A DNA stretch of 64,000 bases from a virus (lineage: Duplodnaviria; Caudoviricetes): the IMG/VR virus record IMGVR_UViG_3300048890_000142, positions 1-64,000 of that record; one strand, given 5' to 3'. The translations under genes and the position numbers were made by a program. Positions 1 through 64,000 of the stretch are shown here, piece by piece; position 1 is the first letter of the stretch, and every line of letters begins with the position of its first letter. Below the pieces are notes generated by a model that made no database searches, was not told the DNA's origin, and worked only from the letters and a program-made list of their open reading frames with translations.

Positions 1-936
1 CCCCGGTGGGAGGCGCACGTGCGGTTCCTGTGCGCGGGCAGCGAGGGCCTCGTCGCCTACCTGCGCCGGGTGGCCGGGTACACGCTGACCGGGGACGTCG
101 GGTCCCGGGCGTTCTTCTTCCTGGAGGGCACGGGCAGCAACGGCAAGAACGCGTTCGTGGAGCCGCTGGTCCAGGTGCTGGGGGACTACGCCACGACGGG
201 GAGCACGTCACTGATCACCGGGGGAGACGAGCAGCACCCGACCATCCTCGCGGACCTGCTCGGGCGACGGATGGTGTTCGTCGACGAGGCCAGGCAGAAC
301 CGCGCGCTGAACGTGGAGCGGATCAAGGCGCTGACCGGGAGCAAGAAGATCAAGGCCAGGTACATGCGCCAGGACCAGTTCGAGTTCCAGGCCCGGTTCA
401 AGCTGTGGATCGCGGGCAACGGTCGGCCGACGGTGAAGGACCCCTCGGACGGGGTGTGGACCAGGATGCACCGGGTCCAGTGCCTGGGCAAGGTCGGGCA
501 GGGCGTGGAGCTCGTGCGCAACTACGGGGAGCTGCTGTACCAGGAGGAGGCCAGCGGCATCCTCAACTGGGCGCTGGCCGGGCTGGCCGACTGGCGCGGG
601 CTCGGAGAGGACCTCGGCCTGCCGCAGAGCGTGCGCGACGACGTCCAGGCCTACCGGGACGACGAGGACTACGAGGCCCAGTTCGTGGCCGAGACCCTCG
701 AGGTGACCGGGAACGCGGCGGACTGGCTCACCAGCGACGCGGTGTACCAGGCCTACCGCGCCTGGGCGGAGGGCGCGGGGCTGGCCCGGGCGGACGTGAA
801 GAACCGGGTGCACCTCGGGCGGGCGCTCTCGCGGCTGGGCCTGGGAGGGGACCGCGCCTACGTGGACGGCAAGCGCTCCAGGACGGTCACGGGAGTGTGC
901 TGGCAGCCGGGTCGAGCACCGTGGGGCGTCGCGTAG
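1..936 (+). CDS. P4/D5-family primase-helicase, C-terminal SF3 helicase part (5' truncated)
   Basis: Frame open from base 1; Walker A GTGSNGKN, Walker B RRMVFVDE, ARYMRQDQFEF and KLWIAGN motifs typical of D5/P4 helicases. Confidence 0.9.
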   Translation, partial: PRWEAHVRFLCAGSEGLVAYLRRVAGYTLTGDVGSRAFFFLEGTGSNGKNAFVEPLVQVLGDYATTGSTSLITGGDEQHPTILADLLGRRMVFVDEARQNRALNVERIKALTGSKKIKARYMRQDQFEFQARFKLWIAGNGRPTVKDPSDGVWTRMHRVQCLGKVGQGVELVRNYGELLYQEEASGILNWALAGLADWRGLGEDLGLPQSVRDDVQAYRDDEDYEAQFVAETLEVTGNAADWLTSDAVYQAYRAWAEGAGLARADVKNRVHLGRALSRLGLGGDRAYVDGKRSRTVTGVCWQPGRAPWGVA

Positions 937-1553
937 GGCGTCGCGTAGGGCGGCGCGGGACGGTCTCTAGAGAGGCTAAACGGAGAGCTTCTCCGGAGCT
1001 CCTCGGGGACGGTAAAAAGCGGGACGGAGGTGCTGTCCTACCTATCGTCCGTGACGATACGTGCGCTCAGAGTGAAGTCAATAGTGACGTCGCATCACAG
1101 TTAGTGAAGTCAATAGTGACGGCTTGTGCGCTTAGAGTGATAACTTGACTGATTCAATTTATCGCTGAGAGTTATTGGTCAGTTACTGGGACAGCTAACG
1201 GACGGTAGGTCAGGGATTTCCGTCCTGGATGATATTGATCAATAGGATGTTGTCTGGTCAGCTAAGATAGTATATGTATGTGTTATGTGTTAGGTAATAG
1301 GACAGTAGGACAATACATATATACACATAACGCACATGAGGATAGACAAGCTGGCTTTACTACCTGGAGGGAGCCGGTGGCGCGGAGAGCGTCTGGGGGC
1401 GACGCGCACAGCCGTGTGCCGGGAGCCGGGGATAAGGGTCGATTTTTCCTGTCCTGCTGTCCTGCCGTCCCGCAAGATCAACTTGAAGATCAACATCTGT
1501 GCCGTCCCAAGATCATCTTCTGCCCTCAAACAAGATCCACTTCTTGCCGTCCC
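924..1553. other. Candidate replication origin: AT-rich stretch with iteron-like repeats
   Basis: 19-bp direct repeat AGTGAAGTCAATAGTGACG (1071-1089, 1103-1121); GTGCGCTYAGAGTGA (1061-1075, 1126-1140); GGGACGG on + at 957, 1006, 1021 and on - at 1465, 1502, 1547; AT-rich 1140-1335; directly after the primase. Confidence 0.55.
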
Positions 1554-1569
1554 GGTAGACTCACCGGGC

Positions 1570-2172
1570 GTGGACCCCAGGCGCCTGACGCGCTTCCTGC
1601 TGGACGCGCCGAGCCTCGTATGCGGGGTACGGCTGGACCGCTCGCCGACCGGGCAGCCGTGCCGCCGGACGGCCGGGGCCAACACGGGGCACGAGGGGTT
1701 CGGTCCGTGCCGGATGCACGGGTCCCCGAGGACGCACAGGGCGTGGGAGGTGGCCGTGAGGCTGTCCGGTGAGCTGGACGTCGGGCCCTGGGAGGCCCTG
1801 AACCTGGCCGTGCGCCTAGCCGCGCATCGCGTGCGGTGGACGGAGCTCCAGGCGCAGCGCGCGGCCGACGCCGCGGACGGCAGTGACGCGGACCCTGCGG
1901 TCATGCGCTGGCTCGCCGAGTCCCGACGGGAGCGGGCCCTACTGGTCAAGACCGCGAAGAGCGCGATCGACGCGGGCGTGGCGGAGCGCCTGGTCCGACA
2001 GGTGGAGCTGGAGGGCCGGCTGGTGGCCGACGCCGTGGGCCGGGCGCTGGACGCCCTGGAGCTCACGGAGGAGGCGCGGGCGCTCGCGTTTTCGGTAGCG
2101 CACCGCGCGCTGCTGGAGCCGGCCGCGGGCGCCGCGGACGGCCCGGAAGGGCTTCCCGGGGTGATCGGCTAG
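1570..2172 (+). CDS. Terminase small subunit-like protein (HGG-type Cys/His motif)
   Basis: CRRTAGANTGHEGFGPCRMHG and KTAKSAIDAGVAER motifs; start placed at GTG 1570 behind a TAGACT -10, not at 1336. Confidence 0.6.
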   Translation: MDPRRLTRFLLDAPSLVCGVRLDRSPTGQPCRRTAGANTGHEGFGPCRMHGSPRTHRAWEVAVRLSGELDVGPWEALNLAVRLAAHRVRWTELQAQRAADAADGSDADPAVMRWLAESRRERALLVKTAKSAIDAGVAERLVRQVELEGRLVADAVGRALDALELTEEARALAFSVAHRALLEPAAGAADGPEGLPGVIG

Positions 2173-2199
2173 GGACCGCGGCTACCGCCGCGGTCCCTA
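2170..2199. terminator. Bidirectional hairpin between convergent genes
   Basis: TAGGGACCGCGG-CTACCG-CCGCGGTCCCTA, perfect 12-bp stem. Confidence 0.75.
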
Positions 2200-2206
2200 C
2201 GTCCTT

Positions 2207-2329
2207 CTATCGGGTCTGGTCGCATTGTCCCGGGTGCTGGCTGCACCCGCCGAACGTGTCCGGATGCTTGCACGCGGCGGTCGCGTAGACCAGGACCAGA
2301 CTCAACGCGATCGCGACGACTCTGCGCAC
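2207..2329 (-). CDS. Small putative lipoprotein (40 aa)
   Basis: RBS GAGGGAGGAG; basic N-terminus, hydrophobic stretch, TAAC lipobox-like. Confidence 0.5.
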   Translation of the reverse strand: MRRVVAIALSLVLVYATAACKHPDTFGGCSQHPGQCDQTR

Positions 2330-2346
2330 GCTCCTCCCTCCTTCTC

Positions 2347-2676
2347 CTAGCCGACCCGGCCGGCCTTCTTGGCGATCTTGCCCGCCCCGATGCCCGGGGT
2401 AAGGATCCGCAGGGCGAGCGCGACCAGCCGGAAGCTCAGGCGCAGGAGCAGTAAGAGCGCCTTCGCGAGGCCGTCCAGCACCAGGCGCAGCGCGGCGCGG
2501 GCCGCCTTCCCGCGCCTGCTGGGCGACGGCCTGCGCGCGACGGCGCGACGGCGCGCGCTCGAGCGCCCGGACGGCGCTGCGCGCCGTCCGGAGTCCGCGC
2601 GGCGCGTCGTCTCCGGCGAGAGCACCGACCGGAAGCCGGCGGGACGCCACCCGCCGGCCCAGTTTGGCTCAATCAC
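2347..2676 (-). CDS. Hypothetical membrane protein
   Basis: Start overlaps upstream stop; C-terminal Leu-rich hydrophobic helix. Confidence 0.5.
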   Translation of the reverse strand: MIEPNWAGGWRPAGFRSVLSPETTRRADSGRRAAPSGRSSARRRAVARRPSPSRRGKAARAALRLVLDGLAKALLLLLRLSFRLVALALRILTPGIGAGKIAKKAGRVG

Positions 2677-3064
2677 AGGTGACACTCATGTACAGCTCTA
2701 CGGCGGCTTGCATCCAGTTCAGGTCCTTCTCGAGCTCCGAGCGCGTCGTCAGGCCGGACAGGAAGGCCTGGACCGAGCTCTCTAGGTAGCCGAGTGCCTG
2801 CCCGTGGTTCATGGGCTCGAGGGGCCTGACCTTGCGGATCCCGCACACCCGACCCGCGCGGGTCAGGGTGAGCTCGAGCAGCGGCGCGGGTTCGCCGTGC
2901 CTGGGTGCGTGGTTCTGGGCCTCGTAGACGCAACTGGAGTCGGACTGGGTCCGCGCGCTGGTGCCGTCCTCGAAGTGGAGGCGGAAGCTCGGGTTGCCGT
3001 TCACGCTGCAGTTCAGTCGCTCGAGGCGGGCGAGGGTTTTCACGACGGTCGTGCTCTTGGACAT
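2669..3064 (-). CDS. Hypothetical early protein (cassette 1)
   Basis: Own promoter and RBS; LERLNCSVNGNPSF N-domain plus LxxxVxxFLxG tail. Confidence 0.8.
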   Translation of the reverse strand: MSKSTTVVKTLARLERLNCSVNGNPSFRLHFEDGTSARTQSDSSCVYEAQNHAPRHGEPAPLLELTLTRAGRVCGIRKVRPLEPMNHGQALGYLESSVQAFLSGLTTRSELEKDLNWMQAAVELYMSVTCD

Positions 3065-3100
3065 CTGCGGTCTCCGTTCGGTCGTTCCTGCGTTGATGTT

Positions 3101-3130
3101 AGTCTACAGGACGGGAGGGGCTCCCGTCAA
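3101..3130 (-). promoter_or_regulatory. Early promoter P1, TTGACG-N18-TAGACT
   Basis: Matches the actinobacterial principal-sigma consensus; one of eight copies. Confidence 0.85.
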
Positions 3131-3225
3131 GCCCCCCGGACAAGGCGGTGCCCCGGGCAGGATGCTCGCGCAGAGCCTGATACCGGGGCGTACGTAGGTA
3201 ACCTACTACGACGAGGGCTACTGCG

Positions 3226-3816
3226 CTACCCGTGGAACGCGGCCGCGCGCTCTCGGCGCCAGTACAGCCACGTGGTGGCCTGGATCTCCGCCGGCGTGAG
3301 CGCGGTCCCGTACTCGCGGGACAACAGTCGGGCGGCCCGGCGGTAGGCGTCGGCGACCGCGTCGTAGCCGCCTGCCTTGCCGAGGAGCTTCCCGCGCTGC
3401 GCGTCGTCCAGGTTGCGGCCTACGGCCACGCTCACCGCGTGCCGGTCGACGACCACGGCGCGCGGGTCGGTCGGGTCCGCGATGGTCCGCCAGAACGCGC
3501 GCACCTTGGGACCGGAGACGACGTCCTCCGGGTCGGCGCCCGCGAGGATGAGCTCGGCCTTGCGCGCGTTCGCTGACAGCACACGCACCGGGCGGCCGGC
3601 GTAGGCGTCCTGCGCGGCCTCCACGTTCTTGCGCCACGACAGGCGGGGGGACAGGACCGCGATGACGGCGGCCGCGCGGGCCGGGTCGCTCGGGTCCAGG
3701 GACTCGGCCACGGCGCGGGCGGTCGCGTACCAGCTCCGGCCCTCCACGCGGTCGTCCGCGCTGGCCGCGCGGTAGGCGGAGGTCACGTTGCGGGTGCTGG
3801 GCTTCGGGGCGTTCAT
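3226..3816 (-). CDS. Putative HhH-glycosylase-fold protein (cassette 2)
   Basis: VLSP-x2-SW-x2-N, GPKVRAF, VVVDRHA and EIQATTW motifs resemble the helix-hairpin-helix glycosylase superfamily; function inferred. Confidence 0.55.
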   Translation of the reverse strand: MNAPKPSTRNVTSAYRAASADDRVEGRSWYATARAVAESLDPSDPARAAAVIAVLSPRLSWRKNVEAAQDAYAGRPVRVLSANARKAELILAGADPEDVVSGPKVRAFWRTIADPTDPRAVVVDRHAVSVAVGRNLDDAQRGKLLGKAGGYDAVADAYRRAARLLSREYGTALTPAEIQATTWLYWRRERAAAFHG

Positions 3817-3847
3817 CCTGCGGTCTCCGTTCTCTCGGTCTGCTGTT

Positions 3848-3876
3848 AGTCTACTCCACGGTGGCCGCCGGGTCAA
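3848..3876 (-). promoter_or_regulatory. Early promoter P2, TTGACC-N17-TAGACT
   Basis: Direct reading of the minus strand. Confidence 0.85.
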
Positions 3877-3887
3877 GGCGCGGGAAT

Positions 3888-3913
3888 GCCCCGTTGACCG
3901 AAGTCAACGGGGC
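3888..3913 (-). terminator. Hairpin terminator with cUUCGg loop
   Basis: GCCCCGTTGAC-CGAA-GTCAACGGGGC, 11-bp perfect stem just after the stop at 3929. Confidence 0.8.
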
Positions 3914-3928
3914 GTCGTGGTCCGGTGG

Positions 3929-4507
3929 TCAGCGTCCTCGGTAGTCCCCGAGCGCGTTGCGGCCGGTCGTGGTGACCTGGTGAGCTCCCGCGCGGTTCTC
4001 CGAGAGGTAGCCGCGCTGGACCAAGCTGACCAGCGTCTCCGCGCGTACGCCACGCCTGCGCAGTTCCTCGCGGCGGTAGGCGCCGCCCTTGATGCACGCG
4101 TGCGCGTAGATACCGTCCAGTTCCTCCCCGGTGAGCTCTTCCGCGGCCGGCGGGAGCATGGTCTTGTCCATGAGGTCGGGCGAGACGTAGAGGGTGCAGA
4201 AGGTCTGCGGGTACCCCTGCGAGCCGAGCACCACCACGCCGTTGGGCGGGAGCTGGTAGGCCTGGTGATCGCGGTCCACGAGGTTACGCGGACTGAACAT
4301 GTTCTCGCCGCCCCACGAGCCGAAGGATCCCGCTATCTCGCCGGTGGACAGGTTCACCGCGAGCGCGAACGCGCGCCGCCCCCTGCTGCCCGCGCTGGAC
4401 ATCACCAGCTCGCGCACGACGCGGACCTCCACGTCCCTGCGGCCGTAGCTGACGCGGTTCAGCGCGTCTCGCACCGACTCCGGGAGTTCCTTGGTCTCGA
4501 TCCACAT
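3929..4507 (-). CDS. Hypothetical early protein with C-terminal winged helix (cassette 3)
   Basis: RBS and promoter; LVSLVQRGYL...VTTTGRNA wHTH-like end. Confidence 0.75.
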   Translation of the reverse strand: MWIETKELPESVRDALNRVSYGRRDVEVRVVRELVMSSAGSRGRRAFALAVNLSTGEIAGSFGSWGGENMFSPRNLVDRDHQAYQLPPNGVVVLGSQGYPQTFCTLYVSPDLMDKTMLPPAAEELTGEELDGIYAHACIKGGAYRREELRRRGVRAETLVSLVQRGYLSENRAGAHQVTTTGRNALGDYRGR

Positions 4508-4546
4508 CTCGCGGTCTCCGTTCTCTCGGTCCGTCATCCTGCTGTT

Positions 4547-4576
4547 AGTCTACCACGCGCGTGGCCCGAATGACAA
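4547..4576 (-). promoter_or_regulatory. Early promoter P3, TTGTCA-N18-TAGACT
   Basis: Direct reading; 12-bp palindrome CCACGCGCGTGG in the spacer. Confidence 0.8.
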
Positions 4577-4589
4577 GCCCCCAGACGCG

Positions 4590-4626
4590 CGAGTGCCCCG
4601 CCAGGGGTGGGCCGGCGGGGCACTCG
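4590..4626 (-). terminator. Hairpin terminator
   Basis: CGAGTGCCCCGCC/GGCGGGGCACTCG 13-bp stem after the stop at 4640. Confidence 0.75.
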
Positions 4627-4639
4627 GGAAGAGGGTAGC

Positions 4640-5029
4640 TTAGTCGCGGTCCGCGTAGGCGTACTCCTCGAAGGTGTCGGCGTCTTGCAGGAACTTCCGG
4701 ACCTTTCGGGCCATCTTCACGCAGGATTCCCAAGTCGCGTAGGCCTTCCGGGAGTCTTCCTCGTATCCGAATTCGCTGGCGAAGCCCTCGAACGTGTCCT
4801 CTCCAATCAGGGCGTCGGAGAGCACGCAGTCCAGCACGACGTGCGCGGTCGGGTCCTCCGTGATGGCCGATCCGGTGAAGAACGGCACCGACAGCTTCCG
4901 ACCCTTCCGGCGCAGGACCACGGTCCACGCCGTGCTGTCGCGGAAGTCCTCCGGGGTAGGAACGCTGGCGCCGTAGCTGACGTCCGCGCGGACGCCGTCC
5001 CGCTCGATCAGGCTCTTCAGGGTGGTCAT
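4640..5029 (-). CDS. Hypothetical early protein (cassette 4)
   Basis: Promoter, RBS, GC3-biased frame. Confidence 0.8.
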   Translation of the reverse strand: MTTLKSLIERDGVRADVSYGASVPTPEDFRDSTAWTVVLRRKGRKLSVPFFTGSAITEDPTAHVVLDCVLSDALIGEDTFEGFASEFGYEEDSRKAYATWESCVKMARKVRKFLQDADTFEEYAYADRD

Positions 5030-5073
5030 GTCTCTCGGTCTCCGTTCGGTAGGTCCGTCCTGCTCCTTCGGTT

Positions 5074-5102
5074 AGTCTACTCGATTCCGGCCGCCTGCGC
5101 AA
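5074..5102 (-). promoter_or_regulatory. Early promoter P4, TTGCGC-N17-TAGACT
   Basis: Direct reading. Confidence 0.75.
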
Positions 5103-5157
5103 CCCCCGGAACGCGAGGACACCCCCCGCCCTGATTGCGCGCGGGGTGTCCGGGGGT
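5102..5157 (-). terminator. Hairpin terminator
   Basis: GGACACCCC/GGGGTGTCC stem with flanking ACCCCCGGA/TCCGGGGGT. Confidence 0.6.
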
Positions 5158-5168
5158 GCTGTAGCCGG

Positions 5169-5633
5169 TCAGTCCAGCCTGGTGGTCCAGCTCTGGGCCC
5201 GCAGGACGGCCTGCCCGAGCGGGGAGGTGTAGACGGTCGCCGGATCGGAGATCGCGGAGACGGCGAACGCCTGGGCGGCGGAGACCGCCTCGTCGACCAC
5301 GCTGCTCAGCGCGCTACCCTGCACTACCGCGGAGTCGTCCGTCTCCGCCTCGAGTGCGGGAACGAGCTCCCACGCGTCCGCGGTACCCCCGGAGAGGTCG
5401 CCGTGCTCGACGGCGCCGAGGACACCGCTCGCGATCGCGACACCGTTCCACTCGACGTCGACCACCATGGTCACGAACGCCCACATACCCGCGTGCCAGG
5501 CCATCACGTCCTGCCCGGTGTAGCAATCTGCGTCGTGAGGGCTCGACTCGATATCGGGCAGCATGTACCCCTGAAGGGTCAGCTCGCCGTCGCGGTAGAG
5601 CTCTCGCCCCTCGATCACTCCGTGGTGATGCAT
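5169..5633 (-). CDS. Acidic hypothetical early protein (cassette 5)
   Basis: Promoter and RBS; Asp/Glu-rich. Confidence 0.8.
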   Translation of the reverse strand: MHHHGVIEGRELYRDGELTLQGYMLPDIESSPHDADCYTGQDVMAWHAGMWAFVTMVVDVEWNGVAIASGVLGAVEHGDLSGGTADAWELVPALEAETDDSAVVQGSALSSVVDEAVSAAQAFAVSAISDPATVYTSPLGQAVLRAQSWTTRLD

Positions 5634-5671
5634 GTCCTACTCCGTTTCCTTCGGTCCGGCTTCCTTCGGTT

Positions 5672-5701
5672 AGTCTATCAGGCTGGCAGGGGCTCCCGCA
5701 A
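5672..5701 (-). promoter_or_regulatory. Early promoter P5, TTGCGG-N18-TAGACT
   Basis: Direct reading. Confidence 0.75.
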
Positions 5702-5716
5702 GTCCTACAGACGCGA

Positions 5717-5742
5717 ATCGGCCCCCGTCTCCGGGGGCCGAT
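5717..5742 (-). terminator. Hairpin terminator with GAGA (GNRA) loop
   Basis: ATCGGCCCCCG-TCTC-CGGGGGCCGAT 11-bp stem. Confidence 0.75.
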
Positions 5743-5765
5743 CGTTCGCGAGAGCTCTCCCGCGA

Positions 5766-6338
5766 TCAGACTTCGTCGCGGACGATGTCCAGGATCTCCC
5801 TAGCCGCTCGCGCGTGCGTCATCAGTGAGACGGACTCGAAGTCAATCCCGCACGCGATCACCAGGTTTTCCTCACGTACCAGGTACGCCCAGGTACCCTC
5901 GTAGACCCTGCCGATGGTTCCCCCGCCGACCTTCTCGATCGAGACGGCGTAGCCGTCCAGGGCGATGTAGGTGTACTCCGGGCTGAAGTCGTGCTCCTGC
6001 AGCCAGAAGGCGATTCGGCGGCCGCTACCGTCCTCCACGGAGGTGCTCCACGAGCCGGAACCGGCGTCTGGACCGTCGGTCAGGACGCTCTCCACGGTCG
6101 CGAGCATGCTCGGCCAGTCGTCACCGTAGTCGATCCCCTCGTCTGTCACGGCGTAGCCGTGCGCGCGAGCGGTTTCCGCGTCACCGGGCAGGGCCTCCCA
6201 GGTGGTTTCGTCGTTCGTGCTGGCGTACTCGCGCATGTCACTAACGAGCTGGACAACCGCGTCCTCGCGGTTCGCGAACCATTTGACGTCCGTCTCGGGC
6301 AAGTACCCGGCGACGTTGTGTCCGATGCTGTAGAGCAT
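5766..6338 (-). CDS. Acidic hypothetical early protein (cassette 6)
   Basis: Promoter and RBS GGAGG. Confidence 0.8.
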   Translation of the reverse strand: MLYSIGHNVAGYLPETDVKWFANREDAVVQLVSDMREYASTNDETTWEALPGDAETARAHGYAVTDEGIDYGDDWPSMLATVESVLTDGPDAGSGSWSTSVEDGSGRRIAFWLQEHDFSPEYTYIALDGYAVSIEKVGGGTIGRVYEGTWAYLVREENLVIACGIDFESVSLMTHARAAREILDIVRDEV

Positions 6339-6368
6339 GTCTTCCTCCGGTCGTTCGATCGTGTATGT

Positions 6369-6410
6369 AGTCTACAGCACGGAACCCCGGGGTGTCAACC
6401 CCGGGGTTCC
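6369..6410 (-). promoter_or_regulatory. Early promoter P6, TTGACA-N18-TAGACT, -35 in a hairpin loop
   Basis: GGAACCCCGGGG-TGTCAA-CCCCGGGGTTCC. Confidence 0.85.
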
Positions 6411-6529
6411 CGTACCTCACTCCCAACCGCGCTCCCAGTCGGCATCCGCCAGGCCGGCCCCTTCCGGGGTGGCCACCGGCCCGTGCGCGTCGCTGTGGGA
6501 GGCCCAGTAGGCCGCCCGCTCTTCCGCGC

Positions 6530-6652
6530 TCACCGGGAGTGCCGGGGGTGGCGCGCCAGGCGTCGGGAGAGGGCGTTGACGCGCTTCACGTCGCCGCTGG
6601 CGTGCGCGTCGCGCAGCTCGCGGCGCTGACGCGGGTTCAGGTGGCTGGACAT
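6530..6652 (-). CDS. Small basic peptide (40 aa)
   Basis: RBS GGAGGAAG upstream of ATG. Confidence 0.5.
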   Translation of the reverse strand: MSSHLNPRQRRELRDAHASGDVKRVNALSRRLARHPRHSR

Positions 6653-6744
6653 GGGGCTTCCTCCGGTCTTCGGTCTGGGCTCTTCAGCGCGGGCCTCACC
6701 CGCGGACGGCGCGGCTTCTCGAAGGGGATGCCGGCCGTTTCGCC

Positions 6745-7002
6745 CTACACGCCCAGTTGGGCGTCGCGCCACCGGTCGTACTCGACGTCCGGATCACCGG
6801 CGTCGTTCGGGTCCGCACCCTCTCTGGCGTGTGTCTCGAGAATCGTCGTCGCATCGACGTCACTCAGGGGGGCGTAGGGGTCGGCCGAGAGGCCCAGTTC
6901 TGCGGCCGCTTCCTGCAGGAAGTCCAGGTGTTCCTCGAGGGTGGCGCCCTGCTCGTTCACGGACAGGCAGTAGGCCATTTCTCGCAGGGTGGTGGTCTCC
7001 AT
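6745..7002 (-). CDS. Small acidic early protein (cassette 7)
   Basis: RBS GGAGG; strongly Asp/Glu-rich. Confidence 0.75.
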   Translation of the reverse strand: METTTLREMAYCLSVNEQGATLEEHLDFLQEAAAELGLSADPYAPLSDVDATTILETHAREGADPNDAGDPDVEYDRWRDAQLGV

Positions 7003-7032
7003 CGGTTCCTCCGGTCGTTCGGTCATGCGGTT

Positions 7033-7077
7033 AGTCTACAGCACGGAAGGGGCCCCCGTCAAGGGACCCCTTCCGTG
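7033..7077 (-). promoter_or_regulatory. Early promoter P7, TTGACG-N18-TAGACT, -35 in a hairpin loop
   Basis: CACGGAAGGGG-C-CCC[CGTCAA]GGG-A-CCCCTTCCGTG. Confidence 0.85.
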
Positions 7078-7088
7078 GACTCGCTCCG

Positions 7089-7523
7089 CTACCAGCTGCG
7101 GGTAGGCGCTCCCGCCAGGAGTTCCTCGCAACGCGGACAGCCCCTGGTCTTGCGACCCCACACGGGCCCCCTGCCTCCGTTGCAGGTGTGTTCGGTACCG
7201 GTCTGCGGCGCGCGGGAGCGTGGCTTGCGGGGGGTGACGCGGGGGGCGCGCACTCCCTCCGGGAATTCGGCGGGTACGGCCGGCCTACCCAGCGGGCGGG
7301 GCGTCCGGGGGAGGTCCCACGAGACGGGAGAGACGCGTTGTGCCAGGGTGGCGGTGAGCTCTTCCGTGCCACCGAAGACGCTTGCCCAGCGGACCTCTGC
7401 GAGGGGTCCGCGAGCGGTGAGCACCCCGTACGCGTGCACGTAGCCGTAGTGCCCCGTGTGTCGGTCCTGCACCGTCTGTCCGTGCACGTAGCCGTGGATG
7501 GAGAGGGTGTCGGTCATGGTCAT
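7089..7523 (-). CDS. Hypothetical protein with C-terminal HxC...CPRC zinc motif
   Basis: HTCNGGRGPVWGRKTRGCPRC; coupled to the upstream stop. Confidence 0.7.
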   Translation of the reverse strand: MTMTDTLSIHGYVHGQTVQDRHTGHYGYVHAYGVLTARGPLAEVRWASVFGGTEELTATLAQRVSPVSWDLPRTPRPLGRPAVPAEFPEGVRAPRVTPRKPRSRAPQTGTEHTCNGGRGPVWGRKTRGCPRCEELLAGAPTRSW

Positions 7524-7699
7524 CACTCCGAACGCCAGCACGGGTCGTCCTCCGCCTGGCAGGTGTTGTGTGTGGTCACGTACTGGCCGGTCGACCGGGG
7601 GGCGTGGTCGTGATGAGTGAGCGCGCCACCGACCGCGCCCGCCGTGCACAGCACGGCCAGCCCGGCGAGCAGGAGCTTGGCTCTGGTCTTGATGCTCAT
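7523..7699 (-). CDS. Small secreted/membrane protein (cassette 8)
   Basis: Signal-peptide-like N-terminus; RBS GGAGG. Confidence 0.7.
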   Translation of the reverse strand: MSIKTRAKLLLAGLAVLCTAGAVGGALTHHDHAPRSTGQYVTTHNTCQAEDDPCWRSE

Positions 7700-7727
7700 T
7701 CGTCCTCCGGTCTTTCGGTCTGTGTGT

Positions 7728-7756
7728 AGTCTACCGCACTCGCCTGCGTCTGGCAA
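7728..7756 (-). promoter_or_regulatory. Early promoter P8, TTGCCA-N17-TAGACT
   Basis: Direct reading. Confidence 0.75.
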
Positions 7757-7843
7757 GGGGCGGAACATGATTGACTTCGCGGGTTGTTGATCACTAAGCG
7801 CGCTCTCTAAATGTTGGTTTATCACTCGCGAGAGGCCAGGATG

Positions 7844-7988
7844 CCGCTCACCACCCCCCTCCATAGCGCCCCCTCCCCCCTGTCCACTAACCACCCTTGG
7901 CGTCCCGACCTCGCCGTCCACTCACCACCCCTCTCCCGTCCGCTGACCCGCGCCCCTCCCGACGGGCCTCGCCCCCCGAAATTTTTTC
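7844..7988. repeat. Non-coding divergence region with three CCRCTMACCACCC repeats and a C6-GAAA-T6 tract
   Basis: Copies at 7844, 7884 and 7918; CCCCCCGAAATTTTTT at about 7973-7987. Confidence 0.55.
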
Positions 7989-8009
7989 TGCCCGCGTACC
8001 CTCGGCGGC

Positions 8010-8312
8010 ATGACCGTCCCGCCCTGCCTCTCCTGCGGCGCCCCCGCGACCCGCGTCCACCTCCGGGAGGCCGCCGCCCGCGAGCTCGCCTCCTGGGCCG
8101 GCGACCCCCGCCTCCCCTCGGTCACCCCCCTGGACCTGGAGCCCTCGGCCGCGCCGACCACCGTCCCGGTCCACTCCTGCGACGCGTGCGGCCCGGACCC
8201 GGCCCGCGCCGCCCTCCTGCACTCCCCGACCTGCGCCCCGCCCTGGCCGTGCCCCTCCTGCCCGGCCTGCTCCGCCGCCCTCCCGGAGGTCCCGGAGCCC
8301 CGGGCCGGCTAG
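8010..8312 (+). CDS. Cys-rich zinc-binding protein
   Basis: CLSC, CDAC, HSPTC, CPSC motifs. Confidence 0.7.
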   Translation: MTVPPCLSCGAPATRVHLREAAARELASWAGDPRLPSVTPLDLEPSAAPTTVPVHSCDACGPDPARAALLHSPTCAPPWPCPSCPACSAALPEVPEPRAG

Positions 8313-8355
8313 GCCCCCTCCCCGACCTCCCCGACCTCCCCGGACCCCTCGGGGC

Positions 8356-8384
8356 TGGACGCGCCGCCCGCCCTCTGGTAGGTT
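8356..8384 (+). promoter_or_regulatory. Rightward promoter TGGACG-N17-TAGGTT
   Basis: Followed by an ACCGA...GGAGG leader like the early cassettes. Confidence 0.65.
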
Positions 8385-8424
8385 AACCACCACGAGAGAC
8401 CGACGACCGGAGGGAGCCCGACCC

Positions 8425-9216
8425 GTGCCGCCCGTGCAGCCGTACCAGCCAGGACCCGATACCCCCGCCCCGAGGGGCCCCGACGCCGCCCGCGGGCCTC
8501 ACCCGCTGGACCCCCCGCTGACCGCCGCCGAGCGCGAGGTCCTGACCGCGCCGACCGGCCCCCACGGGAAGCTCCTGCGGGCGCCCGACCCGGCCGTCCT
8601 GGACTCCCTGTCTCGGCGCGGCTTGCTGGACGACGGGGACGTGATCGGTCCGCGCCTGACCGTCGCCGGTCGTCGCGTTCGCCGCGCGCTGCTGGACGGG
8701 CCGGCGAATCGCGCCGTCTACCGGCGCTACCGGCCGGGCGACCCCGACCCCACCCCCCTCGGCGACTGCCCGGCGACGGCCGGCGCCTTCGCCTGCACCC
8801 GGCCCGCCGGGCACCGCGCCCCGCAGCACGTGGCCGGCACCGGCCGGATCGTGGCCGCCACCTGGACCGGGGACGGCGCGGACCTGGCGACCTGGGACGG
8901 CGGGCCGGACGACCTGCCCGAGGTCCCCGGCCCCGAGATCGGCGCCCTGGCCGAGGACCCGACCGGTCCCGCCCGTCTGGATCGCCTGGTCAACGAGGGC
9001 CTGGACCTGGTCGGCGCGATCCGCGCCCGGCTGGCCGCCGGCTTCCACCGCCCCACCCCGCAGGACGAGGCGATCCTGGCCGTCCTGGTCCTGGAGCCGC
9101 CCCCCTTCTACTCGGGCGACGACCTCGAGCTCTACGGGCTGCTCACCTCCGGTTGGCGCACCTGCCACGACGCGGTGCTGCTGGCGATAGCCGAGGCCCT
9201 GGAGGTGAACCCGTGA
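8425..9216 (+). CDS. Hypothetical modular protein (wHTH-like plus C-x2-T...C-x5-H motif)
   Basis: LSRRGLL...RLTVAGRRVRRAL; CPAT..FACTRPAGH. Confidence 0.7.
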   Translation: MPPVQPYQPGPDTPAPRGPDAARGPHPLDPPLTAAEREVLTAPTGPHGKLLRAPDPAVLDSLSRRGLLDDGDVIGPRLTVAGRRVRRALLDGPANRAVYRRYRPGDPDPTPLGDCPATAGAFACTRPAGHRAPQHVAGTGRIVAATWTGDGADLATWDGGPDDLPEVPGPEIGALAEDPTGPARLDRLVNEGLDLVGAIRARLAAGFHRPTPQDEAILAVLVLEPPPFYSGDDLELYGLLTSGWRTCHDAVLLAIAEALEVNP

Positions 9217-9554
9217 CCGAGACCGGGCGCCCCGGCGCCGGGGGCGGCGTCGGCGGGGACCCCTTCGCCGTCCCGGAGAACCGCCGCCACCTGCGACACG
9301 CCTTCTACCTGCGGCACCCGGAGCTCGACCAGCGCACCGCACACGAGATGCTGCTGGACCGCTCCGCCTACGACGACGCCGACCCGTCCGAGCGCGCCGA
9401 GCGACCGCCCTCCGGGCACCCGGGTTACCCGGACCGCGCCCGCCCGGACGCCCGGCCGAGCGACCTGGCCGACGCCGTCCGCGACTTCCTGGCCGGCGGG
9501 GCGACCCTGGACGAGCTGGCCGAGGCGCTGGGGGAGGCGGAGGGCCGTGGCTGA
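9213..9554 (+). CDS. Hypothetical protein with LxxxVxxFLxG tail
   Basis: GTGA overlap with upstream gene. Confidence 0.65.
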   Translation: MTETGRPGAGGGVGGDPFAVPENRRHLRHAFYLRHPELDQRTAHEMLLDRSAYDDADPSERAERPPSGHPGYPDRARPDARPSDLADAVRDFLAGGATLDELAEALGEAEGRG

Positions 9555-10212
9555 GGGACGTCGCGCCCCCGACCCGGGGGACCTGCGCGAGGCGCTGCGT
9601 GGTCCCGTGCGCGAGGCGGCGCTCTACCGCTGCGACGGCGGCGAGCCCCTGGTCGAGGAGCTCCTGGACGCCGTGCTGGCGGTGCTGGCCGAGCGCCGCC
9701 ACCCGGTGGAGGTCTCCCCCGACCCGCCGCTGGGCGACGCGGACCGCGCGGCCCTGCTCGGCCCCGTCGACGCCCTGGGCGCGCTGCACCCCCGCGCTGA
9801 CGCGGCCTGCCGGCTCGCCGACCGGGGCCTGTTGGACTGGGACCCCGAAGACCTCGGCTGGAAGCCGACCCGCGCGGGCTGGGCCCTGCGAGCCGCCCTG
9901 GAGGTCGGCGGCGCTCCCGCGCCCCGGACCTTCCGCGCCGGGGACCCCGACCCGGCCGAGGAGGGCCTGGTCCTGCGCGACCGGGACGGCGACCGCTGGT
10001 GCTACCGCGACGGGGCCTGGTGGTCGGTGGCCGTGGACCATACCCTCAACAGCGTCAAGCCCTGGTCGTTCGTGCTGCGGTACGCGCCGCTGGTCGAGGA
10101 CCCCGGTTATCCGCTGCAGGACCTCAGCGAGGCGGTCGACGAGTTCCTCGGCGGCTCGGGGTCCCTCGACGGCCTGCGCGCCGCCTTGTACCGGTCGAAG
10201 TGGGCGCGGTGA
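9547..10212 (+). CDS. Modular protein: wHTH-like, DRDGDxW domain, helical tail
   Basis: LADRGLL, LRDRDGDRW...YAPLVE. Confidence 0.7.
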   Translation: MAEGRRAPDPGDLREALRGPVREAALYRCDGGEPLVEELLDAVLAVLAERRHPVEVSPDPPLGDADRAALLGPVDALGALHPRADAACRLADRGLLDWDPEDLGWKPTRAGWALRAALEVGGAPAPRTFRAGDPDPAEEGLVLRDRDGDRWCYRDGAWWSVAVDHTLNSVKPWSFVLRYAPLVEDPGYPLQDLSEAVDEFLGGSGSLDGLRAALYRSKWAR

Positions 10213-10520
10213 GGTACCCCCTGCCCCGGGAGGCGTCCTCCGCTCGGGCCGAGCTAAAGGTCCTGGCGGGCGCCGCGCGGGACCTGGCCCTGGTGATGCG
10301 CGGCGCGGACGTGCGCGTCGAGCTCCTCGCCTCGGTCCGGCTGGTCCTCTCGGTGTCCGCCGCGGCCGAGGCCGCCCAGACCCATGACCTGGACGTCCGC
10401 GAGATCTCCCACCCGCCCCTGACCTGGGAGTTCTCCGGCCCGGCCGCCCAGGTAGTCCGGCTCGTCCGTGACTACGCGGCGAGCGCCCGAGCCGGGGCAC
10501 CCGCCGAGGAGCCGCGGTGA
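10209..10520 (+). CDS. Hypothetical protein
   Basis: GTGA coupling on both sides. Confidence 0.6.
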   Translation: MRYPLPREASSARAELKVLAGAARDLALVMRGADVRVELLASVRLVLSVSAAAEAAQTHDLDVREISHPPLTWEFSGPAAQVVRLVRDYAASARAGAPAEEPR

Positions 10521-10822
10521 GCGCCCCCGCGGGCCGGCCCGCCACGCCGCTGTTCCGGCTGGGTCCCGAGGACCGGCTGGACGTCGTGCTGCCCCTGGTC
10601 GGCCGCCGGGTGGACGTGGTGCACTCCCCGCGGCGGGGCTCGCCCGCCGAGGACCTGGTCTACCGGGGGACGTTGGTCTCCGCGTGCCGCTCGCCCTGGG
10701 GACCCTCGCACTTGGTGGTGCTGCGGGTCGAGACCCTGGACCGGGGCACCTACGACCTGGCCGTACCGCTGAGCCAGGTCCGCGAGGTGCGCCCCGAGAC
10801 CCCGCCGACGGAGGCGCCCTGA
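10517..10822 (+). CDS. Possible Sm/LSm-fold protein
   Basis: GRRVDV...YRGTLVS...LVVL...VPLSQVREV pattern. Confidence 0.45.
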   Translation: MSAPAGRPATPLFRLGPEDRLDVVLPLVGRRVDVVHSPRRGSPAEDLVYRGTLVSACRSPWGPSHLVVLRVETLDRGTYDLAVPLSQVREVRPETPPTEAP

Positions 10823-11256
10823 TGGACGACTCCGTCTTCGCCGCCCGCTACCGGCGCCTGCGCGACGAGCTCGGCCCGGACCACCTCGAGACCGTCACGG
10901 CGCACGGCGCCCGGACGGCCGAGGTGCTGTGCGCGGAGTCCGACGCGCCGGCCCCGGAGGGCACGCTGTGGTGGCTGTCCTTCGTGGACCCCGACCGAGC
11001 GGCCCCGCCTGGCCAGCAGGTGCCGGGCGGGCCCGGGTTCCTGGGCGTGGCGGTCGTCGCGGCCTGCGGCCCGGTTACCGCGGTGTACCGGGCCGGTGAG
11101 CTGGGGATCAACCCCGGCGGCGAGGTGCGGATGTACCCGGCGCGAGCCGAGGACGTCCCCGCCGAGTTCCGGGACCGGCTGCTGACCTTCGCCGAGGCGC
11201 TCCCCCTGAGCGCCCTGGGCGACCCGAACGACGAGACCGAGGAGGACGAACGATGA
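10822..11256 (+). CDS. Hypothetical protein
   Basis: TGATG overlap, RBS GGAGG. Confidence 0.7.
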   Translation: MDDSVFAARYRRLRDELGPDHLETVTAHGARTAEVLCAESDAPAPEGTLWWLSFVDPDRAAPPGQQVPGGPGFLGVAVVAACGPVTAVYRAGELGINPGGEVRMYPARAEDVPAEFRDRLLTFAEALPLSALGDPNDETEEDER

Positions 11257-12224
11257 CCGACGTGCCCGCGGACGACCTGCGCGAGCTGGGTCCCGCCACC
11301 CTGCCCGACCCCGACTTCCCGCGCTGGAGGGGCGTCCGGCCCGACTCGGACGTGCGCTTCGTGCGCAGCCGCTACCGGCTCTTCAAGCGATCCCGGGGCG
11401 ACGGGTCCTGGGTCTGCCAGTGCGGCCTGGCACGCTGCGACAGGCGCCGGTTCACCTGGGAGGACCTCTCCGCCTGCTACTCCCTGTGGTTGGTGCCGGT
11501 CGCCGACGCGCGCCGCGTGGTCCGGGTACTGCGGATAGTCGGCGCGCACTTCGGCGGCGACTCGAACCCGAACCCGGACCCGAACCAGACGCCGGCGGTC
11601 GTCTCCAACTACTCCGACCTGACGGACCCCCAGCGCGAGGCGCTGCTCGCCGGGCTCCCGGGCGCGCGTCGCAGGGTGCCCCGGCTGACCGGCGACGCGC
11701 TGGTCGGCCGGGGGCTGCTGCACGACAGCTACGCGCAGCCGGGGCAGGGCTGGTACCTGCTCACCGAGGCGGGCCTGCGCGCCCGGCGGGCGCTGGAGCG
11801 CGGGGAGGTCCCCGATCCGCCGGGTCTCTCGGGCCCCCGCGTCTGGTTCGCTGGGGACCCGGACCCCGCCGAGGACGGCCTGGAGGTCGCGGACTGCGAG
11901 GGGGACGTCTGGCGCCGGCGCGGCGGGCGCTGGTTCCTGGCGGAGTGGGGCAGCGGGCGACCGGTGCCGCGCTCCGTCTCCGAGGACGGCGCCACGGACT
12001 GGGCGGAGGTGCGGGAGTACGCGCCGCTGACCGAGCGCCTGCACCGGGACCCGAAGCGGGCGCGCCCGGCCGAGGACGCCCGACCCGACTTCCGCGAGGA
12101 GCTGGCCGGGCTGCACGACGTCGTCTCGCTGTTCTTCACCGGCCGGGCCTCCCTGCTCGAGCTGCGGGCGGCTCAGCGCGCGGCCCGTCGCACGCTGGAC
12201 CTGGTGCCCGGGAGGTCGCGGTGA
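11253..12224 (+). CDS. Modular protein: wHTH-like, DCEGDxW domain, helical tail
   Basis: Shares three modules with 9547..10212. Confidence 0.75.
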   Translation: MTDVPADDLRELGPATLPDPDFPRWRGVRPDSDVRFVRSRYRLFKRSRGDGSWVCQCGLARCDRRRFTWEDLSACYSLWLVPVADARRVVRVLRIVGAHFGGDSNPNPDPNQTPAVVSNYSDLTDPQREALLAGLPGARRRVPRLTGDALVGRGLLHDSYAQPGQGWYLLTEAGLRARRALERGEVPDPPGLSGPRVWFAGDPDPAEDGLEVADCEGDVWRRRGGRWFLAEWGSGRPVPRSVSEDGATDWAEVREYAPLTERLHRDPKRARPAEDARPDFREELAGLHDVVSLFFTGRASLLELRAAQRAARRTLDLVPGRSR

Positions 12225-12616
12225 GCGCGCCGATCGAGCCGGCCGGGCGCTGCCCGCACGGCTGCGGCCGACTCTGGACCGGGCCGGACGGCGCGCTGCG
12301 CTGCCCGCCGACGGCGGACCGCGCGCTGTTCCTCGGCGAGGAGCCGGGCCCCGACGCGGTGGCCGGCCCGCTCTGGCGCCCGCCGACCGACCTGGCGTAC
12401 GTAGACGCGGTAGACGCCTCGACGCTGCTCGTGGACGTGGACTGGTCGGCCGCCGCCGTGGCCTCGCTCTACCGGCCGAGCGACCCTCGCAGCCGCGCGA
12501 GCGTGCCGGTCCGGGCGATGCACTCGACCGACCCGGCCACCCTGTCCGAGCTGGTGGAGGTCAAGCCGACCCGCGCCCCGGACGGGACGGCGCTCGTCGC
12601 GCTGGTGCTGCGGTGA
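12221..12616 (+). CDS. Hypothetical protein
   Basis: GTGA coupling; CPHGC motif. Confidence 0.6.
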   Translation: MSAPIEPAGRCPHGCGRLWTGPDGALRCPPTADRALFLGEEPGPDAVAGPLWRPPTDLAYVDAVDASTLLVDVDWSAAAVASLYRPSDPRSRASVPVRAMHSTDPATLSELVEVKPTRAPDGTALVALVLR

Positions 12617-12828
12617 GCGCGCCGGCGTCCCGCGTCTTCGGGCGGTGGTCCCGGCGGCCGGCGCAGGTGCGCGCGGTGCGCGACTGCGCGGGAGACCTCT
12701 GGGGTCGGTGCGGCCGCCGCTGGTACCCCCAGCACGAGGACTGGGCCGCGTTGCCCGGAAACCGGGGGCTGTTCTGGTGGCAGTTGCGTCGCCTGGCCCC
12801 TCTGACCGAGGAGATGAAGCGACCGTGA
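12613..12828 (+). CDS. Stand-alone DxxGDxW domain protein
   Basis: VRDCAGDLW...LAPLTE. Confidence 0.65.
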   Translation: MSAPASRVFGRWSRRPAQVRAVRDCAGDLWGRCGRRWYPQHEDWAALPGNRGLFWWQLRRLAPLTEEMKRP

Positions 12829-12857
12829 CGCGAGACCGAACGAGCGAAGGAGGGGAC

Positions 12858-13352
12858 GTGACCGACGAGTACCGCATCGACCCGGACCGCATCGACGAGG
12901 AGGTGGTCCGGGCCGCCGGGAAGGCCAAGGACCTCGAGCAGCCGCCCCCGCCGGGGATGGCCTGGAGCCTGGCCTGGGACCGCGACGGACACCGCGATCC
13001 CGGCTACGACCAGCTGGTCCCCCACCGTCATCTGCGCCCGCGCGAGGAGGCCGACTTCGAGCCGTTCCCGCTGACCGAGGACCCGGCGACCTTCCGGGAC
13101 CTGGCCGAGCTGGTCGAGGCCTACCGCGCCCTGCTGGGCCGCGACTCGCGCTTCGCCGTGCGGGTCCCGACGGCGGTCGCGGTCGTGGTGCTGCCCTCTC
13201 CCTCCCGGGCCGTCGAGCTGGCCTCCTGGTACGGCCTGAACTGGGTGCGCGCCGACCTGCCCGACGGGGACTCCGTGCGCGGGTCGGGCCCGTTCGAATT
13301 CACCGGGACGCCGGCGGCGATCGCCGCCCTGCTGCGCGGGGTGACCCGGTGA
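12858..13352 (+). CDS. Hypothetical protein
   Basis: RBS AGGAGG. Confidence 0.7.
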   Translation: MTDEYRIDPDRIDEEVVRAAGKAKDLEQPPPPGMAWSLAWDRDGHRDPGYDQLVPHRHLRPREEADFEPFPLTEDPATFRDLAELVEAYRALLGRDSRFAVRVPTAVAVVVLPSPSRAVELASWYGLNWVRADLPDGDSVRGSGPFEFTGTPAAIAALLRGVTR

Positions 13353-13915
13353 GGGCCCCGGACGCGCCCGCGCGCTACGTCGTTGAGGTGGACGTGCTGA
13401 GGTACGCGCCCCTGGGCGCCGCGGAGGTCGACGAGCTCGTCGCCGCGGTCGGGGTGCGCGCCTACCGGGTCCCCTCGACCGATCGGTCCGGGCAGCCGCG
13501 CTACCTCCTGGTCGGCACGCTCCCGGGACTGCGCGCGGCGCTGCTGGCCTGGAGCGTCACCGACGAGGACGGCGACCACCACTGGGCGCTGGAGACGCTG
13601 GCCGAGGCGGTCCCGGTGCCGTCCCCCGGTGACCCGAGGCCGGCTCGGATCGCCGAGACCGCCGCGACCCTGCGCTCCAGGTTGACCGCGATGAAGCTGG
13701 TCAGCACCGTCGGCGACGACGTCCCGCTCTGGGTCCTCTACGCCGGCCACGTGCACGAGGTGCGGCGCGTGACCGAGGCGAGCGTCGGGGTCAGGGAGTC
13801 CCCGCCCGGCGCGGCGGTGCCGTACCGGGCCGGCGAGCGGGTCGTCGTGCTGGAGCTGGACGCCCCGCACGCCCTGGTCGACGAGGCGCTGGCCGGTGGG
13901 GACGTGACTCCGTGA
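13349..13915 (+). CDS. Hypothetical protein
   Basis: GTGA coupling. Confidence 0.7.
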   Translation: MRAPDAPARYVVEVDVLRYAPLGAAEVDELVAAVGVRAYRVPSTDRSGQPRYLLVGTLPGLRAALLAWSVTDEDGDHHWALETLAEAVPVPSPGDPRPARIAETAATLRSRLTAMKLVSTVGDDVPLWVLYAGHVHEVRRVTEASVGVRESPPGAAVPYRAGERVVVLELDAPHALVDEALAGGDVTP

Positions 13916-14754
13916 GGGCGTGGCCCGGCGACTTCCCCGACCCCTTCGGTCGTCCCCCCGACTTCCCGCGCGGCGTCCAGGTCTCCAGCACGGACGAGGG
14001 GGTGACCGTCGTGTACGCGGGTCAGCCCCTGCGTCGCTGGGAGCGCGTACCGGACCGGCCGTACTGCTGGCAGCCGGTCGGGGATCGGGGTCGGATGCCG
14101 GAGTTCGAGCACTCCTGGGGCGAGCTCGTCGAGCACTACGACGTGTGGCTGGACGAGTCGGCTTCGACGCGGCCGACTCCCGAGCAGAACGCCCCGCTGC
14201 TCCCGCCGCCCGCGGCCTGGATCACCCTCGCCGACACCCTGACCGGGAGCTGGAAGCGCGGTCCGGCGGACTCCTGGCTGCGGCTGGACGCCGACGGTCG
14301 GGAGACCGTCTACGCGCTCACCTGGGACCAGCTCCAGCGGGTCCCGGGCGGCGTGCGGGTCCGGCCGGCATCCCCGACCGGACGCATGCGCGTCGAGCAC
14401 CCGCCCGCTACGCAGCCCGTCCGACACTATTCATGGGAGGACGTGAAGGGGACCCGCGCGCCTCGCGCGCCCCTCTTCGACGGCGTCGAGGAGCTCGAGC
14501 CGCTGGACGCCTACGGCGTGCTACGCGGGGTGGTGGTCTGCGGCGACGCGTTCGCGGCGATGCTGGACGAGTCGTTCTACGATCGCGATCCCCGACGTCC
14601 CGAGCAGTTGCCGGTGCGCGCCCGGATTCCGGGCGTCGGCGAGCCGGACCGCTACTACTCGGTGGTCGACGTCGACCCGGTGCGCCGGGACGGGCGCCTG
14701 ACCGTGGAGCTGCTACTGATGCCTGAACCGACCGAGGAGGGAGGAGAGCGATGA
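13912..14754 (+). CDS. Hypothetical protein
   Basis: GTGA coupling. Confidence 0.7.
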   Translation: MRAWPGDFPDPFGRPPDFPRGVQVSSTDEGVTVVYAGQPLRRWERVPDRPYCWQPVGDRGRMPEFEHSWGELVEHYDVWLDESASTRPTPEQNAPLLPPPAAWITLADTLTGSWKRGPADSWLRLDADGRETVYALTWDQLQRVPGGVRVRPASPTGRMRVEHPPATQPVRHYSWEDVKGTRAPRAPLFDGVEELEPLDAYGVLRGVVVCGDAFAAMLDESFYDRDPRRPEQLPVRARIPGVGEPDRYYSVVDVDPVRRDGRLTVELLLMPEPTEEGGER

Positions 14755-15116
14755 CGACGGACGACGGAGGAATCAATGTCCTCGTGACGGCCGAGTTGCT
14801 GGGCGAGCTGGGCGCGTGTAAGGACTACCGAGACCTCTTCCTGGAGAAGTTCGGGAAGGGGCCGGTTACGGTCACCCCGGAGCTCTGCGAGCGGTACCAC
14901 CTCGAATTCATGTGGTTCTGGGCGGGCGAAAAGCTGCTCACTCGCGAGGGACGGGACGACTTCTGCCCGATCTTCAGTAACCCTCAGGCTGAGTGCACCT
15001 GCCCCCACGACGACTCGCGGATGATGGCCAGGCGCTTCGGCGAGATAGCCGTTCGGTACGGGATCATCACCCTCGAGCAGGTGCGCGCCGCGCGGCGCCG
15101 GAGGTGGTCGACGTGA
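14751..15116 (+). CDS. Hypothetical protein
   Basis: RBS GAGGGAGGAG, ATGA overlap. Confidence 0.7.
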   Translation: MTTDDGGINVLVTAELLGELGACKDYRDLFLEKFGKGPVTVTPELCERYHLEFMWFWAGEKLLTREGRDDFCPIFSNPQAECTCPHDDSRMMARRFGEIAVRYGIITLEQVRAARRRRWST

Positions 15117-15433
15117 ACGACGAGCCGCCGGGCATGGCGGAGATGCTCTGGGCCGCCCGCCGGATCTGGGGCTATGAGTCCATGGACCTGCGCGACGTCG
15201 CGGAGTGCGTCTCGGTGGTCTCCGGGGACCTCAGCCGGCAGGGTCGGGCCCTCGCCGAGGGCCGGGCCCCGGACATGGACCAGGTCGCCAAGGAGCTGGG
15301 CAACCTGATGTTCTCCGCCCGGCGCTGGATGGACGACCTCGGGCTGGACGCAATGCGCTGCCTCGAGCTGGCCATGGCGTCGCAGCAGGAGTACGCGGAC
15401 GAGCTGCGCAGGGACTGGGGGAGGCCGACGTGA
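15113..15433 (+). CDS. MazG-like NTP pyrophosphohydrolase-fold protein
   Basis: VAKELGNLMFS...MDDLGLDAMRCL resembles the MazG ELGD helix motif (D to N). Confidence 0.5.
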   Translation: MNDEPPGMAEMLWAARRIWGYESMDLRDVAECVSVVSGDLSRQGRALAEGRAPDMDQVAKELGNLMFSARRWMDDLGLDAMRCLELAMASQQEYADELRRDWGRPT

Positions 15434-15654
15434 GCCCTCGAGTGCGCACCGGATACGAGTACGGGCGTCGCTGGCTGGTCTGGGAGCGGCACTGCCGGCA
15501 CCCGTGCCTCTACTGCGGGCTCACCGTGGTGCACGCGATGCCGGACGGCGGCCCGGTCCTCAGGGGAGAGTCGTCGTGGCGCACGGTCTGCGGGCTGATG
15601 GTCAGCGTCGGCCAGTGGCACGTGATGGTGCAGTTCAGGAGGTTCTACCGGTGA
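15430..15654 (+). CDS. Small Cys/His protein
   Basis: HCRHPCLYC...VC. Confidence 0.55.
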   Translation: MSPRVRTGYEYGRRWLVWERHCRHPCLYCGLTVVHAMPDGGPVLRGESSWRTVCGLMVSVGQWHVMVQFRRFYR

Positions 15655-16304
15655 GCGAGTCTGACGAGGTGGCCGCGCTGATCGCGCGCAAGCGTGACGA
15701 GCTGCGCGCCATGTTCGAGGGAGACCCGGAACCCGAGCGGGTCGGGCCGCTCTCTCGGGTCGAGGCCTGGTACGCGCAGACCTTCCTGGACCCGGCGCCC
15801 GATCTGGAACGTATCGCGCGGGAATACCGCGACGTACCGATACCGGGAGTGGTGGTCGGCGTGGCACCCGGCCCTCATACTTCGGCGTCGCTGCCGATGT
15901 TCCCGCATCCGCCGGGTTCGGCCGGCGGCCGGCTGCTGGCCATCTCCGGGATGCCGGTCGAGGCGTACTTCGGGAGATTGGTGCGGGCGAACCTTTGCGG
16001 GCAGAAGTTCTTACTGACCGAGGCTCGCGGCTCCGCCCGCGCGCTCTACTACCGGTGGCGGACGGTCGGCGAGCCCCGGACGCGCTTCGTGCTGTGCGGG
16101 CGGCGGGTCGCTGACGCGTTCGCCCACGTGCTCGAGGCACCCGACGCCGGATGGTTCCGGCGCCGCGAGTGGGCGGGAATCGAGTACGCGGCGATCCCGC
16201 ACCCGAGCGGGCGCTGCCGCGAGTACAACGACCCGTCCTACGTCGAGCGGGCTCGAGAGGTCGTCCGCTGGGCGGCCCGGTACGAGGAATCGGAGGAACG
16301 GTGA
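15651..16304 (+). CDS. Uracil-DNA glycosylase superfamily protein
   Basis: VVGVAPG (motif A-like), GSAGGRL, RANL, VLCGRRV, IPHPSG (motif B). Confidence 0.65.
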   Translation: MSESDEVAALIARKRDELRAMFEGDPEPERVGPLSRVEAWYAQTFLDPAPDLERIAREYRDVPIPGVVVGVAPGPHTSASLPMFPHPPGSAGGRLLAISGMPVEAYFGRLVRANLCGQKFLLTEARGSARALYYRWRTVGEPRTRFVLCGRRVADAFAHVLEAPDAGWFRRREWAGIEYAAIPHPSGRCREYNDPSYVERAREVVRWAARYEESEER

Positions 16305-16834
16305 ACGAGGAGCAGGCGGCGCGCCTTCGGGCGGCCCTGGAGTACGTGACGGAGCGCCCGCGCGAGTGGGTGCAGGACTTCTACGCGGTGCGCACCCCGT
16401 GCGGCACGATGGCGTGCCTGGCCGGGCGGATCGTGATCCAGGCGGGGTACGAGCGGTTTCATTGGCGATCGCTGAAGCGGTTCGATGAGGACGCTCGCGC
16501 GCACCTCCCGGTACCACAGGCGGAGAAGGCATACACCGTTGTGCTCGACCGTCCCGGTGATGAGTACCGCTTCCAGTCGTCCAAGATAGCCAACGTCGCC
16601 GCCGACCTCGTCGGCCTCGACTGGGTGGACGCCGACTCGCTCTTCGCGGCCTCGAACACGCTGCGGCACCTCTGGGAGTACGCGGCCGAGCTCAGTGACG
16701 GCTTGATCGAGGTCCCGGACGACCTCCCGGAGTGGGCGGACCTCAGCGTCGTCGACGTGGAGTGCGCCGGACCCGACGCGCCGTTCTCCCACGTGGCCGC
16801 CTACCTCGACCAGGTAGAGCGGGGTGCCCGGTGA
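16301..16834 (+). CDS. CGTxACxAG-family protein, paralogue 1
   Basis: WVQDFY..RTPCGTMACLAG. Confidence 0.75.
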   Translation: MNEEQAARLRAALEYVTERPREWVQDFYAVRTPCGTMACLAGRIVIQAGYERFHWRSLKRFDEDARAHLPVPQAEKAYTVVLDRPGDEYRFQSSKIANVAADLVGLDWVDADSLFAASNTLRHLWEYAAELSDGLIEVPDDLPEWADLSVVDVECAGPDAPFSHVAAYLDQVERGAR

Positions 16835-17229
16835 GCTGGCTGGACTTCGCCGCCCTCACGTCCGGAATCGGCTACGTGGGGGTCGACGTACTGGCGAACG
16901 CGGTGGTGCTGGTGCTTCGTCGGGACGTCTTCGTGAACGTGGTGCTCGGCCGCCGGGGCGCGGCGGTCCTCGCCGTCGCGATAGCCCTCCTGATGGTGCT
17001 GCTGGTCGCGGCCACCGTCGAGGCGTCGGTCCGCTGGCCGGCGCTGGCCGTGTTCCCCATGCTCGGCGCGCTCTGGGTGGGCGCCGACCTCCTGCCGGTC
17101 CTCCAGATCACCTTCGGGAACAGCGAGTCCTACCGCACGCGCACCGTTTCGCTGCTCTCGACCTTCGGCGGCCTCACGGTCTTCGTCGGGTTAGTGCTCA
17201 CCTTCGTTCGGGCGCAGGTATCCGGATGA
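16831..17229 (+). CDS. Multi-pass membrane protein
   Basis: About four hydrophobic segments. Confidence 0.7.
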   Translation: MSWLDFAALTSGIGYVGVDVLANAVVLVLRRDVFVNVVLGRRGAAVLAVAIALLMVLLVAATVEASVRWPALAVFPMLGALWVGADLLPVLQITFGNSESYRTRTVSLLSTFGGLTVFVGLVLTFVRAQVSG

Positions 17230-17516
17230 CCGACGTCTCGGTACGCCACCTCGTGGTCGACGAAGCCGATTGGTTTGACGTCGCGGCAGCGCTCACGAGC
17301 GCCGACATCGCGCTGGTCGAGGTGTCCGGATTCGGCGAGCACCACCTCCCTCGCAGGTACACGGCGCTGTTCTGCCGAAAAGAGATCCCCGGGAACGACT
17401 TGAATCTTGAGGACCTCCGCCGGCTCGCGGCCTGGGTGGAGACGATTGAGTCGTGGGCTGCGTTCGCGCTGAAGGGTGTACTCCTCATCACCGCGCTGAC
17501 GATCGCGTGTTCGTGA
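17226..17516 (+). CDS. Hypothetical protein, C-terminal TM segment
   Basis: ATGA overlap. Confidence 0.6.
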   Translation: MTDVSVRHLVVDEADWFDVAAALTSADIALVEVSGFGEHHLPRRYTALFCRKEIPGNDLNLEDLRRLAAWVETIESWAAFALKGVLLITALTIACS

Positions 17517-17641
17517 TGTGCGCGCTGGACATCCGGCACTTCACCGTCGGAGACGGTCTCGAGATGATCGGACTCGGGACGGTCCCCTTCGTCTTCTACG
17601 CGTTCTGCTACTGGCTGCTCCAGCATTACAGGAAGAGGTGA
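17516..17641 (+). CDS. Small membrane peptide
   Basis: TGATG overlap, one TM segment. Confidence 0.45.
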   Translation: MCALDIRHFTVGDGLEMIGLGTVPFVFYAFCYWLLQHYRKR

Positions 17642-17649
17642 GAGAAGTC

Positions 17650-18210
17650 GTGACCGACCACCTCACCCTGATCACCTACCCGGAGCACGCGTCACATTCC
17701 GAACGGCCGAACGTCGCGCTGCTGGTCAAGGCACTGCGTTACGTCACCGCCAGACCCGACCTCTGGACCCAGGCCGCCTACCTGATGGACGTCCGGGCGC
17801 ACGGCTACCGGGAGGGCCCCGCCGCCTGCCTGGGCGGCCGGGTCGTCCTGCTAGCCGGCGCCCTGCCGATCTGGTCTCGGGACGCGCGCACCACCGCGCG
17901 GGCCTCTTACTCGATCGCCGGTGAGGTGCGCGCCTGGTCGGTACCTACGCTCGCGTCCCGGATACTGGGCGTCCCGACCGGGCTCGGGGACCAGCTCTTC
18001 GCCGCCGAGCGCACGCTGCGCGAGTTGTGGGAGCTCTCCGCCCAGTGGGCCGCAGACCACGGGCCCACGCCGGTTCCGGTCCCCGACCGATTGCCCTCAT
18101 GGGCGAATCAGCGCCAGCCTTCCGAGCGGATCGGAGAGCGCTGGTGGTCTCCCGCCGCGCGGTGGCTGGCGGACAACGACGAGAGGAAGAGGGATCGTGA
18201 CGGTGATTGA
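17650..18210 (+). CDS. CGTxACxAG-family protein, divergent paralogue 2
   Basis: WTQAAY...GPAACLGG. Confidence 0.7.
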   Translation: MTDHLTLITYPEHASHSERPNVALLVKALRYVTARPDLWTQAAYLMDVRAHGYREGPAACLGGRVVLLAGALPIWSRDARTTARASYSIAGEVRAWSVPTLASRILGVPTGLGDQLFAAERTLRELWELSAQWAADHGPTPVPVPDRLPSWANQRQPSERIGERWWSPAARWLADNDERKRDRDGD

Positions 18211-18673
18211 ATCGATGGTGCCTACCGAGGAGCAACTCGACCGTCTTGAGGACGCGTTGCACCACGTCCAGACGCACCCGGAGCAGTGGAGGCAGTCGGA
18301 CTGGATGACCGTGACGGAGTGCGGTACGGTCGCCTGTCTCGCCGGACACGTCGTGCTCCGCGCGGGGTTCGAGACGCGCTCAGCGCCCTGGTACTTCGAC
18401 CTCGACCACCCCCGCGAGGTCGTTCCCCAGGTACGTGTCGACGGTCAGTGGCGGATAGCTACCGTCGTTGTCCGAGACGTCGCCAAGGAACTGCTGGGCC
18501 TGGACGAATACCGGACCACGCTGCTGTTCGCGGGGTCGAACACGTTGCCCGAGATGTGGCTGGCGCTCGAGGAGATCAGCGACGGCACCCGTCGCGCGCC
18601 GCAGGACGCGGTCACCGACGAGCAGCGTGAGGACCTCGTAGACCGCTGCGCTCACTACCGGGCCCGGTCGTGA
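18197..18673 (+). CDS. CGTxACxAG-family protein, paralogue 3
   Basis: WRQSDW..TECGTVACLAG. Confidence 0.75.
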   Translation: MTVIESMVPTEEQLDRLEDALHHVQTHPEQWRQSDWMTVTECGTVACLAGHVVLRAGFETRSAPWYFDLDHPREVVPQVRVDGQWRIATVVVRDVAKELLGLDEYRTTLLFAGSNTLPEMWLALEEISDGTRRAPQDAVTDEQREDLVDRCAHYRARS

Positions 18674-18867
18674 GTACCCCGGTGATGGGCGACGGCTGGA
18701 CGCCGGTCACCGCGGGGGCGACGACGTTCGTCCACCGCGGTCCCGAGGGCTCGGTCTGGGTCTCGGACGGGTTGGCGACGGTGCGGGTACCCGGCGAGGT
18801 GCTGATCGTCCTGGCCAGGATTCTGATCGCCGAGCGCGTGCACGGGGCGAGGAGGGCGGCCGGGTGA
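18670..18867 (+). CDS. Hypothetical protein
   Basis: GTGA coupling. Confidence 0.6.
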   Translation: MSTPVMGDGWTPVTAGATTFVHRGPEGSVWVSDGLATVRVPGEVLIVLARILIAERVHGARRAAG

Positions 18868-19127
18868 GTACCTCGGAAGAGCTGTCCGAGGCCGAGCTGC
18901 TCGGGCGCGTGAGCGGACTCGTCAACGCGCTGGCCAGGCCACTGTTCGTGTGGCGGATGGCGGCGTCTATGGCCTGGAGGTATCCCGAGACCTCGATGAC
19001 CCGGTCCGCGCGTACCAGGCTGGTGAACGCGGCCCGCGACATCGACCGGCTCGCAGCGCTCTACGTCGCGCACGGCGAGGCCCTGGCCGAGCTCGAGGCT
19101 GGGCAGCCGCTTGACGAGGTAGATTAG
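18864..19127 (+). CDS. Hypothetical protein
   Basis: GTGA coupling. Confidence 0.6.
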   Translation: MSTSEELSEAELLGRVSGLVNALARPLFVWRMAASMAWRYPETSMTRSARTRLVNAARDIDRLAALYVAHGEALAELEAGQPLDEVD

Positions 19128-19177
19128 CTCAGCGTACGATCGTCGAGACCGGACGAGAACGAGGAAGGGAGACCGAG

Positions 19178-19561
19178 GTGGCGAACGCCGAGCGACTGCT
19201 GGACGTGCTGACGTTCCTGGAGGTGCATCCCGACAGGCACGACCAGAACTACTGGGTGCTGAGGCGGGCCTGCGGCACGGTGGCGTGCCTGGCCGGGTGG
19301 GCTGCCCTGCGGAACGGGTACGTGGAGTCCTACTCGTCGGAGGACCCGAGCTACTTCCGAGGCGTGTATCGCTCCGATGACCCCCACCAAGAGCTCCGTG
19401 CCATCCGCAACGTCGCCGAGGAAGTCCTCGACCTCACGCCCGAGGAAGGCGACCTGCTGTTCGACTACTGCAACGGGATCCAGGACCTCTGGCGCATCGT
19501 CAACGAAATCACCGACGGCGAGGTCGGCCGGCTGCGTGCCCGGGACGCGGTGACGACGTGA
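19178..19561 (+). CDS. CGTxACxAG-family protein, paralogue 4
   Basis: HDQNYW..RACGTVACLAGW. Confidence 0.8.
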   Translation: MANAERLLDVLTFLEVHPDRHDQNYWVLRRACGTVACLAGWAALRNGYVESYSSEDPSYFRGVYRSDDPHQELRAIRNVAEEVLDLTPEEGDLLFDYCNGIQDLWRIVNEITDGEVGRLRARDAVTT

Positions 19562-19932
19562 ACTTCGAGCGCCTCGAGCAGGTGATGCGGTTCGTCACCG
19601 ACAACCCCGACCTGCACGACCAGGGCATGTGGATCACGACCGACACACCGTGCGGGACGACCGCCTGCCTCGCGGGCTGGACGTGCCTGCTCAACGGGTA
19701 CGCGCCCGCGAAAGAGGCTTGGAAATACCGTAAGGCGGACGGTGGTCTCCAGATCGCTATGGTCCGGAAAATCGGAGACTCCGACGGCGAGGAACTCGAC
19801 GTGTTCTACACGGCGTGCGAAATCCTCGACGTCGATCCCGACCTCGCGGCCCCGCTGTTCGGGGCCTCGCAGACCCTGGACTCGCTCTGGACGCGCGTCG
19901 AGGCCTTGACCGACGGCCGGGTGAAGCGGTGA
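19558..19932 (+). CDS. CGTxACxAG-family protein, paralogue 5
   Basis: HDQGMW..TPCGTTACLAGW. Confidence 0.8.
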   Translation: MNFERLEQVMRFVTDNPDLHDQGMWITTDTPCGTTACLAGWTCLLNGYAPAKEAWKYRKADGGLQIAMVRKIGDSDGEELDVFYTACEILDVDPDLAAPLFGASQTLDSLWTRVEALTDGRVKR

Positions 19933-20057
19933 GCTCGTCCCCGCACGGCGAGGACTCGGTCACCCTGGACGACCTGCTCCGCCTCGTCCCGGCGTCCGCG
20001 CTGATCGGAGGACTGGTCGCCTTCGTCGTCGTATGGGCGATCTTGCGAAGGAGGTGA
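19929..20057 (+). CDS. Small membrane peptide
   Basis: One TM segment followed by RRR. Confidence 0.5.
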   Translation: MSSSPHGEDSVTLDDLLRLVPASALIGGLVAFVVVWAILRRR

Positions 20058-20062
20058 GGAAC

Positions 20063-20206
20063 GTGGACGCGGTACAGAAGGTCGCCGGCGCGGTGGTCGC
20101 GGTCGGTCTGGGTAGCTTTCCCCTGTGGGTCGCGCTGCTCGTAGCCGAGGTCCGCACCCTGCGCAGGCGGGTACGAGCTCTCGCCGTCGAGGAACTGCGG
20201 CGATGA
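20063..20206 (+). CDS. Small membrane peptide (47 aa, not in the ORF track)
   Basis: RBS GGAGGTGAGG; MDAVQKVAGAVVAVGLGSFPLWVALLVAEVRTLRRR. Confidence 0.55.
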   Translation: MDAVQKVAGAVVAVGLGSFPLWVALLVAEVRTLRRRVRALAVEELRR

Positions 20207-20445
20207 GGCGCGCCTTCATGACCCAGGTCGTCCAGGTGGGGCGGCGCGGGGTCCTGGGGAGCCTGCTCGGCGGAGCGTTCGAGCTGGGGATCTTGGTCTT
20301 GAAGTGGGCGGTGATCGGGGCGGTCGTCGCGACGGCCCTGATGGTCACCGGCCTCGTCTTGTTTGCCCGGTGGGCGGTCGGCGAGGGGCGCGGAAAGTCG
20401 GTCGTCGCGTGGCACCGTGACCCGAGCGGCTACTGGCGCCCGTAG
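20203..20445 (+). CDS. Small membrane protein
   Basis: ATGA overlap, TM segment. Confidence 0.55.
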   Translation: MRRAFMTQVVQVGRRGVLGSLLGGAFELGILVLKWAVIGAVVATALMVTGLVLFARWAVGEGRGKSVVAWHRDPSGYWRP

Positions 20446-20481
20446 GGGTAAGAAGTCCGAACGAACGAAGGAGGAGAGATC

Positions 20482-20856
20482 GTGGGAGATATGGCAGATC
20501 ACGACGCCGAGGTGTACGGATTCGGTTGGGAAGGTCTCAAGATCCGAGTGTCGGGAGCGCGGCCGCCCGCAGTCACGGCGAGCGCGCTTCGGAGCTCGAT
20601 GGCGGCGCTCGCGGCGGAGATCGCCCGGATCGAGGCGCTCCCGAAGGAGCCGAGCGCCAAGGTGATCCGGTTCAAGAAGCGCTACGGCGAGAAGTGCTAC
20701 AGCTACGCGGCTCTGAAGGTCGGGAATGCCTGGTTCGTCACGGGTCGGGTGACGGCCCCGTTCACCTGGAACGAACTGCTGGCCTTCATCGGCGACGAGT
20801 ACCTGCACACGATCCGCGTCGCCGCGGGCTGGCAGAAGCTCGGGACCGAGGAGTGA
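20482..20856 (+). CDS. Hypothetical protein
   Basis: RBS AAGGAGGAG; IRFKK..YSYAALK..WFVTG. Confidence 0.75.
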   Translation: MGDMADHDAEVYGFGWEGLKIRVSGARPPAVTASALRSSMAALAAEIARIEALPKEPSAKVIRFKKRYGEKCYSYAALKVGNAWFVTGRVTAPFTWNELLAFIGDEYLHTIRVAAGWQKLGTEE

Positions 20857-21281
20857 GCAGGAAGCTCACCTGGCGACAGGAGACCGCCAAGCTGGTCTCC
20901 CACGTCCGGTACCTCGGTGACGACGGCGGGCGCTGCGAGGCCCACCGGAGGATGCCCGGCAAGGCGAGGTGGGATCCCGAACTGCGCGAACGCTACCGAT
21001 GCAAGAGCGTCGCTCGATGGCAGTACCGGTACCTCCGCATGCCCGGCGAGGAGAGTCCCTGGATCCGGAAGCTGTGTTGGACGCACCTCGTGTACTCCGC
21101 GTTCTACTACTCGATGAAAGAGATCGATCGCAACGACCGGTGGTGGCGCCGACACCTCGACGAGGTGAACGCGGTGCGCGAGCGCCACGGGCTGCCGGCG
21201 CTGTCAGGCGAGGGCGAGGAAGGGCATGAAGCCGGACCCACTGGCGCCGGCGACGACGTCGATGGTGGCGGCCCAGCTTGA
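20853..21281 (+). CDS. Hypothetical protein with Cys/His motifs
   Basis: CEAH, RCK, LCWTH. Confidence 0.6.
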   Translation: MSRKLTWRQETAKLVSHVRYLGDDGGRCEAHRRMPGKARWDPELRERYRCKSVARWQYRYLRMPGEESPWIRKLCWTHLVYSAFYYSMKEIDRNDRWWRRHLDEVNAVRERHGLPALSGEGEEGHEAGPTGAGDDVDGGGPA

Positions 21282-22628
21282 CCCCCCGCTGGTGAGGTAG
21301 CGGCGATGCCCGCCGCCGAAGCCACCGTCGAACAGCCCGGCGTTTCCGGATCCCTCGGTGAACGCGAACGAGGGCGGGACCGAGTACCCGGTCACCCGGA
21401 CGCCCAGGTAGACGAACCGATCGGCGTCCTGCGCGGCGATCGGCGCGGGCAGTGCCTTGGACCGGGGCCCGGTGGACGTCCACAGGTTGTCGTCGGACAC
21501 GGTCTGGGTGATCTTGTTCCCGGCGTCGTCGTAGATCGCGAAGCCGTTCTCGCCGCCGGCGCCTAGCGTGCCGGCGGCGTGCAGCGCGGTCCAGCACGTG
21601 GTGATCGCCTTGCCGGCGGGGACGAGCATCCGGGCGTACCCGGCGCCCACGCCGAGGCTGCTGTTGTCCCGGAAATTGTCCAGGTCGGCCGAGGCGGCGA
21701 TCAGGGCGTCCCCGGAGAGCGGGTAGTTGCTGCGCAGCCGGTCCTGGTAGCGGAACCGGGAGGCCTGACTCAGGTCGACGACCAATAACTGCCCGCTGGT
21801 ACCGACGGGTAGCTTGGCCACCGTATCCGCGCCGGTACCCACGATCAGGTCGCCGGCGGCGTCCACGATCGCGGCCCCGATCTTCCCGGCGAGGTCGGGG
21901 ACCAGGTTGACGACGTCGGACTCGGCGTGGGCGTGCGCCAGCGGCGTGCGGGCGTCGGAGTTGCGCGGGTCGTTGCCCTGGGTGGCGGTCCCGGCGCCGG
22001 ACCCGTAGACGACGGTCAGGGACCGGTCCGCGGACAGGTCCCCACCTCCGGAAAGTCCCGTGCCGGCGGATACCGATCTCGTGGCGGGGACCTTGGCGGC
22101 CAGGTCCGCGACCAGGTTGATCACCTTGGACTCGGGGATCGTCCCGACGCCGACCTTCGGGTTGGTCGCGGTGCCGGTGACCTGGATGGTGGCGTCGGCC
22201 GAGGTGACGGAGGCGACTCCCCCGCCGCCACCGCCTCCCGCGACGTCGACGTTGCCGGCGGAGTCCGGGCGGATCCCGTTGACGGTCTGGACCACGGTGA
22301 CGAACGAGAGGGGGACCTCGAGGTGCGCGGCGGTCGAGAGGTCGGTGGTCAGGCCGGCCGGCACGTCGATCACGTAGCGGCGCCGGTGTCTGGTGGCCAG
22401 GTCCTCGGTGACCGCGTACTTCCACAGGTCGGTGGTCGCCGCGACCACCTTAGTCTGCGGACCGCCCGTGACCGCGATGGTCAGGGCCTCGGGGACCACG
22501 ATCACGCCGAGGTCCTGGCGGTAGCCGGTGGGGATCAGGTGGACCGTGCCGAGGATCGCCGGGTCACCGTCGGCGCGCTCGAAGTCGAACGAGACGGTAC
22601 CGGTGTCCATGCCGGGGGGAAGGGGCAT
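21204..22628 (-). CDS. Fibre-like virion protein (tail or head fibre)
   Basis: VQTVNG, GTGLSGGGDLSADRSL, HAHAESDVVNLVPDL and GDLIVGTGA repeats typical of phage fibres. Confidence 0.7.
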   Translation of the reverse strand: MPLPPGMDTGTVSFDFERADGDPAILGTVHLIPTGYRQDLGVIVVPEALTIAVTGGPQTKVVAATTDLWKYAVTEDLATRHRRRYVIDVPAGLTTDLSTAAHLEVPLSFVTVVQTVNGIRPDSAGNVDVAGGGGGGGVASVTSADATIQVTGTATNPKVGVGTIPESKVINLVADLAAKVPATRSVSAGTGLSGGGDLSADRSLTVVYGSGAGTATQGNDPRNSDARTPLAHAHAESDVVNLVPDLAGKIGAAIVDAAGDLIVGTGADTVAKLPVGTSGQLLVVDLSQASRFRYQDRLRSNYPLSGDALIAASADLDNFRDNSSLGVGAGYARMLVPAGKAITTCWTALHAAGTLGAGGENGFAIYDDAGNKITQTVSDDNLWTSTGPRSKALPAPIAAQDADRFVYLGVRVTGYSVPPSFAFTEGSGNAGLFDGGFGGGHRRYLTSGGSSWAATIDVVAGASGSGFMPFLALA

Positions 22629-22652
22629 CGCGACCTCCCCTCGGGGTCGGCG

Positions 22653-23621
22653 CTACTGCGCGGGGTGGGCCAGCCGCGCGGCCAGCGCGTCTACGATAGC
22701 GTCCGCCTCCGCGTGCGCGCCGCTGGCGACTGCGTCCTTGATCGCCTGGAGGGCCGGCAGCACGTCGTCGGTCACCAGCGCGTGGAAGGACGCGTCGAGG
22801 TGCGCGAGCACGTCGGCGGAGGAGAGGTCGTTCTTCTGGTTCGCGAGCACCGTGGCGAGCATCGCCTTGCACGCCGCCGAGTCGCGGGCGGCGGCCCCGG
22901 CCGAGTTGTAGGTGTCCGTCCAGAGGTAGCTGGCCTCCAGGTTCGGTCGGCCGATCTGTGCGCCCGCGATGATGGGTACCTTGTCTACCTGGATGTCTGC
23001 GGTCACGGTGGCTCCTGCCTCCAGTACTCGGACGTCCGCGGCGTAGGAGAGGTCTACCCACCCGGACACGCCGGCGACGGTGCCGCGCGAGGTGTACTGG
23101 TGGGCATCGACCCTACCCGCGTAGTGGGTGATCGGGTGCCGGTTCCCGTCGTTGACCCCGTACTCGGCCGCCCAGGTGATGTCCCAGTCGTAGGGCATGG
23201 AGTCGACGTCGAGCTGGGCCAGCCACGAGGTGGACGAGTAGGTGCCTACTCGGCAACCGAATGCGGCGTGCACGGTCTCGAGGAACGCCCGGACGAACGG
23301 CCGGCGCTGCGAGACCGGGATGCCGCCGTTCTCGATGTCCAGGATCGGGGCGAGGTAGCGGCCGTTCGGCGCGAACCTCAGGCGCCGCAACTGGGTCACG
23401 AAGACCAGGGCCTGGGAGACGGGGTCGCCCGGCTCGGCGAAGTGGTAGCCGCCCCAGAGGATCTCGCGAGCGGCGCAGGCGGCGACGTAGGCGTCGGCGT
23501 GCACGATCGGCTGGTCCCCGCCGTCGGAAACCTTGATCCAGGCGAAGGTGACCGAGGCCGCCAGTGCGTCCCAGTCCGTGACGACGTTATAACGCTGGTA
23601 CAGGTCGATCCCGGTAGCCAC
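22653..23621 (-). CDS. Endolysin, GH25 muramidase plus C-terminal domain
   Basis: GIDL, WIKVSDG, GGYHF, ILDIE (DxE), HQYTS. Confidence 0.9.
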   Translation of the reverse strand: MATGIDLYQRYNVVTDWDALAASVTFAWIKVSDGGDQPIVHADAYVAACAAREILWGGYHFAEPGDPVSQALVFVTQLRRLRFAPNGRYLAPILDIENGGIPVSQRRPFVRAFLETVHAAFGCRVGTYSSTSWLAQLDVDSMPYDWDITWAAEYGVNDGNRHPITHYAGRVDAHQYTSRGTVAGVSGWVDLSYAADVRVLEAGATVTADIQVDKVPIIAGAQIGRPNLEASYLWTDTYNSAGAAARDSAACKAMLATVLANQKNDLSSADVLAHLDASFHALVTDDVLPALQAIKDAVASGAHAEADAIVDALAARLAHPAQ

Positions 23622-23653
23622 CGAACTCACCGCCTCCGCCGCGCTCGGAGATC

Positions 23654-23682
23654 TTGCCCGTAGACTAGCAGACAGGTAGGTT
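23654..23682. promoter_or_regulatory. Overlapping divergent promoters: TTGCCC-N17-TAGGTT (+) and extended -10 TGCTAGTCT (-)
   Basis: Between the endolysin and the gene at 23703; TAGACTA pseudo-palindrome in the spacer. Confidence 0.55.
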
Positions 23683-23702
23683 AACAAGGGACGGAGACGG
23701 AG

Positions 23703-24017
23703 GTGCGCCTCGTGGGCGAACCCAGGCACGGGAGCCAGCGAGCCTACGTCAACGACGGCTGCCACTGCCCGGTCTGCCGGGAGGGCAACACCGCCCGGCA
23801 CCGCGACCTGCGCAGGGGACGGTTCAATCGACGGGTACTCATCGACGGCAGGCTGGTCGCTCCCGTCCCGCCCGAGCGACACGCGTTGATGACGACGTAC
23901 AACAACTGGGGATGTCGGTGCTGGCCCTGCACGCGCGCGGCCAGCGCCTACAAGGTGGCGGCTCGCCGCAAGGGCGGGACGCCGGAGACCGACGACGCGA
24001 GAGAGGAACAGACGTGA
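23703..24017 (+). CDS. Tandem HG...Y..xGCxC..C zinc-binding protein
   Basis: HGSQRAYVNDGCHCPVC and HALMTTYNNWGCRCWPC. Confidence 0.75.
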   Translation: MRLVGEPRHGSQRAYVNDGCHCPVCREGNTARHRDLRRGRFNRRVLIDGRLVAPVPPERHALMTTYNNWGCRCWPCTRAASAYKVAARRKGGTPETDDAREEQT

Positions 24018-24313
24018 CCGCCGCTGCCTATTCGATCTACTCCCGACTGGACCCGAAGATCACCTGGAGGTTGGCCGGCCTGCTGCTGGTGCTCGGGGCG
24101 TACCTGGCACCCGGACGTCGGGTCAAGCACGGCGGTCACGGACACCTGACGCGTCAGCCTCGACTCACCGCCGGGCTGGTCGTATCCGCCCACTATCTGG
24201 TGGCTCTGGCTCACGGCGACGACTCCGCGATCGGTCGCCGCTGGATACGCGTCGTCGGCCGCGCCGTGGCCGGTGCCGCGACGATCGGACTCGGCGTCTT
24301 GGCGGGGGTTTAA
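24014..24313 (+). CDS. Membrane protein
   Basis: Hydrophobic segments; GTGA coupling. Confidence 0.6.
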   Translation: MTAAAYSIYSRLDPKITWRLAGLLLVLGAYLAPGRRVKHGGHGHLTRQPRLTAGLVVSAHYLVALAHGDDSAIGRRWIRVVGRAVAGAATIGLGVLAGV

Positions 24314-24492
24314 TCTACCGATCCGGTCGGTTCTGTGTTAACGTCAGCTCGTACAACGAGGGCGTCGATGCGTCAAAGCGTTGCCACAACTGCTGCTCCA
24401 CGTAGGTTCTCGCGCAAAGGCCGTTCGGGAGGCTGAAGGTGGCTGTCTACCTCCTGACATGAACGCGTCCTGCGTGATCGGCGCTCGCAAAC

Positions 24493-24535
24493 GCTCGCGG
24501 CGACCTGTTGGGTGGCCTCACGGGTCGCCGCGAGC
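24493..24535. other. Strong hairpin in a 250-bp intergenic gap (ncRNA or terminator candidate)
   Basis: GCTCGCGGCGACC/GGTCGCCGCGAGC 13-bp perfect stem. Confidence 0.55.
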
Positions 24536-24566
24536 TCTCGTCAGACCGAAGGAAGGGAGTCCGACG

Positions 24567-24917
24567 ATGTTCCGGAAGTTCTTCGCCAACTTATTCGACT
24601 CGGGACCAGCGGACAGCGGCGTCTTCCGCGGACCTCGACTGTCCCAGGCCCGCTTGCTCCAGGGGCCTCGCTACGTGATCACCTTCTCGCCCGCAGGTTA
24701 CGAGAACGTCCAGCTCGACTGGATGGGCGTCCTGGACGACGTCGACCTCACCGTCGAGGAAGTACGCACCGGCTTCCAGACCTGGTTGGACACCGCCCCC
24801 CGGTCCCCGGACGGGGTGCCTCTACGGACCATCCAGGCGTGGATCAACGGGTCTTTCCGAGAGATCACCTTCCGCACCGACTGGGTCTCGGGCTTCGCAG
24901 TGCAGCGGGTCGGGTGA
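24567..24917 (+). CDS. Hypothetical protein
   Basis: RBS AAGGGAG. Confidence 0.75.
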   Translation: MFRKFFANLFDSGPADSGVFRGPRLSQARLLQGPRYVITFSPAGYENVQLDWMGVLDDVDLTVEEVRTGFQTWLDTAPRSPDGVPLRTIQAWINGSFREITFRTDWVSGFAVQRVG

Positions 24918-24922
24918 TTCCG

Positions 24923-25117
24923 ATGGCACTCCACGTCCCCCTGCACGGCAACGTCCGCTGCGCGACCTGCGAGCGGCCGGCCGGCGCGCTCTGGCTGTCC
25001 AACGAGTCCTTCGAAAGTGGCCGACGCGTGAGATTCAACGAGGTCACGCCCTGCGGATGTCGCGTCTATCTGCCTCGAGTCGACGCCCGGCCACCAGCTC
25101 GTAAGGTCCGCCGGTGA
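24923..25117 (+). CDS. Small zinc-ribbon protein
   Basis: CATC...PCGC. Confidence 0.55.
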   Translation: MALHVPLHGNVRCATCERPAGALWLSNESFESGRRVRFNEVTPCGCRVYLPRVDARPPARKVRR

Positions 25118-25725
25118 GCACCGTCGCGGTCTGCGTCCCCGCCATCCCAGTCCGGCGTGTCCAGCTCGCCGCGGCCCTGCGTACGGTCGCGCAGCAGACT
25201 CGACTGCCGGAGGAGATCCACGTCGAGCTGGACACTCGCCGACTCGGCGCCGCGGTCACCAGAAACCGGGCCTGGCGTCGGGCCACTACCGAGTGGGTCG
25301 CCTTTCTCGACGACGACGACGAGCTCATGCCCGAGCACCTCGAGGTGCTCATGGGTCATCGGACGGGCGCGGACCTCGTCTATAGCTGGTTCCACCTCCC
25401 CGAGGCCGAGGACCCCCTCGCGGTACCGGTGAACGGCGTCCTACGGAGCCCCTTCGGCGTCGAGTTCGGACCCGAGCAGCGGGACTACATGATGACCACG
25501 GGTAACTTCGTCCCGGTCACCGTGCTGGTGCGTCGCGACCTCCTCGAGGAAGTCGACGGCTTCCCCGTCCCCGGCACCGAACGCTGGCCGGACGAGCACT
25601 GCGAGGACTGGGGGTGCTGGCGCGACATGCTCCAGGTCGGCGCGATCTTCCGGCACGTCCCGCAACGCACTTGGACCTGGCATCACCACGGCAGGAATAC
25701 CAGCGGAAGGAGCGACAGATGGTGA
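25114..25725 (+). CDS. Glycosyltransferase family 2 (GT-A)
   Basis: VCVPA, GAAVTRN, WVAFLDDDD, EDW. Confidence 0.9.
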   Translation: MSTVAVCVPAIPVRRVQLAAALRTVAQQTRLPEEIHVELDTRRLGAAVTRNRAWRRATTEWVAFLDDDDELMPEHLEVLMGHRTGADLVYSWFHLPEAEDPLAVPVNGVLRSPFGVEFGPEQRDYMMTTGNFVPVTVLVRRDLLEEVDGFPVPGTERWPDEHCEDWGCWRDMLQVGAIFRHVPQRTWTWHHHGRNTSGRSDRW

Positions 25726-26420
25726 GCGTCCTCGTCCCCACCCGAGGGAGGCCGGAGGGCGTCGAGCGGCTGCTCGAGTCCGCCTACGATCTCTCGGAGG
25801 GACCGCTCGAGTTCGTGTTCTACATCGACGATGACGACCCCCGGGGAATTGAGACGATCGGAGTCATTCAACGTTACGGGGCCTTCGTGGTCGTCGGAAG
25901 TCGTATCACGCTCTCCCAGATGTGGAACGCGTGCTACGAGCGCGCCACCCACGACCTGCTGATGCAGTGCGGCGACGACATCGTCTTCCGCACCCAGGGC
26001 TGGGACGTGATGTTCGCCCAGGCCTTCGAGCAGTACTCCGACCGGATCGCCTTCGTGCACGGCGACGACGGCTTCCAGCACGAGCGCATCGGGACCCACG
26101 GCGTCCTGCACCGCAACTGGGTCGAGGCGGTTGGCTACTTCGTTCCGCCGCACTTCGCCAGCGACTACAACGATCTCTGGCTCACCGAGGTCGCCGACGC
26201 CCTGAGCCGACGTGTCTACCTTCCCGGCGTGCTCACCGAACACATGCACCCGGTGGCCGGTAAGGGCGAGTTGGATCTCACCCACCAGGAGCGCCTCGAG
26301 CGCCACCGAATCGAGGACTGCGATTGGATCTGGCGGGAGACCGCCGGCGAGCGCGCGGCCGACGTAGCGAAGCTGCGCGCGGTCATCCTGCAGTCCCGAG
26401 GCGTCGAGGTCGCTTCGTGA
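25719..26420 (+). CDS. Glycosyltransferase family 2 (GT-A)
   Basis: SVLVPTRGRP, IDDDD, CGDD. Confidence 0.85.
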   Translation: MVSVLVPTRGRPEGVERLLESAYDLSEGPLEFVFYIDDDDPRGIETIGVIQRYGAFVVVGSRITLSQMWNACYERATHDLLMQCGDDIVFRTQGWDVMFAQAFEQYSDRIAFVHGDDGFQHERIGTHGVLHRNWVEAVGYFVPPHFASDYNDLWLTEVADALSRRVYLPGVLTEHMHPVAGKGELDLTHQERLERHRIEDCDWIWRETAGERAADVAKLRAVILQSRGVEVAS

Positions 26421-27118
26421 CGATCGAGGAGGACCCGACTTGGACGATCCTGGTTCCCACGCTCCAGCGGCGCGAGAACCGATTCGCGGTCCTGCGCGAC
26501 GAGCTGCTGCGCCAGACCGAACCCTACGGCGGACGCGTCCGCGTCTGCGCGTTGTGGAACCGCGGCCAGCGCGCCCTCGGCGAGCTGCGCCAGGCCCTGG
26601 TCACCTACGTGCTCAGCGATTACGTGTCCTTCGTCGACGACGACGACGAGGTGCCGGCCTACTTCGTCGAGGAGGTCGTCCGCGCGCTGGAGTCCTGGCC
26701 CGATCAGGTCGGCTGGCGGATGCAGTGCATCCGGGACGGCGCCATGTTGAAGCCCACCTTCCACAGCGTCAAGTACGGCTCCTGGTGTGAGGACGACGCG
26801 GGTTACTACCGAGACGTCAGCCACCTGAACCCGGTGCGCCGGGACCTCGCGATCAAGTGCGACTTCCGGGAGGGCAGTCCTCCGGAGGACGTGGCCTGGG
26901 TCAAGCAGATGCGCGGTCTGGTTCGGACCGAGCAGATGGTGCCCGACAGGATCATGTACTACTACCGATCGTCGTCCGCCGACAGTACCTGGCAACTGGG
27001 TAGCGTGGCCCCACCGACCGCCGAGGAGCTCGAGTCGGAACCACCTTACGTCGCCCACCGCGACTTCTTCTACCACCCGTGGTCCTACGGCCCGAACACC
27101 TGGGAGTCCCGTGTCTGA
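26417..27118 (+). CDS. Glycosyltransferase family 2 (GT-A)
   Basis: ILVPTL, YVSFVDDDD, PEDVAW. Confidence 0.85.
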   Translation: MTIEEDPTWTILVPTLQRRENRFAVLRDELLRQTEPYGGRVRVCALWNRGQRALGELRQALVTYVLSDYVSFVDDDDEVPAYFVEEVVRALESWPDQVGWRMQCIRDGAMLKPTFHSVKYGSWCEDDAGYYRDVSHLNPVRRDLAIKCDFREGSPPEDVAWVKQMRGLVRTEQMVPDRIMYYYRSSSADSTWQLGSVAPPTAEELESEPPYVAHRDFFYHPWSYGPNTWESRV

Positions 27119-28070
27119 TCGAGTTCTCATCACCGGCGTCACCGGCTTCGTGGGCAGTCACGTCCTCGAGCACCAGCTGCGGATACCGGATCCGCCGTGC
27201 GTCGTCGGCGTCGGATCGTTCCGGAGCAACGGCACCGCCGACCGGGTCCTGGACGCCCTGTCGGGTCACCGTGACCTCTGCTACACGCAGCTCACGCACG
27301 ACCTGACCGTGCCGATGTCCCCGCTTCAGCTACTTCAGCTGAACGGGGTGAACAGGATCGTCCACGTCGCCTCGCGCTGCTCGGTCGACGAGAGCATCCG
27401 GGACTCCGAGTCGTTCGTGCGCAACAACGTCGATCTACAGCTCACCGTACTGGAACTCGCACGAGAGCTCGGGGTGCACCGGTTCGTCCACCTCTCCACC
27501 GACGAGGTGTACGGGCCGTACTCGCCGAGCACCCTCAACGACCACCGTCCGTCGAGCCCGTACTCCGCGTCCAAGGCCGCTCAACTGGACCTGTGTTCCG
27601 CCTGGGCGACGACCTTCGGTGTCCCGGTCTCCGTGCTCACCAGCGTGAACATGTTCGGCGAGAGGCAGAGTCAGCTCGCGTTCGTCCCCCGCCTGGTGCG
27701 CCTGATGCTGGCCGGCGAGCCGGTCACCGTGCACCTCAGCGACGGCGTACCCGGCGGTCGCAACTACGTCTACGTCGGGGACGTGGCCCGACGACTCGTC
27801 GAGCTGTCCGAATCGCGGTCGGACGGAGCGGATCACCGGGTGGTCTTCGGCGCGGCCTTCGTCGACAACCTTGACCTTGCCCAACGGGTGGCCAAGATCT
27901 TGGACGTCGAGCCGAAGATCGATCTCGCAGAGGCCTCGGTCTCTCGCCCCGGCTACGACCACTCTTACGGCCTCGGCGGCGACTACAGCGTCGATTCCCT
28001 CACTCCGTTTGACTCTGCGCTACAGCGTACGGTCGAGTGGTTCGCGGAGCATCCCAAGTGGCTGGCGTAG
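27111..28070 (+). CDS. NDP-glucose 4,6-dehydratase (RmlB-like SDR)
   Basis: GVTGFVG, STDEVYG and YSASK all intact. Confidence 0.85.
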   Translation: MSDRVLITGVTGFVGSHVLEHQLRIPDPPCVVGVGSFRSNGTADRVLDALSGHRDLCYTQLTHDLTVPMSPLQLLQLNGVNRIVHVASRCSVDESIRDSESFVRNNVDLQLTVLELARELGVHRFVHLSTDEVYGPYSPSTLNDHRPSSPYSASKAAQLDLCSAWATTFGVPVSVLTSVNMFGERQSQLAFVPRLVRLMLAGEPVTVHLSDGVPGGRNYVYVGDVARRLVELSESRSDGADHRVVFGAAFVDNLDLAQRVAKILDVEPKIDLAEASVSRPGYDHSYGLGGDYSVDSLTPFDSALQRTVEWFAEHPKWLA

Positions 28071-28606
28071 ACGTCGACTGGCGCGAGATCTACGACTGGG
28101 CCGGCCTTCAGGTTCGCCAGTTGATCACGATGCATCACGACCCGGCCGAGACCGTGCTACTGGACGTCGGCGCCGGCCAGGGGAAATACGCTCGACTATT
28201 GCCGGAGTACCGGGACATCGACGCGATTGAGGTCTGGGAACCCAGCGTCGACCGCTACGCCCTCCGCGACATCTATCGGATGGTGCACGTAGCCGACGTA
28301 TCGGACATGGTCCGTAGGCCCAACTGGACTCAGCTCTACCAGGTAGGGATCCTCGGCGACGTCCTGGAACACATCGCGGTCGCGGAAGCTGACTACGCGC
28401 TGCGCTGCCTGGCGGCACGCTGCGCGACCCTCCTCGTCGTCGTCCCCTACCTATACCCGCAGGGAGCGGAGGACGGCAACGAGCACCAGCGCCACCTGCA
28501 GGACGACCTGACCCCCGAGGTGATGGTTGTCCGTTACCCTCACCTCAAGTTGATCGCGCTCGAGACCCGCGACGGGCGACCGTTCAAGGGGCTCTACCGA
28601 GGGTAG
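28058..28606 (+). CDS. Class I SAM-dependent methyltransferase
   Basis: LLDVGAGQG, GDVLEH. Confidence 0.85.
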   Translation: MAGVDVDWREIYDWAGLQVRQLITMHHDPAETVLLDVGAGQGKYARLLPEYRDIDAIEVWEPSVDRYALRDIYRMVHVADVSDMVRRPNWTQLYQVGILGDVLEHIAVAEADYALRCLAARCATLLVVVPYLYPQGAEDGNEHQRHLQDDLTPEVMVVRYPHLKLIALETRDGRPFKGLYRG

Positions 28607-28618
28607 GAGGGACGCCCC

Positions 28619-29848
28619 ATGGCGAACGTCGGCTGGGTCGGGCTGGGCAAGCTGGGGGCGCCGTGCGCCGCCGCCCTCCAGCACTACGGCGAGCACGTCG
28701 TCCACGGCTACGACCTGCGCGGGACCGACCCGGGCGACTACTCCTGGTCTGACCTGAAGCCGGTCGAGCTCGTCGAGTCGATCGGTGACGTGGTGAAGCT
28801 CACCGACGAGGTCGTCTACGTCGCGGTCCAGACTCCCCACGCGCCGTTGTACGGCGGCGACCGGGTGACCCCGGAGCAGCTACTCGACTTCGAGTACGCC
28901 TACCTCGTCAACGCCGTCCGCGAGGTGTGCCTCGCGGCCAGGACTCAGCGCAAGCACGTCACGATCGCGGTCGTGTCGACCGTTCTTCCGGGCACCTTCA
29001 GCCGGTACCTGCGCCAACTGGCCGACGAGTACGCCACTTTCGTCTATCATCCGTTCTTCATCGCCATGGGTACCGAGGTGGACGACTTCGTCCGGCCGGA
29101 GATGGTCATCTACGGGACCGATCGCGACGGAGACCACGGGGTCGTCGACGAGCTGTACTCCCGCGTGCACGACGCTCCCGTCGCGAGCATGTCGATCGAC
29201 AGCGCCGAGCTCGCGAAGGTCGCCTACAACACCTTCATCACGGTGAAGATCGTGTTCGCGAACTCCCTCATGGAATTGTGCGAGGGCACCGGCGCGGACG
29301 TCGACGAGGTCACGGACGCGCTGGTCATGGGGACCCAGAGGATCACCTCCGGGCGGTACATGCGAGCCGGGATGGGAGACGGCGGAGGTTGCCACCCCCG
29401 AGACAACATCGCGCTCGCGACGCTGGGAGAGCGCCTGGGTGTCTCGACGGCCCTGAACGACTTCCTGATCCGTGCTCGGGAGGCCCAGACCAGTTGGATC
29501 GCCGACTTCGCGGTGCGCTGGACCCAACAGACCGACATGTCCGCGGTCGTACTGGGGCTGACCTACAAGCCGGACGTCCCGCTCACGGACGGCTCGCCGG
29601 CCCTCCTGCTGGTCTCGCTCCTCGAGGAGCGCGGCGTCGGCGTGAACGTCTACGACCCGCTCCTGAACAGGGAGGAGTCGCTCCAGCACTTCCTCGACCG
29701 GTTCGGTCCCCGGGTCTACGTGATCGGTACCGAGCACGCCCAGCTCCTCCGCCAGGCGTACCCCGCCGGCAGTGTGGTCATCGACCCGTTCGGTACCGTC
29801 ACCCGGTTCCCGGGCGTCACCTACGTCACCCCGGGTCGGAAGGGGTAG
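28619..29848 (+). CDS. UDP-glucose/GDP-mannose 6-dehydrogenase family
   Basis: GLGKLG, AELAKVAYN, GGGCHPRD (catalytic Cys), LGLTYKP. Confidence 0.9.
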   Translation: MANVGWVGLGKLGAPCAAALQHYGEHVVHGYDLRGTDPGDYSWSDLKPVELVESIGDVVKLTDEVVYVAVQTPHAPLYGGDRVTPEQLLDFEYAYLVNAVREVCLAARTQRKHVTIAVVSTVLPGTFSRYLRQLADEYATFVYHPFFIAMGTEVDDFVRPEMVIYGTDRDGDHGVVDELYSRVHDAPVASMSIDSAELAKVAYNTFITVKIVFANSLMELCEGTGADVDEVTDALVMGTQRITSGRYMRAGMGDGGGCHPRDNIALATLGERLGVSTALNDFLIRAREAQTSWIADFAVRWTQQTDMSAVVLGLTYKPDVPLTDGSPALLLVSLLEERGVGVNVYDPLLNREESLQHFLDRFGPRVYVIGTEHAQLLRQAYPAGSVVIDPFGTVTRFPGVTYVTPGRKG

Positions 29849-29856
29849 TCGAGCTC

Positions 29857-30006
29857 GTGTGGGACGTCGTCGCCTCGGTCCTGTGGTTCGGGGCGTTCTT
29901 GACCTGCGTCGCGGTCTTGACACGTTACGTTCGGCGCTCTCGGACGCATACGCGCAACCGAGACCACGGGCTCGACGTGATCAGAGGTCGGCGAGACGTG
30001 ACCTAG
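29857..30006 (+). CDS. Small membrane peptide
   Basis: TM segment plus basic tail filling the gap before terL. Confidence 0.35.
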   Translation: MWDVVASVLWFGAFLTCVAVLTRYVRRSRTHTRNRDHGLDVIRGRRDVT

Positions 30007-30016
30007 ACTCAGCTCC

Positions 30017-31381
30017 GTGAACGGTGACCAGGTGGACGTGGGGCAGCTCGCCGCCGCCGTCGCCCGTCACCTGGAGATGTACCAGCTCCGGCCGGCCACC
30101 TGGCGTCCTCAGCCGCACCAGATTCCCCCGCCTGGCAACTGGTACGGCTGGCTGCTCAACGCCGGTCGTGGGGCCGGTAAGACGGCCGCTGCCGCGCGCT
30201 ACGTCTCCGCCCACGTGCACGGACCGCCCTGCCTGCCCGGACCGGTCCCGCACTGGGTCGGCATCATCGCCCCGACGCTCGGCGACGGCGTCACCGCCTG
30301 CTTCCAGGGACCCTCGGGTCTGGGCTCCTTCGACGAGAACGCGCGACTGCTGCAGACCACCGGCGGCACAGTGGTGCGTTGGCAGAACGGGTCCCAGGCC
30401 AAGATGTTCGGCGCGCATTCTCAGGAGGATGTAGAACGCTTGCGTGCAGGGGGGAACACATGTTTGATATGGGCGGAAGAGCTGGCCGCTTGGCGCTACC
30501 TCGACGCGAGCTGGCAGCAGATGCGCTTCGGCTTGCGCAGCGGTCCCCGACCGCACTGGGTGGCCAGTACCACCCCGAAGCCGCGCGCCCTGATCAAGAA
30601 GCTGATCAAGCAGACTCCGCATAACGTCGTCGTCACGCACGCCACCACCGACGACAACCCGCACCTGGAGGCGCACGTCCGCGCCGCCCTGGACGAGGAG
30701 TACGGCGGCCTGCAGATCGGTCAGCAGGAGCTCTACGCCGAGATCCTCGAGCAGGACGTGCACGCCCTCTGGCAGCGCGAGGACCTCAACGAGCACCGGC
30801 TCAAGGAGGCCCCGCCGCTGGTCCGGATCACCGTCGGGGTCGACCCGTCCGGCGGCGCCGGCGAGCAGGGCATCGTCGTCGCCGGCAAGGCCTTCGAGGA
30901 CTCCATCGCCAACGGGAAGGCCCAGCGCCTTGCCCACGGCTACGTGCTTGCCGACCAGACCTGCAGCCTCTCTCCGGACGGGTGGGGGCGCCGCGCCGTG
31001 CAGGCCGCCGTCGACTGGGAGGCCGACGACATCGTCGTAGAGATCAACTTCGGCGGTGACATGGCGATCTCCACGATCGCCGGCGCGGCCGAGGTCATGG
31101 GCATCTCGATCCCGATCCGGCAGACTCGGGCCTCCCGCGGCAAGCGCGTGCGAGCAGAGCCGGTCTCCGTCCTGTCTGCGCGCGGGCGCTGGCATCACGT
31201 CGGACGCTACGAGCAGCTCGAGGACCAGCTCTGCACCTGGGTTCCTGACCAGGCCGACTATTCCCCCGACCGGCTGGACGCCATGGTCTGGACCGGTTGG
31301 CACCAGCGGTTGGTCGGGACCTCATTACGAGCCCCCGGCAACTTCGGCGGCTTGGCCATCGTCCGTTCGATCATCTCGTAA
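30017..31381 (+). CDS. terL: Terminase large subunit
   Basis: AGRGAGKT Walker A, IWAEE Walker B, VGVDP and DRLDA nuclease motifs. Confidence 0.95.
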   Translation: MNGDQVDVGQLAAAVARHLEMYQLRPATWRPQPHQIPPPGNWYGWLLNAGRGAGKTAAAARYVSAHVHGPPCLPGPVPHWVGIIAPTLGDGVTACFQGPSGLGSFDENARLLQTTGGTVVRWQNGSQAKMFGAHSQEDVERLRAGGNTCLIWAEELAAWRYLDASWQQMRFGLRSGPRPHWVASTTPKPRALIKKLIKQTPHNVVVTHATTDDNPHLEAHVRAALDEEYGGLQIGQQELYAEILEQDVHALWQREDLNEHRLKEAPPLVRITVGVDPSGGAGEQGIVVAGKAFEDSIANGKAQRLAHGYVLADQTCSLSPDGWGRRAVQAAVDWEADDIVVEINFGGDMAISTIAGAAEVMGISIPIRQTRASRGKRVRAEPVSVLSARGRWHHVGRYEQLEDQLCTWVPDQADYSPDRLDAMVWTGWHQRLVGTSLRAPGNFGGLAIVRSIIS

Positions 31382-31410
31382 GGACGCCGACGTGAGAGGA
31401 GGTACGGTGA

Positions 31411-32429
<1,019 letters not shown>

Positions 32430-32437
32430 GGTCCAAC

Positions 32438-32905
32438 ATGGCCGGAGGCACCCCCCGCAGTACCTCGAGTCGCGCTAAGGCGTCCGACCAGGAGCCCGAG
32501 CCGAGGGTCGCGCCGACTACTCCCTCCGGAGTCTCTCCCCGACCCGTCACCGAGATCGAGCTCACGGTCGTCGACGCACCCAAGCTCGAGCTCCAGGAAG
32601 ACGCGACACCGGACGATTCCGCGTCTCCGGAGCAGGGGCCGACGCCCGAGAGGCTCCCTCGCCTCAACGAGCGACTCAGCCCCATCAACATCATGAACTC
32701 CATCAACGACGGCTACCCCTCTCGCGCCGTCGCATTCATCCAGGGCGCCCTCGCCGGCACCGGACACGACCCCGGCCCCTTCGACGGGGTCGGCGGTCAG
32801 AAGACCAGGAATGCGCTGACCGAGTTCGCCGCGACACGCGGTCTCGAGTTGAACGACCTGGACTCCCTCGCCAGGGTGCTCGACGAGCTCGGCTTCGACG
32901 TCTGA
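32438..32905 (+). CDS. Peptidoglycan-binding domain protein without catalytic domain
   Basis: IQGALAGTGHDPGPFDGVGGQKTRNALTEF (PG_binding_1-like); disordered N-half. Confidence 0.7.
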   Translation: MAGGTPRSTSSRAKASDQEPEPRVAPTTPSGVSPRPVTEIELTVVDAPKLELQEDATPDDSASPEQGPTPERLPRLNERLSPINIMNSINDGYPSRAVAFIQGALAGTGHDPGPFDGVGGQKTRNALTEFAATRGLELNDLDSLARVLDELGFDV

Positions 32906-32929
32906 CCAGCACGACCGAAGGAGTACGAC

Positions 32930-33169
32930 GTGAACGACTACCTGACCGCGGCCTTCTGGAAGGGCGCCCTCGACAGAGCCGTCAAGTCCGTCGCGCAGAC
33001 CCTGCTCCTGCTGTGGGGCGCGGATGGAGCCGTCCACATCCTGCACGTCGACTGGAGCGCCGCGCTCGAGGTCGGCGCCGGCGCCGCCGTCCTCTCCCTG
33101 CTCACGTCGCTGCTTTCTAGCACGACCGGGGACAAGGGCACCACGTCCATGATCCCCGGCGCGAAGTAG
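32930..33169 (+). CDS. Holin (r1t-type)
   Basis: FWKGALDRAVKSVAQT...VDW...AAVLSLLTS. Confidence 0.85.
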   Translation: MNDYLTAAFWKGALDRAVKSVAQTLLLLWGADGAVHILHVDWSAALEVGAGAAVLSLLTSLLSSTTGDKGTTSMIPGAK

Positions 33170-33176
33170 CCGCGAC

Positions 33177-33518
33177 GTGTCCCTCCCGCTCCTCCTGCTC
33201 TTGATGACGCTCGCGACCTACCGGATCACCCGGCTGGTCGTCGAGGACACCTTCCCGCCCGTGGCCTGGGTCCGCGAGCGCCTCACCGGGCACGAGCCCA
33301 CGGTCTCGGAGCCCTACCGAGTGGACCGGTGGCGACTGATCCCCGCGTGGGTCGGAGAGCTCGTGTCGTGCTGCTGGTGCACGTCGGTATGGGTGGCCGC
33401 CGGCGTCGTCGGAGCAGTCGATCTTACGGTGGGGCTACCGTTACCCTTACTCGCGTGGGGCGCGGTCGCCGCCGCCGCCGCGTGGACGTCCCACCTCGAG
33501 GAGTTCTTCGTCCGTTAG
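33177..33518 (+). CDS. DUF1360-like membrane protein
   Basis: LATYRITRLVVEDTFPP...ELVSCCWCTSVW. Confidence 0.75.
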   Translation: MSLPLLLLLMTLATYRITRLVVEDTFPPVAWVRERLTGHEPTVSEPYRVDRWRLIPAWVGELVSCCWCTSVWVAAGVVGAVDLTVGLPLPLLAWGAVAAAAAWTSHLEEFFVR

Positions 33519-33528
33519 GGAGGCTACC

Positions 33529-35346
33529 GTGGCGTGGCGCCTGCTCGGACCCCGCTGGACGAAGACGCGACGCCCCGTATCGCCGACTCCACCGGCCCCA
33601 CCCGAGGTCCTCACCTCCGCCGCACTGATCACCAGCGCGGTGAAGGCCGGTCAGCGCGTCCTCGTCCCGACCTACGTCAACTGGCAGCGCGAACTCTGGA
33701 CCTACTTCGAGGAAGTGGGTGAGTTCAGCACCACCGTGAGTTGGCGCTCCGGCATGATGTCCCGAGTCCGGCTCCGTGCGGCGCGCATGCAGCCCAACAC
33801 CGACGAGCCCAAGATCGTGGACAGCGGTCCCGCGGCCGACCTGGTCAACGAGCTCTTCGGCGGCATCAACGGCCAGGCCGAGGGCATGCGGACCCTGACC
33901 ACACTGCTCGACGTCTGTGCCGAGGCATGGCTCGTAGGGGAGACCATCGGAGGTCGGGAGACTTGGCAGGTCCGCTCCACGGACGAGATCCGCGCCGGGC
34001 ATTCCCGAGGTAGCAACTACGAAATCGTCGACGACGCCGAGTCCAGCGAGGGGCACCTGGTGTGGCGTCCGCTGGTCGCCGAGCACTTGGTCGCCCGGAT
34101 CTGGAATCCGCATCCCCGGATCCGGCATCTCCCGCATGCCCCGGCGAAGGCCGCGCGCTCGGCGCTGCGCGAACTGAGCCTGGTCAACCGGCACATCCAG
34201 GCCCAGTACCTCTCCCGGCTCGCCTCGGCCGGCATCATCGTCCTGCCGGACGAGATCACCTTCCCGGTGCGCCCGGAGTTCGAGGACGCCCCAGACCCCT
34301 TCATCGCGGAGTGGATCGAGACCGCGAAGCAGGCCATCCAGACCCCGGGGACGGCGGCCGCGGCCGTTCCGATCCCGATGCGGGTTCCGGGCGAGTACGT
34401 CGACAAGGTCAAGCACCTCGACTTCACCCTCAAGCTCGACGACAAGATCATCGAGAAGCGCGACTCGGCGCGCCACCAGCTGGCCACCCAGCTCAACGTC
34501 CCGGCCGACTTGCTTTTCGACACCAGCAAGGTCAATCACTGGGGCCTCTGGCAGCTCGAGGACGTGGCGATCAAGGCTTACATCGCTCCCGACGCTGAGG
34601 TCATCTGCGGGGGTCTGACCACCAGCTACCTGCACCCGCGACTGCGCGCCGCGGGCGTCGAGGACTGGGCGCAGTGGATCGTCTGGTATGACACATCCGA
34701 GATCCAGGTGCGTCCCGATCGGTCGGCCAACGCGCTCAAGGCCTACCAGTCCCTGGAGATATCCGGCAAGGCGCTGCGACGCGAGACCGGGTTCGACGAG
34801 GACGACGCTCCTACCGACGAGGAGCTCACCCAGATGGCGCTCCGTCGACTCGCGGTCAACCCGCAGGTCGGGTTCCTCGCGCTCCAGGGGCTCACCGGCT
34901 TCCAGCCCTTGGGCGGTGCCGCGCCGGCACCCGGAGCGGAGACCCCGCCCAACAAGGTCACGCCCGAACCGCGCCCGGTCGAGCACGTCGACCCGGGCGC
35001 GCCCCCGGTCAGTAGGGACGAGGAACCTCAGGCACCGGGCAAGCGACTCAACGGGTCGGTCCGCGACGCGCTCGTCGTGCTCCAGGCCAACACCGATCAC
35101 GTCATCGAGTTCAGCGTCGCAGGCTGGAAGCTGCGACACCCCCTGCTGTGCCAGGAGCACGTCTTCTCCTGCCCGTTCACGCACGTCACCTCGCAGGGCG
35201 TGACCGTGCACCCCGGTACCCTCGGCAGCTACGAGTGCCGCATGTCCGCCACCGGCGAGCTGGTCATCGGATCTCGGGTCTTCCCGCGCCAGACCGACAC
35301 CATCGAGGGGACTCCGAGGGCGGTGAACGGTGCCCGACACCACTGA
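33529..35346 (+). CDS. Portal protein
   Basis: Position after terL, size, WRSGMMSRVRL / NHWGLW / VWYDTS pattern of actinophage portals. Confidence 0.8.
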   Translation: MAWRLLGPRWTKTRRPVSPTPPAPPEVLTSAALITSAVKAGQRVLVPTYVNWQRELWTYFEEVGEFSTTVSWRSGMMSRVRLRAARMQPNTDEPKIVDSGPAADLVNELFGGINGQAEGMRTLTTLLDVCAEAWLVGETIGGRETWQVRSTDEIRAGHSRGSNYEIVDDAESSEGHLVWRPLVAEHLVARIWNPHPRIRHLPHAPAKAARSALRELSLVNRHIQAQYLSRLASAGIIVLPDEITFPVRPEFEDAPDPFIAEWIETAKQAIQTPGTAAAAVPIPMRVPGEYVDKVKHLDFTLKLDDKIIEKRDSARHQLATQLNVPADLLFDTSKVNHWGLWQLEDVAIKAYIAPDAEVICGGLTTSYLHPRLRAAGVEDWAQWIVWYDTSEIQVRPDRSANALKAYQSLEISGKALRRETGFDEDDAPTDEELTQMALRRLAVNPQVGFLALQGLTGFQPLGGAAPAPGAETPPNKVTPEPRPVEHVDPGAPPVSRDEEPQAPGKRLNGSVRDALVVLQANTDHVIEFSVAGWKLRHPLLCQEHVFSCPFTHVTSQGVTVHPGTLGSYECRMSATGELVIGSRVFPRQTDTIEGTPRAVNGARHH

Positions 35347-38014
35347 ACACGTCGGCGCGATGGTGGCCCTCGTCCCGAGCGAGGCCGACCTCGACCGATT
35401 CGCGCTGCCGGGCGGGGAGCCGCGCGACGAGCTGCACCTGACGCTGGCCTACCTCGGGGACGCGGTCGACATCGCGCCCGGAGTCGCCGACGCGCTGTTC
35501 GGCTACCTCCAGGAGATCGCCGTCGAGGTGGGTGCGCCGATCGTCGCCAACGCGTTCGGGGTGGCGTACTGGAACCCGACGGGACCGGAGCCGGCCTGGG
35601 TACTCAACGTAGGCGACGACCGCGAGGGCGCCGGACCCACGCTGGCCGACGTACACGGCGCGGTGGAGGAGCTCACCGAGAACCTCGTCCCCACCCTGCC
35701 GGCGCAGCACTCACCCTGGCAGCCACACGTCTGCATAGCCTATTCCATAACGGGAATATTTAACGACCTGGTCCAGCGGCTCGGACCGGTCACCTTCGAT
35801 CGCTTGAGGTTCGCCCTGGGCGGCGACGTGCGCGATCTCGACCTGGGAGTACGTGGATCACAGGCTGCTACCATCCGGTCAGCAGCGGGAGGTGACGCGG
35901 TGCCGTGGCGCAAGGTGCAGGACTCGGGAGACTGTCCGGCTGGTAAGCCGTGGGCCGTCGTGGAGGACGGCACCGACGAGCTCGAGGGCTGCTTCGCCGA
36001 CGAGGCCGGGGCGGACGCGAAGATCGCTGAGCTCGTCGCCGACGAGGGAGAAGGCGGCGGGAGCGAGTACTGCGCCGACTGCGCGGAAGACGCCGACCAC
36101 TTCAGCGGAGACACCTTCGCCAGCGACGCTCCCTGGAACGGCGCGGCCTCGCGGTTCAGCGACGACCAGTACAAGAAGGCGACCGCGGCCTGCGATCCCG
36201 GTGACGGCACGATCAAGGAACGCTGCTTCCTGCCCCACCACGAGCCGGGCGGCGCGCTCAACGTCAACGGGCTGCACGCCGCGGCCTCGCGCTTCAACCA
36301 GGTCAGCGGACACGACCCCGGTGCCGTAGCGCGGGCGAAGTCCCACCTGCGCTCACACTACGGAGAGGTGGGCGAGGACGTGCCCGACGTACTCAAGGCC
36401 GAGGGAGAGGTCGTGACCGCGGCCGCCCCGCAGTCCGGTGACTGCGGTCCCGGGTACCACAAGATGCCCGACGGCTCCTGCATGAGCGACGCCGAAATGG
36501 AGATCGCCGCGCGCTGGTCCGGCGTGCTGTGCGTGGAGGGGACCCCCACCGGGGACGGTCGAGAGTTCTCGCCCGACGCCCTGGACTGGGCCGATCACAT
36601 GCTGCTGCGCTGGCAGAAGGAAGGCAGCCACGGCGGGGAGCACGACGTCACGGTGACCGTCGGGCGAATTGACCGGGCCTGGCGCGACGGCCCCCTGGTG
36701 CGCGGCGAGGGCATGTTCGACCTGATGAACCCGGACGGCTTCGAGGTCCGGCGTCGGCTGGCCAGCGGGTTCGCCGGCGGCGTCTCCATCGACGCGGACG
36801 ACATCGAGGACGCCGACGTCGAGCTGGTCTGGCCGGAGACCGACGACTCCGAGGTCACCGAGCTGTCCGAAGGGGACGAGATCCTCAACATGCTCTTCGG
36901 ACGACCGATGAAGACCATCTACCACGGTGGGCGGGTGAGGGCCGCGACCTTGGTCGACATCCCGGCATTCGTCGAGGCCGCGATCGCGCTCACCGGCGAG
37001 GAGGGTGACGCGCAGACCGTCGCGGCGAGCGGTCACCCGGTAATCGTTTCCGACGCCCCGTGGGCCTACACGATTCGGATGCACCGCGAGCTCCCGAACG
37101 ACGCCTACGCCTGGGTCGCGGCCGACGGGACGTCGCGCTCGCTGCCGCACCACGAGCTGGTCGACGGCGAGATCGGGCCGGCGAACGTCACTGCCTGCGC
37201 GGCCGCGATCGCTAAACTCTCTACGCAGGGAGTGCTGCCGACCGCGTACGAGATTCGTGCGGCCTACGCGCATCTCGCCAAGCACCTCCGCGACGCTGGT
37301 CAGGTGCCCCCGCCCTTGGACCTCGGCGAGGGGACGCTGGTCGCCGCGGTGGACTCCGAGATGTGGCGACCTCCGCGCGAGTGGTTCCGAAACCCCCAGC
37401 TCAACGTGCCGCTGGGTACCGTGATCACCGACGACGGCCAGGTCTACGGACACATCGCGCACTGGCAGGACTGTCACATCGGCTTCGAAGACGTGTGTAC
37501 GTCACCGCCTCGCGAAGACGGTCACCCCTACTTCATGACCGGCGAGGTCGTGTGCGCGGACGGCTCGCGGGTCTCGGTCGGGCAGATCACCGTCGGCATC
37601 GGACACGCACCGTCGCACTACAAGGCCGGTCGCGCCACGGAACACTACGACAACACGTCCGCGGTCGTCGCTGACGTGGCGGTGGGCAACGACGCGTACG
37701 GCATCTGGATGGCCGGGGCGGTTCGGCCGCACGCCGAGTCCAAGCGCGTGTACGACCTGCGCGCGTCCGGCCGGGTCAGCGGTGACTGGCGCCGGATCGG
37801 TAACCAGCTTCGACTGGTCGGGGTGCTGGGGGTCAACGTCGCCGGCTTCCTGATGCCGAACCTCACCGTGCGCGTGGCCAGCGGGGTCCAGACCGCCCTG
37901 GTCGCGGCCGGCATCCCGAAGGTCGGACCGCCTCCGATCACCGAGCACGACCTCGACCAGCGCGCCCTACGGCTCATGATGGACAGGGTGGCCGCGCGAG
38001 TGCGCGGGACCTGA
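35330..38014 (+). CDS. 2H-phosphoesterase domain fused to putative capsid maturation protease
   Basis: N-terminal HLT and HVC 2H motifs; central EGTPTGDGREF..VGRID domain; C-terminal YGHIAHW...SGDWR domain; lies between portal and capsid. Confidence 0.7.
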   Translation: MPDTTEHVGAMVALVPSEADLDRFALPGGEPRDELHLTLAYLGDAVDIAPGVADALFGYLQEIAVEVGAPIVANAFGVAYWNPTGPEPAWVLNVGDDREGAGPTLADVHGAVEELTENLVPTLPAQHSPWQPHVCIAYSITGIFNDLVQRLGPVTFDRLRFALGGDVRDLDLGVRGSQAATIRSAAGGDAVPWRKVQDSGDCPAGKPWAVVEDGTDELEGCFADEAGADAKIAELVADEGEGGGSEYCADCAEDADHFSGDTFASDAPWNGAASRFSDDQYKKATAACDPGDGTIKERCFLPHHEPGGALNVNGLHAAASRFNQVSGHDPGAVARAKSHLRSHYGEVGEDVPDVLKAEGEVVTAAAPQSGDCGPGYHKMPDGSCMSDAEMEIAARWSGVLCVEGTPTGDGREFSPDALDWADHMLLRWQKEGSHGGEHDVTVTVGRIDRAWRDGPLVRGEGMFDLMNPDGFEVRRRLASGFAGGVSIDADDIEDADVELVWPETDDSEVTELSEGDEILNMLFGRPMKTIYHGGRVRAATLVDIPAFVEAAIALTGEEGDAQTVAASGHPVIVSDAPWAYTIRMHRELPNDAYAWVAADGTSRSLPHHELVDGEIGPANVTACAAAIAKLSTQGVLPTAYEIRAAYAHLAKHLRDAGQVPPPLDLGEGTLVAAVDSEMWRPPREWFRNPQLNVPLGTVITDDGQVYGHIAHWQDCHIGFEDVCTSPPREDGHPYFMTGEVVCADGSRVSVGQITVGIGHAPSHYKAGRATEHYDNTSAVVADVAVGNDAYGIWMAGAVRPHAESKRVYDLRASGRVSGDWRRIGNQLRLVGVLGVNVAGFLMPNLTVRVASGVQTALVAAGIPKVGPPPITEHDLDQRALRLMMDRVAARVRGT

Positions 38015-38027
38015 ACGGAGGACGACG

Positions 38028-38192
38028 ATGTGCAACTGCCGCAAGAGGAAGACCACCATCGACTCGGGTACCGCCGCCGGTCAGCAGCTCACTGACCAGC
38101 AGGTAAGCGAGCTGGTCGCGTCTGCCCAGACCATCGCCACTGCGGCTGGACAGCGTCCAATAACACCGTCATCGAATACTGCTACACTCTGA
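38028..38192 (+). CDS. Small MCNC-start protein (54 aa, not in the ORF track)
   Basis: RBS GGAGG; MCNCRKRK. Confidence 0.55.
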   Translation: MCNCRKRKTTIDSGTAAGQQLTDQQVSELVASAQTIATAAGQRPITPSSNTATL

Positions 38193-38242
38193 TCCAGTCT
38201 TAGCGCGCGGACGTCCGCACGCCCTCACTACCGGAGGCAATC

Positions 38243-40024
38243 GTGCCCGACAAGCCTGAGGAGCTCGTGAGCGTTCCCGCAGACCTCACGCTCGTCGGTG
38301 ACGACGAGCTCTCGCAGCTCGAGGTGCGCGTCACGGAGGAGTTCGACCGCATCAACGAGGCGGACGTGACCCCGGACGGGCTCCAGTACGCGATGCAGCT
38401 CGCGGACCACGCGGACCGTATCCGAGCCGAGCTCGCGGCGCGGGTCGCCCGCACCGAGCACGCCGAGGCCCAGCACCGCGCCGCGATGCTGAAGACCCAG
38501 CAGACCCTCCGGGCTCGCATGGACCGAGGCGGCGCCGAGGGCGATGCCGGTGGTGCCGTAGCCGGAGGTGAGTCCGGGGGAGTTGACGCCGAGGCCATCG
38601 CCGCCGCGGCGGCTCGCGGTGCTACCGCGGCACTGGTGGCCGCCCTGGGCGACCGGGTGGTCGGTCGGAGCCTGGTGCAGGTGACCGAGCGGGCCGAGGG
38701 CAGCCTGAGCGCCGCACGGCGCTACCAGCCGGCCACGAAGGCGCCCGAGAAGCGACTCACGGTCACCGCGAGCGTGGACATCCCGGGCGTCGCCCGCGGT
38801 GAGGGCATCACCAACCTCGACCACCTGACCGAGATCGTCCGGCGCAAGGCACGGTCGATGCCGGTTACCAACAAGAACCCGAACCAGCAACTCGTGGCGA
38901 GCATCCGCAACGAGTTCGACCACACCGTGGACGACCGCACGAGCCCCGGGCAGATCGACGAGCTGTTCCGGTACCTGACCTCCAAGGACAAGCAGGACTC
39001 CCTGGTGGCCGCCGGCGGCTGGTGCGCGCCGTCGGAGATCCGCTACGACTTCTTCAACATCGCCTGCGCGGACGGCTTGGTCGACCTACCGACCTTCGGC
39101 GTGAGTCGCGGTGGCGTGCAGGTACCGGTCTCCCCGTCCTTGGCCGACGTGCTCGGGACCAACCCGAACCAGGCGTTCGGCGGGTTCAGCGTGGCGTTCA
39201 ACGTCAACAGCATCCCGTGGCTGTGGACCGAAGCGAGCGACATCGCGGCCGTGACCGGCTCTCCGACCAAGCACTGCATCCGGGTACCGTGCCCGACCTT
39301 CACCGACCGGCGCCTCGAGTGCTACGGCATCTGCGTCACCGCCGGCAACCTCACTGACGACGCCTACCCCGAGAGCACCGCCAACTTCATCAAGTTGATG
39401 ATGGCCGCGCACGCGCACGCCATGAACGGTCAGATCATCAACACGATGGTCAGCCTCAGCTCGGCGAGCATCAGCACCGGCGGCTACGCGGTCACCAACC
39501 CGGCCTACCAGCAGATCTTCGGCGGCATCTCGCTCGGCGTGGTCGACTACCGGGCCCGCTACGGCATGTGCGAAGACGACGTCCTCGAGGTCGTGGCTCC
39601 GTTCTGGTTGAAGTCCGTCATCCGGGCAGACCTCGCGCACCGTACCGGCATCGAGCCCGACCAGGTCTCCGACGCGACGATCGACGGTTGGTTCACCGAC
39701 CTGAACGTCCGAGTCCAGTGGGTCAACGACTGGCAGGTGCGCGGCTCCGGTCAGTTCGGCAACGCCACCCCGATGACCGCGTGGCCGGTCACCGCCGACG
39801 TCATGATCTACGCCGCCGGCACGTTCCTCCTGGGCAACGGCCTCTCGCTGGACCTCGGCGTGGTCCGCGACAGCGCGCTCAACGCGACCAACGACCACAC
39901 CGCGGCCTGGACCGAGGAGTGCCACCTGGTCACCCGCGTCGGCCACGAGGCCCGGCGCTACAGCATCGCCTTCAACGTGGACGGCCGGACCGGCCAGGCC
40001 AACATCACCGGCGCCAACCTGTAG
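38243..40024 (+). CDS. Major capsid protein with N-terminal scaffold/delta domain
   Basis: Coiled-coil N-terminus; AAGGWCAPSEIRYD, HK97-type body. Confidence 0.9.
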   Translation: MPDKPEELVSVPADLTLVGDDELSQLEVRVTEEFDRINEADVTPDGLQYAMQLADHADRIRAELAARVARTEHAEAQHRAAMLKTQQTLRARMDRGGAEGDAGGAVAGGESGGVDAEAIAAAAARGATAALVAALGDRVVGRSLVQVTERAEGSLSAARRYQPATKAPEKRLTVTASVDIPGVARGEGITNLDHLTEIVRRKARSMPVTNKNPNQQLVASIRNEFDHTVDDRTSPGQIDELFRYLTSKDKQDSLVAAGGWCAPSEIRYDFFNIACADGLVDLPTFGVSRGGVQVPVSPSLADVLGTNPNQAFGGFSVAFNVNSIPWLWTEASDIAAVTGSPTKHCIRVPCPTFTDRRLECYGICVTAGNLTDDAYPESTANFIKLMMAAHAHAMNGQIINTMVSLSSASISTGGYAVTNPAYQQIFGGISLGVVDYRARYGMCEDDVLEVVAPFWLKSVIRADLAHRTGIEPDQVSDATIDGWFTDLNVRVQWVNDWQVRGSGQFGNATPMTAWPVTADVMIYAAGTFLLGNGLSLDLGVVRDSALNATNDHTAAWTEECHLVTRVGHEARRYSIAFNVDGRTGQANITGANL

Positions 40025-40071
40025 TACTCGGCCGAGTGGGCGGAGGCGAATCGGAGAGAGTGAGGTGAACG

Positions 40072-40971
40072 GTGGCCGGACCCCGGTTGATCATCGAGCC
40101 GCCGTCGTTCACCCCGTCTCCGTACGGTTTACTCACGGTCGCGCAGTTGCTCGATCCGCCGACCCCTCACTGGCAGAACGGGCTGACCTGGGAGTCGCGT
40201 TGCATGGACCCCGGCATGGGATCCTCGACCTACGACGAGTGCATCGCGGTGACCGGGGTCGGCTCGATCCCGGAGCCGAGCCAGAAGACGCCGAACACTC
40301 ACCAGGTGCTGCGAGGGGCTACTCCGTTTACGCCGTTTACTCGATTCGACTGCTCTCCCGTCGGGCTACCCGACGCGGCGGCCATGGCCCGGGACGCGCT
40401 CGCTCAAAGCGAGGCGTGGCAGGTCGAGCGGGCGTTCTGGACGGGGTTGGTGGACGGAAAGCTGATCGCGTTCCCGCATTTGGCGGCCAACGACGACGTC
40501 TTCGACGCGCAGGGGGCCGAACTCCAGTCGGCTGCCACCGTGGTCACCTCCGGTACCGCAGTAGACCTGGCCACTGGGCTCGGCCTACTGGAGGAGGGCC
40601 TGGGTAACTGCTACAACGGTCGAGGCGTGGTGCATGTCCCGGTAAGGGTGCTACCCACGCTGGACATGCACGGCATCGTACGAGTCGTCGGAGATCACCT
40701 CGAGACCCTCAAGGGAAACCTCCTCTCCGTAGGCGCCGGATATCCCGGCACGTCCCCGACCGGCGCGAACGCGGCCGCCGGCGAGGCCTGGATCTACGCC
40801 ACGGGTGCGGTGTTCTTCCTGCGGGGAGAAGTTCGGATCCTGCCCACCACGCCGGCTTCGTTCGACCGGTCGACCAATACCATCCAGCAGATCGCCGAGC
40901 GTACCTACGTGCTGGGCTGGGACTGCTGCCACGTAGCCGCCCAGGTACGCATCGGCGTACCGGTGACGTAG
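40072..40971 (+). CDS. Minor capsid/head-associated protein
   Basis: Follows the capsid gene; PSFTPSPYGLLTVA...AERTY pattern. Confidence 0.6.
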   Translation: MAGPRLIIEPPSFTPSPYGLLTVAQLLDPPTPHWQNGLTWESRCMDPGMGSSTYDECIAVTGVGSIPEPSQKTPNTHQVLRGATPFTPFTRFDCSPVGLPDAAAMARDALAQSEAWQVERAFWTGLVDGKLIAFPHLAANDDVFDAQGAELQSAATVVTSGTAVDLATGLGLLEEGLGNCYNGRGVVHVPVRVLPTLDMHGIVRVVGDHLETLKGNLLSVGAGYPGTSPTGANAAAGEAWIYATGAVFFLRGEVRILPTTPASFDRSTNTIQQIAERTYVLGWDCCHVAAQVRIGVPVT

Positions 40972-40983
40972 GAGGAGACCATC

Positions 40984-41664
40984 GTGGCCGGCATCTGCGC
41001 GACGCCCATCAAGGGCACACACCTGCGCATCGTCAAGGTTGACGCCTGCGGCATCCCGGTGACCGGTGCCTCGGCCCTTTGCCTGGTCACCAAGGGCTTC
41101 GTCCAGGTCAACCAGGAGCCCGACTACGAGGCCGGCCAGGAGTTCCTCGAGAAGAACGCCGACGGCGACCTGTGCGTCAACCAGAAGGACAAGCCGCTGC
41201 TCAAGCGGATGAAGCTGACGGTGGACTTCTGCGAGGTCGACCCGGTCCTGGCAGCCTACGTGCTGGACGCCCGTCTCCTGGACACCGTGAGCCCCGCCGT
41301 TACCGGCACCGGCTTCGCGTTCATGGAGGGCGCCAACGACAATCGTTTTTCGATGGAGGTGTGGCAGCGCGTTGCCGGATCCGGTGCTTGCGATCCGTCC
41401 GGCGCGCAGCGCTACATCTACAACGCCTGGCCGAACACCGGAAACGCCGAGGTCGGCGCCTACGCGATCCAGAACGGGAAGGCGACCCTGCAGTTCGTCG
41501 CCGAGACCCAGGCCGCAGCCACCCAGTGGGGCCACGGCCCCGGCGCGACATCGTGGCTGCCGACCGGCCGCGTGGTCAACGAGACCGGTCTGGACCACTG
41601 GCTGTGGAATATCACGACCGTGGCGCTGCCGACCGCGGCCTGCGGTCCCACCACGCTGACGTAA
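40984..41664 (+). CDS. Major tail protein
   Basis: Position and size; KNADGDLC, FSMEVW. Confidence 0.8.
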   Translation: MAGICATPIKGTHLRIVKVDACGIPVTGASALCLVTKGFVQVNQEPDYEAGQEFLEKNADGDLCVNQKDKPLLKRMKLTVDFCEVDPVLAAYVLDARLLDTVSPAVTGTGFAFMEGANDNRFSMEVWQRVAGSGACDPSGAQRYIYNAWPNTGNAEVGAYAIQNGKATLQFVAETQAAATQWGHGPGATSWLPTGRVVNETGLDHWLWNITTVALPTAACGPTTLT

Positions 41665-41677
41665 GGGGGGCACGCCC

Positions 41678-42496
41678 TTGAGCGCTCCCCTCACCACGCA
41701 GTTCGGCCCCTGCGACCCGTGGCCGGCCCGGTTCCCGTGCAACGTCACCGAGGTCCCCGAGGACCTGCTCCAGCAGGCCGTCGAGGTCGCCACGGAAGTC
41801 GTCTGGTCGCTGTCCGGGCGCCAGTTCGGGCTCTGCACCCAGAAGCTGCGGCCGTGCAGGAGCGACTGCGGGGACGCCCCGTGGCCCTGGGGCGGCTACT
41901 GGTCGAACCTGCCCACCGCCGGCGGGGGGAGCTGGCCGACGCCGGCGCTGATCGGCGGTCAATGGTTCAACCTCGTCTGCGGCGGGTGCTCGGGCAACTG
42001 CTCGTGCAGCGTCGTGTCCGAGGTACGGCTGCCCGCGCCCGTGCACGACGTCGTCGAGGTGCGCCTGGACGGGTCCCCGATGGTCACCGGTTCCTACCGG
42101 GTCGACGACAACCGGCTGCTCGTCCGCACTGACGGTGGCCTGTGGCCGCTGTGCAACGACCTGAACAAGGACGACACCCAGGTCGGCACCTGGTCGGTCA
42201 CCGCCCGGTTCGGCGTCGACGTCCCCGAAGGCGGCGCCTGGGCTGTCGGGGAGCTCGCCTGCCAGCTCACCAAGGCCTTCACCGGAGAAGACTGCCTGAT
42301 CCCGGCCCAGGTCGTGCAGCTCATCCGGCAGGGCGCCACCCTCCAGTTCCCCAACCCGACCGAGCTGCTCAAGGAGGGCCTGACCAACCTCTATTTGGTC
42401 AACCTCTTCATCGCGACCTGGAACCCCAACAGGCTCCGGCGACGCGCCGGGACCTATTCTGTAGATTACTCAACGCCGCGGAGGACGTCGACGTGA
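41678..42496 (+). CDS. Head-to-tail adaptor
   Basis: AVEVATEVVWSLSGRQFG, GELACQL, RQG. Confidence 0.75.
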   Translation: MSAPLTTQFGPCDPWPARFPCNVTEVPEDLLQQAVEVATEVVWSLSGRQFGLCTQKLRPCRSDCGDAPWPWGGYWSNLPTAGGGSWPTPALIGGQWFNLVCGGCSGNCSCSVVSEVRLPAPVHDVVEVRLDGSPMVTGSYRVDDNRLLVRTDGGLWPLCNDLNKDDTQVGTWSVTARFGVDVPEGGAWAVGELACQLTKAFTGEDCLIPAQVVQLIRQGATLQFPNPTELLKEGLTNLYLVNLFIATWNPNRLRRRAGTYSVDYSTPRRTST

Positions 42497-43017
42497 CCCA
42501 GCTGCACGGGCCCACCGCCTTCTACCAGGTGGCCTCGATCCTGGTGACCGGCGTCGCGGACGAGCTGGTTGGCAGTCTCGGCGGCGAGGTAGGTCGAGCC
42601 GGCGTCGTCCCGGCGGACGTCGTTTGGGACGACTGCAGTTGCGGGCTGCTCGCCGTCACGGTCACCCGGTTCTTCCTCTCGGACAACTTTCCCGCAGACA
42701 CCACGACCACCGGGGAGATCCGCATCGGACCTTGCGATCTGCCGTGGCTCGTCGGGGAGATCCACCTCGACGTGGTGCGGTGCGCGCCTCTTCCGTCGGG
42801 ACAAGAGCTCGCGCCGAGCGTAGAGGCCCTCGACGCCAGCGCCCAGGTCCTGCTCGACGACGCCTGGCGCGCCCTCAGTCGAGCGACCCAGGAGCTCTGC
42901 GCGCTCAAGGAAAACGAGATGATCATCGACTATGTGACCGGGGAGCAGACGGCGGTCGGGCCGCTCGGCGACTGCGTGGGTACCGACCTGCGACTGCTCG
43001 TCGCGTTGGAGAGGTAG
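42493..43017 (+). CDS. Tail terminator/neck protein
   Basis: Synteny; GTGA coupling. Confidence 0.6.
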   Translation: MTQLHGPTAFYQVASILVTGVADELVGSLGGEVGRAGVVPADVVWDDCSCGLLAVTVTRFFLSDNFPADTTTTGEIRIGPCDLPWLVGEIHLDVVRCAPLPSGQELAPSVEALDASAQVLLDDAWRALSRATQELCALKENEMIIDYVTGEQTAVGPLGDCVGTDLRLLVALER

Positions 43018-43024
43018 GTCATCC

Positions 43025-43426
43025 GTGGCCAACGTACGGATCGACCTCGACCAGGTGCAGCTCCAGGTCCTGCTGCGCTCCGACGACGGCGTGGTGGGCA
43101 AGGACGCAATGAAGCGCGGCAAACGGGTCGAGGCCGCCGCGAAGCGCCGGGTACGCGTCCGGACCGGCCGGCTCCAGCGTTCCATCAAGGCGCGTCGCGA
43201 CCGCTCCGAGGGTGAGGCCTCGGTGGTCGTCGAAGCCACCGCCAAGCACGCCCGGTTCGTCCACGACGGCACCGGGGTCTACGGGCCCACCGGACTCCCG
43301 ATCCAGCCCAAGACCCGCAGCGTGTTGAAGTTTCGCGTCGGCGGCGTGACGATCTTCGCCCCTTCCGTGCGCGGCCAGCACGGGACCCACTTCCTGCGCG
43401 ACGCGCTGCCGGCCGCCGTCGAGTAG
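43025..43426 (+). CDS. HK97 gp10-like neck protein
   Basis: VRTGRLQRSI, HARFVHDGT, GTHFLRDAL. Confidence 0.8.
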   Translation: MANVRIDLDQVQLQVLLRSDDGVVGKDAMKRGKRVEAAAKRRVRVRTGRLQRSIKARRDRSEGEASVVVEATAKHARFVHDGTGVYGPTGLPIQPKTRSVLKFRVGGVTIFAPSVRGQHGTHFLRDALPAAVE

Positions 43427-43506
43427 CTCTTGACGCTATCGAAGACGGGGGACCGGCTCGGGCTACCGTCATCCCGACCGCCGACGTGCGGAAGGAGAGA
43501 GCAGAC

Positions 43507-43971
43507 GTGACCAGTCCCGCGACCATGGTCGTCGACCTCGACGAGGAGGGTATCCCCGACTTCACCCCGCCACCCGGGCCCAGGTTCCGGATCTATGGGG
43601 AGGTGTACGAGGGCGTCCGGGAGATCGGCGCCGACACCATCATCGAGGTCATGGCGAGCGTGCAGAACCTCGAGGGTGAGCCCGGGGACCAAGTGCGGCT
43701 AATCAAGGAGATCATGACGACCGTCCTGGTCGCCGAGTCGGCCCAGCGCTTCGTGGCCAACATGAGTAATCGCGTCGAGCCGATCGGCCTGCGGACCCTG
43801 ACGACCACCCTCAACTGGCTGATCGAGCAGTACACCGGACGCCCTACCGAGCCGGGTTCGGACTCCTCGCCTGGGTCCGAGAGCCCGGAGTCTGGCACGA
43901 GCTCGACGGCTACTACCTCGGACGAGGAGTCGACGTCCTCCGACTACCGGCTGATCGATTCCTCAACGTGA
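43507..43971 (+). CDS. Tail assembly chaperone (G)
   Basis: Precedes the tape measure; ends GRPT plus Ser/Thr-rich tail. Confidence 0.75.
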   Translation: MTSPATMVVDLDEEGIPDFTPPPGPRFRIYGEVYEGVREIGADTIIEVMASVQNLEGEPGDQVRLIKEIMTTVLVAESAQRFVANMSNRVEPIGLRTLTTTLNWLIEQYTGRPTEPGSDSSPGSESPESGTSSTATTSDEESTSSDYRLIDSST

Positions 43972-44192
43972 TCTACGCGACCATGGTGCGCAACCTGCGC
44001 GGCGACGAGAACGACCCGGGTGGACCGCGCCAGAAGCTGGACAGCACGCTCGGCGTCGCGAACTGGTCGGTTCCCGGCAGGGGCCTGACGGCTCGCCAGC
44101 GCCTGCGCCAGGACAACCCCGGGACGCCGGACTGGTGGTACGGGGACGAGGACGCTTCCCAGAGCTTCCTCACGGAGATGGGAGTGGGGTGA
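43842..44192 (+). CDS. Tail assembly chaperone GT extension (-1 frame)
   Basis: -1 frame reads PYRAGFGLLAWVREPGVWHELDG...VDVLRLPADRFLNVIY, upstream of the only start codon. Confidence 0.65.
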   Translation, partial: PYRAGFGLLAWVREPGVWHELDGYYLGRGVDVLRLPADRFLNVIYATMVRNLRGDENDPGGPRQKLDSTLGVANWSVPGRGLTARQRLRQDNPGTPDWWYGDEDASQSFLTEMGVG

Positions 44193-44196
44193 CGTC

Positions 44197-46887
44197 GTGG
44201 CGGAGGTGATCGGACGCGCGCTCATCCGCGTCCTGCCCCAGACGGCCGAGTTCGCCGTGCATCTCCGCAACGACCTCAAGCGCACCTTTCAGACCATCAC
44301 GGACAGCTTCGCGGTCCTCGGCACCCAGGCCCTGGCCGGTGCCGGCGTGGCGCTCGGCGGGGTGGCCTTCAACCTCGCCGGCGCCTTCGCCCTGATCCCG
44401 GCCGCGGCCGGGTCGGCGACCGTGGCCCTGGGTGCCCTGGCAGTGGGGTTCCAGGGGGTCGGCAAGGCGATCAAGGATGCCGGAGACCCCAAGAAGTTCG
44501 CCAAGGACCTCGAGAAGCTGTCCCCCGAGGCACGCAAGGCGGCGATCGCCGTCAAGGACCTCGGGATCCAGGCGGGGGCCTTCCGAGTAGCGGTCCAGGA
44601 CGCCCTGTTCAAGGACATGGACGCGACCATCACCAAGCTGGGCAACACGCTGCTGCCCGGGGTGAAGAAGAACTTCGTCGAGATCGCCGCAGCGGTGAAC
44701 GACGGGGCCCGCGCGTTCGCGATCTTCGCCGGGTCCAAGCAGACTGTAGCCGACCTCAACAACCTCTTCGCCAACACCAAGACCTCCCTGCACATCCTCG
44801 CGCCGGCGGGGATCGCGTTCGGCAGCGCGATCCGGGACATCGTCTCGGTCGGGTCCAACTTCCTCCCGATCATCGCGAGTTCGATCACCTCGGTCACCGA
44901 GAGGTTCGCCGCCTTCATCGCGAAGGCCCGAGACTCGGGGCAGCTCAGCGCCTTCTTCGCGCGCGGGATCCAGACGCTGCACACGCTGATCGACATCTTC
45001 AAGAACCTCGGGCAGACCGTTCTGTCGATCTTCCGCACCGCCAGCGGTGCCGGCGTGGGATTCCTCCAGTCGATCGACAACATCTCCAAGGCGCTCAAGG
45101 ACTTCTTCACCAGCGACCCGGGTAAGTTCGCCGTTACCCAGTTCCTCACCTCCGCCAAGGAAGCCGCGGTAGCCCTGGGTCCGGTCCTCAAGGCCGTGTT
45201 CCTGGTCTTCTCCGGGGAGATCGCGCCGATCCTGGGCAACATCGGGAAGGTCTTGGGCCCTCCCGTCACGGAGTTCGTCAACGGTCTGGGGAAAGCCCTC
45301 AAGATCGCCGAGCCGGGCATCGACGCGCTCGCGCGCGGGTTCGGCGCGCTGGTACGAGGGATCGCGCCGGCGCTGCCGGCGGTCGGCCGGTTGGCCGACA
45401 TCATCGGGCAGAGCCTGGGACACGTGCTCGAGGCCCTGGCGCCGACGCTCGAGAAGGTCGTGACGGTGCTGGCCAACTCGCTGGCCCTGGCGCTGAGCGA
45501 TCCCAAACTGATCAACGGCCTGATCGCCATCGGCCAGGCCTTCGGCGATCTGATCATCGCGCTGGCTCCCCTGCTCCCCAGCCTCGCCGAGCTGGCCGGC
45601 ATCATCCTCAAGGCCCTGGCCGACGTGCTGTCCGCGATCGCGCCGGTGTTGGCCGACGTGATCAAGCAGTTCATCGACGCCCTGCTGCCCTTCCTTCCCG
45701 GTCTGGTGCAGGCCTTCGTCGACCTCGTGAAGGCGATCCTTCCCCTGGTCAAGGATTTGCTGCCGCCGATGGTCGAGCTGATGAAGGTGCTGCTGCCGGT
45801 GATCCGGCCGGTCCTCGAGCTGATCGTCCTGTTCCTGCGGCTCGCGGAGCCGCTCATCAAGGTCATCGCCATCCTCGTAACCGCGATCCTGAAGTTCGTC
45901 GAGGCCGTGGAGCGAGGCATCGCCACCGCGGCGAGGATCTTCAAGTTCTTCGTCTTCACGATCTCGGGGGACAGCGAGAAGGCACGGGACTCGATGGTGG
46001 AGCGGATCGCCGGCGAGGCGGTGCCCGCGGTCATCGACTCGCTGGGGCAGGCCGGGGATGCGCTGACCAGGCTCGAGGGCGGGGTCTTCCACTTCGTGAC
46101 GGTCATGTCCTTCGGTAGCGACGGGGCTGCTAACGCTGCCGAGCGACTCCAGAAGCGGTCCGGCACGGCGTTCGACGGGGTGTCCAACGCGGCGACCGAT
46201 GCCGCCGTCAAGCTGGTCGCTACCCTGTTTCCCAGCTTCGACGCGATAGCGGAGAAGGGAGCGGGGGCGTTCTCGGCCATCGCGGATGCCGCCAACAGGT
46301 CGTTCCTCGTCACCGTCAAGCAGTCCCGCGACATCCTGCTCCAGGTGGCTCGCATATTCAGTTCGGCCGACTTCGGTCCCGCTGGGACGGCGTTGGTCGG
46401 CAGCTTCGCCGAGGGCATGGTCAACTCGCGAGCCCAGCTCTTGATTCAGAAGGCGGCCCGTCAGGTCGTCGAGGCGGTGGCCAGCTGGTTCCCGCACAGC
46501 CCGGCCGAGGTGGGTCCGTTCAGCGGGAGGGGCTGGACTCCCTTCCGCGGACAGGCCCTCGTGGAGGGCTTCGCCCAGGGCATTTCGTCCGAAAAGGACA
46601 CCCTCAATTCGGCTCTCGGCGGCCTCTTCGGCGACGTGGCCAACCAGTTCGGCGGCGTCCAGGCACCCAACGTGCCGATGCGCGTCGGGGCGTTCGGTAG
46701 CACCGGTGGAGCCTCCTCGGCCGCCGCTGTCGCCGGCGCGTCTGCCGGCGCCGCGGCCGGTGACGTGACCGAGGTGCACGTGTTCATCGGGGAGCAGGAG
46801 CTCACCCAGCTCGTGAACGGGGTCGTCGTCAAGAAGAACCGGGACACCAGGCGCAAGGCCCTGGCCGGCACGGGGAGGGCGCGGTGA
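44197..46887 (+). CDS. Tape measure protein
   Basis: 896 aa, Ala/Leu-rich helical repeats, HSPAEVGPFSG C-terminal motif. Confidence 0.9.
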   Translation: MAEVIGRALIRVLPQTAEFAVHLRNDLKRTFQTITDSFAVLGTQALAGAGVALGGVAFNLAGAFALIPAAAGSATVALGALAVGFQGVGKAIKDAGDPKKFAKDLEKLSPEARKAAIAVKDLGIQAGAFRVAVQDALFKDMDATITKLGNTLLPGVKKNFVEIAAAVNDGARAFAIFAGSKQTVADLNNLFANTKTSLHILAPAGIAFGSAIRDIVSVGSNFLPIIASSITSVTERFAAFIAKARDSGQLSAFFARGIQTLHTLIDIFKNLGQTVLSIFRTASGAGVGFLQSIDNISKALKDFFTSDPGKFAVTQFLTSAKEAAVALGPVLKAVFLVFSGEIAPILGNIGKVLGPPVTEFVNGLGKALKIAEPGIDALARGFGALVRGIAPALPAVGRLADIIGQSLGHVLEALAPTLEKVVTVLANSLALALSDPKLINGLIAIGQAFGDLIIALAPLLPSLAELAGIILKALADVLSAIAPVLADVIKQFIDALLPFLPGLVQAFVDLVKAILPLVKDLLPPMVELMKVLLPVIRPVLELIVLFLRLAEPLIKVIAILVTAILKFVEAVERGIATAARIFKFFVFTISGDSEKARDSMVERIAGEAVPAVIDSLGQAGDALTRLEGGVFHFVTVMSFGSDGAANAAERLQKRSGTAFDGVSNAATDAAVKLVATLFPSFDAIAEKGAGAFSAIADAANRSFLVTVKQSRDILLQVARIFSSADFGPAGTALVGSFAEGMVNSRAQLLIQKAARQVVEAVASWFPHSPAEVGPFSGRGWTPFRGQALVEGFAQGISSEKDTLNSALGGLFGDVANQFGGVQAPNVPMRVGAFGSTGGASSAAAVAGASAGAAAGDVTEVHVFIGEQELTQLVNGVVVKKNRDTRRKALAGTGRAR

Positions 46888-48302
46888 GCATCACCCTCAC
46901 TTACGAGTCGACGCTGTCCCGCGTGAAGGTCGTGGCCACCGGGATGGGTACCGCCACCACCGGCCTGGTCGAGAAGTCGCTCAACCAGATCACCTGGACG
47001 GTAGTGCGCGGCGGGCAGGACGCCCCGATCGTCGGCGGCACCCTCACGGTCTACGACTACGAGTTCACCTCCGACGTGGTGAATTACTACCGCGTGACGA
47101 CCCCCAAGGACGTCTCCTTCGTCTCCAAGGGCACGGTCGCGCACGGAGACAACGCCAGCCTGAACCCTGGCCTGCCGGCCGGTGGAGCCGCGGGGGACAC
47201 GCTGGTGCTCACCAGCGCGATCTTCGGCCTCGCGGCGTTCCCGCAGACTCCCGCCGGGTACACCCTCATCGGCAACGCGTCGAACTTTCGCGTCTTCGCC
47301 AAGTCCCACGTGGGTGGCGGCGAGGTCGCGCCTACGGTCGCCTTTTCCGGCGGCGTCGCCGGCGACACGACCTCGGCCCAGCTCGCCTGCTTCCGCAACC
47401 TGTCGGGACCTTCTCTCGCCGACGCCCTCGCCCTGAGCCTGCGTACTCCGGCCGCGCAGAACATCGCCTACGGAGCCCTCGCGGTCAGCCCGACCCACGC
47501 CCTGATCCTCTACACCGGCTGGAAGGCCGACGACTGGACGACTACCGGGACCCTGGCCGGCGACGGCGGAGTCGGCGTGAAGATCGACGACCCCTCCACG
47601 ACCACCGGCAGTGACCAGGGGTTGGTCTGGGACTACTGCATCCAGACCACCAAGGTCAACGTCGCCGCCGGGTCCTTCGTCGTCACCGGAGGGGGAGCGG
47701 CGCTGTCCAGCAGCATGATCATGGACTTCAAGCCGGCGGACCTGATTCAGACCGCCAACATCACGCCCTCCATCAGTGGCGTGTGGTTGAAGTCGATCGA
47801 GTTTCCCTTCCTGAATCGGCAGCTCTTCTGCGTCACGAACATCTCGCCGATCACCAGGCGAACGCGCACGGCGCTGTTCGACGTCATCGGTCGCAGCTAT
47901 CCCGTCGCGATCACCGACCTGAGGCGCTCCAAGGAGCTCAGCGTCGACGTCGTGACCCAGACGGCGACCCAGTGGCAGGATCTGGACCTCGCTCTCTCGA
48001 CCGGCGGCGAGATGTTCTTCCAGACTCCGGCCAGCTACCCGTACCCCTCGCTTTACGTCGTCGTAGGCGACGTCGTCATGGCCCGTCCACTGCTCAACAG
48101 GACCTGCAACAACGACTGGCGGGTGTTCACTCTCCCGCTCACCGAGGTCGCGGCGCCGGGCCCGGACGTGGTCGGCTCCACGGTCACCTGGCAGGGAGTA
48201 CTCAACGCGTTCGCTACCTGGCAAGACGTGATCAACGCGAAGGCCACCTGGCTGGACCTCCTTCAGAGCGTGGGCACTCCGGCCGACGTGATCGTGCCGT
48301 GA
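46884..48302 (+). CDS. Distal tail (Dit-like) protein with internal insertion
   Basis: First gene after the tape measure; Gly/Ala/Thr-rich beta insertion. Confidence 0.7.
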   Translation: MSITLTYESTLSRVKVVATGMGTATTGLVEKSLNQITWTVVRGGQDAPIVGGTLTVYDYEFTSDVVNYYRVTTPKDVSFVSKGTVAHGDNASLNPGLPAGGAAGDTLVLTSAIFGLAAFPQTPAGYTLIGNASNFRVFAKSHVGGGEVAPTVAFSGGVAGDTTSAQLACFRNLSGPSLADALALSLRTPAAQNIAYGALAVSPTHALILYTGWKADDWTTTGTLAGDGGVGVKIDDPSTTTGSDQGLVWDYCIQTTKVNVAAGSFVVTGGGAALSSSMIMDFKPADLIQTANITPSISGVWLKSIEFPFLNRQLFCVTNISPITRRTRTALFDVIGRSYPVAITDLRRSKELSVDVVTQTATQWQDLDLALSTGGEMFFQTPASYPYPSLYVVVGDVVMARPLLNRTCNNDWRVFTLPLTEVAAPGPDVVGSTVTWQGVLNAFATWQDVINAKATWLDLLQSVGTPADVIVP

Positions 48303-48316
48303 GGGGGGGATGACGC

Positions 48317-49441
48317 GTGAGGCCAGTCAGCGCGGCGTTCAACCGCATCGTTCGGGGCAGCCACTCCATCGAGGTCGCGGCCCGGGTCCTGACCACCTAC
48401 CAGGAGGGCGTGAACCCGCTCGGGACCAGCCTGCAGGTCATCCGAGGCGAGGTCCACATGGACTCCACCGCGGACGTGCGCAGCACCCTGACCCTGGAGG
48501 TCAACGGAGACGGGATGTGGCCGCTGGAGCCGACCGGGCTGCTCACCCCCTACGGAAACGAGGTGTTCGTCCAGCGCGGCGTTGTGGTGTCCGCCGACGG
48601 CTCTTCCGAGCTCGTCTCACTCGGGTACTTCCGCATCTACTCGGTGGACCAGGACGGCACCACGGACACCTCCATCACCCTGGAGTGTCGGGACCGGATG
48701 TCCGGGATCGTCGACGCGAGGCTGGAGGCGCCGATCCAGTTTCAGTCCTCGCAGTCGGTCCAGGACGTCTTCACCCAGCTCGTGCACGACGTGTACCCGA
48801 CCGCGACGATCGTCTTCGACTTCGACGCGGCAGGCACCTTGCTCGGCGCCGACCAGGTGGCCGACGAGGACCGCTACGGCTTCCTGCTGGATGTGGCCCG
48901 ATCTCGCGGGAAGGTCATCTACTGGGACTACGCGGGCCGGCTGCAGGTCAAGACGGCGCCGGACCCCACGGTGCCCGTCTTCGACGTCAACGCGGGACTG
49001 AACGGGGTCCTGATCCGGCTGCGGCGCACGCTGGACCGAGACGGGGTCTACAACGCCGTCGTCGCGCTCGGCGAGTCCCCGAGCGGCGACGAGCCGGTTC
49101 GGGCGGTGGCTCGAGACCTGGACCCTGCCTCGCCCACCATGTGGGGCGGTCGGTTCGGCAAGGTGCCCCGCTTCTTCTACTCCGCCTTCATGCGCACCGT
49201 CCAACAGGCCTCCGACGCCGCGGTCGCGATGCTCCAGCGCAGCATCGGGTTGCCGTACAACGTCGACTTCACCGCGGTACCCAACCCCGCTCTCGAGCCC
49301 CTGGACCCGATCCTGATCTCGCACGAGGACAAATCGGAGCTCCACGTCATCGAGACCCTCGCGATCCCGCTGCACAAGGACGACCCCATGTCGGGCACCA
49401 CCCGCAAGCAGACCGGATCCGTGATCGAGGTGGACACGTGA
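48317..49441 (+). CDS. Minor tail/baseplate hub protein (DUF5047-like)
   Basis: GEVHMDSTADVR, PYGNEV..RG, YNAVV, PNPALEPLD. Confidence 0.8.
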   Translation: MRPVSAAFNRIVRGSHSIEVAARVLTTYQEGVNPLGTSLQVIRGEVHMDSTADVRSTLTLEVNGDGMWPLEPTGLLTPYGNEVFVQRGVVVSADGSSELVSLGYFRIYSVDQDGTTDTSITLECRDRMSGIVDARLEAPIQFQSSQSVQDVFTQLVHDVYPTATIVFDFDAAGTLLGADQVADEDRYGFLLDVARSRGKVIYWDYAGRLQVKTAPDPTVPVFDVNAGLNGVLIRLRRTLDRDGVYNAVVALGESPSGDEPVRAVARDLDPASPTMWGGRFGKVPRFFYSAFMRTVQQASDAAVAMLQRSIGLPYNVDFTAVPNPALEPLDPILISHEDKSELHVIETLAIPLHKDDPMSGTTRKQTGSVIEVDT

Positions 49442-50118
49442 GCAACCGGACCGACGAGATCACCCAGTTCCTCAGCGTCACCTCCTCGCTGGCCAGCGCG
49501 GGGCGCAACGGCAGCTCGGACAGCGAAATCAGCTTCCACCAGGGACGGATCCTGTCCTGGAACGGGTCGGGCGGGACCAACTCCATCGAGGTCGCGGGGG
49601 CGGTGCTCACCAACCTGCCCGCCCTCACCTCGGCCGGCCTGATCGCCCTGCGCGAGGGCGACGTGGTGGGCGTGCTGCGCTACCGGACCTCCTACTTCAT
49701 CTTGGGACGCGTCGTCGCGCTGAATACCCAGCTCGTCGAACCGCAGTGGCCGATCGTGGTCTACCCGCAGTTCCAGCGCAGCGAGGCCCTCGGGGTCGCC
49801 GGGTACACCTCTATCGCAGCCGGCTCGCTCTACACCTGGGAAGGCCGCATCCGCGTGAGCCACCCGAAGATCGAGATCGACGGAGTGTGGGGCCAATCCA
49901 GCGGGACGAATACCACCACCTACGCGATCAAGCTCGGCGGCAACGTCGTGGGGCAGTGGACGGTGGGCGGGGCACTGGAGGTCGCCCGGCACGGGCCGTA
50001 CGACATCAGCCAGTTCATCGGTCAGGACTGGCTCAAGATAGAGGTCGCGATCACCGTCAGCACCGGTACCGGGCAAGTCGCATTCCAGCCCCTCGGCCTC
50101 TACTTCCGGCAGACCTAG
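49438..50118 (+). CDS. Minor tail protein
   Basis: Synteny; OB-like GDVVGVL. Confidence 0.7.
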   Translation: MSNRTDEITQFLSVTSSLASAGRNGSSDSEISFHQGRILSWNGSGGTNSIEVAGAVLTNLPALTSAGLIALREGDVVGVLRYRTSYFILGRVVALNTQLVEPQWPIVVYPQFQRSEALGVAGYTSIAAGSLYTWEGRIRVSHPKIEIDGVWGQSSGTNTTTYAIKLGGNVVGQWTVGGALEVARHGPYDISQFIGQDWLKIEVAITVSTGTGQVAFQPLGLYFRQT

Positions 50119-50130
50119 GAGGTCACTCCG

Positions 50131-50733
50131 ATGCCCGTTACCCCGATCTACGGCATCCCGTACCCGGCCCTGTCGGATCCTCCGAACGGACCGAGCCAGA
50201 TGCAGGCGCTCGCCCTGGAGGTCGAGACCGAGCTGGCGCGAATCGACGCCGTCGACGGCACGCAGAACTCGAACATCGCGGCCCTGCAGTCGGCGACCAA
50301 CGTCCCGACGTTCTTCATCCGCAATACCGCGGCGCAGTCACTCAACAACACCACCTTCACCGCGCTGCTGTTCAACACTGACGACAACGACAGCGACAAC
50401 GGACACAGTACGGTCACCAACACCGACCGATACACCGTGCCGAAGTCCGGCCTCTGGCAGGTGTCGGGAGGATGCAGCTTCGCGCCGAACGCCACGGGCA
50501 TCAGGATCGTCCGACTGACGATCAACGGGAACAACATCGCCGGGTCGGGTAACTCTTCCCCGAACCTCGGCGGTTCCGAGTTCTCCCAGGTGATCAGTCG
50601 GGTCGCCCGCGTGCAGTGCTCGGCCGGGGACATCCTGCGGATCGAAGCCTGGCAGAGCAGCGGCGGCGCACTGAACACGGCCACAACCGACTACGTCCAG
50701 CCGAGCTTCACCGGCCAGTGGCTGAAGACCTAG
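50131..50733 (+). CDS. Tail fibre / receptor-binding protein (C1q-like head)
   Basis: TPIYGIPYP, RYTVPKSGLWQV, AGDILRIEAWQ. Confidence 0.75.
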   Translation: MPVTPIYGIPYPALSDPPNGPSQMQALALEVETELARIDAVDGTQNSNIAALQSATNVPTFFIRNTAAQSLNNTTFTALLFNTDDNDSDNGHSTVTNTDRYTVPKSGLWQVSGGCSFAPNATGIRIVRLTINGNNIAGSGNSSPNLGGSEFSQVISRVARVQCSAGDILRIEAWQSSGGALNTATTDYVQPSFTGQWLKT

Positions 50734-50746
50734 TAGAGTAACCACC

Positions 50747-51835
50747 GTGAAGGTACTGGTCATTCCCGCTGACCGGTACGGCTGCGGCGCCCATCGGCTG
50801 ATCTGGCCGAGCGAGGAGCTGCACCGCGCCGGCCACGACGTCACGGTGGTCGATCCGGGTGCGCGCCGCCTGGAGCTCCGCATGGCCGGGGACGAGGTCG
50901 TCGGCGTCAACCTCGACCCCGCCTACGAGGTCGTGGTGATGCAGCGGGTCTCGCACGCCTACCTGGCCCAGGCCGTCGGCGTACTGCGCCGGCAGGGACA
51001 CGCCGTGGTGGTCGACGTCGACGACGACCTGGCCGCCATTCACCCGGCCAACCCCGCCTTCGCGTGGCTGCACCCGACCAAGAGTCCGAAAGAGACTCTA
51101 GGCGGCCAGCCGAACCTGCACTCCTGGGCCAACGTGGCGCGAGCCTGTCGAGACGCGTCCCTGGTCACAGCGACGACGCCGGCCCTACAGCAGCGCTACG
51201 CGGCGCACGGGCGCGGCGCGGTGCTCCCGAACTACCTGGCCGAGCACTACTACGGGATCGCGCACGAGGACTCGGACCTGGTGGGCTGGCCGGCGGCGCT
51301 GCACTCCCACCCGGACGACCCGAGCGCGGTCGGGCCCGCCGTGGCGCGCCTGATCGGCGAGGGCGTCCGGTTCCGCGGGTTCGGGCTCGCCGACGACCTG
51401 GGCAAGGTGTTCGGCGTGCCCCGAGACCAGTGGGCCAGGATCGACGGGTGCCGGGAACACATCGAGCTGGAGGACTGGCCGAGCAGGTTGGCCGAGATCG
51501 GGACCGGGCTCACCCCGCTCGCCGACACCCGGTTCAACCAGGCCAAGTCGTGGCTCAAGCCGCTCGAACTGGCCGCGGTCGGGGTACCGTGGGTCGGTTC
51601 CCCGCGCGCCGAGTACCAGCGTCTGCACCGACTGGGCTGCGGGGTGCTGGTCGACCGACCGAAGGACTGGTACTCGCGGGTCCGTCGCCTCGTGGGTGAT
51701 CCTGACCTGCGAGCGGACCTCTCCGCCATGGGACGGACGGTGGCCGACGGGCTGCGCCTGCGCGACCACGCGTGGCGCTGGATGGAAGCTTGGGAACGCG
51801 CCCTGGAACTCGACGGACGACTGGTGAGGAGCTGA
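50747..51835 (+). CDS. GT-B fold glycosyltransferase
   Basis: VVMQR, VDVDDDL, FNQAKSWLKPLELAAVGVP. Confidence 0.85.
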   Translation: MKVLVIPADRYGCGAHRLIWPSEELHRAGHDVTVVDPGARRLELRMAGDEVVGVNLDPAYEVVVMQRVSHAYLAQAVGVLRRQGHAVVVDVDDDLAAIHPANPAFAWLHPTKSPKETLGGQPNLHSWANVARACRDASLVTATTPALQQRYAAHGRGAVLPNYLAEHYYGIAHEDSDLVGWPAALHSHPDDPSAVGPAVARLIGEGVRFRGFGLADDLGKVFGVPRDQWARIDGCREHIELEDWPSRLAEIGTGLTPLADTRFNQAKSWLKPLELAAVGVPWVGSPRAEYQRLHRLGCGVLVDRPKDWYSRVRRLVGDPDLRADLSAMGRTVADGLRLRDHAWRWMEAWERALELDGRLVRS

Positions 51836-51840
51836 TCGAC

Positions 51841-52188
51841 GTGGCCGCTACCCTCGACGACGCCACCTACGACGACCCGTACGACCTCGGCGACGGAGTA
51901 AGCGCCTGCTACGTCGGCTGGGCCCCCGACCGCGAGCTGAACCCGCAGTACGAGGGCGTCCTAGACGAGCCGCGATACGGCCTGATCGAGTTCCATCGGA
52001 CCCCCGATGGCGAATCCTGCAGCGGCACGGTGACCTTCGACGGCGAGGTCCAGCGGCGGATCGAGGCCTCCGATCGACCGACCTGGACGGTAGAGTCCTG
52101 GGACCCGCTGACGCTGAGTCCCTCGATCCTCTGCCAGCGGTGCGGGCACCACGGATTCATCCGCGAGGGACGCTGGGTCAGCGCTTAA
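51841..52188 (+). CDS. DUF6527-like protein
   Basis: LTLSPSILC..CGHHGFIREGRW. Confidence 0.6.
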   Translation: MAATLDDATYDDPYDLGDGVSACYVGWAPDRELNPQYEGVLDEPRYGLIEFHRTPDGESCSGTVTFDGEVQRRIEASDRPTWTVESWDPLTLSPSILCQRCGHHGFIREGRWVSA

Positions 52189-52248
52189 GCGACGGTCGGG
52201 CCGGCGCCCACCACTACGAGGAGCAGGAGGCGGCACAGCGCTTCCTGA

Positions 52249-52503
52249 TCAGCACGCGTCACCGATCCTCACCGCGTTGTATTTATTCTGCGTGACCTCG
52301 TCGTGCCGGAGCACCAGTTCGTCTTCGCTGTTGACGGTCTTCTTCCCGACGCGGCAGTCGATCACCCAGTGCTCGTGCTGGCTCTCGTCAACGAAATGGC
52401 GCTTGTCGAACACGTAGTGGTTAGGCGTGTCCTGACACGCGCTCAGCGTGAGCACCAGCGCCATGATCGCCCACGCCCCCTGCCGCCTCCATCTTCCGTC
52501 CAC
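52249..52503 (-). CDS. Putative lipoprotein
   Basis: Lipobox LSAC after basic and hydrophobic segments. Confidence 0.65.
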   Translation of the reverse strand: MDGRWRRQGAWAIMALVLTLSACQDTPNHYVFDKRHFVDESQHEHWVIDCRVGKKTVNSEDELVLRHDEVTQNKYNAVRIGDAC

Positions 52504-52533
52504 TATCTCTCCATCTCCCTTCGTTCGGTCTTC

Positions 52534-53277
52534 TCATGACTGGATCTGAGGGCGTCCCGCGCTGACCTCGGTCGCGTTTACTCGGGCCCGGCGTCCGGCT
52601 TCCCGACCGGCGACCATGGCGTTGCCGTCGCCGACCATCCGCGAAGGGCGCGCGTCCCGGATGTCCGGGTGGCTGGCGGCCATGTGCGCGTCCAAGTGGG
52701 CCGCCCGATCCACGATCGCCAGCGCAGTTCCCGGCTCGGCGATCTCGGCCTCGGCTTCGGTGGCCCTGCGCTGGGTCGTGAGTCGGTCCCAGACGCCCTC
52801 TCCGAAACTGATCAGGAACTGCCGTCGAGCACGGAACTTATCCCGGGGGGTGTCATACCACTCGCGCTCGTCGACCCACCACCTCTTGAGCGCGTCGGAA
52901 GACTGCATGCCGATCGAGGCGATCAGCATCATCGCGGCGTCCACGTCCGACGCGTGACCCACGATGTAGAAGACGTCGTAGTTCCTGTGCGCCACGTAGA
53001 ACTCGCGGCAGGTACCGAGCCCGCTGACCACGCAGTAGGCGATCTTCCGCAGCGCCATCCGGTAGGAGCCGGTCAGCTTGATGGCGACGGTCTTGATCTC
53101 CTCCCGTCGCGCGTCGTCAGGAGCCATCATCGCCTCGACCCGGGCCCGGTCGATCCCGTGCTTCGTCATCAGGGCCGCCGCGTGGGCGGTGAAGATCCGG
53201 GCCTCCTCGTCGTTGTCGGTGCCCTCCGCCTTGCGCAGCAGCTTGGCGATTCTGTCGGCGAGCTTGTCCTCGGTCAC
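52534..53277 (-). CDS. DUF2786-domain protein
   Basis: RIAKLLRKAE...EA...AAALMTKHGID. Confidence 0.8.
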   Translation of the reverse strand: MTEDKLADRIAKLLRKAEGTDNDEEARIFTAHAAALMTKHGIDRARVEAMMAPDDARREEIKTVAIKLTGSYRMALRKIAYCVVSGLGTCREFYVAHRNYDVFYIVGHASDVDAAMMLIASIGMQSSDALKRWWVDEREWYDTPRDKFRARRQFLISFGEGVWDRLTTQRRATEAEAEIAEPGTALAIVDRAAHLDAHMAASHPDIRDARPSRMVGDGNAMVAGREAGRRARVNATEVSAGRPQIQS

Positions 53278-53669
53278 CGGTCACCTCCCTGGTGAATCAC
53301 GACGTCGCGGTGGGCCGGGAACCCGACGGCGGGCGCCTCGTGGTGGACGAGGAAGGTGACCAGCTCCCAGGCGGCCTGGGTGCGGGTGTGCAGCGTGTAG
53401 GGGCGCGAGATCGGTCCGAACAGGGTAGCGGGGACCGAGTCCCGAGCGTGCCCGACGTCGTCGATCCCGACGCCGCGGAAGGCGCTGCGGTGGACGGTGA
53501 GGGTCCAGCCCTTCCCCGCGTCGGCCAGTCGGACCCAGCCCAGCAGGCGATCGTTGTCGCGCCGGCGCACCTCGTAGCCGCCGAACGCGTGCCGCGCGTA
53601 CCGCACGTAGACGGCGTGGCGCGCACCGCGCTGGGTGAAGACGACGTGCGGCCTGGTTCTCGTGTTCAT
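53274..53669 (-). CDS. Hypothetical protein
   Basis: RBS GGAGG, own promoter. Confidence 0.7.
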   Translation of the reverse strand: MNTRTRPHVVFTQRGARHAVYVRYARHAFGGYEVRRRDNDRLLGWVRLADAGKGWTLTVHRSAFRGVGIDDVGHARDSVPATLFGPISRPYTLHTRTQAAWELVTFLVHHEAPAVGFPAHRDVVIHQGGDR

Positions 53670-53697
53670 CGTTCCTCCGTTCCTCGGTCGTAGACTA

Positions 53698-53727
53698 ACC
53701 ATACCGGTCGCGAGATCGGCACGTCAA
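53698..53727 (-). promoter_or_regulatory. Promoter TTGACG-N18-TATGGT, followed by TTAGTCTAC
   Basis: Direct reading of the minus strand. Confidence 0.65.
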
Positions 53728-54131
53728 GTCACTCGAACGCGGAGGGGCCAGGAATGCGCACAGGCGACGCAGACGCCGTTGCCCTCCTCGGACACCACGG
53801 ACACGCTCGCGCACACCGGACAGCGCTTGCGCGCCGTCGGTCTCTTGAGGAGATCGCGCTGGTAGGCGGTCAGGCCGCCCCACACCCCGAAGTCCTCACC
53901 GCGGCCGACAATGTCGCAGTCGTCCCTGACCGGACAGCGGCCGCAGTACGACCACTGCTCCTCGGTCAGGTAGGCAGGCTCCGCACTGTCCTCGTCGGAA
54001 GGGTCCTCGAGGAGGAAGAACAGATCCGGTGGCGCGCTTCGGCACGCGGCGTGGTCTCGCCACGCCCGCCGGTCCGCGCGCCACCGGAACCCGTTCCGGG
54101 GGTCGTCGTACGCGGGATCCGCTACCGACAA
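53724..54131 (-). CDS. WhiB-family transcription factor with C-terminal zinc ribbon
   Basis: AACR..PPDLFF...CGRCPVRDDC...GVWGGLT; CPVC...CVAC. Confidence 0.9.
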   Translation of the reverse strand: MSVADPAYDDPRNGFRWRADRRAWRDHAACRSAPPDLFFLLEDPSDEDSAEPAYLTEEQWSYCGRCPVRDDCDIVGRGEDFGVWGGLTAYQRDLLKRPTARKRCPVCASVSVVSEEGNGVCVACAHSWPLRVRVT

Positions 54132-54148
54132 CTCGACCCCCTCTCCGG

Positions 54149-54649
54149 TTAGAGCCGGGTAGCGCGGTACAGGACCCCGTCTTCGTCCTGGATGACGAAC
54201 CCGCCGGCAACGGGACCGACCTCCTCGAAGACGTGCTTGGTCTGACCTCGCTCCTCGGGCGTGGCGACGGCGCCGACCTTGGAGACGAAGTCGGCCACCG
54301 TTGCCTGAATCGACGCGTTCGTGTCCTGAGGAGAGGAGGGTCCGCTGGGGAGCACGGGTCCGTTCATCGGAGGCGTCGGTGAGGACTCGGCGGGGCCGAG
54401 CAGACCGGGAACCACGTATTGCCAGGAGTTGCCGCGAATCACGGTCTCGATCTGCTTGCTGAGATGGTTCGGGTCATTGCGGTGGTAGTAGCGGAAGCTG
54501 TTGATGCTGTCGCGCACGCGTCCCTCGGGGATGCGCGTCGACGTGGAGATCATCTTGATCGTGACGACTTGGTTCGGATGTTTGGCGAAATAGTCGACGA
54601 TCCGGTTGATGACGTCCTTGTTCCGCTTGGTCTTGGATTTATCTGACAA
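54149..54649 (-). CDS. Putative winged-helix DNA-binding protein
   Basis: IVDYFAKHPNQVVTIKMI...RVRDSI; lower GC. Confidence 0.6.
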   Translation of the reverse strand: MSDKSKTKRNKDVINRIVDYFAKHPNQVVTIKMISTSTRIPEGRVRDSINSFRYYHRNDPNHLSKQIETVIRGNSWQYVVPGLLGPAESSPTPPMNGPVLPSGPSSPQDTNASIQATVADFVSKVGAVATPEERGQTKHVFEEVGPVAGGFVIQDEDGVLYRATRL

Positions 54650-54700
54650 CTCGGTTCCTCCTGTCCGGCGTTCTTTGGTCTCGATCCGGTGGGCCGCCGA

Positions 54701-54730
54701 CGCCCGGGAGGGAGTGCTGACTCCCGGGCG
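54701..54730 (-). terminator. Hairpin terminator
   Basis: CGCCCGGGAG/CTCCCGGGCG 10-bp stem after the stop at 54745. Confidence 0.65.
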
Positions 54731-54744
54731 CCCGCGGGGCTCGG

Positions 54745-55707
54745 TCAGGTCCGCTCGAGCACGGCCTGGGCAGTGCGATTGACGAAGCGGTGGGAGTCAC
54801 CCTCCAGGGCACCCAGGAAGCGCGACCGATCAGTGCGGATACCGTCGGGGCGGCTCCACTCGAAGTACTCGCTCACGGCGTTCACCAGCCCCCAGCCGGT
54901 GCCGGCAAAGCCGACCGCCGGTCCTTCCTCGAACAACTGGGTGATCGTCCGGACCTGCTCGAGGCGCTTGGGACGATCGGGTAGCACGGAGGTGAGCACC
55001 TCGCGGGCGGCCGGCGAGTCGAGCCGGACGGAGTGCAGTCGGGCGGCCACGTCCGCGAAGGCGGAGGCGTAGTGGTCGGCCCGGGTCAGGGCCAGCTTCG
55101 CCTGGTCCAGCTTCGCGATCGGGTCGCCGACGTGGCGGATCGACCAGCGCTGCACGGCTCCGGTGACCAGGGACGAGAGGCCGAGCTGGTTCATGCACTT
55201 GTGCCTCAGGCTCAGCACCGAAATCTCGATGCCCTTGGACAGGTCATGCGAGGTGCGCAGGACCGCGTAGAGGTCGTGTTTGTCGACTTTTCCGCCCAAG
55301 TCCAAGTCAACTGCGAAGTGGTACGGGAACTGGACGACCATGAAGCCCTGCCGGCCGCCGCGCAAGGTGCCGGCGGCGACGTAACGCGGGTTGACCTCGT
55401 CCATGAAAGCGAAGGCGTCCCTATACTGCACCGGCGCGTAGCTGTCGGAGACGAACTCGAAAAACTGCCCCGTGTCCTTCCGAACGCAGGCGAACCGGGT
55501 CTCCTCGGTCGTCCAAGCCGGGCTGAGGGGCCGCGATCGGAAGGTGCCGGACGGCGTCCGGTAACCGGCTTCGGCGAGCTCGACGTCAAAGTCGAGGCCC
55601 CCGAGCCGCGCGGCCTCGGCCGCATCGACGTCCGGGTCCTCGATTACGGTCCCGATCTGCATCCACGGAACCTGGCGGGTGGTGAAGGTGGTGTCGGTCT
55701 GGATCAT
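54745..55707 (-). CDS. DUF932 / TIGR03299-type phage-plasmid protein
   Basis: PWMQIG, GLDFDV, YAPVQYRDAF, TSHD, CMNQL, IRHVG. Confidence 0.85.
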   Translation of the reverse strand: MIQTDTTFTTRQVPWMQIGTVIEDPDVDAAEAARLGGLDFDVELAEAGYRTPSGTFRSRPLSPAWTTEETRFACVRKDTGQFFEFVSDSYAPVQYRDAFAFMDEVNPRYVAAGTLRGGRQGFMVVQFPYHFAVDLDLGGKVDKHDLYAVLRTSHDLSKGIEISVLSLRHKCMNQLGLSSLVTGAVQRWSIRHVGDPIAKLDQAKLALTRADHYASAFADVAARLHSVRLDSPAAREVLTSVLPDRPKRLEQVRTITQLFEEGPAVGFAGTGWGLVNAVSEYFEWSRPDGIRTDRSRFLGALEGDSHRFVNRTAQAVLERT

Positions 55708-55855
55708 GTGCGGTCCGGCCTCCTCGGTCTAGTCGTTCGACGTGCTGGGAACTTTCTAGCACATAATCAAGTGCTGTGTCCACTAGCTGGACCGCGCCCG
55801 TCCGACAGGTCGAATGTCGGGTGGGACCACCGGGCGGGCGCGATCCCCTTCGAGG

Positions 55856-56080
55856 CTACGCCGGCTTCCAGGAGTGCCTCTTACCCAACGAGACGTGCCG
55901 GACCCGTCCGTCGGCCTTGAGTCGCCGGAGAGCCAGGTAGACCACGCTGGGCGAGACCTCGAGGGCCTCGGCCAGCTCGTACTTCGTCATCGAGTCCGGG
56001 GCCTCTTCGAGGACCCGTACCAGTCGGTCGTCACGCTGGATCGTCTCCTGGGGCCTCGGTCGGCCACGCCGCTTCGCCAT
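55856..56080 (-). CDS. Small HTH protein
   Basis: MTKYELAEALEVSPSVVYLALRRLK. Confidence 0.75.
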   Translation of the reverse strand: MAKRRGRPRPQETIQRDDRLVRVLEEAPDSMTKYELAEALEVSPSVVYLALRRLKADGRVRHVSLGKRHSWKPA

Positions 56081-57104
56081 CGTCCGCCTCCTTCCGGGGG
56101 ATCGGGCTCGGGGCGTCCCTGCGCCACCGACCCACCTCGTGCTCGACCCAGGCGTAGGTGTGCGCGACCCCGCCGACCAACGCGGTCGAGGGCTCCCAGT
56201 CCAGGTACTTGCGGATCAGGGTGTTGTCCGAGCTCCGACTCCGGACCCCGTGCGGGGCGTCCGGTAGGTACCGCCGCTCGACGGACACCTCCGCCGCGTA
56301 TTCGATCGCCGAGAGGAGCTCGTCGACCGTGTGCCCCTCGGCGAAACCGAGGTTGAGCGGTTCGTCGATGTTGGATCGCGCGATCCGCAGGATGCCCTCC
56401 ACGCAGTCGTTGGAGTGGGTGAACGAACGGACCTGGGTACCGTCTCCCCACACCGCGACGTGGTCCGCGTAACCGAGCTTGATCTCGGCCACCTGGCGGC
56501 ACAGTGCGGTGACCACCTGCTCGCGGCCTCCGCGCCACGGAGAGCAGGGGCCGTAGACGGCGTGCAGGCGGGCGACGCGGGTCTGCAGGCCGCCCTCTTC
56601 CTGGAAGTGCCTGCACAGTCGCTCGCCGAACAGGCGCTCCCAGCCGTGACCGCCCTCGGCCTCGGCCGGGTAGGCGTCCTGCTCGCGCAGCGCCGCGGCG
56701 TCGCCCTCGCGCTGCAGGTGCCGCGGGTACACGGCGGCCGACGACGCGTAGAAGACGCGTCCCCAGCCGTAGTGCGCGGCGGCCTCCAGCACGTTGACGG
56801 TCGCCTTGACCGACATGGCCGGAGCGAGGTGGTTGGTGCCGACGTAGCCGACGCCGCCGGTATCCGCGGCGAGGTGGTAGACCTCGTCGAACGCCCGGTG
56901 CTCCATGCTCGCCAGCAGCTCCAGGGGCTGGGGCTCGGAGACGTCCATCAGGTCGAAGGTCCTGGCGCTCAGGTGGTGGTCCTGCCACCAGTCGGCGCGG
57001 GACTTGCGGTCGACGGCGACCACCTCGTGGCCGTCCTTGACGAGCCGGCCGACGAGGTGGCCGCCGACGAATCCGCCGGCGCCGAGTACGAGTGCGTAGC
57101 TCAC
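56031..57104 (-). CDS. GDP-mannose 3,5-epimerase-like SDR with substituted catalytic residues
   Basis: GAGGFVG, AADTGG, WGDG.Q.RSF and SDNT conserved; SSAC to SSAA, YGWEK to HGWER, REKAP to REQVV. Confidence 0.85.
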   Translation of the reverse strand: MSYALVLGAGGFVGGHLVGRLVKDGHEVVAVDRKSRADWWQDHHLSARTFDLMDVSEPQPLELLASMEHRAFDEVYHLAADTGGVGYVGTNHLAPAMSVKATVNVLEAAAHYGWGRVFYASSAAVYPRHLQREGDAAALREQDAYPAEAEGGHGWERLFGERLCRHFQEEGGLQTRVARLHAVYGPCSPWRGGREQVVTALCRQVAEIKLGYADHVAVWGDGTQVRSFTHSNDCVEGILRIARSNIDEPLNLGFAEGHTVDELLSAIEYAAEVSVERRYLPDAPHGVRSRSSDNTLIRKYLDWEPSTALVGGVAHTYAWVEHEVGRWRRDAPSPIPRKEADDGEAAWPTEAPGDDPA

Positions 57105-57322
57105 GGTGGGGGTCTCTCCTCTTCGTTCTCTCGGTCGGTTCTCAGTTCGCGGTCCGGAGCCCAGCACTGGAGCCCGGCCTGGTCGTCGAGGTCGACGACC
57201 CAGCCCGCCTCTTTCCCCGCGTCCATCGGACCGCTGATCGTGCCGGAGCACCCGGACCAGGGATGGTCCGGGGCGACGATCGTGACCCGGTCCCCCGGCG
57301 CGTAGTCGTAGCCACCTGTCAC
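57101..57322 (-). CDS. Small SH3/KOW-like protein
   Basis: PGDRVTI...GTI..WVVDLD. Confidence 0.6.
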   Translation of the reverse strand: MTGGYDYAPGDRVTIVAPDHPWSGCSGTISGPMDAGKEAGWVVDLDDQAGLQCWAPDRELRTDRENEEERPPP

Positions 57323-57648
57323 CGAGGTACCGCCTCACTGTATTGCGGGTGGACGTGGTGCCAGGTGCCGGCCGCCGCGTCAGTCTCGGCGTGTTTGCAT
57401 CCCTCGACCAGCGTGCGAGCCAGGGTCGGCACGAACAGCGCGCAGCCGTCCGAGTACCACCACTGCTCGGTCTGGATCTCGCGGATCGGGCGTCCCTCGC
57501 TCCGGTCGAAGGACTTCGGGACCGTGGTCCGCGTGGAGACGACGACGTACTGGCCGACCTCGGTGACCACCGCGGGGTGGCACTTCGGATCGTCGTAGTA
57601 CCCGCTGACGTAGTGGACGACGGCGCCCACGACGGGGCGATCGCTCAC
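57319..57648 (-). CDS. Hypothetical protein
   Basis: VVHYVS..CHPAVVTEV...GTWH. Confidence 0.65.
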   Translation of the reverse strand: MSDRPVVGAVVHYVSGYYDDPKCHPAVVTEVGQYVVVSTRTTVPKSFDRSEGRPIREIQTEQWWYSDGCALFVPTLARTLVEGCKHAETDAAAGTWHHVHPQYSEAVPR

Positions 57649-57902
57649 GGCGTCACGTCCGGGCCGGGCAGGGGAGGCGGGAACGGCGGCACCAGGTCGG
57701 GCGCCGCGAGCCAGCCGTGCTTGTCCGCGGTGCGGAACGCTCGCGCGAAGCGCCAGCGTTCCGGATGCGGAACCGTCACCGTGCCGTCGTCGTGGTGGAC
57801 TACGGGCAGGTTCCCGCCCGTGTTCTGGAACATCCACAGCAGCGGGTCGGTGATAGACAACGTCCAGGTGTCGTGCATGACCGCCTGGGTAACGTCAGAC
57901 AC
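57645..57902 (-). CDS. Hypothetical protein
   Basis: GTGA coupling. Confidence 0.55.
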   Translation of the reverse strand: MSDVTQAVMHDTWTLSITDPLLWMFQNTGGNLPVVHHDDGTVTVPHPERWRFARAFRTADKHGWLAAPDLVPPFPPPLPGPDVTP

Positions 57903-57911
57903 GGCCGCTCC

Positions 57912-58787
57912 CTAGATCGGCATCTGCGGCGGGGGCGGCGGCGCGACCGGGGTCGCGGACGCCTGCTGGACCGGTGCTGGGGGAACCGGAGGAGCCTGGG
58001 GCATCTCGGGAGCTGGCGGCGCGGCGACCGGGGGCGCGTAGGCCGGGGCCTGGTACACCGGCGCCGGCGGTGCCTGGTTGGTCATCTCCGCGACGGCCGA
58101 GTCGACGGGTGCCTGCGGGGGCGCGACGGGGACCTGCTGCACCGGCGGTGCGGGAGGCGGGGGCGCCGCGTAGACCTGGGCCGGCTGCAGCGACTGAGCA
58201 GGCTGCAGCGGCTGGGCCGCCGGAGGAGCGACCGGGTAACCCGGCACCGGTGCGGGTGCCGGAGTCGCGACGGGGACCTGCGGTGCCGGCGGAGGCGGGG
58301 GCGTCGCCGGGACCCCCGGGATCCCGGGAAGGTTTGGGACACCTGGAACGCCGGGAGCTCCCGCTGCGGGAACGCCCGTGGCCGGTCGGAACCCCTCGCA
58401 GTTGTTGCGCATCTCGCCCTGCCACTCGCGGTGCCCGAGCTTGACGTAGGCCTCGCGGCCCATCAGCGCGGAGGCCACCGGGTCCAGCGAGCCCTGCGAG
58501 CCGAGCGCGGCGAAGAACTGCTCGTCCAGCCCGAACGCCTTCATGTGCCGGAAGAAGATCGAGACCGCGTTGGGGTTCTCCAGCGTCAGGACGAACTGGT
58601 TGAACACCTTGCGCGGGGCGTAGGGGCCTTCGGTAACCTCCATCTTGACCTTGATCATCGGCTTGCCCGACTGCGCGGTGGTGGCGGTCGACTCGATGAT
58701 CCGGATCCGGTACTCCCCGTCGGGGAGCGCCTCGAAGCTGACGGACTTCGCGTCCTGAATCGCCTGGTTGAAGTTGATCGTCGTCAC
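57912..58787 (-). CDS. DUF669-type ssDNA-binding protein with Pro/Ala-rich tail
   Basis: FEALPDGEY..I...SGKPMI...GRKVF-like motif; follows a Sak4-like gene. Confidence 0.75.
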   Translation of the reverse strand: MTTINFNQAIQDAKSVSFEALPDGEYRIRIIESTATTAQSGKPMIKVKMEVTEGPYAPRKVFNQFVLTLENPNAVSIFFRHMKAFGLDEQFFAALGSQGSLDPVASALMGREAYVKLGHREWQGEMRNNCEGFRPATGVPAAGAPGVPGVPNLPGIPGVPATPPPPPAPQVPVATPAPAPVPGYPVAPPAAQPLQPAQSLQPAQVYAAPPPPAPPVQQVPVAPPQAPVDSAVAEMTNQAPPAPVYQAPAYAPPVAAPPAPEMPQAPPVPPAPVQQASATPVAPPPPPQMPI

Positions 58788-59611
58788 TGGGTGACTTCCT
58801 CTCGGGGCGCCTGCGGCGCCGGGGTTGCGATCGGCGTCGGGGTGACGCCGAAGATGACCTGCATCCAGCGTTCGATGTCGTCGCTGCTGGTGCCGGCCGC
58901 CGGTTGCGGGACAGTGATCAGGCCGCCGAGGCGGCCCTGGACCCGCTCGCCGGCCTCGAACTGCGAGTTGGGCGCGATCAGCAGCCGGCGGACCTCCAGG
59001 GTCGGCTGGCCGTTCGCGTCCACATCGCGGTCCGGGTAGAGGTACCCGCAGATGTCCATCCAGTAGGGCAGCGCGGTGGAGATCTGACCCTGCATGAACG
59101 GGACCCACTTGCCGGCCTGGGACTGCCGGGTCTCCGCGATGAAGACCACGCACCGCACGTTGATTCCGGGCAGTAGCGCGAGGTCCCGGAATCCGCGGAT
59201 GGCCTTGTCCATCCGAGACAGGAGGGTGCCCCAGTCCTGGATCTTCATCGCCTCCTCGCCACGCAGGTTCTCCTTGCAGCGACGCTGGATCTCGGTGACC
59301 GAGTCGACCACCACGGAGGTGAAGGGGAGCTGGTAGGAGCGCAGCCACTGCAGGCACGTCTCCACCGTCCCCCACTCGCGCACGTGCACGACGCAGGCGT
59401 CCCAACTGCCGTCGTAGACGGGCGGGGGTCCGGCAGACGGCTCCCAGTACACCTTGCGCAGGTTGATGAATCGCCAGGAACCCTCGGCGTCCAACACGAG
59501 GATCGGCTTCGGGGCGGTGCCCGACAGGGTCGACTTGCCGACCTTGGACGCGGCGTGGATCAGCAGCGAGATCCGCTGGTCGGTGGTGAAGTAGCTGAGC
59601 GGTGCCGTCAC
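58784..59611 (-). CDS. Sak4-like AAA recombinase
   Basis: SKVGKST Walker A, LDAEG, VVVDSVTE. Confidence 0.8.
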   Translation of the reverse strand: MTAPLSYFTTDQRISLLIHAASKVGKSTLSGTAPKPILVLDAEGSWRFINLRKVYWEPSAGPPPVYDGSWDACVVHVREWGTVETCLQWLRSYQLPFTSVVVDSVTEIQRRCKENLRGEEAMKIQDWGTLLSRMDKAIRGFRDLALLPGINVRCVVFIAETRQSQAGKWVPFMQGQISTALPYWMDICGYLYPDRDVDANGQPTLEVRRLLIAPNSQFEAGERVQGRLGGLITVPQPAAGTSSDDIERWMQVIFGVTPTPIATPAPQAPREEVTQ

Positions 59612-61182
59612 AGAGATACTCCGTCGCGCTCGAGGTAGCGGTCGTTGGGGTTCACCGGGTGGTACAGGGCGGCCAGCATGTCCTCCGCCCGGGACCCGTC
59701 GTCGAACAGGCCGCAGACGGCGAAGAAGTCGCAGTCGTAGCGGCAGCTCGGCCTGGGCGAGGGGTAGGCGACGGCGAAGTGGGACTCGCCCCTGTCGAGC
59801 CGCTCGGTGGCCGCCATGACCTCGTCGGCCGCCGCGAGCATCCGGGTCCGGTAGGACTCCAGCTCGCGGACGTTGTGGTCGACCTGTACCCGCTCGTAGA
59901 ACGGCGGGGTGGCCCGCGCGGTGCGCTTCACCCGGCGCAGCATGTTGTAGAGGGCCCCGTCGCAGCGCGCCTCGCCCTCGACGGTGTTGAGCCACTCGAG
60001 CAGGTGGTAGTGCAGCATCTGCTCGTCCTGCTGGAGGGTCAGCGGCGGGGAGGCGAGCTCCTGGACGGACTTGTGGTCGACGAACATCCGCACGCCGTCT
60101 ACCTCGCGATAGGCGCGGGCGTCCAGTAGGCCGATCGCCACCACCGGCCGGCCGGATGCGGTTTCCAGGTGGGCGGTGAGCGTGGTCTCCGAGGCGATGA
60201 CTCGCAGGCCAGAATCGACGCCGGTCTCCTCCAGCCACTGGACGTACCCCTCGATCATGGCTCGCTCGAGATTGGTGCTCTTGGCGAACTCCTCGGCGAG
60301 GGAGGTCATCTGGTCTTGGTCGGCCCCGCGCGACTCGGCGAGGGTGGAGATCGTGGTCCAGTCCTGCAGGATGGCGCGCTCCAGCGCCTCCCGCGGGTCG
60401 ACGCGCACCTGCCCGTCCGGGACGTACCAGGCGGCTAGCGCGGCGTGGATCCGGGTGCCGGTGGAGCGCACCCCGACGTAGTTCTCGGTCTGCAGCGCCA
60501 TGCTGCGGTACCACCGCAGCCACCACCGGCGCCGGCAGCGCTTGAAGTCCTGGAGCAGCGAGTTGCTGACCGGGAACCCGGAGGGCGGGTACGGCACCTC
60601 GCTCGTTTCGTCGGGGACGGGCAAGTACTCCTCTTGGAGCCCCACGTCCCAGTTCGTCGGTACCAGGCGCGAGGTCTCCAGGAGCTCGGGTGGGACCTCG
60701 ATCCCCGCGGCGACGGCCGCGAGGTCCACGTGGACGGCGGTTCCGCGCTGCGCGTCGAGGTCCCCGACCACGACCGGCGACTCCGCGTCACCTAGCTCGA
60801 GCCGGACGTTATTAGAGGTCATCCAGAGTGCGCCGTCGGCGTCGTACCAGGTGGTCGGTGAATCGGGGTCCGCGACGCACACGGTGAAGAGGTCGTCCTC
60901 GGCGTCCTCCTCAGGAGGGTCGTACTCGAGGTCCTCGAGATCCAGCAGATGCACCACCTCGTCGAGCGTGGCGACGGGCGCACCGTCGAGCCGATTGAGC
61001 GCGGCGACGACCTTCTCCCGGTCCCCGGGTTTCCACGACTCGAGTCGCTCGATGTTGGTCAGCCGCGCGGTGCTCTTGCCCGCGAACCCGATGATCTCGG
61101 TGAGCTGGGGGCGGGTGAGCTTGTGGCGCTTGCGCGCCGCGGCGACGTCGGCGCCCGTGATGGTCTCTACCTCGTAGGTCAC
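59608..61182 (-). CDS. XRE-HTH fused to PD-(D/E)xK (Cas4/RecB-like) exonuclease
   Basis: AARKRHKLTRPQL..NIE N-terminus; acidic linker; CRRRW, GTRIH, LD, VDHKS, C..DC....C. Confidence 0.8.
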   Translation of the reverse strand: MTYEVETITGADVAAARKRHKLTRPQLTEIIGFAGKSTARLTNIERLESWKPGDREKVVAALNRLDGAPVATLDEVVHLLDLEDLEYDPPEEDAEDDLFTVCVADPDSPTTWYDADGALWMTSNNVRLELGDAESPVVVGDLDAQRGTAVHVDLAAVAAGIEVPPELLETSRLVPTNWDVGLQEEYLPVPDETSEVPYPPSGFPVSNSLLQDFKRCRRRWWLRWYRSMALQTENYVGVRSTGTRIHAALAAWYVPDGQVRVDPREALERAILQDWTTISTLAESRGADQDQMTSLAEEFAKSTNLERAMIEGYVQWLEETGVDSGLRVIASETTLTAHLETASGRPVVAIGLLDARAYREVDGVRMFVDHKSVQELASPPLTLQQDEQMLHYHLLEWLNTVEGEARCDGALYNMLRRVKRTARATPPFYERVQVDHNVRELESYRTRMLAAADEVMAATERLDRGESHFAVAYPSPRPSCRYDCDFFAVCGLFDDGSRAEDMLAALYHPVNPNDRYLERDGVSL

Positions 61183-63098
61183 TCGGTCTCCCGTGTTGCT
61201 TCGTCGACGACCGTGAACAAGTCGGTCCTGAGGATCCGCGCCTCCTCGGCGTCCAGTGCCGAGGTATCGAGGCTGGCCCTGGCGAGCTCGGCGCGGTCTC
61301 GGGTGATCTCGTCGAGGCGCAGCATCTTCTCCAGCAGCGCGTCGACCTGGTCCTCCTCCACCGTGTCTTCGGTGATGATGTCGATCACCAGGACGGACTC
61401 GTGGCGCTCGCTGCCGATCCGGTGGTTGCGGTCTTCCTTCTGACGTTCGTCGACCAGGGACCAGGACCGCTGGAGGTTGATCAGCACGTCGGCCGCGGAC
61501 ATGTCCAGACCGGTGCCGCCGGACTGCCCGGTGAACAGCAGGACCTTGATCCGGCCGGCGTTGAGGGCGTCCAGGGCCTGGTCGCGGTCGTGCTGCGAGA
61601 CGTCGCCGTCGATCACCGCGTGCGCGACGCCGAGCTTCTCCAGGCGCTTGGCGGCCATCCGGAGCAGTTGCTTGAACTGGGCTGACACCAGCACCGGCGG
61701 CCGGCTGAATCCCGGAGAGAGCACGCCGAGTTCCTCGAGCACGATCTCGAGCTCGTCGAGCTTCGGGGACGGTTCGCGCAGGCTGATCTTCCACGTACTC
61801 ACCTTGTTGGGATCTACCCGATCGACGTCCACGCTCGCGCACGCGAACTGCATGAGGCGGGCGTTCTTGACGAGGTGGTTCTGGGCCACGAACAGGCCGC
61901 CGTCGACGGTCGTTCGCAGGTCCTGCTTGAGCTCCTCGTAGACCCGGCGCATCTGCGGGGTGAGCTGGGTGCGCCGAGTCATCCGGGTGCGCGGAGGGAG
62001 CTGGGACAGCACGACCGCCTTGAGCATCCGCCGGAAGCGGGGATCGAGGATCCTGAACAGCTCCTGGCGAGTATCCGGCCGGATGCCGACGAACTCCATG
62101 TTGCCGAACGCCGTGGTCTGCCCGAGGCAGAAGCGGTTGAGATAGTCGCCACGGGTGGGGAAGTCGTCGGGCGCCACCGCGTGCATGATCGACCATAGGT
62201 CACCGGGGTGGGTGGCGATCGGCGTGCCGGTGAGCGCCCAGCGCCGCGTCACCGACGGCGAGTGCATGACGTGCCAGACGGCGCGGGTCTGTAGGGCCTG
62301 GGGGTTCTTTCCCCGGTGGGCCTCGTCCCAGACGACCGTCCTGAACTCGAATTCGTTGAGCTCCTTGTGGTGGACCTCGCAGCGCGCCGTGGACAGCCCC
62401 TCCTCCCCGTACTTCGGGTCGCAGGTGCGACAGCGCTTCAGACGCACCGAGCCGTAGGGCGCGAGGCGGCTGAACAGGCGCATGGCCTCGATCCCGACGA
62501 AGACGACCGCCGTCGGGTCGGCGATCGCCGCCTTGAGGATCTTGCGTCGCTTGGCGGCGGTACCTTCCACGACGTAGGGCGTGGCCGCCGGGAGCCACCG
62601 GGGGACGTGGCGCTCCCAGTGCCGCTTCACGCCGGATGGGCAGATCACCAGGGCCGGCAGGGCGTCATCGAAGCCGGCGATCGCGTGCAGCAGGCCCATG
62701 ACTTGCACGGTCTTTCCGGCCCCAGGTTCGTCGGCGAGCAGGCCGGACCCGGCGGCGTGCATGAACTGCACGCCGGCGGCCTGGAACGGGTAGAGGCCCT
62801 CGAGCAGCGGGGTGTCGTCTCCGGGGTCGGGCTCGAGCTCGGTCCGCTTCCGCAGCGCGACGTCCACGCGTTCCTCGCGGACTCGCCAGGCCCAGTCGAT
62901 CGCGTCCTGACCGAGGGTGAGTTGCTGGCCGAAGAGTCCTCGGGCCGTGACGATCGAGGCCCAGGACGGGACGAGGCGCCAGGTACTCGCCTTCGCGTCC
63001 CACCGGCTGCCGGGGATCGCCTCGGCGAGGGCCTTCTCGTTCCACGCCGTGGAGAGCAGGATCTCGCCGTTCGCGGGGTCGATCGTGGCGTGGGCCAT
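61179..63098 (-). CDS. SNF2-family helicase
   Basis: LADEPGAGKT, WDEAH, LTGTP, GTGLDM, DRNHRIG. Confidence 0.9.
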   Translation of the reverse strand: MAHATIDPANGEILLSTAWNEKALAEAIPGSRWDAKASTWRLVPSWASIVTARGLFGQQLTLGQDAIDWAWRVREERVDVALRKRTELEPDPGDDTPLLEGLYPFQAAGVQFMHAAGSGLLADEPGAGKTVQVMGLLHAIAGFDDALPALVICPSGVKRHWERHVPRWLPAATPYVVEGTAAKRRKILKAAIADPTAVVFVGIEAMRLFSRLAPYGSVRLKRCRTCDPKYGEEGLSTARCEVHHKELNEFEFRTVVWDEAHRGKNPQALQTRAVWHVMHSPSVTRRWALTGTPIATHPGDLWSIMHAVAPDDFPTRGDYLNRFCLGQTTAFGNMEFVGIRPDTRQELFRILDPRFRRMLKAVVLSQLPPRTRMTRRTQLTPQMRRVYEELKQDLRTTVDGGLFVAQNHLVKNARLMQFACASVDVDRVDPNKVSTWKISLREPSPKLDELEIVLEELGVLSPGFSRPPVLVSAQFKQLLRMAAKRLEKLGVAHAVIDGDVSQHDRDQALDALNAGRIKVLLFTGQSGGTGLDMSAADVLINLQRSWSLVDERQKEDRNHRIGSERHESVLVIDIITEDTVEEDQVDALLEKMLRLDEITRDRAELARASLDTSALDAEEARILRTDLFTVVDEATRETE

Positions 63099-63131
63099 CG
63101 GTCCGTCGTTCCTCCGGGTCCGGTCGATCTA

Positions 63132-63647
63132 TTAGTCAATAGTAGCACCCGGGTGGCGGGTGCGCTCCAGGAGCCGGCAGTAGGTCTGGGCTCGGTGGGT
63201 GGCCAGGCAGAGCAGGGCGTGCCGGGCTGCGTCGCGGACGTCGTCGGCGTCTGGAGCCTCGACTTCGGTCGGGGTCACCCAGAGCTCGAGCTTGCGCAGG
63301 AAGTCGTTGGTGGTGAAGCTCTTCGCGTCGGCCGGGCTCTGGAACACGACCGGAATCCCGTACCGCGCGGCCAGCTCGATCACCGCGCCGATCACCTGCT
63401 GGGCGTCGGTCTGGCGGGTGTGTCTGACCGAGCCACCCGCGAAACGCTCCATCGCGATGAGCACGTCCCCGCCGTCGGGCTGGGCGTCCTCGAGCAGCTT
63501 TCCCAGGTACGTCAGGGCGCCCTCGGGCGTCCCCTGATAGGCGCCGACCATGAGGCCGTTGCGCAGGCCGAACACTCCGACGCTCGTGCCCGGGTCCACC
63601 CCGATCACCCAGCACGCCGGGGCGATCTCGTATTCCGTGTCTGTCAC
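63132..63647 (-). CDS. RuvC-like Holliday junction resolvase
   Basis: VIGVDPG, AMERF, DDVRDA. Confidence 0.75.
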   Translation of the reverse strand: MTDTEYEIAPACWVIGVDPGTSVGVFGLRNGLMVGAYQGTPEGALTYLGKLLEDAQPDGGDVLIAMERFAGGSVRHTRQTDAQQVIGAVIELAARYGIPVVFQSPADAKSFTTNDFLRKLELWVTPTEVEAPDADDVRDAARHALLCLATHRAQTYCRLLERTRHPGATID

Positions 63648-64000
63648 GCCGCCACCAGCTCGCTGCACTCGCCCCAGTTGGGTCCGATCTCCACGCTCCA
63701 GGTGAGCGGCACGCTGAGCGTCTCGTCGTCGCTGACCACGTCGAGCAGCGTCGCGGCGACCTCGCGGACGTCCTGCTCCGGGACGTCGAGGTCGAACTCG
63801 TCGTGCACGAACAGGGTCAGGTAGTCGCCGAGGCCGGCGTGGTCGGCCGCGACCGCCTTGAGCTTGAGTAGCTCCGCCGCGGTGCCCTGGATCAGGTAGT
63901 TCACCAGGGCGTAGATCCGGCGAGCGTCGGCCACGTGCCGGCGTCCGGTGAGCGGGGAGCGTACGTAGGCGACGCCCTCGTTCGCGAGCCGGCCGTTGGC
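63644..64000 (-). CDS. DNA polymerase family A, C-terminal end (5' truncated)
   Basis: NYLIQGTAA motif and VHDE motif C. Confidence 0.9.
   Translation of the reverse strand, partial: ANGRLANEGVAYVRSPLTGRRHVADARRIYALVNYLIQGTAAELLKLKAVAADHAGLGDYLTLFVHDEFDLDVPEQDVREVAATLLDVVSDDETLSVPLTWSVEIGPNWGECSELVAA

Follow-up and report, generated by a model that had tools for sequence, protein, structure and literature searches.

The window, a stretch of 64,000 nucleotides from an uncultured actinobacterial phage, contains a gene that descends from the GDP-mannose 3,5-epimerase family (GM35E or GME; EC 5.1.3.18), has lost five of the eight key active-site residues of GME, and is nevertheless maintained by purifying selection as the sole survivor of a sugar-decoration cassette. 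Judging from the sequence, we give a probability of about one half to the explanation that its product, here called the variant GME, is a pseudoenzyme, that is, a selected, non-epimerising relic that would bind NAD and a GDP-hexose and act by occupancy, sequestration or sensing. The record to which the window belongs is a complete virus of 86.65 kb with direct terminal repeats, and an earlier note on this DNA was right in treating the gene as a phage gene. The features discussed below are collected in Table 1.

The reading frame of the variant GME is unbroken, with a GTG start at 57104 and a stop at 56031-56033, and a profile search matched the translation to PF01370 with 135.7 bits (curated cut-off 20.9). 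In a phmmer search of the PDB, the top solved structures were the Arabidopsis GME chains (2C54, 2C59, 2C5A and 2C5E), with E values from 1.5e-68 to 1.1e-67 over query residues 6-327, indicating homology from end to end; the next family, UXS, followed at 3e-27. The translation reads GAGGFVGG, AADTGG, SSAA, GHGWER, RLHA, REQVV, WGDGTQVRSF, SDNT and WEP. The earlier description of an intact frame with GME motifs throughout was thus verified, including all quoted motifs and the positions of the codons for His153 (CAC, 56646-56648) and Arg157 (CGC, 56634-56636). No close GME was found in cultured actinophages, and the tblastn matches in the phage collection were mostly cyanophage genes with less than 43% identity.

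The HMMER alignment with the Arabidopsis enzyme (AtGME) showed that Cys145 is replaced by Ala124, Tyr174 by His153, Lys178 by Arg157, Asn203 by Ala182 and Lys217 by Gln196; in addition, Met102 has become Thr and Lys225 has become Gln. In GME, Cys145 and Lys217 form the acid-base couple for both epimerisations (PMC2279256, PMC8787198), and the triad Ser143/Tyr174/Lys178 carries out the oxidation-reduction at C4 (PMC8787198). In the variant GME only the serine of the triad (Ser122) is left, the acid-base couple is represented by Ala124 and Gln196, HGWER stands in the place of the YxxxK motif of PF01370-type proteins, and Asn203, the 'orange wall' feature of GM35E, is Ala182 in the window copy. 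The codons of the clade at positions 153 and 157 are CAC and CGC/CGG, and two or more nucleotide changes separate the Arg codon from AAG. The variant GME fails the published GM35E fingerprint; therefore, although descended from the family, it does not count as one of its functional members. The claim of the earlier note that every catalytic residue is replaced holds for the five positions listed above and is overstated beyond them, because the triad serine (S122) and the counterparts of Arg306 (R290) and Arg243 (R226) are retained.

Table 1. Positions of the variant GME gene, its altered and retained sites, and the neighbouring genes in the window
Feature	Positions	Strand	Remarks
Variant GME, coding sequence (P0001)	56031..57104	-	357 aa; GME-family extended SDR with remodelled active site
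Glycine-rich NAD-binding loop GAGGFVGG, residues 8-15	57060..57083	-	Retained; family-conserved G8, G10, G11, F12 and G14 kept
Thr82 codon	56859..56861	-	Met in the family (AtGME Met102); AADMGG to AADTGG
Ala124 codon	56733..56735	-	In place of catalytic acid Cys145; SSAC to SSAA; HMMER alignment
His153-Gly-Trp-Glu-Arg157	56634..56648	-	In place of the SDR dyad Tyr174-x3-Lys178; HMMER alignment
Ala182 codon	56559..56561	-	In place of Asn203; polymorphic in the clade (Ala 7/9, Asn 2/9)
R194-E-Q196-V-V198	56511..56525	-	In place of REKAP, catalytic base Lys217 lost; HMMER alignment
Arg226 codon	56427..56429	-	AtGME Arg243; retained, invariant in the clade
Arg290 codon	56235..56237	-	AtGME Arg306, within GVRSRSSDN; retained, invariant in the clade
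Winged-helix (HTH) protein	55856..56080	-	74 aa; 50-nt overlap of its 5' end with the 3' end of the variant GME gene
ORF of no known family	57101..57322	-	73 aa; its stop (TGA) shares nucleotides with the start (GTG) of the variant GME gene, as GTGA
ORF orthologous to 'o82', which precedes the sister-phage sugar cassette	57645..57902	-	85 aa; upstream edge of the deletion
DUF932-family gene	54745..55707	-	Conserved; flanks the locus downstream in every related phage

The ligand-site columns were found to be kept, namely the glycine loop, Asp32, S121-S122, Q224, R226, R290 and S292-D293-N294, as was the WGDGxQxRSF motif. Like GAGGFVGG, the NAD-specifying Asp32 (in VVAVDRK) does not vary within the clade or across the family. 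In GME, Arg243 contacts the diphosphate of the sugar nucleotide and Arg306 acidifies the Cys (PMC8787198). These columns suggest that the pockets for NAD and the GDP-sugar are preserved in the variant GME. The Arg at the position of Lys178 is compatible with binding, because the 2c54 chain carries Arg at this position in the PDB alignment and its crystal holds NAD+, GDP-L-gulose and the 4-keto form of GDP-L-gulose (review PMC8787198).

The altered site is fixed in a clade of about ten phage genes (70-100% identity). When the protein was aligned with its homologues, H..R together with REQVV was present in 9 of 120, exactly those sharing 70% or more of its residues, whereas the other 111 keep SSAC, YGWEK and REK; the catalytic residues are also kept at 79 other viral loci. 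Chance is no explanation for replacements that are confined in this way. His153, Arg157 and Q196-V-V are common to the nine database proteins, the copy of the related phage L010 and the window copy. In the tree, the clade is monophyletic (support 100); its stem is long (0.53 substitutions per site) and arises from within the cassette-type GMEs. The variant GME is 55-56% identical to the intact enzymes of the closest sister phages. Of 90 columns conserved to at least 90% in intact homologues, the clade keeps 73, relaxes 8 and has switched 9 to a new, fixed residue (I13V, M82T, C124A, Y153H, K157R, K196Q, A197V, P198V and K204Q). The variants deviate at 12-17 conserved columns, compared with a median of 2 in intact homologues.

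Part of this pattern recurs elsewhere. Among 150 representatives, Thr at position 82 is confined to proteins that also lack the Tyr, and independent GME-like lineages repeat the changes of Met102 to Thr, of Tyr to His, Ala or Glu, of Cys to Ser, Ala or Asp, and of Lys217 to Gly, Ser, Arg or Asp. These independent proteins are metagenomic singletons. The neighbours of one of them, the Tyr-to-His protein P0153 (locus L094), showed no BLAST similarity to the cassette or the replication module. The GME-like protein P0185 is located in a bacterial glycan cluster.

The gene is clearly under purifying selection, at a constraint equal to that of the neighbouring replication genes and of intact sister GMEs, and the opinion of the earlier note that the fold is retained under selection was confirmed. 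Within the clade dN/dS (NG86) is 0.17-0.50. Against the relative L005 it is 0.19-0.40, beside 0.17-0.21 for the AAA_24 gene, 0.24-0.48 for the PDDEXK gene and 0.21-0.52 for the DUF2786 gene, and the intact GME pair of the GC-rich sister phages L004 and L092, likewise 72% identical, gives 0.40; as a GC3 of about 0.92 compresses dS and inflates dN/dS, these values are meaningful as relative comparisons within the same context. Their codons have turned over synonymously (ACC/ACG, GCC/GCG, CGC/CGG, CAG/CAA and GTC/GTA/GTG), yet the new residues are still in place, and the ORF is intact in all recovered copies.

At the orthologous locus in sister phages, synteny revealed a T4-BGT-like glycosyltransferase, an MtdL-like GDP-L-galactose mutase, an intact GME, a dUTPase_2 gene and a C5-methylase-like gene. 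The structure model of cassette protein o441 best matches the T4 beta-glucosyltransferase, and that of o371 matches MtdL (E 6e-22, TM 0.76-0.79), a GDP-L-galactose pyranose-furanose mutase (PMC9937993). No other cassette gene was found in the complete genome of the window phage, nor was a Thymidylat_synt homologue, which is present in all four complete cassette phages. The variant GME is the sole survivor of the lost cassette, a context that was missed by the earlier note. The shared GTGA indicates that its gene is probably coupled in translation to the upstream 73-aa ORF, inside the replication operon. The gene consequently lacks the early-type leader that had been ascribed to it, and no promoter-like site was seen between 55500 and 58200. 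PADLOC gave no match for the variant GME, the DUF932 protein, o441 or o371.

Phage DNA glycosylation clusters in which a glycosyltransferase is accompanied by a sugar epimerase have been described (bioRxiv 10.1101/2023.12.21.572611). The sister phages resemble both these clusters, exemplified by the T4 beta-glucosyltransferase, and the MtdM/MtdL GDP-L-galactofuranose pathway of A201A biosynthesis, in that their intact GME adjoins MtdL-like GT75 and T4-BGT-like GT-B proteins. The window phage differs by having neither mutase, transferase, dUTPase_2, methylase-like gene nor ThyA homologue, so that the remodelled epimerase alone is left.

We propose that the ancestor of the variant GME was a working phage GDP-mannose 3,5-epimerase. 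In the pathway predicted for the sister phages, GME would carry out the first step, the MtdL-like mutase the second and the T4-BGT-like glycosyltransferase the third, with dUTPase_2 and the C5-methylase-like gene at the flanks. The lineage of the window phage has deleted all other cassette genes; on the stem branch it exchanged Cys and Lys of the acid/base pair, both residues of the Tyr-Lys redox dyad, and Asn203, and it retained the Rossmann NAD site and the residues holding the GDP-sugar diphosphate. The link between the loss of the cassette and the loss of the residues rests on a single evolutionary event. Because the residues that do the chemistry are replaced, 3,5-epimerisation should be impossible and catalysis is presumably absent. 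The protein would then most likely bind NAD and a GDP-hexose without turning them over. A protein that does nothing but bind must have an output or exert its effect stoichiometrically.

The Ser-His-Arg centre might still move a hydride, because His is able to act as general base and Arg may stand in for Lys at the nicotinamide ribose. In that case the protein could be a re-tooled enzyme which binds NAD and a GDP-hexose and uses Ser122, His153 and Arg157 for oxidation-reduction at C4 only, with no epimerisation at C3 or C5, as a GDP-hexose 4-epimerase or as an enzyme that forms or reduces a 4-keto sugar. We regard this as possible, though unlikely. It agrees with the conservative chemistry of the replacements from Tyr to His and from Lys to Arg and their subsequent fixation, with the preserved ligand-site residues, and with the repeated pattern in independent lineages, which may point to an alternative active site that has arisen repeatedly; Arg is able to support hydride transfer, since the crystal of the K178R GME holds the 4-keto intermediate. 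Such an enzyme might feed the late virion-glycan operon at 25114-29848, which includes a 4,6-dehydratase and no reductase and which, among IMG/VR genomes, is present in the variant clade (the window phage and L010) and absent from the four more distant complete cassette phages. The RmlB-like dehydratase has TDE and YxxxK, and in this respect the earlier note was correct in placing a catalytically intact sugar enzyme elsewhere in the window.

Against a re-tooled enzyme, the dehydratase resembles dTDP-glucose dehydratases whereas the variant GME keeps GDP-type residues, and the variant GME gene lies in the early replication operon, about 26 kb from the glycan operon. Asp32 marks the NAD type with a tightly bound cofactor (the rule is from PMC2279256) and not the NADPH-exchanging reductase type. 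Literature searches turned up no characterised SDR built around HxxxR, and the proteins repeating the pattern are, as noted, metagenomic singletons. Some extended SDRs are active without the canonical Tyr, such as the FlaA1/CapE-type enzymes with an SMK triad (PMC2279256), and the loss of Tyr alone is thus no proof of inactivity. However, those enzymes keep the Lys and have different acid/base residues, whereas the variant GME has lost the Lys and both epimerisation residues.

NmrA and HSCARG/NMRAL1 are proteins of the Rossmann SDR fold that have lost the catalytic Tyr, keep dinucleotide binding and act via partner binding. The variant GME, with its Tyr lost and its Rossmann site retained, resembles them in kind only, as it belongs to another SDR subfamily and also keeps the nucleotide-sugar site. 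By analogy, it could sense NAD or GDP-sugar levels and, as a co-regulator bound to the 74-aa winged-helix protein, adjust early transcription to them; the overlap between the genes of the two proteins, 46-53 nt long, recurs in all clade members inspected (all but one short contig). We find this improbable. The variant GME has no NmrA match (PF05368, Pfam, E up to 0.01), and the HTH protein has only a marginal match to the Csa3 wHTH (PADLOC). In sister phages the HTH orthologue lies about 1.9 kb downstream of the intact GME, with dUTPase_2, a 93-aa ORF and the methylase-like gene between them. The overlap is therefore a deletion scar, and the partnership with the adjacent HTH protein suggested by the earlier note is weakened. 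The C-terminal tail of the variant GME (..AWPTEAPGDDPA) is conserved, and the same DNA encodes the N-terminal arm RRGRPRPQET of the HTH protein. The tail was considered as a new functional motif and rejected, because the arm is equally conserved in L004, whose orthologue (HTH88, 47% identical) is not overlapped; the independent conservation of the arm thus accounts for the tail.

A dominant-negative or competitive role appears still less probable to us. Dead heterodimers formed with a host GME or with that of a cassette phage infecting the same cell, or the soaking up of GDP-mannose or GDP-L-galactose, could block the DNA decoration of a rival phage or the mannose-dependent glycans of the host. 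The identity to the sister-phage GMEs, the kept ligand-site residues and the presence of GME homologues in some actinobacteria (P0084 and P0119, by name) fit this role, but stoichiometric sequestration of a metabolite pool would be costly. A neutrally decaying leftover, a pseudogene in the making, is hardly credible: although the pathway partners are gone and several changes run from AT to GC as mutation bias predicts, the fold-wide homology is kept with the acid/base residues gone, all recovered copies are free of the frameshifts that the earlier note had named as a sign of decay, dN/dS is not near 1 and equals that of core genes, 73 of 90 family-conserved columns stand, and the new residues are invariant.

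Returning to the selected binder, we tentatively suggest, as a somewhat speculative extension drawn from the sequence comparisons, that the variant GME is the founding and best-sampled example of a recurrent GME-derived class, in which Thr stands at the Met102 position, another residue (often His) has taken the place of the Tyr, Cys and Lys217 have been exchanged, and the NAD and GDP-sugar pockets are intact. Selection for a new function that depends on a ligand may have shaped such a class. Here that function could be occupancy-based, for example interference with the way in which the host, or competing phages that glycosylate their DNA, use GDP-mannose or GDP-L-galactose, and could have been adopted when the phage gave up its own DNA decoration.

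Pseudoenzymes are well described in eukaryotic signalling; to our knowledge they are hardly described in phages, and literature searches for a phage SDR pseudoenzyme of the nucleotide-sugar type found none. What is new here is the clade-wide fixation of the altered site, the level of constraint, the sister cassette at the same locus and the origin of the HTH overlap by deletion. The finding is also a warning for annotation, as a phage protein called a nucleotide-sugar epimerase can conceal a non-epimerase. The variant lineage seems to have given up T4-style sugar decoration of its DNA. With intact sister enzymes at the same locus in a coherent pathway, and the altered form standing alone under purifying selection, the variant GME constitutes a clean natural experiment, which makes it testable what keeps an enzyme once its pathway has been deleted.

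[quoted passage not shown] Among solved structures, Arabidopsis GME chains are by far its best match (E 1.5e-68, residues 6-327), and the runner-up family is UDP-glucuronate decarboxylase (E 3e-27). In GME, Ser143, Tyr174 and Lys178 form the redox triad, Cys145 and Lys217 are the acid/base couple of both epimerisations, Arg306 acidifies the Cys, Arg243 contacts the diphosphate and Asn203 is a conserved wall residue (PMC2279256; PMC8787198). Residue equivalences, read from the structure-match alignment and motif positions, showed that five of these eight fingerprint residues are replaced in P0001 (Cys145 by Ala124, Tyr174 by His153, Lys178 by Arg157, Asn203 by Ala182 and Lys217 by Gln196), and that three are kept (Ser143 as Ser122, Arg243 as Arg226 and Arg306 as Arg290), as are the glycine loop and Asp32. 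The motifs and codon coordinates of the earlier note were correct on re-check, but its claim that every catalytic residue was replaced goes slightly too far. With neither proton-transfer residue left, we firmly judge from the sequence that C3/C5 epimerisation would be impossible for P0001. The chain 2c54 has an Arg at the Lys178 position in the alignment, and this structure is described as containing NAD+, GDP-L-gulose and GDP-4-keto-L-gulose (PMC8787198); an Arg there is therefore structurally compatible with ligand binding. P0001 descends from the GM35E family but fails the GM35E fingerprint; it is alike in kind to the NmrA-type non-catalytic SDRs but lies outside that family. For cyanophage 'nucleotide-sugar epimerase' genes in the phage collection (H1-H37), alignment to P0001 starts only at about residue 50-72; such genes may be shortened or may encode a divergent Rossmann segment at the N-terminus.

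The best 120 homologues in a collection of 5.8 billion proteins fall into two groups. H..R and REQVV occur in all nine that are 70-100% identical to P0001, with SSAA in eight and SCAS in one, and the other 111, all at most 56% identical, keep SSAC, YGWEK and REK. An IMG/VR scan gave 394 viral relatives, the best 80 of which contained one further replaced set, in L010 (92% identical). In a midpoint-rooted FastTree phylogeny, the variant genes make up a single clade with support 100; its stem is long (0.53 substitutions per site), and it falls within the intact phage GMEs. Ninety columns show at least 90% conservation among the 111 intact homologues; in the variant clade 73 of these are kept, eight, including Asn182, are relaxed, and nine have switched to a different residue that is fixed (I13V, M82T, C124A, Y153H, K157R, K196Q, A197V, P198V and K204Q). 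Variant proteins deviate in 12-17 columns each, intact ones in a median of 2 and the nearest intact relatives in 1-3. The changes concentrate on the chemistry residues; the dinucleotide site (G8, G10, G11, F12, G14, D32, L78-A79, S121-S122) and the nucleotide-sugar handle (W219-G-D-G, Q224, R226, F228, R290, S292-D293-N294) are unaltered. Residue 182, the former Asn203, is polymorphic within the clade, mostly GCC (Ala), with AAC (Asn) in L002 and L009; the states differ by two nucleotides, and their distribution on the tree would need more than one change or recombination.

The nearest intact GMEs, P0010 (in L092) and P0011 (in L004), and the more distant ones in L014, L018, L028, L040, L053, L075 and L076 all lie in the same replication module as the variant genes. 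There the GME belongs to a cassette of tightly overlapping, translationally chained genes in the order o82, o441, o371, GME, dUTPase_2, o93, a C5 DNA-methylase-like gene and an HTH orthologue. The six best PDB matches of the o441 model (pLDDT 80) were all T4 beta-glucosyltransferase (BGT; E 7e-7 to 5e-6), with generic GT-B enzymes behind, and the o371 model (pLDDT 78) matched MtdL (E 6e-22, TM 0.76-0.79, 27% identity), a GT75 mutase converting GDP-L-galactopyranose to GDP-L-galactofuranose (PMC9937993). On these models, intact GME, MtdL-like mutase and BGT-like transferase would together lead coherently from GDP-mannose to an L-galactofuranosyl product. There are documented phage clusters in which a DNA glycosyltransferase is paired with a sugar epimerase that is required (bioRxiv 10.1101/2023.12.21.572611), and the cassette is a candidate L-galactofuranosyl DNA-decoration pathway, with DNA as the putative acceptor. 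The complete genome of the window phage contains none of o441, o371, dUTPase_2 and o93, gave only a weak, unrelated hit in the methylase-like search and has no thymidylate-synthase-family gene, a homologue of which was found in all four complete cassette phages searched. The GME-like gene is thus the lone survivor of the cassette in this phage, and the association of cassette loss with residue loss is a single event. We propose that P0001 binds without turnover, in a role exapted when its lineage gave up the cassette, and give this reading a probability of about 0.5.

Coordinates of the features discussed
Feature	Location	Strand	Description
GME* (P0001)	window:56031-57104	minus	intact ORF, 357 aa
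Winged-helix gene	window:55856-56080	minus	74 aa
Codon of residue 182	window:56559-56561		former Asn203
DUF932 gene	window:54745-55707		
Late glycan operon	window:25114-29848		GT2 genes, dehydratase, dehydrogenase (Pfam level)
RmlB-like 4,6-dehydratase	window:27111-28070		TDE and YxxxK intact
UDP-glucose/GDP-mannose dehydrogenase-family gene	window:28619-29848		UDP-sugar dehydrogenase
Large terminase	window:30017-31381		directly downstream of the late glycan operon
Sister-phage cassette	L004:7297-13162		intact GME
Sister-phage cassette	L092:2227-8061		intact GME
DNA polymerase A	L009:504-3284		926 aa
DNA polymerase A	L005:1964-3772		602 aa

The main rival, that P0001 is a re-tooled Ser-His-Arg C4 oxidoreductase, is possible but rather unlikely. 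Tyr-less active SDRs do exist (PMC2279256), but no precedent for an HxxxR SDR was found in the literature, and Asp32 points to a tightly bound cofactor of the NAD type, not to an NADPH-exchanging reductase. The RmlB-like dehydratase bears out the earlier statement that catalytically intact sugar enzymes lie elsewhere in the window; it is of the dTDP-glucose type, whereas P0001 has GDP-type residues. No 4-ketoreductase was seen within the late glycan operon. L010, a variant-clade record, has both the dehydratase and the dehydrogenase gene of the operon, and the four complete cassette-phage genomes have neither.

The virus record is complete (86,650 bp with direct terminal repeats, the window being its first 64 kb). 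The G+C content of about 68%, the WhiB-type genes and a terminase nearest to those of Streptomyces phages (42% identity) indicate an uncultured actinobacterial-type phage. The GTG start of the GME-like gene overlaps the TGA of a 73-aa ORF upstream (GTGA), its final 50 nt overlap the start of the winged-helix gene, and no promoter-like site was found between 55500 and 58200. These features place the gene inside the replication-module operon, coupled in translation and without a separate leader; the early-type leader claimed previously does not hold. Every variant-clade contig has the order DNA polymerase A, SNF2, PDDEXK_1, AAA_24, DUF669, small ORFs, the GME-like gene, the overlapping winged-helix gene, DUF932, WhiB and DUF2786, except that one phage of the clade (L005 to L008), unlike all other relatives, lacks DUF932 after the HTH gene (L005:11249-11515 versus the window). 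DNA polymerase A also differs in length between relatives; tblastn with the 602-aa form aligned only partially to the 926-aa form, which suggests an insertion or fused domain in the latter.

The winged-helix neighbour is 47% identical to HTH88, the HTH protein of L004, whose gene lies about 1.9 kb downstream of the intact GME; the overlap is thus a deletion scar, left when dUTPase_2, o93 and the methylase-like gene were lost. The conserved tail of P0001 overlaps the HTH arm RRGRPRPQET, which is equally conserved where no gene overlaps, and the conservation of the tail is therefore attributed to this arm. The N-terminal basic arm (R-x-G-R-P-R-x-Q-E-T-x-x-R-D) is invariant, is shared by cassette phages and variant phages alike, and looks similar to an AT-hook-like DNA-contact arm. 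Two special cases of non-turnover binding can be considered: that P0001 is a partner of this HTH protein, which we regard as improbable, and that it acts as a dominant negative, which is somewhat more improbable still.

Within the variant clade, NG86 dN/dS was 0.17-0.50; since absolute values are inflated at a GC3 of about 0.92, two calibrations were used. For the same genome pairs, dN/dS was 0.19-0.40 for the GME-like gene versus 0.17-0.21 for AAA_24, 0.13-0.46 for SNF2, 0.24-0.48 for PDDEXK and 0.21-0.52 for DUF2786. The intact GMEs of the GC-rich sisters L004 and L092 (72% identical) gave 0.40, equal to variant pairs of the same divergence. The replaced residues persist despite turnover among synonymous codons (Thr ACC/ACG, Ala GCC/GCG, Arg CGC/CGG, Gln CAG/CAA, Val GTC/GTA/GTG), and two or more changes separate the variant Arg codon from AAG. 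The homologue alignment and dN/dS comparison suggested earlier thus found replacements fixed in the clade under constraint in the range of core genes and intact sister GMEs. Simple neutral decay is contradicted by this constraint and codon turnover, and is very improbable. We hold firmly, on the sequence evidence, that selection maintains P0001 and that its sites for NAD and GDP-sugar look preserved.

When 1.84 billion representatives were searched with a variant-clade profile, most matches were canonical GMEs, and a handful were GME-like proteins with similar losses, 33-44% identical to one another. At the positions of Met102, Cys145, Tyr174, Lys178 and Lys217, these have Thr, Ser, His, Lys, Gly (P0153); Ile, Ala, His, Lys, Arg (P0185); Thr, Ser, Ala, Lys, Ser (P0164); Thr, Ser, Glu, Lys, Gly (P0249); and Thr, Asp, Ala, Lys, Asp (P0245), so that Cys145, Tyr174 and Lys217 are missing from all five. 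Of 150 representatives, 5 have Thr at the Met102 position, each of them without the Tyr, and the 111 intact homologues never have it; this pattern looks like a convergent co-substitution and hints at a repeated alternative state instead of random damage. Because the proteins listed above are unnamed singletons, the recurrence is a lead only. What is new is a dead-site, cassette-less form of a GM35E descendant, and the pay-off of such a binder could be sequestration, sensing or interference.
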